This document shows, piece by piece, positions 1-64,000 of a stretch of DNA of 64,000 bases (positions are counted from its first letter, which is position 1; the number at the start of each line of letters is the position of its first letter). The position numbers were made by a program, and so were the translations under genes. This stretch comes from Utricularia gibba (taxonomy: Eukaryota > Plantae > Magnoliophyta): positions 868,001 to 932,000 of the forward strand of contig CM007990.1 in NCBI GenBank assembly GCA_002189035.1, in the 5' to 3' direction. A model generated the notes under the pieces. That model saw only the letters and a program-made list of their open reading frames with translations. It was not told the DNA's origin and ran no database searches.

Positions 1-37
1 TTGTGGGTGAAGTATTGTTGTGTGATTTTCGAGAAGG

Positions 38-3000
38 ATGCCTCCGAGATCGGCGAAAAGGAGAGTGGCGGGCCCCGGCAGCAGGCGAGCTGCTCGGGGG
101 CGAGGGATGGCGGCGAAGCTTGTGGCACATACCCAGGTTGAGAATCAGACGGAGGAATCAACACCGAAGGCGGATGAAGAGGTTGGGTTTGGGGAAGCAG
201 TAAAGATCGATGAGAGCGTAAAGGCTGACGAAGTGGAGGAACAATTGGTTGAGGTTAAAGAGGTGGATACCGTGGAAAAGATACCAGTGGAGGAAATAAT
301 TGTGGATAAGGATACAGATTGTGGTGCAAAAATAACGGGGGAAGAGGAGATATTGGAGCATAAGGAGGCGGGAATTGTGGAGGTGTTGGAAGAAGAGGAG
401 ACTGAAGTTGATTCTAAAACTGATTTGGTTTTGGGGGAGACAGAGGCTGCAATTATGGAGGAGGTGGAGGAGCAAAAACTGAACGAGAATGAGGATGATC
501 TACTCAAAAGTGAGTACATACTGTTTTTTCTGCCAAAAAAGTTTTATTTTGTGCAACATTCTGCTCAAGCTTGAAAGGGGGAAGCCTTGCGAATGAATGG
601 CTTTATTTAGTGTGCATTATGTTGCATTTGGGAGTCGTTCTCATGGTCACCATGGTGGCTGCTATTGGATAAGAATTAGTTAAGCAATGGAAGCTAGAGG
701 CGATGATATGATTTGGCCTGAGTTTTAAACTTCACCCAATAATTACGTTATTGCATCCTGAATTCATGAACTGCCTTCAGTTCAATGGTCTTAAACAGAG
801 TTCTTCTCTGTGTCTGGATACATATCTTATGCGGCCAATCAACAGAGTTCTCTTTTTTCAAGGACACTGTCCTCCCAAGATGCGTGATTGTCTCATAATT
901 ATGATTCACGCATTTTCTTCCAAGTTTGGTGTTTTATTCGTAAATCAAGAGTTGCAATGGTTCAACTGTTGACTTATTATTGGGTGTCTCTATCTTGTTG
1001 CTTAAACCTAGGTCATGACTACACAAAAGAATCGAATGATGAGTATGAGAAAGATGAGAAGTTGGAATTGGAGGATAATGATCCTGATTATGAGCCTGAA
1101 GATTATGGTGGTGTATACTACGATGAGAGAGAACTGGAGCAGGATCACCTTGAGGGCGGGAAAATAGATGAAGATACAGATGAAGTTCTTGAAGTTGAAG
1201 ATGAGGGCAATGGAGTTCTAGGAACAGATACTAACGATGAACTTGAACATGATGAAGATGATGTGCCGGCTGTAGTGGAGCATGCTGATATGGTTGATGC
1301 TGTTGAGGACGAAGAACATAAAGAAGTGGTCAAGGAAAGACTGAAGCGGAAGGAATTTGAAATATTTGTTGGAGGTTTGGACAAGGATGCAACTGAGAGT
1401 GATTTGCGCAAGGTTTTCAGTGAAGTTGGTGAGGTCACCGAAGTCAGACTTATGATGAATCCACTGACGAAAAAGAACAAAGGTTTTGCTTTCCTGCGGT
1501 TTGCAACTGTTGAGCAAGCAAAGCGAGCCTGTATTCAGCTGAAAAATCCTCTGGTATATCCTCATCAAAATTTTTGTCTTGTTTCCACTTTTTTCCTCTG
1601 CTTACTATTTTAGCAACCACTGGACTACAGATTCATGGAAAACAGTGTGGTGTTACTCCAAGCCAAGACAGTGATACTCTATTCTTAGGTAACATATCCA
1701 GGAATTGGACAAAAGAAGCTGTAAGTATTGCTATATTTCACTTTATGCATTAAACGATTAAACAGGAAGTTTCTGGTCGACCATGTTTTTACTTTTTGTG
1801 CTGTCAGTTGAAAGAGAAGTTGGGGCGATATGGTGTTAAGAATGTAGAGGATTTGACTCTGGTTGAAGATAGCAACAATACAGGGATGAACCGAGGATTT
1901 GCATTTTTGGAGTTTTCTTCTCGAGCTGATGCCATGGATGCTTTTAAGCATCTTCAGAAAAGAGATGTATTCTTTGGAGTGGATAGACCCGCAAAGGTTT
2001 CCTTTGCGGATTCTTTCATTGACCCAGGCGATGAGATCATGGCACAGGTACTGGAACAAAAAACTTCTCTGTTATGGCTCCTGCGGATTTATATATATGC
2101 CACCATTTTTGCTGTGGGAACATTGGCGCTTGGAACAAAAAAGTTTCTCTGTTTGTCATGTTACTCTTAATTTTTGCCTAGGCCAGGATTTTTGTGTTGA
2201 GATGCTTGGTTGAGTATTTGCTGTGAGACGTTCTTAACTTATTTTCATGGGATGCAACAAGAGTCTAAAGTATTCTGTTGTCCTCTTACATCCCTTTTTT
2301 TTAATAACAAAACTCATACACCAGTCAACTTGAATGCAGGTTAAAACAGTGTTTGTGGATGGTATTTCTACTTTTTGGGATGTAGAATATGTCAAGGAAC
2401 TCCTCAAAAAGTATGGGAAGATTGAAAAAGTTGAGCTTTCCAAAGATATGCCCACTGCGAGGAGGAAAGACTTCGGTTTTGTTACGTTTGATACACATGA
2501 TGCGGCAGTTATGTGTGCTAAAAGTATCAATAATGAAGAGTTGGGTGAAGGAGATACAAAGGTTTTTGTTGAAATCATTCTCTGTTTTTCTTTTCACTTT
2601 AGATGTCTTTTGCACTTTTTTGAATTGCACAATTGCAGGCTAAAGTCAGGGCGCGGTTGTCAAGGCCACTTCAAAGAGGCAAAGGAAAGCATGTTGTTCG
2701 TGGAGATTTCCGCCCTGGACGAGGGTCACTGAGAGGGGGTAAGAGTTCATGGGACCATATTATTACACGTCCTTCAAGCCTGCATGGATCCAGAGGAACA
2801 AGGCAGCATCATCTGCCTCCTGTTAATCGAGGTTTCAATAGGCCTGTTAATATTCGTGAGTCGAAGCCAATGATGCCCGTTCCTACTAGGGACAGGCCGG
2901 TTGCTTCCTTACCTAGGCCATATGAGCGGAGACCACCAGGTATTACTGTTACATGAATGGCACTTATAGTCCTAACCGTTTTTTTTGAAATCCTGATAAC

Positions 3001-4058
3001 TCTTCTCAGCAGCTCTTCCACCATACAATAAAGGAGATTTGAAAAGGGATTTTGGTCATCGTGAGGAGCTTCACCCTCGAAGCAGGCCTGCTGTTGACTT
3101 CAGTTTCCGAGCTGCTTCGGAAAGGCGTCTGCCATATAGGGATGACTTTCCTCATCGTGCATCAGGGTACCCTGATTTCCCAAGAGGTGGTGCATCTAGG
3201 TCTGTCGCTAGAAGATCATATTCTGACGATGTATATAGCCAAAGATACAAAAGGCCACCTCCATCTTACCGAGAGGGTCGTTCCCGTGAATATGATCCAA
3301 TGCCTGGCTCCAAACGCCCATATGCTGCCATTGTAATGTGCATTGTTTTGTGGGCAGTTTTCATCATTTTCTTCTTTATTCACCTTGTGTGCTTAATTAT
3401 GTTGGACAACTTCTTTTAAGGTTGATGCACCTCCACGCTATTCGGAGACTGGAATGCGCCACTCTCGTGCCCGTTTTGATTATGACATGGGTAGCAGTGC
3501 TCCTCATTATAGCGACACCTATGGTGATAGGTATTTCTTCGGGGTGCTTGGTTTCTATACCTTCTTGAAATTCATATTTTTTAGATGCCCATGTTATGCA
3601 TTTTTTTTTTATTACGCAGGTTTGGGAGGTCCAGTGTTGGATATGGTGGAAGTCGGAGCTCTATGTCAAGCCAAGACTCCCATGGGCCGTACAATAGCCA
3701 TCAGGGTATGGGGGGTTATAGTGGAGGTATGGTATACAAAATAGCAAAGCTTTGTCTTTATTTTTTAATTCATTTACTTTTCATTCTGAACATGATATTT
3801 TCATCTTTTATTCAGGTCCATATGGTGGAAATAATTCTGGTACCATGTTTTCTTCGAACTATAGTGGAGATTATGTATCCCGGGGAACAGATGTGCGTTG
3901 ACATTTCTTGTGATTATCTTTATGATTAAATTTGTAGTTTTATAACTTCTCTTCCTATGCTATTGTAGGCCGGAAGTAGCTCTTACTCATCATCATATCA
4001 AGGGCGTAGCTTGGGTGGCAGTAGTTACATGGGGAGCAACTCTGGGTCGTACTATTGA
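38..4058 (+). CDS. RRM-domain RNA-binding protein, hnRNP Q/R (nucleolin-like) plant family; 11 exons
   Basis: Exons joined at GT-AG sites: 38-509, 1012-1553, 1631-1720, 1808-2047, 2340-2561, 2639-2939, 3010(or 3013)-3332, 3421-3530, 3620-3726, 3816-3892, 3969-4058 (TGA). Acidic N-terminus, three RRMs (IFVGGL..KGFAFLRF; LFLGNI..RGFAFLEF; VFVDGI..KDFGFVTF), R/P/G/Y/S-rich C-terminus. Confidence 0.88.
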
Positions 4059-4879
4059 GGTTACAAAATTTCACTTTTTATTGCTTTATTCTGTTATGAT
4101 GTTCATTAGTCTAATACGCATATGAGAAGTTGTGGTGCATGGAATCATTTGGTTGAGTTATTGTCAACAAATTTCAACCTGAAGACATTTATGTACCCTG
4201 TTGCTGAAGATATGCTTTGATGAGGGGTATCAAGTCTGTCTGATATCTCAACTTGCTCATGGCAGAGAGTTGAATTGAGAAGAAACTACTTTAGGATTTG
4301 AGTGGTTGGAGGTTTGGATTTTGATGATCATATATGCAGAAGAAGGATTTGTGGACATAGCGACGCCGGCAGATGTTAGAGATCCTAGTTAGGTTTTGAA
4401 ATTCTGCTTAAATGTGGGTCTGGCTACAACATGAATCATCCTATTTACTGTACGATGTATGGGCACTAGTTTCTGCTGAAATCAATAGGAGAATTGATTT
4501 ACTATGGATTTTGACATTTACAATGATGTACTGGGTCTCATCTGCTTTTAAGCGATAGAAACACATCAAGCAAAGCTGAAATATTATGTTTGCAAGGTTA
4601 CCCCTTGGAAGAATCTGGCTGGTACTTAGACCCTACCTTTGAGAACCTGTGTTCTGTTTCCAAGATTCAGAGTGAACAAGATCCGATGTATTCACATCGT
4701 TCAAGTTCCTTTTTTGTTTGGTTTGTGTGGTAATCTGTATCCGAGAATCATAAGCTCTTTTGAAGAAGGGTTCGCAAAGTTTTCTGGCTCTCCATGTCAT
4801 GTTGAGAATTTTTACACACCAGAAATGATTGAGATTGGAAGTTCTACTTTTTAGTTTCAGAAATCAAGATTGAATAGGA

Positions 4880-4902
4880 TTTTTTTTTTTTTTTTTTTTT
4901 TT
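4880..4902. repeat. Poly(T) homopolymer (23 nt)
   Basis: Uninterrupted T run seen directly. Confidence 0.9.
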
Positions 4903-5894
4903 ACCACCATACACAAAAGGTTGCACATGAACATGTGAATTGTACCTGATCATAGAAATGGGATATTTGGCCCCAATGCCTAAGAAAGCTGCTAACTAAG
5001 CATTCTCTTGGTATGAAAAATCAGAATTGACTGCATAGGCATTCTTGCAAGTGATCTTTCTGACAACCTATTCCTCGCCACGTTCTGGAACACTCATCGT
5101 GTTTAAGAAGTTCTTTCAGACGTTTTCCAAAATAGTGAATGCAAAGGCTGGCACCGGAGGTGGATTTCAGGTCTCGAAAGACATCTGTCTATATAAGTTG
5201 GTGAATTAGCAATCGTTGGAAGAAATAGTGGTTAGAGAATCAGAATCTGTATTAAGAAATTTCTTTTAGTTCCCTGGATACTATTCATTGACATAATGCT
5301 TTGCATGCTTTTCGTCATGTTTTTATTTCCCAAATTGTCATACATCTGGTGTCGATGCCTGGGAGGCTTTTGTGATGGTGAATTTCATACCTTTTTAGAT
5401 AGATATTCAAGCTCTTGTTTAGTGCAATGAGATGAACGACAATGCACGATACTGCCTTTGCTTGAATCAGTGTCTTGTAAGCTATGTTGAAGGAACCGTA
5501 GGTTCATTGTCTCTTTGGTTGCGTTTGCGGTGGGTTGCACCTGGTTATGACTCAAAGAAATGTTCATAGTACCTGCGAGATGGCTTCTCAGTTTAATGAA
5601 CCCTTGCTTTTCTACTACTAACAGAAAAACGTTTATCTGTTTGCTTGCTTCTCTATGATTTTGAAACAGGGTTGCAGTATTTTCATCTCCGTTAAGGACG
5701 GCAAGTCGGTTTGCAATAAGAAATTGTCCAATGAGCTGGACAAGCCAATCTGACACGCGCAAGTAAGATTGGATACCAATCAGCATTACTTTGGATAGCA
5801 GATGTATCTAAACAAGGCCATAAAACATAGGTGATCATGTTTGTTTTATACAGGTAATATCTGCATGCAGTATTTTTGCAGTTTCACGACGGAC

Positions 5895-6919
5895 TTAATC
5901 AACAGCATAATTGTGGGTCCAGCTCCTAGCAGTCCTCTGGTACTCAAGTTGATCAGACTTGTATACGTTAGCTATTTCCGGCTCCAATGCACTATCACAC
6001 TTTGGGTCCGCAAGGAGGAGGAGATTGAGAGCATAACCTGGAAATCAACAAGGGTGACGCTGTGCTCTAACTAGAATTAGAGGATGCAGTTGAATCTCTC
6101 ATGGAGCTTAACCTTGTGAATAGTTGAAGAAGCGGTCCAATCTTCCTTCAGGGCATCAATGGATAGGATCCCGCTGCGGCTGATGTTTGGATGATATATC
6201 TTGGTCCGGAATGTTACCTAAAAGAAGGTGCAGCATAATGCAGAAGCAGTGGAATACGAATTTGACATTACTCTCTCATTAAATTTATGCATTACTGTGT
6301 TACACTTCGTGAATGCATTCTGAGCTGTTCTTGATTTTGAGATGCAATATTGGGGAACTTGTGTCACATACCTCAGGTGGCACGAACGGATAATCAGCCG
6401 AGAAGTTGATATCGAGCAGGAAAACACCTCCTGCGTAAGGAATCTCTGGAGGACCCTTTAAAGTTGCATGCCAGCGAAGGATATCATTACCAACAGGTGC
6501 TGCAGATCCGAATGTAACAACAACAAAGCGCAAGTTACCATTTCGACGCATTGAAACATTATATGCCAGCACCTTTAACCATCCGGGTTAGTAAACAATG
6601 TATTCTTTACTTTTCATAAATGCAAGTAGTATCAGCATGCAACAGGTTATGTTCTAGATTTCAAAGCAAGCATTAACGTGCACCATACTGGTGATATGTG
6701 CATGAAAAAACTTGTCATCTTTAGTATAATATTTTCATGTTAATATATGCGAGAAAGAGAATGATAGTGGGGAAATGTGTTTTGGGATAGTTGACAGTCA
6801 CTTGTTGCAAGCAGGGAGGGAAACAGACAGACACAGATTCATACAATACCAGCAGCGAAGAAACTTGGTGGTTTCCTTAGCAAATCCTTGCGCTCCTTGG
6901 TCAGCCTTTTCTCCGCCAT
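5895..6919 (-). CDS. Ubiquitin-conjugating enzyme E2, UBC8/UBC10 (Ubc4/5)-like, with catalytic Cys replaced by Ser; 1-nt frameshift in last exon (pseudogene or assembly error)
   Basis: Exons 6919-6850 (MAEKRLTKERKDLLRKPPSFFAA), 6499-6372 (..YAGGVFLLDINFSADYPFVPPE), 6217-6113 (VTFRTKIYHPNISRSGILSIDALKEDW..), 6037-5895 (VMLSISS/LADPKCDSALEPEIANVYKSDQLEYQRTARSWTHNYAVD*). The exon layout matches plant UBC8-type genes as I recall them. Confidence 0.85.
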
Positions 6920-7128
6920 GGGGTGAGTTGTTGATAGCAGAGCAGGCGCAGCAGCAAGGCTGATGATATATTACAAATACAGCACCAGAATCCCATTCTG
7001 TGGCGTGTGAGCCCCCAAAGGCTCCCCTGCTCCTGGGAATCTGTCTGAATTCAGGCGATTTTGAGCATCAAAGTTCACGAAATCAGCAACAGAAGAATTA
7101 CGCGGTGGGCAGCAATAGCATCCCACCC

Positions 7129-7150
7129 TGTGTGTGTGTGTGTGTGTGTG
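7129..7150. repeat. (TG)11 microsatellite
   Basis: Seen directly. Confidence 0.9.
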
Positions 7151-7270
7151 TTATATATTCGCTAGTACGCAACGCAACCAATTGAATAAAATACTTTAAA
7201 GAAATAACAATTATTTGAACAATATGATTTTTTTTTTAGTAATATATTGAAGAAATTTACAAACATACAA

Positions 7271-7567
7271 TAAGTGAATTATCATATTTATTATATATGT
7301 GTGTAATAAGATAACAGATTACATGAATATCTGTAAATAATTAAGTGAATTGTCATCTTTATTATATATGTGTGTAATAAGATAACAGATTACATGAATA
7401 TCTGTAAATAATTAAGTGAATTGTCATCTTTATTATATATGTGTGTAATAAGATAACAGATTACATGAATTATCTGTAAATAATTAAGTGAATTGTCATC
7501 TTTATTATATATGTGTGTAATAAGATAACAGATTACATGAATATCTGTAAATAATTAAGTGAATTAT
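7271..7567. repeat. Tandem minisatellite, four near-identical 71-72 bp units plus a partial unit
   Basis: Unit TAAGTGAATT(G/A)TCAT(C/A)TTTATTATATATGTGTGTAATAAGATAACAGATTACATGAATATCTGTAAATAAT starts at 7271, 7342, 7413, 7485 and 7556. No spacers between units. Confidence 0.95.
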
Positions 7568-8199
7568 TATGTATGGTATTACATGAATACAATGGTGATG
7601 GGAATCTTGGGAATAATATTATCATTTTAATATATACATAGTAAGATAATACAAAATATGATTTTTATAATCTGATTTTTTTTAGTATATAAAAGGACTC
7701 CATCCATTGTGTACATGACAGTGTACGGTATTCTAATTTTACATGTATCATACATTTCAAACTGGCGCCGCCGCCGCTGGTGATGCGGGTGGGTCCATCT
7801 GTTCTGCTGCAGCATCCAACATGGGAAGGGAAGGGCGACAAGGAGGAGTACGGAGCAGCTATCAGGGAGAAACCCAGAGCTACAAGAAGCTCCAAGGCGT
7901 GAAGTACATACAGTACATGGACAGGAGGAAGAGACAGCGAAATTCGGATGTTGGTGCCTCAGCCTCAGCACTCCTGGTTTTCACATCATCTTCAACGATG
8001 GGATAGACTCAATGGGTGCGTGTAATATGTATGTAATCTGAGATCAGATTATAGGAGGAGGAACAGGGCAGGGCATATCCCTCCCTTGCAGTTCCGCCGC
8101 CCTGCCCTGCCCCTGATATATTACACATGGCGCATCCATTCGCGCTGTTTCTTGATTTCTTGCTTCCGGGGTCGGAGTTGTTTCCAGTTTCTCGACTCA

Positions 8200-9149
8200 A
8201 TGTGTGCTTCCGGAGAAGATTTCAGTAGCAGCAGCAACTCGTGGAACGTGAGTGCATCCCCTGTTTCACTCATCTCCACTTATAATGGAGTGGAGGTACG
8301 GAGTGACTCTCTGGGGTCGTTGAGGGACGTCACAGAATGCGTAATGGAGATGAATCAGGAGGTGGGGAGATTGGTTTTGGACTCCAACAAGGACAACGTT
8401 TTCGCCCTTGTTGAAGATTACATGGAAAACACCCTCCAGGCGCTCGATTTCTGCACTTTTGTTGAGGAATCCCTGAAGCGTGCACGCAGCGACACCCAGC
8501 TCCTGAGCCGGATGCCCATCCAGGAGCACTCTAAAAGGCTGCAACATTTGAAGCGCTTAAAGGAAACAGGGGATCCCTTCACACGGGATTTCCTCCACCT
8601 TTTTCAGTCTCTTCATCTCAACCAAATCTCTTTGCTAGAGAAGCTGCAGCAGGAAAAGAAGAAGCTTGATCAGAAGCTGAAATCGATCAAGCGATGGAGA
8701 AGAATTTCAATTATCATATGTGGGACTACGTTCGCCGCGGTGGTGATCGGTTCCGTGGTGGCCGCGGCATTGGCTGCGCCGCCTGTGGCTGCTGCTGCAG
8801 TCGCCGCGGCGACGGCGATTCCTCTGGGTTCAATTGGAAAGTGGGTAGATTCGCTGATGAAGAATCAGGAAAAAGAGGTGAAGAGACAGAAGGAGATCCT
8901 GAACTCCTTGATGGTGGGAACGTGCATAGCCATCAAGGATCTTGATAAGCTGGAAATGGAACTTGAATCCATGATTAAGAACACTAACGAGGACGCGGTG
9001 AAGATGAGCGTGGAGCAGAGGAAGAAGCAAATTAGCGTTTTCATGAAGAATGTGGAGGACCTCGGGGCGCAGGCTGAGAATTGCAGCCGGGATATCCGCG
9101 GGCGAGGACGGTGGTTCTCCAGCGGATCATTAAGCCACCGGTTGACTGA
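8200..9149 (+). CDS. UPF0496 / DUF677 family protein (intronless, divergent); 1-nt frameshift near C-terminus
   Basis: Motifs GVEVR..SLRDVTECVMEMNQEV, LVEDYMENTLQALDFC, KSIKRWRRIS, VAAALAAPPVAAA, PLGSIGKWVDSL. Restoring one base near 9100 gives the conserved ending DIRRARTVVLQRIIKPPVD* (TGA 9147-9149). Start codon is uncertain; 8200 is the first in-frame ATG. Confidence 0.75.
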
Positions 9150-9308
9150 TGATGGCACCCTTGACACTATAATAATATGATGTAACTGTTTATGATATTA
9201 AATGTACAAATTTGAATGAAAATTAGATGAAAGTTAGATGTTTAAAGATATTCTCTTGCGAATTTCAATCCAGATGTTAGAATTTGGAAGACTTGCATTT
9301 CTCTCTAA

Positions 9309-9621
9309 TAGCATCTCCAGATTATTGATCCGGTCACTTGATGACAATAAATATTCGGAAATAAAAAGTCCGCCTCGGACTTTTTATTTCCGGGGACAAA
9401 AACTACTGGATATTTAAATTTAATTAATTTTCTCTATCTAAACTTAATTACTTTCATATTAATGTATAAATGTTAAGTATTAAATAATCAAATATCGGGA
9501 CACCAATGTGAGAAAATATGTAATATTTAATATTAAATTTTAATTAAAATAAATATGATGTGAAAGATATAGAATATGACATGTAAAAAAAATTAAATGA
9601 TTTGGCAGGACACGGATGCTC
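9309..9621. mobile_element. Tourist/PIF-Harbinger-like MITE
   Basis: Ends TAGCATCTCC... and ...CGGATGCTC are imperfect inverted repeats. Both are flanked by TAA (9306-9308 and 9622-9624). AT-rich non-coding interior. Confidence 0.6.
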
Positions 9622-9917
9622 TAATTGTCTACGTCGGGTTTGTTGGTCAATTAGAAATCTAGGCAGTGTAAAGACAAATCTCTAAGTGGTCTGGGTGCAT
9701 TTTTTTTAGATAAATGCCTACTGTGATTTGAGGGTGTGGGAAATCACACCCTCAAAAATACCCGTCTATAAAACGCCGTTTAGGGGTTCATAGGCTTCGA
9801 ATCGAAAATGGAGATGCATTCCGTACGAATCGAGATCAGTCGTCCAGGGCACGACGTCTTGCTGGTGACCCTGGCCGCCGTCGTGGTGTCCTCTTCCGTC
9901 GCTGATCCCCCTCCAAG

Positions 9918-10277
9918 ATGCAGAAATTGATGAACACATTCAAATTCTTGGCCCAGTATGTACTCCCAGTCATGAGCTCTCTTCTACAAACGGTCGTGGA
10001 GCCTGCTACACTGCTCCAGCGAGCTCCTGCTGTGTTCGCCATGTTTCTCACGTCTCTCATGGCCTATGCAGCCATCCATGTTCACGCCATGATCAACCCC
10101 AACGGAAGAAACGGCGACCACTTGTACAGGGCTGCCGCCTCCGCCGCTGTCGTTGCCCTTTTCTCGTTCCTCTCCTTTTTCATCCCCACGTCCCTTTCAT
10201 TCATCCCCGTCCTTTTGCTCTCCGTTCTAGTGATTGCTGTAGTAAATTGGGATCTCCTCCGCCGCATCCTCGCCTGA
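9918..10277 (+). CDS. Hypothetical small multi-pass membrane protein (119 aa)
   Basis: ATG-started intronless ORF in a GC-richer island between AT-rich DNA, with three to four hydrophobic stretches. No domain that I can name. Confidence 0.5.
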   Translation: MQKLMNTFKFLAQYVLPVMSSLLQTVVEPATLLQRAPAVFAMFLTSLMAYAAIHVHAMINPNGRNGDHLYRAAASAAVVALFSFLSFFIPTSLSFIPVLLLSVLVIAVVNWDLLRRILA

Positions 10278-10961
10278 GCACACCACATATTCCGACCACC
10301 GCCGCCGCAAGGGGAGTTGCCCGTATGAATATAATAATAATAAAAAAAACAAGAAGAAGCTTCGCATGTTGCTTCTTTTTGAATGGTAAACTGTTGTATG
10401 CCATACTATCTTTCGAATATAATGTTACCCAGTATTTAATTGGTTAATTTAACTGTTTAAATATTCGTATATTATTAATTTAACAATATATGAATATTTT
10501 ACAAAACTATTTAAAAATACTAACTACGTATTTCAGAACTCAAATTCTAAATGGGTTTTATTAAACAACCCAATTTATAAAGTATTTATTTTAAACACAT
10601 ATATCAATTATAATATTATTTTACATATATATTTTCAAAACCTATATATCAAAAAAACTTTAATTTTAAACGCATAATGTATATTTATCTGAATACAAAT
10701 AATTTAAATATATTATTCATTATATTATCCTAATAAACACATACGGTCGGTGGTACGTAGTGGGATGACGTCAAGTCCGCATGGCCATTATGGACTGGGC
10801 CACACACGGTATTTCATATTTTATTATTAAAGTATTATTAGTAAAATTATTTATAATTTAATTCGAAGATTCAGAAAATACAAACTATGAATTTGAGATT
10901 TCAATAATCATTATTCAGGAAATTAAATTAAATTTATTCTTGATTATTGACGTAAATAAAC

Positions 10962-11446
10962 CAGTGTTTTAAAAATCTTGATTCAATCCAGTTAGATTTT
11001 AACCCATGTTTTGATGGGTCGGATACAATTATACTTTTATTTTTATTTTTTAAAAATTGTTATTATTTATTTTATGAGAATGATTATGAATAAATATAAA
11101 ATATGTTATACATATTTGATATATATTTTAAATAAATTTTAATAATTATATTTAGATATATATATTAATAAAAAATAATCATTTGTATTTAAATTACATA
11201 TTATTTGAATAAGATATAAGACGATAAATATGAAAAAAGTAATTATATCAATTATTTAGAGATATATTTTTATTTTTTATATTTTCAATATTTTGATGTA
11301 CTAAATTAAGACTTCATAATTATATTTTAATATTTTGATAAATATAACTCAAAATTATTGAACCAGATTCAACTCATTTTAAAAACGGTTCAACCCCAAA
11401 CCATAATTAAACGATTTAATGGGTTCAGCCCATTTTTAAATCATTG
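10962..11446. mobile_element. Non-autonomous hAT-type element (MITE)
   Basis: TIRs CAGTGTTTTAAAAA and TTTTTAAATCATTG. 8-bp target-site duplication AAATAAAC (10954-10961) / AAATAGAC (11447-11454), 7 of 8 identical. Subterminal AACC/GGGTT motifs. Confidence 0.7.
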
Positions 11447-29707: not shown

Positions 29708-31609
29708 TTATGTGGACTTCAAGGAGCAGATGCACTTGGCCTTCGTCTCCTTGAGCGTCTGAGTAAAAGAATGGGGGAAAGGAGGAGGGAGTTGTGAGTT
29801 CTAAGGCACTGCACGTGCTGGAGGCGATAAAGGAAGGGGGTCCAGCTTGTCTGAACAGGATGGATAACAAGACAACTAGACTACTACTACTACTGCTGCT
29901 GCTGCGGCTGCGTACCTGAACTTGCATCTGAAGATCTTTAATGTACCTAACTGCCAAATCCAGCATATCGGCTGTACTTGTCTGCTGCAATAGAAAGGGA
30001 GTAACTACTGTCGGTAGCTGCTGGTTGATGAGATCAGGACTGGCGTGGCAAGGGGAACTACTCACCTTGTCCATGTTGGGGAACAGCTCCTGGAGCTTCT
30101 TCATCTTCTCGCTGATCCGGGTGCGCCTCATCTGCAAGTTGAATGCAACGGGTGAGGTGCTGCAATGGGAGAAGTTTTATGTGAGTGTGGGATTTAGCTG
30201 GGAACCCTTTCTGCAATGCTTCTTGGATGGGTGGCACACCCTCTTTTTGCACGGATTTGGCAGGGGACGACCTCTCGCTGGAACTGAAGAAACTTGAGTT
30301 TCTCAGTGTCTCCATTGTCGTTTGAGAATGTCTTTGGCAAGCTCAGATGGTGAGTCAAGCTGGGCCTCAGGCTCTTCTCAGTTTCCTCGCTCTGAGACTG
30401 AGAGTGACAAAATAAGCTGATACCAATAGGAAACCAACGAGGAGAACACACTACTCACCTGATTATAAGCAGTGAACATCTTCAGATTACCATCGTGGTC
30501 TCTTTTCAAGTCACTGAACAGAGACTCACTCCAGGAGCCTTGTGACAGGGAGGCCTCAAACTCTCTGCTAGTACCGTTCCTGGACTGCTGGTCTTCCATG
30601 CTCCGATTCTCTGGTATGCTGGGCATCACTCTCAAGCTTGAAGATGGGCATGGGGAGTAGTTCAGGTGGTTGCTACTGACCCCACTGACCACAGACTTAC
30701 TTCTGTAGTTCCCCAGTTCTTCACCCTTCACTGCAAATCCTGATGCACCAAGGAAAGCCACTATCAGAGAGATCATAACAAGGCAACACAGGACATATTT
30801 AAGGTGTGGAGGAATCCTTATCAGTAACTTAACCAGAAAAGTTCACATGATGTAAGGAGAATCTCTGCACTTTTAAGAGTGTATTTAGAGTTTGCAACAA
30901 GGTGCTTCTCCTTGTAATCCATAAAAAAAAAAACAACAAACAAACTATGCACCATTTTCCCAGCAAAGAACCCGGCTTTCCAGTTCATGCCATTTTTGAA
31001 TCTTGTAACTACTAAATCCGATGGTTTAACTGTTGATCGAACTAGCAAAAAGGGCTTAAAGAGAGATTAGGAAAAGAGTGATGATGAGCACTAGATCATA
31101 CCATTGAAGACTCCAGCAGGCGAACTACTCTGCCTTACAAGATTTGTAGATCCAGCGATGCGGTTTCCAGTACTCATACTCACCTGAACTTGGTTCTCCA
31201 TCCCCAGAGTGTAAGATCCGACGACAGAGCCACCACCGCCGCCGGGTGGCGTGATTTCGTAACCGGAAATCCCCTGCTTTGTCTGAAACTGCATATCATC
31301 ATCACTCCCCTTGTGGTTCAGATCAAGAGGGCCAGTCCAAATCGCTGAATAGAGAGCTTCAGATTCATCCCCGCTACTGTTAACATCCGGCGGGGGGTCC
31401 AAAAGTGCACCAAGAAACGAACTTGGCGCCGATCGGTACCGAGCCAAACCAGGGCTCTGCTGGAACAAATCCGGACCCACAAACTCCCTACTCTTCAAAA
31501 GTTGAATCTCTACCTGCTGATTCGCAGACGAATTAGAAGCAATAAAACTGCCAACCCCGCTGTTACTTCTGCTTATACTCATCTCGGGAACAAACCCCAG
31601 AACTCCCAA
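29708..31609 (-). CDS. bHLH transcription factor, subfamily IX (bHLH130/FBH4/bHLH122-like); 6 exons
   Basis: GLARYRSAPSSFL and LVRQSSSPAGVF in exon 1. LTHHLSLPKT; VPCQIRAKRGCATHPRSIAER/MRRTRISEKMKKLQELFPNMDK/QTSTADMLDLAVRYIKDLQMQVQ/TLKETKAKCICSLKST*. Confidence 0.9.
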
Positions 31610-34600
31610 AACGCTTCAATCACCCAACAACATCCCCTGAATCCTCAAATTCGCAGAAACGGGAGATGGGTACCTGGGTTGTTGAAAAAACTACAAACTA
31701 GAAGAGAAAAGCAAGCAGGAAGAAGAAGCATGGGGTGTGGAGGCAGCACAGATTGGGTTGCTATTTCTGGATAACCACAGAAATGGAAAAAACACACAAG
31801 CCTGAAAAGGCAAAACCTTGAAGCAACCCCATCTGATAAAACTCACGCAGCAGCACTATTTATCCCACAATGGACGAGGAATTTCCTGCGCCCTTATCAT
31901 TCAGCTTTAACCCCTTTTACTCCCAACACACACACACACACGCACAAAGTGTCGGGATCCAGCCTTTAACGGTCCCACTCTAATTTACCAAAACACCCCT
32001 CCCCTTCCTCTTTTCAATTATATATTTTGACTTTTCACTCCTTTTTCTCAAGTCACCACATTACTTTTTCCCAAGGTTTAAATTTTCACAGAAATTTATT
32101 ATTTCCTTTTGGATCCATACTCATTAATATTATATTTAACAATTTATCATCTTTTTATACAATATTATCTGCTTGAAATATTTAAATTTTACGATTTCAT
32201 GTTTTTTTCTTTGAAAAAAATATCTATTATAAAAATAACAAATGTAACAACACATCTTATGATTTGTACGATAATATTCACTTCAAACATCTAATTTTTA
32301 TGATTTTATATTCATACCTTATAAACAAATTGTTTAATATAAGATTTAAAAGATAATTCTATATAAATTATCTTTTTTTTTTTACATTCGTGATCAATAT
32401 AAGTAAAATTTATACCCTTACTTTGATCAAACTCTTCCACTCCCCCCTTAATGTCTTCGTTGAAACTCATCCCACCATGGATTACATGCATTCATCTATC
32501 TCTAATACCAAAATTATTATAAAAAGTAAAATTTATATACCGATTAATATAAATATGCTAAAACAATGTATTTGATGACTAAATATATCTAACTATTTTA
32601 TTTTCAAAGAAAATATTATAACCTTTTATTTTCCTAATTTTAGGAGTCAATATTTTGGAATTATGAGGGGCAAATGTGTAACTAACCAGCCCCTTTTACC
32701 TCTTTCTAATCACCTTTTTTTTTACCTTTTTAGGATGGGGTGTGCTACTCAGAGCAGTTTATTTGTATTATTTTTATACACACGAGAAATTAAATGACGC
32801 CTTCGTCAACTCTGGTAAGTTAATAGTGATTTTGACCGCGGGCTTCGCAGTTAATTTTTAGACTCACTCCCATTTTTGACTTCTTAAACCACAAAAATAA
32901 CCATTTTTCGCAGTAAGTCTTCCATTTTTCTCATTAAATGATTTTTATAATAATTTAAATTGAGTTAAAATTCATTATAAAAATTAAAAATATTTATCCA
33001 AAATTAGTATTTCTTAATTTTTTATTTTTATAAAAATTATTAAATCGAATCTAAAGATATCATGAATTTGAGTTGAATCAAATAATTTCGAACAAATATT
33101 CACTCATGACCCGTATTTTTATATAATGATTATATAATTAATATAACTATTTGGATTATTTTCTGTATATATTAAATTACAAAATTTTAAATCAAATATA
33201 TATGATAATTAATCATTATTTAAAAACACCGCATTCAAATTTGATCAGATCTTTAGTTTGTATGCAAATAAATCGCATTTACATGTAATATTTAAATTAA
33301 ATTAAAATTTAAAATCTAATGAGTTTTGATTATGTTTCAAGTGGACTTACAAAAATGGCATAATCTATATGTTAATTAATAATAAGGGGTTATATTTTAA
33401 TACTTTTGGAATAAATTCTCAAATTGAATTTTTAAAATGAGTTGAATTTCTCTAAGTTTAAAAGAAATTTAAAATTAAAAATGTAAAATTATAAGTTAAT
33501 TAACATGAAGTTTCAGGTGTAATTCTAATGACACAAATCTCCACTAAAATAAAATGGTCATTCAAGAAATAAATCAAAAATAAAATGAGAAAAATCAAAA
33601 TGTTCAATTCACACATTTTGAATGTAAGTATTATTTTGAAAATTAAGATTTTAAAATTTCTCATTTTAAAATAATAACAAACAAAAGATATTAAAAAAAA
33701 TTAGTGTGAGATGAAGGGAGATAATATTACTAATAATAGATACATGTGCCATGATGGCTTCCATACCTCACTTTCCTTAATTATTAGCATCATCATCTTT
33801 CTATTTATAGCTTTACAGCCATATGGTTCTTCAACCAATCATTATCACCCTCATTGATACAACAATAACACAAGATTAAGATGCTCTCTTGGACAAAATT
33901 TTAGGCATGGTCTCTCTGTATGATACTCATTCTCACTAATTGTCAATTATATTTTTTTTTCATGTTTTAAAAATAAATTGAATTCATTTTTCAATTTAAT
34001 CATACATTTGGATTGAGTAGTTTTATAATGAATTAAATTGGTTTCAATAAACATGAATTATTTGAAAAATAAAAATTATTTATTTATTATGGAAAATGGA
34101 AATTAAATTTGGGCTGGTTTTCTTTTTGAAAAAAATAGCGAAATATGTTTTTCACTTGTAAAACATTTAAATAACTATTTTAATTTGGTTTTTCAAAAAT
34201 AGTCTTTGTGATTTTTCCTAATATTCTCAATATATTTATTAAATATTTATTTTAAGTATATATTTTTAATTTTAATGATGTGATGTGATGTTTATTTAAA
34301 TATAAATAATTATTTGTTAATGTGTAAAAAAACTGGATTTTTAGCCGGATATTTTCGGGTACTCGAGGATGATTTTTGGAAAATAAATAATAGTTTGAAA
34401 AAAAAAACCAATAGAGGGGAAGGAGAGAGATTTCGAAAATTTCAGGGTGCGGCGGCGTAAATTGGAGAAACCCCAACGAGGCTCGCGCCGCCGACTTCTA
34501 CGGCGTTTCTGCTGGATTCTTGTTCTACGTAGGGTTTTCTGGTGGATCATTTCGTGATAAACTTGCTGTTGAATGAACTTGTGGGAAATTCTACTTCGTT

Positions 34601-34642
34601 CTCGATTCGGGGGCCTCTAGTTTCATTTAGACTGCCTGCAGC

Positions 34643-37600
34643 ATGGGAGGATCGAAGGTCCAGTTCAACAAGGCGCATAAAACCAGATTTGCTTCGAAGT
34701 CTTCCCGCAATGTTCACAGAGTTTCTTCAAAAGGTTGCTTTTTCTCCCCTCTGTCATTGTTTATCTTGTGCCTTGCTCTTGTCATTCAGTTCCTAACGAT
34801 CGCTATGAATCAAAATTCTTTGTATTCTCTTCCAGATAAGGTTAAGACATCAAAACCTGCGCATAATGTGATGAAAGGAGCCAGGGATGCTAGAAAGCAA
34901 CGGAGCAAAATGGTACCTTTATTTTGATTTACGAGTGATTCTTTTTTCTGTGGAGGAGTTATGAAAAACCCAGTTTCACAATTTTTTTTCGGTGTGAGAA
35001 ACAGGTTTTGTGTTTTCTGGAACACTTATTGTAATCAAATTCCCGAAAATCACTAACTAGCGTTTTGTCGGGGTCCCGTAATTCCCAGTTGATGGAACAG
35101 AACAGGGCTGCTGTTTTAAAAGCTAAAAGAGAAAATTCAGGAGCATCAAGTCCGCCTCGCATTATTGTGAGTGCACTTTCTTCATTAAATAGGAAAGGCA
35201 CACTATTTGTCTCTTATCTGTGTTGAGTGTGGTAGGTTCTTTTTGGCCTTTCTGACTCTGCGAACTTGGACGCTCTGGAAAGTGACATGTTATCGCTGTT
35301 GTCTGGAGATACAAGTGGTGCTGCTCTCCCGACTATCGTTGCATCTGCAGAGTACAAACTCAGAGCAAAGGTGCATTATTATTTATCTCTTTCCTGGCTT
35401 TGACAGATGAATCTATAGGGGATGCATTTTTTTTATTTGACTGCTCACTGTTTCTAATTCTTCTGCGACAGGTTATGAAAGCACCACATGGCGATTTGTT
35501 AACGTGCATGGAAATGGCAAAGGTGATATACTGCTTGTTCGTTTTGTTTTTCCACGATGCATGGTTTGTCTTTGCTCTTCTTTTTTATATATGCTGTGAA
35601 CACCTGCCCTTTGTAGGTTGCTGATTTAATTGCTTTTGTGGCATCTCCTAATTACATAAATGAAGATGGCAAATCTGATCACATCATTGATTCATTTGGA
35701 TTACAATGTCTTTCTGTCCTGAGGTCACTTGGTTTACCCAGTACGGTTGTACTTATTCGTGTATGTTCACCATTCCAACCTATCATTTATTTAATTTCAT
35801 TTTCCTCTTGAAGAATTTGACAAATGTTTACTGTTTCCTGTATGATGTATTCAGGATCTTCCTGATGATTTTAAACGAAAAAATGAACTCAAGAAAATGT
35901 GCATGTCTACACTTGCTTCTGAATTTCCAGATGATTGCAAATACTACCCCGCTGATAAGAAGGATGAATTGCATAAGGTAGTTAATTTTAACTCAACCGA
36001 CTGGGCCGTTTGTGTTCACCTTTTGGTCTCACCAGTTCATCTTTTGTAATTATTTGCCAACGTATAAAGGGCTTATGGCTCATATGACACTACTTATTTC
36101 CTCGTACTTTCTAGTTCATGTCTCTTTTCAAGGAGCAGAGGCTTAAAACTCCACACTGGAGACACCATAGGTCATACCTCATTTCCGAGAAGGTATTTCT
36201 ATTAGTTGGATCTGTCAATTCTCAAAGAAACAAAGACATTGTTTTTCCCTGGGGTTGGGGATACTTTTATAACAGTGTTTCTAGTTTTTTGTTGTATGCG
36301 CTGCAGGTTATTGAAGCCAAATCATGCGGTTCAGAATCAAACATACTTGTTCTAACTGGATATTTACGTGGATATAGTCTATCTGTGAATCAGTTGGTGA
36401 TTATTCTGCCTTTTCACATATTTTTCGGTGCGAAATTTTATTTTTAACGTAGTCTTTATTTTAGGTACATATTTCTGGGGCAGGTGATTTTCAGCTGTCC
36501 AAAATTGAACTCTTGAATGATCCGTATCCACTTAATGCATATAAAAGAATGGATGCCATGGATACTGAAAGTAATGATCAGGTATCCTTCATTTACGTCT
36601 TTGGGTCAATCTGTGAGCTGGCTTCTTTATGTAGTTTCATTTTTATTTTTTGGAAAATTTCAACCTTCAATTCAGTTGGACTACCAGGAATACTTATGCG
36701 TTAATTTTCACTTTACAGGTTATTAGATGCCTGACACCTGACCCTCTGAAGCAGGAGGAATTAGTTGTTGAAAATGTACCTGATGTATTGGCTGGAGAAA
36801 AGGTATGCATTAACAATTTTGTATGCACAACATTGCGTTGTCTTGATTTTACATCGCTACCTGAATTATAGTTTTGATCTTTATCCCTCAAGATTGCTGA
36901 CCTTAAATTGGTTTGTCGGCTGGTCATATTATTTGACATGGCCTAATATAAGTTGAGTTCTTGAGGTTTTTACTCGTGCTTAATATAATTAGACATGGCC
37001 TACGGAGGAAGAAATGGCTGAAGCTGACAGAAATCATGATAAGAAGAAAAAAAAGAAGGCTTTGGGGGTTTCAGAATACCAGGTGAAATATATGTATTCA
37101 CAAACTTTTACAATATTCAGAAGGAAGGAATAGAATCGCAAGTGTTACTTACTGCTCTGTGGCATTATCCAGGCCGCATGGATTTTGGATGAGTCTGATG
37201 TTGATGATTCTGATAGTGACGAAGTAGCAGATGATAGTATGGTTCTGGATGATGAAGAAAATAACTTTCCCGCCCAAAAACGCAACTATGACCATGAGTT
37301 TGATGATGATGAGGCTTCTCTGAACCTCAGGGATTCTGATGAAGAATCTGAAGCGGGTTCTGTTGTGATGGTATGTTGTTTCTGCTTGCTTTTTCTTTAA
37401 CCATTTTGCTGCTTTCATGTTGACTTGTTCCGTGGGATCTTAGTGAATATGTTGTGGTTTATATCATTTGCTCTTGTCATCTTTATGCCATGATGGCTAA
37501 TTTTTTTTCAACGATTAAGCCAACAATCAGGTTAGGCTACATATGCGGCAAAGCTTCTTTTGTTTAATATATCATATTTTTATCCATGTTTCAGCAAGAT

Positions 37601-39288
37601 GATGACTTAACTAGAGAGCAGATAGAGGAGAAGATTCGAAAAATAAAAGATGAACATAGTGAAGACAAGGGTAACATCCTTTTGCGTTTCATGCCTTTTG
37701 TTGTTCATAAGCTCTCTAATGTATTACCAGTATTTTCATAATTAAACTGACCATGTTTCCACGTTTTGTTTTTTGGTAATGAAGAATTTCCTGATGAAGT
37801 AGACACTCCATTAGATGTTGCTGCAAGACAACGATTTGCCAAGTACAGAGGTGTCAAATCCTTCAGAACCTCAACATGGGACCCCAAAGTATGATCTTCT
37901 TTTTGCATTTCCTGTTTTTCATATATAGATGCTATTTATGTTGATTGAATAAATGACTTTCTAGGAATCTCTGCCCCTGGAATACGCCAGGATATTTGCA
38001 TTTGATAATTTTGCGAGGACAAAAAAGCATGTCCTCGCCAAAGCCCTTGAAATGGAGAAAGACGTTAATGAATGCATACCAACTGGCTCCTATGCAAGGC
38101 TTTACATTAAGGGTGTAACTGCTGATGTTTCATCAAAGTTAGTTGCATTGGCAGAGACAACGCCAATAATAGCATCTGGGCTTTTACAGCATGAATCCAA
38201 AATCTCTGTTCTCCATTTCAGGTTCCTAACTTTGCTCCAAGGCTTCAATTTTTCTATACTTGCTTTTTAGTATATCTCTGACCGCATTATTTCTATCTGT
38301 AGTGTAAGGAAGCATGAAACTTACAGTGCTCCCATTAAATCAAAGGATGAGTTTTTATTTCATGTTGGATTCCGCCATATTATTTCAAGGTCAGCTTGCT
38401 AAAGCTTTTTCAAAAAATGGATTTAATTGCTAAAGTTTTACTCATAGGACTTGGTTTCGTCATCTGATTTTCAGGCCAATATTTTCTTCCGATAGTATCA
38501 ACTCAAACAAGCATAAAATGGAAAGGTTTCTTCATGAAGGGAGTTTCTCAGTAGCCTCGATATATGCTCCTGTTTGCTTTTCTCCTGTTCCTGTAATTGC
38601 CTTGAAAATCCAAGAAAAAGCAGCTCCAGTTTTAGCTGCTGTTGGCTCGTTGAAAAGCGTGGATCCTGACAGAATTGTTCTTAAGAAAATCATTTTAACT
38701 GGGTAAGACATCGTTTGCCATGCATCTTTGTGTCAATGATAGCGAAGGTTCATGTGTCCTTTATTAACAGCTCATCCTTGGTATGCTAAGACTGAATGTG
38801 GAACGCAGTTTACTATTCATCGATTAAGCCATGTCTGAAGATTCAGATGAGCTACTGATTCATCATTACATTAACTCTTTTGACAGTTATCCTCAGCGTG
38901 TGTCCAAATCTAAAGCTACTGTGAGGTACATGTTTCACAACCCAGAAGATGTGAGGTGGTTCAAGGTAGGCAATCATGCTTTTTTATGGTGAGACTCCCT
39001 CTTGGGCTCCTTGAGTAATATGATTGATGTGGCTGCAGCCCGTTGAACTTTGGACAAAATGCGGTCGCCGTGGTCGCATCAAGGAATCCGTGGGAACACA
39101 TGGTATGTCAATCCATCCGGCAAGATGTAAAACGAAGAGAGAAACTAATATGTTTGTTCTCAGGTGCAATGAAATGCATATTCAACGGCGTCGTTCAGCA
39201 GCACGACACAGTTTGCATGAACTTGTACAAGCGCACGTATCCAAAGTGGCCACAGCGATGGTTTCCCTTGCAGGCTCCAACCACATGA
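34643..39288 (+). CDS. TSR1: Pre-rRNA-processing protein TSR1 homologue (BMS1/TSR1 family), multi-exon
   Basis: [22 protein letters not shown]; [29 protein letters not shown]; [13 protein letters not shown]; [12 protein letters not shown]; [14 protein letters not shown]; [34 protein letters not shown]. Confidence 0.92.
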
Positions 39289-40469
39289 GCCTGGCACATG
39301 GATGCAAAATGATTCATTCTTGGGAATGAAGCGTTGGTTCAGATTGGCATACGATGGAGGAGCTGTCTCCTGCCGCAGAATCACAGTTTTGATTGATAAC
39401 AGTTTCTATTGTTGTGGTCACTTCCTTTTAGTGGGCTGTTTAGTTGTTTATTTTGTGTCTGCACTGGCCTTGTTACTGCTACTATCCACTTGGCTTGTTC
39501 AGTGTCTACGTTTCAGGTGCTTTCTTTCATATTTTTGTACTACATTACTTCATTAGTCACATGGCTGATTGGAGGTGGAGCCATACATTAGAGGTGGAGT
39601 CATGCATTACAGGGTAACTATGAAGACAGCCTTAAAGATCGCCAAGGAATTCTTGTGCCCAAGATCAAACCAAATGAAATCTATTCACATCTCTTTGGAG
39701 ATCAGTAATGCTAAAGATTAGAATTTTTTTATGACAAGCTAACATGAACAGGTTGTACATGGGGGATAACATGATGGTTAGACGGACACAGGCAGAGATA
39801 GGTAAGAGACTTCACTTATTCTGGTTAATCTAAAACATAAAGTCTAATTCTTGTTCTTGTTGAAATTGGATAAGTGAAAGTTACTTTCTTATCATTCAAT
39901 GAGCATCTTAGATTTGTGTTTGGTGCGATCAGAGTATTGAAATAATGGATCATTTCATGTTTGCATGTATCTTGTTAAATTGTCTATGGAGATGTAGATT
40001 GGATTGGTGACATCTTAACAGGTCAATCATATATATCTATCTCAACATGAGACTCATTTTGTCCAAGTTGAATTCAATCAAAAAGTCAAACAAGCATAGT
40101 TTTCTATCATTATTTCTATGGTGTGGCATATATGGCAACTATGAAATAAGAAGCAGTTCAATGAACAAAGCAATGGAATCGTGGAAATGATCAAAAAGAG
40201 TTTATACTTCATACAAAGTGAGTTCATGTCACAGTTACAAACAAGAGAGAACTTCAACATGATCCCTATTAATGATTGGTTGAGAGGGCAATGGAAAGAA
40301 CTCCCCCTCCAAACCTAATGGGTATTGGTTTCAAATTTGACAGGTTAATAGAGGCTAAAATATAGAAAGATGTCGTTAACGGTGAAAAGAAACATTCTAG
40401 TTTTTCTACTAACTGTAAAAAAATACAAAAAAAAAAAACTTTATTATAATTTGTTACACCGAATCTTGT

Positions 40470-42114
40470 TCAGAGCTGAACCTTTTCTAAATCTGATCGG
40501 AATTTGAACACGCTTGGGAAGATCATGTCCAGTTTCACTTTTCTTGAGCTCTGATCTTGTAAATTCTGAAACACCACCTGATACACTCCCCTCAAGAAGA
40601 CGATCCCAGCATTGTACATGCCCTCAACACTCAGGTTGCTATATCCATCAAGCTCTTTCCTCTTCACTTGTATTCCCTTACCCCATCTCCACTCTTTCAG
40701 GAACCATATATCCATCAAATCCTTCTTCGGGGAGAGAACTCCGACCATCCCTTCCTGCTCCACCAACTGAAAATTAAATTCTTTCCTCGGTAGAGCTACC
40801 CTCGTATACGACTCCGTGGCAACATCGAAAGCTATAACACTTATGCATGTCAGCCAATACAGCCGAGAGCCCATGGAAATACACGGCTGCGGATCCCACG
40901 CACCTTCGTGTCTGAAGTCCAAGTCCGGCCCTCGCCTCCATCGCCATGTCTCCGAGTCGAAAATCTCGCACATCTGGCGGTTATAGCTATAGAAGGAATG
41001 AGGCATCTTGTAAGTATTGGGCCTCGCATCAATCGACAACCGCACAATCCGATACTGCAGCGGACTCAAACTGAGCACGACGAGCCCCACCTTCTTCGTC
41101 CAATACCGGAGTTTGGGATTCGGAATCGGCCTCCATTGCTGAGCCGCCGGCTTCCCAATGAAGTACCTATCGTAAATCCAACACCAAAACCGACAAAATG
41201 ATCAAGACTATCTCTGGTACGTATACTTATTCTACAATTACTTGTTTGATCGGTGTGTTTAGTTATTAATGAATTTAAATTATTTAAATTTAACTAAACC
41301 CAAATATATGTGTATAAAAATACCTATACCCCCACTTGAGTATACATATATTTATAACTAAGAATATTATATAGATATAATGATTATTACTTATATATAG
41401 AATATAAATATACCTACACATCAAATAATACAATTTTATTAAACCCATCATAAATTAACCTTATAACTTCATAACAAACAAGGTCTAAAGGATTTTTTAA
41501 TCACTTAGGCTATGTTTGATTAGTGTGTTTAAATGTTGATGGATTTAAATTATTTAAATAGATAAATTCAAAAATATGAGTATAAAAACATACATACCCT
41601 TTTAGATATATATATATTCATATATAATGATATTATATGAATATAATATCACAAATCAATCTTACACCTTCATATCAAATAAGTTATTACGATTAAATAA
41701 GCCTATAAAAAACATTATTTCATATAAACTAATTAAACTAGATTTCAATTATAAATACGAAATTCCACACCTCTTATTCAATACTAAATTTCAAACATAC
41801 CTCGGCTTCCTCCATTCTCTGGTAACACCACACACGAGCCCCTGGCTGCATGCCGCCAGTATCTGCATATCCCCAAGGAACTCCATCGAATTCGGGCTGC
41901 TTTTACAAGGTGACACAAATCGTGTGCGTCCATTTTCATTCAGCAAGTACCCGGAGATGATCCCCGTCTTCTCGCACAACTCCGACATGAAGCATGTTTC
42001 GTTGATCATCTTCTTCCACTCCTTGGACACAACTTTGCATGTGTCCAGCGTTTGCAATGTTGTGACTCGGGATAAAATCTCGTATTCGATATCGGAAGGC
42101 GTACTAGAATCCAT
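40470..42114 (-). CDS. F-box protein with F-box-associated domain (copy B), two exons separated by a 634-nt phase-2 intron
   Basis: Exon 1 42114-41801, intron 41800-41167 (GTATGT...TTACGATAG), exon 2 41166-40470. Splicing restores the frame (..WRKP-R-YFIGKP..), collinear with copy A. Confidence 0.85.
41240..41800. mobile_element. Two tandem, mutually homologous Tourist-like MITE copies inside the F-box B intron
   Basis: Copy 1 is about 41240-41485 (CTTGTTTG...CAAACAAGGTC then TAA). Copy 2 starts near 41507 (TTA then GGCTATGTTTG). Shared interior ATTTAAATTATTTAAAT and GTATAAAAA. The right end of copy 2 is ambiguous (about 41735 or 41801). Confidence 0.55.
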
Positions 42115-42346
42115 GAAATAATTATAATGATACAAAAAACATGCAATATATACTGAAGTATAATGTATGTATTTATAAAATTGAAAATATTAAAAATTCA
42201 AAGATTGAATACATATGTTATTTCATGGGTATTATTTAACTTAACTTTTGATTAACATAAACTACTATAACATAGTTTTTTAGGGAATTTGTTATAGTGT
42301 TTTTTAATTTGCTTATAATTATTAATAAAATATTAAAAATAAAATT

Positions 42347-42348
<2 letters not shown>

Positions 42349-42378
<30 letters not shown>
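42349..42378. repeat. (AAT)10 microsatellite
   Basis: Seen directly. Confidence 0.85.
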
Positions 42379-42969
42379 TTGATAATCCCACTTTAAAAAA
42401 TTGGAGAAAATTACAATAACAATACTTTAAATTTTAATTATTATTAAAAATCTAACATTCAAGTTTCAAAATTATAAAAAAAAAATAATTCAAATTATCA
42501 AAATCACACAATAAAAATTTAAATGGTTTTCAAAAATTTTAAAAAGTAAATATATTCACGATATCATAAATCAGCTCTCATTTCAAACTCAATAGAATTT
42601 TGTATTAGGATTTTCGTATTCACATCTAAAGTTTGGTAAATTAAATGATAGCCATGTTAGGATTATATTTTATTTGTATCTCATATGATTTAAAGTGATG
42701 ATGATGATTATATCACATTTATGTTTATAAAAAAAGATAATTTAAAGAGTTGATGACATAATTTTAAAATTTGAAGGTTTAATTTATTTATATCCATTGT
42801 AAGTTGAGATGATGTCACCAAACCCCACCTTTCTCAATTGTTTATGAAAAGTAAGTAAATATTATAATTATTAATTAATTTTAAAAGAGTAAAAATTATA
42901 ATAATATGATAATTCCACGCAGAAGTTACTAGAAGCAGAGCAGTGATCAGATGGCGACTCCGCCGCTTG

Positions 42970-48397
<5,428 letters not shown>

Positions 48398-49620
48398 TTA
48401 ATGTTCTAGAAGATACCACTCCAATTACTGAGTTTTCTGCATTGACAACAACAGAAAGAGTAAGTACAGATGATGAAAAAAGAAGTTTCATTAGAAGTTT
48501 TCGATGACAACATACTTCTCCAGAGCAAAAAGAAACTAATCAAGCGAGTGGGTGAACTAGTGCCTATGAATCATTTGATCCATAATAGAAAAAAGATTCA
48601 CGCTGACAGTTGCATTTAACACAACTCTCGTAATTCGGGCTTCAAAGAACAATGCGAGTTATAGAAGTGACGAAGGACATTACACTGATCACCAACCTAA
48701 CGTCATCTTCTTCCTTGAGAGAAGATTAAAATGAAATGAACACGAAATAATGCGACTTAAGTCCGAATTCCAAAGATCACCCCAAGGACAGAACCAAGTT
48801 TGGTACAGGAAAAAAGGGGGCCATATTTCACATCGCAGCCCATTCATTCACTTGCAGTTCCTAGCAATCTAACACACCATAAAATCAATAAAACACGGAC
48901 TCTGATGATGAAAACGTAATGGGAAATTCGGATATGCATGCCACTGAGTGAAACACCCATCAATTTACCTTTTAGACTAGCCACGATAAACCCCTTTTAA
49001 ACAAAGGGCCAGTACTGCATAAAACTCACAGCTTTATTTCAATCATCCAAGCAATCTTTTACAAAAGAAGCAATATATGGTCCTCAGATTTCTTTCAGGA
49101 TCACGAAAGGTAAAATGGCCCCCGGTGTCATTTTTTTGTTGGGACCCTTCGCCTTCTATTCATTTTCTATCTTTTCCTCAAACCCATCCAAATGACTGAT
49201 CTTCGGTGTCATGCTACTCACATGGTCCGAGGAGTGTTTTATACGTAAGTTCCACATGAGAGTGTCCTTTTATCTATTAACTATCCAAAAATATTCCATT
49301 TTTTTCAAAATCTTCCATATCTCCAAAACTATATATACGAGAAGGATCATTTTGATCTTTTAGAACGATTTCAGGAGGGGTACCTGTCTTGGTGTTGTTG
49401 AAATGTGTGAGGCTTCTCATGCTCATTTTGTTGGAATTTTGCTCAATATTACTACACTGTTCGTTTTCTGAGTTTCCTCAACTTGTGCCATCTGTTCAAT
49501 GAAGAAGTTTGCATTTTTTCAAGCGAAATGGCATTTACAGATCTCTCACTTTACATAACTTTATCAGAAGAGAAAAATGTGAATTTTTTAGTTGATGAAA
49601 TGGGGTGATTTCAGAGGTTG

Positions 49621-52058
49621 CTATTGTGTGAGGGGCACACAGTCCAGCTCAATATCCAGCTCTCCACATTCGACATTCTGCAACCTCATAGTGAATTCCT
49701 GCTTGGCTCGACCATCCTCCAAGAAGATGACACCAACACCATCTCTCTCCTCCTTTGATTTCGAATTGTCTTGATCTGTTGTATTACTTCCAGAGCTAGA
49801 GCTCTCTGAAGCTCTTGCAGCAGATAGCAATGGCTGAATATCGATTTCAGCACTGCCCATGAAGTCATCTGCTGAAAACTTGTCTTTGTCGTATACAAAC
49901 TGCCAAATAATTAAACTCAAAACTCAGTCTAGCAAAGCTTTATTCCAGTGAACTAGCTAGCTACTCCATGGTCTTGGTTGATTCATACTCAAAATACACT
50001 ACTTACCAGCTTCAGAGGAGGAATGTTTTCGGGAATAGAAAACATAAGCTTCTCATTCCAAACTGGGTTCAGGTTGTTTTTTATGACCCGTGTCTTCATC
50101 GTCTGCAGAACCAAAAAAAAAGTATTTCCAGTAAACTGAACTCAATCCACTCCAACAAGAGGGAAAGACGATGAGATTTACTTGATTTCCTAGTTGGAGC
50201 ACAACATATGGATCACTAGTCATGATATCTCGTACAGCTAAGTTTGTGCCCTTGAGCACATTGACAGTGATCAATCCCACAAATTCAACCATACCTGCCT
50301 GTAGAAACAATGAAAAAAAAAATTAGAATTCTGTATCTTCCACCGAGAATAAAGCATAATGGAGAAGATCAAAGCTGACGGAAATGGAGAATTAATCCAG
50401 AGGGCCTATTGGTTTTTGGTCATTGAAAGCTGAGATAGAAATGCTAAGTGTAAGATCAGGAAATACCTTAGAGTCACATTCCTTTTTTGGCTTATGTTCA
50501 AACTTCTTCCAGCTGTTACGAAATGCATGTCCAAGACCATGGGTACGGGTGCTCGAGGCATTTCTTTCACAGTGTTTCTTCTCGTGTGATGGAGGAGGAA
50601 AGGGACAAGTTAAAGGACCAGAGTGAGGGGATGATGGAGATAAAGGAAGAAGGTCAGACAAGTGTACATCTCTTTTCATAAACTCCTGCAACTCATATTT
50701 TCTCCTGAGCATCCAAGAGTCAGCAGCTCAGAATGTATGTAGAATGGCTCCTAAAAAACTTGGCAGAACGGTAGTGCAAGAACCTTATGAAGTCAGTTCG
50801 TTTCCCTGCAGAGGAATCTGGATCAGGTTTACTATAATGTTCTGGAATATGGGCTTCATATTTCATGTTCACAGCATTGTTTCCTCCCATCTCAATCAAA
50901 GCATCGACTTGCTCATCACTCCATTCGTCTAGAGTGACGGATAAAACCTGTTCAAATTACAAACTGTTAATCAAATAGTACCTTGACTGGCATTACTACA
51001 CAAGCCACTACGAGATGTAGAAGCATAACGAGTATTTTAACTTGGAAAAAATAGCATTTTACAAGCATAAAACCTTTGATATATGGACTCCGAGGCTTCT
51101 ATGTACACCAGAGCACTTTATACAGATGAATGCTCCAATGTTCAAAGATCTGGATTCAACAGTATAAAACAAATGACAGATGCCATGTAGTAAAAGGGAA
51201 AAGTAGCATGAGTAGGGGCCCTGTATGGCGAATTAATTTTCAATCTAGTTTCATTTGCTGGTGGGAGTCTAAACGCCAATCGCACATGAAACAACATACA
51301 ACAAAAGCTCCAAAGCACCCAACTTGAGAGGCATCACAAATAGTACAGTAAGGGATATAATTGGGGAAACATCTGATATGAGTTCGAGCTTGCGCTTTGT
51401 GCATATATTTCAGATTTGAAATGACAAGAATCTGCATGTAATTTGAGGTAGCTTAAAATAAATTGGTCAATACGGTAAGCAACTCTTACACCCATTTAGG
51501 TTCTGGAGATCCACAATCAGCACATGAATCATTTCCAGCGACAAAAAGCAAATCTTTCAGTCTCTTTTGAACGTCTAAGCCACAAAGAAAAGTGATTACA
51601 TCAGAGTCAACGGCAAAGAATTTCGAATCTATCTAACAACAAGACATGGCAAACATCGATCCTATAGCATTTTCGGAATACGATCCAAATCAACATCGAG
51701 TCAGATAACCACACCACAGCGTTCATAAAAGATGAAAATAATGAATAACAGCTTACCTTTGGCACAAGATGTTTGCGACTTCCTTGGAATGTCTTCCATG
51801 TCCGAAGAAACATCCACTTGGAGCAGGTCATAGAGGCGAGAACCTGATTCATCCCAAAAACTACTGGAGATCAAATGAAAATCATTCACCTTCCAAGGAT
51901 GGGGTTTGGCGGTTAAAATCATTCACTGTAAGAAGTAGATAAATCTGCCGAACCAGTTGCATCACAGTCCAAGATAATACAAAGAAAAAAAATAGTGAGA
52001 AGAACAAGAAACCTTGAGAATTCCCAGTAGATGCCTCTTTTCTATGGCGGAAGGACAT
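49621..52058 (-). CDS. AGD11: ARF GTPase-activating protein with C2 domain (AGD11-type)
   Basis: [23 protein letters not shown]..; zinc finger [31 protein letters not shown]; LGHAFRNSW; C2 domain [45 protein letters not shown]; ends LDCVPLTQ*. Confidence 0.88.
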
Positions 52059-53076
52059 TTCAGCCTAGGAAACTCAGACCAAACGCCAACCTAGCCGTCA
52101 AAAAACCACATTTTTTTCTGCATTGACCACAAGGGTCACAATAAAATGAACCAAGATTCAAATTTCACCGCAACCCCAGAAATCTGATTGGCGAAACAAA
52201 AAGGGGATTGAAATGTAAACTAATGTACGCACCATCAACGGCTGCATCCGCGAAATGCACCATATTTAGAGAGCAAACCATCCGAAAGTCGCTCAAAAAG
52301 CGGCTGCATGAAATCGCATCAAAGGCATTAAATCTGGGTTTTGACAATTGCATGATTGCAATGAACAGCAATCCATAACCGAAACAGGAGACCGGTTGCC
52401 TACGATAAGGGACGGGACAAAAACTTTTTTGGTAGGTGGGCAGTTGAGCGCGAAATGTTGAGAAAAATATGAGCCATTGGGGTCCATCAGAATGATTTCT
52501 GTAATCACCCCCCATTCATCATCAACTAATGACGATGAGCTTTACTCTGGATCATCTATGATCAGAAATACAGTTGCCCTTGATCAAGCAAATCACTTGA
52601 AGATCCAGGGTTTCTTGATTTGTGGACACAATTCCCCATCTGCATTTACAATACAATTCCCCACATTTTAACATATGCGTCATATTTAGTTTTTATATTT
52701 TGCTGTATCAAATATATTTAATTTCAATTTTTTTATTTCAATCATTTTTAGTTTAAAAACCATACATATTTAATCTTCAGTTTTTTCGATGTCGACGATC
52801 TTTCGATAATAGTAAAATTTGATTAGAAAAAAAATTATGTTTTATAATTCGATATCAATTGTATCACTAATATTTATAGTGGATACTTTTTTAATCCATT
52901 TTTCAAATAATAGAATCCAATTATAAATTTTTTAAAAACAATGGGGATTAAAATACTGTTTATGAGGACGAACTATAACATTCAAATAAATATAATGACT
53001 ATTATCACAATTTTTCCAAATAATAATAATAAGAAGAAGAAGAAGAAGCAAAACATACAACAAAATATATATCTAA

Positions 53077-53315
53077 AGGTGTGTTCTGGAAAACTTTTAT
53101 AACATACTTTTAATTTTGTACAAATACTTTTCAAAAGTAGAAGTAAAGTTAGCAAAATCACATACCTTATGACTTATGTAAAAGTTTTTTTTATTGTATG
53201 ATTTCAAAAGTACTTCTAATAAAAGTACTTTTGAAAATAAGGGTGTTTTGAAAAAAAATAACTTTTACTTTCATATAAGTAAAAGTTATACATAAAAGTT
53301 TTACATAACACACCC
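53077..53315. mobile_element. Tourist/PIF-Harbinger-like MITE
   Basis: TIRs AGGTGTGTT / AACACACCC. TAA duplication at 53074-53076 and 53316-53318. AT-rich interior with repeated AAAAGT/ACTTTT. Confidence 0.7.
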
Positions 53316-53705
53316 TAAATGTATTCAAGGGTGAATTGGTAATTTCTATTCAAGAATCAGACTCCATGACTGCTCTCCCGTAAACGGGCTTCTTGCATTT
53401 CAGAGGTGGGCCAAGCAAGATAAGGAAGGAAGCTCATCATGCAACCCTTACTAATCTCAGCCCAATATAAATGAGCCCACCAATCCGAACATGTCCATAT
53501 TTTTGTTAACAAAAGAAAATAATAATAACAATTGGACCGACCAATCCGAGGGCGAAAACTCAGAAGGAGCAAGTAGTCCAATAAGTCGAAGAGAGCCCCC
53601 ACCTTCGCTGCACTTGCACTTGGTGCCACCAGGCCATCTTCTCGCATAATTTCCCGTGCACTTGCGCATTAAAAAACTCGCTTCGCTGCACTCCACGTTT
53701 CCACA

Positions 53706-53707
<2 letters not shown>

Positions 53708-53737
<30 letters not shown>
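53708..53737. repeat. (CAG)10 trinucleotide repeat
   Basis: Seen directly, inside an unexplained GC-rich island. Confidence 0.9.
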
Positions 53738-53740
<3 letters not shown>

Positions 53741-54786
53741 CCGCCGCACCAGGAGCAAGAGCAGTATTATAATAAGTAATATCATTAATTAGTAATCAAT
53801 TGTATCTAATTATATAATCTTCACCATTTATTTGGTAATTCTACTTAATTCATAAGTAGAAGTTTTTGAATAAGTAGAACTAAAATAAATAGCTGTAATT
53901 TATACAACTTATTATTTATTCATGAAAAACAAATATTTTTTGATTTCGTTCAAATTTGATGTATTAGAAGGTAAGGCATTTGTTGAAATAAGTTTGATTA
54001 TTTATTTTGATAAGTTAAGTTTTAAAATATAAATGTAGGCAAATTTAAAATAAGTAGAAGTTAAGTATAAATTTGAGTAAAAGTTACAAATAATTAAAAA
54101 TCAAATAGTTATGTAACAATTAATTTTAAATTCTACTTACAATTATAAGTTAAAAAATAAGTATTGCATATTATATCTTAATATTTTCTAATATAATTCA
54201 TATTTATTATGTATTTAAACTTCATTATGCTCGATCCATCGAATCATGAATTTCAACAAATAATGTAGCACCCACCCATTCCACCGACTTCACCTGCATA
54301 ATTCAATCCCGGAACGGGTTGGGTTGGGTTGGGGTTGAACCGGCGGTCTCTCTCCGAGCCCCAGAAAGGGATGCCGACATGAAGCTAGTGTTAGTTGTGT
54401 GCGTTGACGGGCCAACCCACTTCCTTCCTTCCTGTACCATATTATCCATTCATTCGATCCCAACGTGCCTCCCACAACAACCAGGACCTCCATTTTGCAA
54501 GTGGCTCGTGTGTCGGGTGGCATCAAGAACATATGTTATTAGTATTGCTTCATTCATATGATGCTGTAATTTGCTCCCTTTTAAATTCATTTATATCAAA
54601 CATATGCATGTATTTTGTAAAAAATATTATCATTTATTACACATTTGATATAATAAAATTGAATTATAATATTACTAAAACACTCATATAATTTTTTTCA
54701 AATAATAAATATTTTATATTTTATCCAACGATGAACAAATTCTCCTCTTTTATACAAATTCATTAATCCCTATATCGAATATTTGA

Positions 54787-54791
<5 letters not shown>

Positions 54792-54834
<43 letters not shown>
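54792..54834. repeat. (TA)n microsatellite, about 21 units
   Basis: Seen directly. Confidence 0.9.
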
Positions 54835-54837
<3 letters not shown>

Positions 54838-56751
54838 TGTATACGTATCCAATAAATTTTTATTAAAAAATTAACAAGTATTATTATTTAATAACCTTAT
54901 TCAATTCTATAATTATAATTTTATTTTATTTCAATATTGGTATCGTGGATTACCTTTTTTCATTAGTATTAAAGTTATATTAATTCATTAATATTTCCGA
55001 TATTAGACTTTTTTTAAAATATTGATTAATAATATTTTTTAAATTTTATATATCAAGTTAATTGTTTTTATTATATACTTTATATATTTTTAAAATACGG
55101 ATATATCTAAGTTTCATAAATTCTCATATTCTTATCCGACTGTCCGTACATCTTCGAATCCATGAACCGGCACTTGTGCATCATATAATTTTTCCATATT
55201 ATCTTAATTCACCTAATAAAAAAGGATAATATTAATAATAATATAGTTTTAAGAAGGGGATTTTGTCGGGAGTGCACGACTAGACTCATTTGAACGGGTC
55301 AATCGTGGGGGTTGTCCTCACCGCACTCTAACAAATCATGGGGATGCGCACATGGGAGTGTCGCCTTCCCTTGTCTGCAACTCCCTTCAACAGTAATAAC
55401 ATTATTTTTTCCCAGAAATATCATCTCCTGTATACACATGCACACCAAAGTTGATTCGGACAAGGAACTACATTCATCATTATTACAAAATTGAAAGAAG
55501 AAAATGCATATGCATATGCTAAGTGGGCTACAACACACTTCCACAAAAAGTTGGGAACATGTGGACAAGGGCATCTCCCCACGAGCTTTACTTGTCAGTA
55601 GAGTACAGAGCACACGTGGAACTCTGGGTACCCATGTTAGTGATAACCATGTCGGCTTAAGCCACTGGTGACACGGACAGCTAGCTAATGAGCAGCACCA
55701 TCAAACCATGGGATCAATCACACGCATGCAGAGGAAGGAACACATGTATCACCAACATAACGTGTGGAAGCCTCACAGAAGCGTACTTTCAGAAGCAGTG
55801 GAAGATCCCACCTACCTCCCAGTCCAGAGAGGCACAGAAGTAGCTGGGAAGAAGTTGAGGGTGGGAGGATGATGTAAGTGCATCAGGAGGAGAACATGGA
55901 CCCGTAGATCAAAACCAGAGAGATGTATTTAAGGCCAGAAATGTGCAGTAAGTGCAGTAGAAACTGATGTCAGTGAGAGTAACATGTCAAGGAGGAGCCA
56001 TACGGTTGTTGGTCCATGTGTCGGGAGCAAAGGTCCAAAGATGGTTTAGCACACAGGTTCAAGCTCATATTCTGACTAAATAATTGGAAAACCGGTTATG
56101 ACAAAACAGGGAACTCAACCCCCCTTTTCTTCATAAGAAATTTTATATACTTTGTGCGCCTTCACCTCAGTCAGTGTCACCCTGTGTTCAGCACACAGGA
56201 ACAAATACATGCTTTGCCAAAACCATTGAAAAAGTAAGCCAGCTACAGTTTAGGAAAAAAAAAGGAGCCCCTCCTTTTTGCGTATGAAAGTCTATATCTG
56301 GTGTGTGCCTTCACCTCTGTCAGTATCACCGTATCAGTGTTCAAGATACGGGATGTAGCAGCTTCTAAAGATGAAGAGATTCACATCAGGATTGCGTTAT
56401 TAAGAGGGTTGAGCCAGGAGAATTTTGTCCTTTTCTGGAAAAGGAAGAAAATGTGGCTGACAAAAAAGAAAGCAAGAAGATCTATGGAAATCTCGTCATG
56501 GTGGGGACACCTTTTATCTAAGTGTTTCCCCTGCAGTCGGGAGACCTCAGTAACTAGAAATAAAAATAAAAAATAGTCATTTCAACTAATATGAAAGCAA
56601 TCATGCAACTAGACTGTTTCCAACCGAATATTTGGCTTTGACTACGTGGATTCTACCACCCATAAACTCTACTTCATATTCTAGGTATATCCAACAGACA
56701 TGTCTGTACTAGAAGTCCTGCATTTTTTTTTCTTCACCTCCCCCTGGAAAC

Positions 56752-58724
<1,973 letters not shown>

Positions 58725-59405
58725 CGCAAAGGTTAAGTCAGAAGAGGCCAATGCGATAATCGGATGAAGAAAATGGATCCATTGGTCCTTCATTGATTAA
58801 AATAGTCCCTGTATCAATTCCATCTGTAAAGAGAAATGTGCAGCCACTGAAAGCATCATCTTGTGTCTCAGTATGCAAATATGTAGGAAAGACTACTCAA
58901 CGTCATCAATGAATCAAATATGATAATATGCCAAATCAACATTTTTACCCTCGCCATCGCCATGCATGCGCACTCCAGTCCCATTCCCTTTCCCGCTGCT
59001 TGTCTTCGATGCTAAAACATTCATTATTCAATGAAACTGGTCGATATCAGAACCACCTCGAAATCAACAACATGTACCTAATCCCTCATCCCCATCTTCG
59101 CTCAACTCCGCATTGCATTTTTCAACGTCCTCGTCTCCTTCCGCGAAGCCTCACCATCGTTGATTCCCTCATCCGATTCTCCTGACCTTCCGAGGTGCAT
59201 TCTCCTTTTTTCCGATAAGCCGGCGTCTCTTCACGTTTATGTTTCTTTTTTTTTTTAATACCATTTTTCTTTTTTTTTTAAATAGTAATTTCTTAATTAA
59301 TAAACAAATTCATTTTTATTATTGTATTACCACATTAAATCTACGATAAATTACAAAGGCTAATGCCTCCTCCCTCCTCCCCCTTCCCCGCCGGCGCCGG
59401 CGGAT

Positions 59406-61232
59406 TCAGTTCATCAGCAGAGACGGCTGAAAGATGGAGTGCCTCTGTGCGATCTCAATACGCTCTCGAGGATCGTTCATCGTCTCGTCTGTGAGCGCTT
59501 GCAGAATCCCATCACAGGGAAGCTCCCTACACACACACAATGAGAGCGATGGATGACATTTGGATTCCCAAATCAAGAATCATGAGACAGTTCACCTTGT
59601 TATGAGTATCTTGAAGAGTGTCTTCAAGATGGGGCACAGCTCTCCTGGGGCAATATGCTTTCTCTCACTATGGTGTTGAATGCTCAAACGGGACTTGCCC
59701 AGCAGCTCGTAGAAGGCTTTCACAGCAGAAACTCCCTGTGATCATCGCATGAATCCGGATCCTCTGTAAAGTCAAAAGGAGATGTTTTGAGGTCTGTACT
59801 GCACCTGAATCATTCCCTTGCCCTTGATGCTATCCCCCATGTCGATGTTTATTTCGCCCTTAGCCAGCATTTGCCCATACCATGCATTCCGGCCCTTCAG
59901 CAGGGTCACGTAGGTGTCTGCCAGAAGAGGGCCTGCAAGCTTCTCAGGCTCCTCTGTCAAAAGATGGGTGATGAAGATCATCTCCGACGTGCAGTGAGCA
60001 AAGTAAACGGACTTGCTCGTCGCGCTCTCGTTTGTGAGTGCAGCCACCATGCCTGAGCAATCAAGATGAGAGCTTGCAACAAAGTCTGTGCACCATTTTG
60101 ACAACAAGAATGATGATGATTCAAAGCTTTTGTACCTGCTCCTACTGCATAGACGTTCTTCAGACCTCCCATGACTTCGTGAGTGATAAGGTCTCCATTA
60201 TCCCAGACGATGAACTGAGGCTGTCTCAGAAACCTTGCTAGTGGCTTTCTCCATTTCTCTGCTCCACATATCCGAGCATTAGCATACTCCTTGTTGTAAA
60301 TCTCTGATGCGATATTTGGACCTCCAAGATACAGTATGTTTTCCATGGGAACTCCAGCTGAACATTTACCATGACAGATAAAAATATGAGCTCAACAACA
60401 GCACAGCACAGTGCAGACCATGGCATCATATGAAGAGATCAACTGATAACTTCAATTCTAAAGTTAAAACATATGGTTTCAACACTGCGTAAGTTAAGGA
60501 ATTTGCTTGAGAGTAGAGCAGCAGATACCACAAATGAATGAAGAGAAAGAAGTGCATCATCATCTTACTTGCTCGATTTATCATCTGAGTTGGGGTGACT
60601 ATTCGAGGTTCAGGTTCCAACTCTGCCTCAATTCCCTTGGCTAAAGAAATGATGACCGGCTGTGTGACTCGTTCCTTCCAATAACGGCTGATTTCGGCAA
60701 ACACTTCCTTAGTTTCAGTTGAAGGCAGCCCATTGATGACAATATCAGCATCCCAGACAGCCTCCTGTAAGTTGGTCACAACCTTTAAAGGACAAAGAGG
60801 GGTATCAATCATGTTCAGGCAGAACCCATCTTTCAGTATCTCATCAGCATACAGAACTCGATCACCTAATCTTCCTTCCACATACTTCAGATATGCACAT
60901 CGTCTTATCAGCCTCCTCAGCACATCTTCCCTGGAGTTGATGATCTCGAATAGATGCTCAGCTGTAGCTCTATCAACAGCCCTCCCAGCTCTTCTCCATA
61001 TCCTTATCTGTACCTTATCACGCAGCATTCCATAGGCATCTTGTAGAAGTGCACTAAAGACACTTCCCCATGCCCCTGCACCTACACCCACGATCCTCAG
61101 TGGATCTCCATCAGCTTTCCCAAACAACTCCCGAAGCTCGTCAACTTTATGATCCAATGAGCCATTTGTTCTTTGAATTTGCCCATTCGTGTACACATTA
61201 CCATCAGCAGTGGCCTCAGCAGCACCCTCCAT
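59406..61232 (-). CDS. GPDHC1: Cytosolic NAD+-dependent glycerol-3-phosphate dehydrogenase; 5 coding exons
   Basis: [15 protein letters not shown]; ISLAKGIE; [10 protein letters not shown]; [16 protein letters not shown]; [16 protein letters not shown]; [13 protein letters not shown]; [12 protein letters not shown]. Confidence 0.93.
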
Positions 61233-62050
61233 TTCAAAAAAAAAATAATCCCCTAAAATTAAGGAGCTGCATAATCAGCAACAAGCCGAATTACAGAGAA
61301 AAGCCAAGGATACACATTTTTAACGATAACAAAAAACCCATAGCCGCCTTCCAAGCATAACAATATCCTCTAAATGTACAAAAACGGCTTTGATGAGCAT
61401 ACCTGCACCCTTCTGAGCAAGCGTCAAGCTACAGAGGACGAAAAGAAAAGAGCACGATCCTGATCTCCTTGTCCCGCAGGATTGTGACGTGGATCTGAAA
61501 AGGGGATCAAACCCAACTGTTTGATCGATTATTCAACTGCTCAGCGGAAGGAAAGCTTCACAGAAATCACAAAAAAATGTCTTTTCCAAGACGGCATTAA
61601 GATATGATTGAAGGCGACAGTAACAAAGAAGCTTCATATGTATACATATATAATAATACATGTCTTTTTCTCCGCCGGCTGATCTCCGGTCAGTCAAAGC
61701 ATGAAATTTTTGTGAAACTATTCCCAAACAACACACTTTTGGTTTGAACTTGGGAAATTTCTCTTTTTTCCGGCGTTAATCAAATTAGACATGGATGAGT
61801 ACCCTGGACAGTTTTTCAGTTTGGGTCTAACATTGAAAATCTGACTTCTACTACAACTGAGAAAATGAGTTTTTTTTTCGTAAATGTTAAAAGATCAAGA
61901 GAGTGTAGACTGGAGGGGAACCAGTTGAGATGACTAAAACATGAAAACATATGATTCCAAGGAGTACATCATCGCCTGGCATGTCAGGAGCATTACAAAC
62001 AACCTGTTGCCAGTCCTTCCTTTCAAGGGAAGTTTAGAGTGCGTTGTTTA

Positions 62051-63379
62051 TTACGTTTCTGTAGACGACTCGGCGTGCTTTCTTACAAAGAGCTTGCTTA
62101 TGTCCTCTGTCACAATGTTGCTCCTGCAAAATAAAGATGTGAATTAATTCAACCATGGCAGAAAAGAAGGTATGGAAGAGCATGAATGGCATACCTCCCA
62201 GTAAGCTGAGGAGGGAGTAATCGACCACCAACAGTATCTGGAGAAGTCTTCAAGTGAGGCAACAGCCCTTTAGAGATTTTTCTATGAGGGTTCTGGGCAA
62301 CTGATTCATTATGGTCTCTTTTCCGGGATTCACTTTCTGCCATTGCAGCTGCGACCCATGATGAGTGGTTGGATGCTCTCAGTGGATTAGACGGCAACAT
62401 AGGCGAATTCAGTAAAAGAGAGGCATCAGGGAGCTTCAGGTCAGGTAACGGATCAGGAGGAATGGCAGCCTTTTGACTAGTTGTGGAATTCAAAGATATC
62501 CTGAAAGTTAACACCACATCAATAAGCACACTGTAAAGAGTTTTACAATAAGTAGAAGCATACAGGAAAAAAGCCACAAGGTACAATCACAAAGCTAAGA
62601 GAAACTGAGAGGGCGCTTTCATTTTTAGATTTCGGTTAGAATCGCATGATTATTTCAAGCTGTATGCATCCATGATTAATGGTTAAAATTTAAAAGTAGC
62701 AGATAGCAAGATTCAATCTGAGGCAACAAAAACACTGAAGAACTGTAAAACAGCCGTCTCTATAGCTGCACATCACCGTGTGCCATAAAGAACAAAAGGA
62801 AACTACTCCACAGGAAGCCAATTTCGCGTACACAGATTGCAGGCATGACGTTATGGGCACTTGATTACAAGGCCTAAAAATACATTCTTCCCGATCAGAA
62901 AGCAAAGAAAACTTTTTGCAACTAAGTTCTTGATTAGTAAATGTGGCTTCAACTCAATAAACTAAACAATGTCGGATTTTGATGCTCTACCCAGTATCAC
63001 AAAGGAAGAGAAAGTCATAAAATCACCTCAGCTACACCAACTACATGATACTAGAATGCATCAATTCCGTTTTCCTTTGCTCCATACCACCCATAAATCC
63101 AAAACACCTACTGCACGCATCCCAACTTAGAAGCCAATGAGCAAGGAGGGAGTTTATAACAACGACACCATTCTCTCAGAGAAGATGAACAGGACGAAGC
63201 AATTACCTCTGGCCGGATTTTGACGGATTATCCTCCGGAGTCCTTTCGCTGGGTGCAGAAACCCCAAAACGCGGTCGTTTTGAGGTGCTTTGTTTCGACT
63301 CCTCCGCATCTTTGCCCTCGTCAACGTGATATACTGGCTCGTCTTCGTCGGAGGAGGCGGCGTAATCAACCAGCGACAT
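62051..63379 (-). CDS. Conserved plant protein of unknown function (3 exons)
   Basis: Exons 63379-63207 (MSLVDYAASSDEDE..), 62500 to about 62195 (LPDASLLLNSP..VAAAMAESESRKRD..PDTVGGRLLPPQLTG), and last exon RSNIVTEDISKLFVRK..*. Splices in frame. Confidence 0.75.
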
Positions 63380-63596
63380 GATCCACGGCTGACGGATTCT
63401 GGATTCTCCCCCTCGTCGACCAGTTCTTCCTTCGCAGAGGCCAAATATCTTAAAAATTTCATTTCTTTTCCCATAAAAAAATATCCTCGTCGACACAACG
63501 GTAATAGTAAAAAGATTAAACTGTAATTATTAATTATTTACTGTACAGTAATTCATTCATCTACACACGCGCACACCGCTGCTCCGTAGACCCCCG

Positions 63597-64000
63597 CTAG
63601 GGCTTCCTGCTCAGTTCATCCCTGTAACAATCCAGGAGCTTGTTCCTCGCAGCGAAAGCTTCCGAGAACAGAGCTTCCGCCGCCTTCTCGATTCCTTCGA
63701 TCCCCTTCTCCAGGAGCTCCAATGCCATCTCCAGCCTCTCCACGCCTTCACCGGTTGAAGCTATTCCTTCTACCGCAGCGTTCACTTCCTTCACTTCCTC
63801 CGTTACGCCATCTCCGTTTTCGCTGAATCTCAAATCCAATCCCTTCACCAGCGATGAATCATGTATGGAAATGATTGATTCTCGTGTTTCCAGGTATACT
63901 CCTCGTTCGCTGCATAAACATGAAAGCACGAATGCTAGTGATAAAACGCTAGTGTCCCCTGCAATCGCCAATCCAGCAACAGCCATTCTTTCTTTATCTG
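63597..64000 (-). CDS. C-terminal part of a probable BPS1/ROH1 (DUF793)-like protein, truncated by the window edge
   Basis: ..EVKEVNAAVE..LEKGIEGIEKAAEALFSEAFAARNKLLD..* resembles the BPS1-family C-terminal helix pattern as I recall it. Confidence 0.5.
   Translation of the reverse strand, partial: DKERMAVAGLAIAGDTSVLSLAFVLSCLCSERGVYLETRESIISIHDSSLVKGLDLRFSENGDGVTEEVKEVNAAVEGIASTGEGVERLEMALELLEKGIEGIEKAAEALFSEAFAARNKLLDCYRDELSRKP

What the first reader, a model, noticed from the sequence alone, without database searches (positions are those of the whole stretch)
41167..41800. Exact intron presence/absence between two neighbouring F-box paralogues, bounded by an AGGTA direct repeat and filled with MITE DNA
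Seen: copy B has a 634-nt GT-AG phase-2 intron (..CCGAG|GTATGT...GATAG|GTAC..). Copy A reads straight through the same site (GAGAGGTAC) with no base lost or gained. AGGTA occurs at both intron ends. Most of the intron is two tandem Tourist-like copies, and the donor GGTATGTTTG resembles their TIR (GGCTATGTTTG). Copy A keeps the homologous TATA region and intron-containing neighbours, so it is a DNA-level duplicate, not a retrocopy. Inference: either (i) precise intron loss in A by microhomology-mediated deletion, which fits the other microhomology deletions in the A block, or (ii) intron gain in B by insertion into a proto-splice site, with a transposon end supplying the donor. Either would be a local case where the mechanism can be read from the sequence.
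Basis: partly seen in the sequence, partly recalled or inferred. Interest (0 to 1): 0.8.

Follow-up and report, generated by a model that had tools for sequence, protein, structure and literature searches.

The report
Lineage-specific intron in one F-box paralogue
One of two neighbouring plant F-box gene copies carries a 634-base AT-rich insert with perfect splice signals at a position where the other copy and all relatives checked have none, so it is probably a newly gained intron, a known kind of event whose mechanism cannot be read from this sequence and whose splicing is not yet shown.

Summary
Copy B (minus strand, ATG 42114, stop 40470) has a 634-nt GT..AG phase-2 insert at 41167-41800. 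Copy A (19134-20147, plus strand) reads through the same site with no base gained or lost. AGGTA stands at both insert ends. About two thirds of the insert is two related Tourist-like units.

New here: four annotated relatives (Erythranthe, Buddleja, Castilleja, Cuscuta) and three unannotated contigs all have one phase-2 intron about 60 codons downstream and none at B's site. A and B both lack that family intron. B's intron position is therefore lineage-specific and had to be gained. The open question is whether the gain came after the duplication (favoured, about 0.47 as a spliced intron) or before it, with precise loss in A (about 0.25).

- The Tourist-like units are internal, and the 114-nt head that carries the donor is unrelated to them.
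- GTATGTTT donors also occur in the relatives' introns.
- Three of eight neighbouring introns already have a 4-nt AG|GT overlap.

Splicing is not shown. Four RNA runs cover only exon 2, and one contig runs 16 nt into the insert. B's intact frame argues for splicing or a recent insertion.

This is a new member of a known kind. Other notes of this scan list further candidate repeat-flanked intron gains on other DNA of this genome.

The parts
40470..41166 (-). Copy B exon 2 (697 nt including the TGA stop); beta-propeller part of the F-box protein
   Evidence: Open frame continuous with exon 1 after exact removal of 41167-41800. Transcribed at low depth in four RNA runs; the contigs of X1-X3 are 100% identical to the window.
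41167..41800 (-). 634-nt insert or intron of copy B: GT..AG, phase 2, 78% A+T
   Evidence: Absent from A without any indel. No RNA junction seen. One X4 contig runs from exon 2 to 41182 unspliced.
41801..42114 (-). Copy B exon 1 (314 nt; F-box-like domain)
   Evidence: Pfam F-box-like, E 0.0015. Not covered by any contig in the four RNA runs.
41798..41802 (-). Upstream AGGTA (AG of exon 1 plus donor GTA)
   Evidence: Read directly from the sequence.
41164..41168 (-). Downstream AGGTA (acceptor AG plus GTA of exon 2)
   Evidence: Read directly from the sequence.
41241..41485 (+). Tourist-like unit M1 (245 nt): TTA|CTTGTTTGAT...ACAAACAAGGTC|TAA
   Evidence: Perfect 8-nt terminal inverted repeat CTTGTTTG/CAAACAAG. 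Homologous to M2 (E 3e-20, families D1-D3). The flanks TTA and TAA differ by one base.
41508..41683 (+). Tourist-like unit M2 (176 nt): TTA|GGCTATGTTTGAT...ATCAAATAAG|TTA. Same orientation as M1, with an internal deletion of about 65 nt relative to M1.
   Evidence: D1 74%, D2 70%, D3 81% over 36 nt at the right end. Identical TTA on both flanks, as expected for a PIF/Harbinger TWA target duplication (PMC5172404, PMC2213677).
41687..41800 (-). 114-nt head of the insert carrying the donor GTATGTTTGA; origin unknown
   Evidence: No significant similarity to M1 or M2 on either strand, and none elsewhere in the window.
41167..41240 (-). 74-nt tail of the insert with a U-rich tract and the acceptor GATAG; origin unknown
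   Evidence: No significant similarity to M1 or M2.
19134..20147 (+). Copy A: intronless intact F-box / beta-propeller gene (337 aa)
   Evidence: Pfam b-prop_At3g26010-like, E 2e-7, plus weak F-box. 81% amino-acid identity to B (271 of 336).
19446..19450 (+). Single AGGTA in A at the site homologous to B's intron (junction 19447/19448)
18773..21067 (+). A block: inverted, deletion-eroded DNA-level copy of the B region
   Evidence: Self-BLAST: 18773-19450 matches 42450-41798, 19443-20145 matches 41171-40472, four downstream fragments match 39514-38332, and 20671-21067 matches 48111-47671. Junction overlaps are 6, 1 and 3 nt.

Best explanation
B's 634-nt insert is a lineage-specific spliceosomal intron at a new position. 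It was most likely created after the A/B duplication, when about 630 nt of AT-rich DNA entered an AG|GTA proto-splice site of an intronless F-box gene.

Proposed order of events:
1. The common ancestor of A and B lost the single phase-2 intron that this F-box subfamily carries in other lamiids. (Shown.)
2. The intronless gene was duplicated at the DNA level, in inverted orientation. (Shown.)
3. B acquired the insert. (Polarity inferred by parsimony.)
4. Because the insert is bounded by AG|GTA...AG|GTA, is 78% A+T and sits between exons of about 50% A+T, the plant spliceosome can remove it exactly and restore the A-type reading frame. (Inferred, not observed.)

The two Tourist-like units lie inside the insert, each with its own TTA flanks. 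They were either carried in with the captured DNA or inserted later. They do not supply either splice site.
For: - Outgroups: E. guttata, Buddleja alternifolia, Castilleja foliolosa and Cuscuta campestris each have exactly one intron, phase 2, in the RLS...|...CEIF linker. All read straight through the site homologous to B's intron.
- Three unannotated Logan contigs carrying the closest relatives found (43-50% identity) show the same structure.
- The protein alignment is colinear and gap-free at B's site.
- A and B are single ORFs through the family-intron site, so they lack that intron.
- B's frame is intact across the exact junction. Under neutrality, keeping the frame (about 0.025) and avoiding stops (about 0.07) together have probability about 0.002. 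A-B dN/dS is 0.51 overall and 0.29 in exon 1.
- The insert is unlike resident introns. It is 634 nt and 78% A+T, against 70-98 nt and 53-64% A+T for eight RNA-verified neighbouring introns. This fits a late arrival in a genome with tiny introns.
- The A block has lost most of the downstream non-coding and pseudogene sequence still present in B since the duplication. An insert older than the duplication would be expected to have shrunk in B as well.
- Precedent: two of five introns gained after segmental duplication in rice were TE-like (PMC1779517). Capture of DNA at staggered breaks gives repeat-flanked new introns (PMC3020277).
Against: - No spliced junction 41801/41166 was seen in four RNA runs. 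Exon 1 is uncovered in all four. One X4 contig continues 16 nt from exon 2 into the insert.
- The outgroups are distant (34-40% identity full length, 43-50% for the partial Logan ORFs). No sister species or other same-genome paralogue could be examined.
- The stem branch before the duplication is long, so the gain could predate the duplication.
- The A block shows several microhomology-bounded deletions, which makes a precise AGGTA-to-AGGTA deletion in A credible.
- The most similar A/B stretch (no synonymous change in codons 98-125) straddles the site. A cDNA-mediated conversion would also produce that pattern.
- The insert has no recognisable single-element structure (no terminal repeats of its own, no poly-A, no TG..CA ends). 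Its source is unknown.
Confidence: 0.47

Rival explanations
1. The intron was gained on the long stem branch before the A/B duplication, and copy A later lost it precisely. The loss would have come either from end joining on the 5-nt AGGTA microhomology after a break inside the intron, or from recombination with a cDNA of a spliced mRNA.
For: - The A block is a deletion-eroded copy. Relative to B it lacks segments of 957, 551, 96 and 55 nt, with 6-, 1- and 3-nt overlaps at three junctions.
- AG|GT microhomology between the two splice sites is the proposed substrate for precise intron deletion (PMC3020277).
- In duplicated rice genes, losses outnumber gains 49 to 5 (PMC1779517).
- The stem branch is several times longer than the B branch (80% against 34-50% identity), so a gain is a priori more likely to have fallen on it.
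- Codons 98-125, which span the site, carry no synonymous difference. Exon 2 dS is 0.14 against 0.37 in exon 1. Both are compatible with a conversion tract across the junction.
Against: - It needs two rare events where one suffices.
- Loss rates per intron are low, about 3e-10 per year in rice (PMC1779517).
- B's intron would have had to stay about seven times the local intron size through the whole post-duplication period, in a genome that deletes neutral DNA heavily.
- The change-point in synonymous differences is not significant when scanned along the gene (permutation p 0.08).
- The 5-nt overlap is not exceptional for this genome.
Confidence: 0.25
2. The insert is a disruption, not a working intron. 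DNA entered B's coding sequence, the gene is no longer expressed as a full-length spliced mRNA, and only exon 2 is transcribed, either as read-through or from a start inside the AT-rich insert. B would then be a young pseudogene or truncated gene, and the GT..AG ends follow from duplication of an AGGTA target.
For: - Four RNA runs cover exon 2 only, with no exon 1 and no junction. One contig reads from exon 2 16 nt into the insert, while intergenic DNA around it is uncovered, so DNA contamination is unlikely.
- B carries more derived residues than A (25 against 13, p 0.07).
- Exon 2 dN/dS is 0.72.
- Any insertion that duplicates AGGTA creates AG|GTA at both ends automatically.
Against: - Contigs at depth 2-6 with an apparent 3' bias cannot show absence. 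The tool's own output says a hole proves nothing.
- B has no stop and no frameshift in 1008 nt, where neutrality gives about 0.002. The disruption would therefore have to be recent.
- An exon-2-only RNA is open only 36 nt into the insert. Its first in-frame Met (ATG 41006) would give an F-box-less 178-aa fragment.
- The donor GAG|GTATGT, the U-rich acceptor tract and the strong A+T contrast are what plant splicing needs (established knowledge of plant intron recognition).
Confidence: 0.2
3. A and B are mis-assembled haplotypes, or A is a retrocopy of B.
For: None beyond the intron difference itself.
Against: - The copies are inverted, 21 kb apart, 88% identical in coding sequence and 67% identical upstream, with 10 indel events upstream.
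- A shares about 360 nt of promoter-side sequence, including the TATA box, and downstream fragments of B's neighbour. It has no poly-A tract.
Confidence: 0.01

Closest known systems
[quoted passage not shown] 2006, PMC1779517)
   Same: One member of a duplicated pair has an intron that the other lacks. Polarity is assigned with an outgroup. Two of the five gained rice introns resembled transposable elements, as here.
   Different: - Here the outgroups are distant and the species' own relatives are unavailable.
- This gene lineage had first lost its only ancestral intron.
- The new intron is not supported by cDNA, whereas the rice cases were.
Intron gain by capture of DNA at a staggered double-strand break, giving short direct repeats over the splice sites (Daphnia, Drosophila, Aspergillus; reviewed by Farlow et al. 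2011, PMC3020277)
   Same: A 5-nt direct repeat, AGGTA, overlaps both splice sites. The insert has unknown, non-autonomous origin. The site in the intronless copy is an AG|GT proto-splice site.
   Different: - The repeat is no longer than splice consensus alone often gives in this genome (4 nt in 3 of 8 neighbouring introns).
- No population polymorphism or source locus of the captured DNA is known.
Microhomology-mediated precise intron deletion (NHEJ model; PMC3020277)
   Same: AG|GT(A) stands at both splice sites and a single AGGTA remains in the intronless copy. Neighbouring DNA of that copy shows microhomology deletions.
   Different: Outgroups show that the intron is not ancestral to the family, so a loss would also need an earlier gain. 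Nothing in A marks a deletion event.
Introner elements and MITE-derived introns (Micromonas and others; PMC9860276, PMC11282704)
   Same: MITE-like DNA with inverted ends and a 3-nt target duplication lies in the intron. The idea tested was that an element end plus its target duplication supply the splice sites.
   Different: - The Tourist-like units are internal, and neither end of the intron is an element end.
- The 5-nt repeat does not match the TWA 3-nt duplication of PIF/Harbinger elements.
- No family of similar introns is known here.

Membership tests
Spliceosomal (U2-type GT-AG) intron | GT donor and AG acceptor whose exact removal restores an open reading frame | tested here: met
   GAG|GTATGT...GATAG|GTAC. 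Removing 41167-41800 gives an intact 336-aa ORF colinear with A.
Spliceosomal (U2-type GT-AG) intron | Removal from the RNA, shown by junction reads | tested here: inconclusive
   No 41801/41166 joint in four RNA runs. Exon 1 is uncovered. One contig is unspliced at the acceptor. The same runs show all eight introns of the neighbouring gene. Depth over B is only 2-6 and the data are contigs.
Recently gained (lineage-specific) intron | Position absent from outgroup homologues with a reliable alignment around the site | tested here: met
   Four annotated genes and three unannotated contigs read through the site. The alignment is gap-free there.
Recently gained (lineage-specific) intron | Absence in the closest sister lineages, which would time the gain after the duplication | not testable with these tools
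   No homologue above 50% identity is in the protein collection. A's protein is not on record. Searches with exon 1 and of metagenome contigs found nothing.
Tourist-like MITE (PIF/Harbinger-mobilised) | Short terminal inverted repeats of the GGCCTTGTTTG type (motif recalled from own knowledge) | tested here: met
   M1: CTTGTTTG / CAAACAAG (GACCTTGTTTG at one end). M2: GGCTATGTTTGAT / ATCAAATAAG.
Tourist-like MITE (PIF/Harbinger-mobilised) | 3-nt TWA target-site duplication | tested here: met
   M2 has TTA on both flanks. M1 has TTA and TAA, one mismatch. TWA duplications are described in PMC5172404 and PMC2213677.
Tourist-like MITE (PIF/Harbinger-mobilised) | Multiple dispersed copies in the genome (a family) | tested here: inconclusive
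   Only the two adjacent units exist in the 64-kb window. The rest of the genome could not be searched.
Introner-type transposon-born intron | An element end plus its target duplication provide the two splice sites | tested here: not met
   The head (114 nt) and tail (74 nt) that carry the splice sites are unrelated to the units. The 5-nt AGGTA does not match a TWA duplication.
F-box protein with At3g26010-like / FBA beta-propeller | N-terminal F-box plus C-terminal FBA / beta-propeller domain | tested here: met
   Pfam PF24750 E 2e-7 (above cut-off). F-box and F-box-like are weak, E about 0.002 and below cut-off. Homologues carry FBA_1, FBA_3 and F-box-like.

The most novel reading that the evidence does not exclude
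This fast-evolving, small Lamiales genome may have an ongoing process that creates new introns by inserting DNA at AG|GT sites with short target duplications. B's intron would be its largest example and the best controlled one, because an intronless paralogue 21 kb away preserves the empty site.

Other notes of this scan, unchecked here, list candidate repeat-flanked gained introns elsewhere in this genome: in two Dof genes (two follow-ups reported clean splicing), a UGT (also AGGTA), an NGATHA B3 gene and a PUB22/23-type gene.

If these share one mechanism, intron gain in a flowering plant could be studied as a process rather than as isolated cases.
Probability: 0.2. Interest if true: 0.7.

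Novelty: new member of a known kind. Interest (0 to 1): 0.4.

Why it matters
New introns are rare in flowering plants, and their origin is seldom traceable. This pair gives an empty site and a filled site side by side in one genome. The outgroups show that the filled state is the derived one for the family. The same gene lineage had earlier lost its only ancestral intron, so it records intron turnover: one lost, then one gained 60 codons upstream.

Taken alone it is one more example of a documented pattern, and the mechanism stays ambiguous. Its value would rise if splicing is confirmed and if the other repeat-flanked candidate gains in this genome prove to share a mechanism.

Tried and rejected
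- **Donor from a transposon end.** Local alignment of the 114-nt head and the 74-nt tail against M1 and M2, both strands, with 300 shuffles each, gave p about 0.3-1.0. Rejected.
- **Tandem duplication of exon sequence as the intron's source.** The B region has no similarity between insert and exons, nor to anything else in the window at E 1e-5. Rejected.
- **M1/M2 as an in-situ tandem duplication.** The flanks outside the inverted ends are unrelated and each unit has its own TTA flanks. Two insertions or a MITE dimer are more likely. Multimers are common (PMC5172404).
- **Single-element readings of the whole insert.** There are no terminal repeats of its own, no TG..CA ends and no poly-A on either strand (read). 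No solo LTR, SINE or LINE fits.
- **An RNA gene inside the insert.** Rfam gave only a chance mir-753 match, 23 bits against a gathering score of 62. The fold z-score is -2.2.
- **Closer relatives or more copies.** A's exact protein is not on record. B's exon 1 as a query found nothing. The metagenome scan found nothing. The Daucus homologue's locus is not on record.
- **Species identification.** The DUF677 gene at 8086-9177 has best hits of only about 50% identity, spread over all angiosperms.
- **Change-point test for a conversion boundary at the intron site.** The maximum-likelihood break falls at codon 99, but permutation p is 0.08.
Full report
**Observation.**
The window was read on both strands around the finding.
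- Copy B lies on the minus strand. Its ATG is at 42114. Exon 1 is 42114-41801 (314 nt), the insert is 41800-41167 (634 nt), and exon 2 is 41166-40470 and ends in TGA.
- The insert begins GAG|GTATGTTTGA and ends GATAG|GTAC. Because 314 = 3 x 104 + 2, it is phase 2.
- Exact removal gives an intact 336-aa ORF. The unspliced reading stops two codons after the donor.
- Copy A lies on the plus strand at 19134-20147. It is a single intact ORF of 337 aa. At 19447/19448 it reads GAGAG|GTAC and aligns to B with no base gained or lost.
- The two proteins are 81% identical (271 of 336) and the coding sequences 88%. Pfam finds the At3g26010-like F-box beta-propeller and weak F-box matches.
- AGGTA stands at both ends of the insert, and the repeat is exactly 5 nt.

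**A is a DNA-level duplicate, not a haplotype or a retrocopy.**
Self-BLAST shows the A block (18773-21067) as an inverted copy of the B region.
- It includes about 360 nt upstream of the ATG, 67% identical with 10 indel events. The TATAAATA box lies in both copies.
- It includes four fragments of the 3' end of B's convergent neighbour gene, and a piece from 47671-48111.
- Relative to B, the A block lacks segments of 957, 551, 96 and 55 nt. Three junctions overlap by 6, 1 and 3 nt, and two carry 22-26 nt of filler.

**Polarity from outgroups.**
The best homologues in the 5.8-billion-protein collection are 34-40% identical over their full length: Erythranthe, Buddleja, Sesamum and Castilleja (all Lamiales), plus Daucus and Cuscuta. 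Two partial ORFs from unannotated Logan contigs reach 43-50%.

I fetched the loci and mapped the exons.
- E. guttata has a 93-nt intron, Buddleja alternifolia 1475 nt, Castilleja foliolosa 72 nt and Cuscuta campestris 178 nt.
- Each has exactly one intron, phase 2, in the linker between the conserved RYKIVRLS and CEIFDSE motifs.
- The three Logan contigs have an intron at the same place.
- All seven read straight through the site homologous to B's insert, which lies just before the conserved Y-x-V/I-x-K-P-A motif. The alignment has no gap there.
- A and B are both open through the family-intron site, so both lack that intron.

Two conclusions follow.
- The ancestor of A and B lost the family's only intron.
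- B's insert sits at a position not seen in any relative, so an intron gain in this lineage is needed under every scenario.

What remains open is whether the gain came after the duplication (one event) or before it, followed by a precise loss in A (two events).

**Anatomy of the insert.**
- Two related units lie inside it in the same orientation, 22 nt apart.
- M1 is 41241-41485: TTA|CTTGTTTGAT...ACAAACAAGGTC|TAA.
- M2 is 41508-41683: TTA|GGCTATGTTTGAT...ATCAAATAAG|TTA.
- Their left arms are 70-74% identical. Their right ends are 81% identical over 36 nt. M2 has lost about 65 nt internally.
- The GGC(C/T)(T/A)TGTTTG ends and the TTA flanks fit Tourist-like MITEs, which make TWA duplications (PMC5172404, PMC2213677). 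Adjacent MITE multimers are common (PMC5172404).
- No third copy lies in the window, so a mobile family is plausible but not shown.
- The units make up about 67% of the insert.
- The 114-nt head with the donor and the 74-nt tail with the acceptor show no similarity to the units beyond chance, and none to anything else in the window.
GTATGTTT also starts the family intron in Buddleja and in the Logan contigs. It is a common donor form, not a transposon end.

**The AGGTA repeat.**
The same RNA runs verified eight introns of the neighbouring GH2 beta-galactosidase-like gene. Their boundary overlaps are 4, 4, 0, 2, 1, 4, 3 and 2 nt. A 5-nt overlap is therefore roughly a one-in-ten outcome of the AG|GT consensus.

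It fits three readings equally well: capture at a staggered break, end joining on splice-site microhomology, and plain consensus (PMC3020277). It does not match the 3-nt duplication of a Tourist element. The mechanism cannot be read from it.

**Is the insert spliced?**
- Five RNA runs of the organism held 18-34% of the sampled words of the B region.
- I laid four of them on 40000-45500 at 97% likeness. That threshold keeps out transcripts of A, which is 95% identical just around the junction.
- All eight introns of the neighbouring gene appear as CT..AC joints, so the runs are good RNA.
- Over B, all four runs cover only exon 2 (40459-41182), at depth 2-6.
- No contig touches exon 1 or the body of the insert, and no 41166/41801 joint is seen.
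- One contig of run X4, from a different genotype, runs from exon 2 16 nt into the insert.
- Surrounding intergenic DNA is uncovered, so this is RNA, either unspliced or started inside the insert.

Contigs at this depth show presence, not absence. Splicing is therefore neither shown nor refuted.

An exon-2-only RNA would be open only 36 nt into the insert. Its first in-frame Met is at 41006, which would give an F-box-less fragment.

**Indirect evidence that B is or was a working gene.**
- A and B differ by 116 substitutions and one in-frame codon.
- I used the indel-to-substitution ratio of their own upstream region (0.09, of which 70% would shift the frame). A neutrally evolving B would then keep its frame with probability about 0.025 and avoid stops with probability about 0.07. 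Together that is about 0.002.
- dN/dS is 0.51 overall, 0.29 in exon 1 and 0.72 in exon 2.
- B has somewhat more derived residues than A, 25 against 13, p 0.07.

So either the insert is spliced, or it arrived recently.

The insert's 78% A+T between exons of about 50% A+T, the GAG|GTATGT donor and the U-rich acceptor tract are what plant intron recognition relies on (established knowledge).

**Timing arguments.**

For gain after the duplication:
- It is the more parsimonious reading.
- The insert is seven times longer and much more AT-rich than resident introns (70-98 nt, 53-64% A+T).
- This genome removed most of the downstream non-coding and pseudogene DNA of the A block since the duplication. 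An older insert should have shrunk in B as well.

For gain before the duplication and loss in A:
- The stem branch is much longer than the B branch.
- The A block is deletion-prone, with microhomology at its junctions.
- No synonymous difference occurs in codons 98-125, which span the site.
- Exon 2 dS (0.14) is well below exon 1 dS (0.37) and below the upstream divergence. These could mark a conversion across the junction.
- However, the change-point is not significant when scanned along the gene (p 0.08).

My weights are 0.47 for gain in B as a working intron, 0.25 for earlier gain plus precise loss in A, and 0.20 for an unspliced disruption of B. The remainder covers other readings.

**Comparison with what is known.**
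- The closest precedent is the rice study of segmentally duplicated genes: 49 losses, 5 gains, and two of the gains TE-like (PMC1779517).
- The double-strand-break repair model covers both repeat-flanked gains and microhomology-mediated precise losses (PMC3020277).
- Introner-type origin (PMC9860276, PMC11282704) was tested and not met, because no element end coincides with a splice site.

The case is a new member of a known kind. The extra point is that the same gene lineage first lost its ancestral intron and then acquired another one 60 codons upstream.

**Context from the scan.**
Other notes on this genome (unchecked AI notes) list further candidate gained introns flanked by direct repeats, including one with AGGTA. 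Two follow-ups reported clean splicing in Dof genes. I did not test these. They raise the possibility of a genome-wide process, which is the novel reading I rate at about 0.2.

**Limits.**
- The species was not identified. It is a fast-evolving lineage whose F-box homologues are closest to Lamiales.
- No sister genome, no other paralogue and no raw reads could be examined.

Noticed in passing
window 19134-20147 and 40470-42114, about codons 150-172: A and B both lack the single phase-2 intron that all seven outgroup sequences carry in the RLS...|...CEIF linker. At that spot A and B have about 7 extra residues relative to the outgroups. This could be a relic of an imprecise genomic deletion of that intron rather than retroposition.
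   Followed up: partly
window 19134-20147 vs 40470-42114: Synonymous divergence is uneven: dS 0.37 in exon 1 against 0.14 in exon 2. The last 150 nt of the coding sequence are 95-98% identical, and similarity drops sharply after the stop codon. This suggests gene conversion between the inverted copies, confined to the region 3' of the intron site.
   Followed up: partly
window 40824, 40862, 40872, 41046, 41068: The B allele in RNA run X4 (another genotype) differs from the window at five exon-2 positions, and four of these carry copy A's base. Either the window's B has derived changes, or there is A-to-B conversion that is polymorphic in the species.
   Followed up: partly
window 40459-41182: Transcripts of B seen in four RNA runs cover exon 2 only. 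One contig continues 16 nt into the insert. This could be a transcription start inside the AT-rich, MITE-bearing insert, or a retained intron.
   Followed up: partly
window 42879-45500 (minus strand): A GH2 (LacZ-type) beta-galactosidase-like gene with eight RNA-verified tiny introns (70-98 nt, 53-64% A+T). It is well expressed in all four runs.
   Followed up: partly
window 7271-7565: A tandem repeat with a period of about 71 nt and about four copies, 97-98% identical. It was seen in the window self-comparison.
   Followed up: no
window 20671-21067 vs 47671-48111: The A block ends in a 400-nt piece, 82% identical, copied from about 9.8 kb beyond the rest of its template and joined with a 3-nt overlap. 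The duplicate is a mosaic of non-adjacent segments.
   Followed up: partly
window 8086-9177: A single-exon DUF677/UPF0496 gene whose best hits across all angiosperms are only about 50% identical. This indicates an unusually fast-evolving lineage.
   Followed up: no
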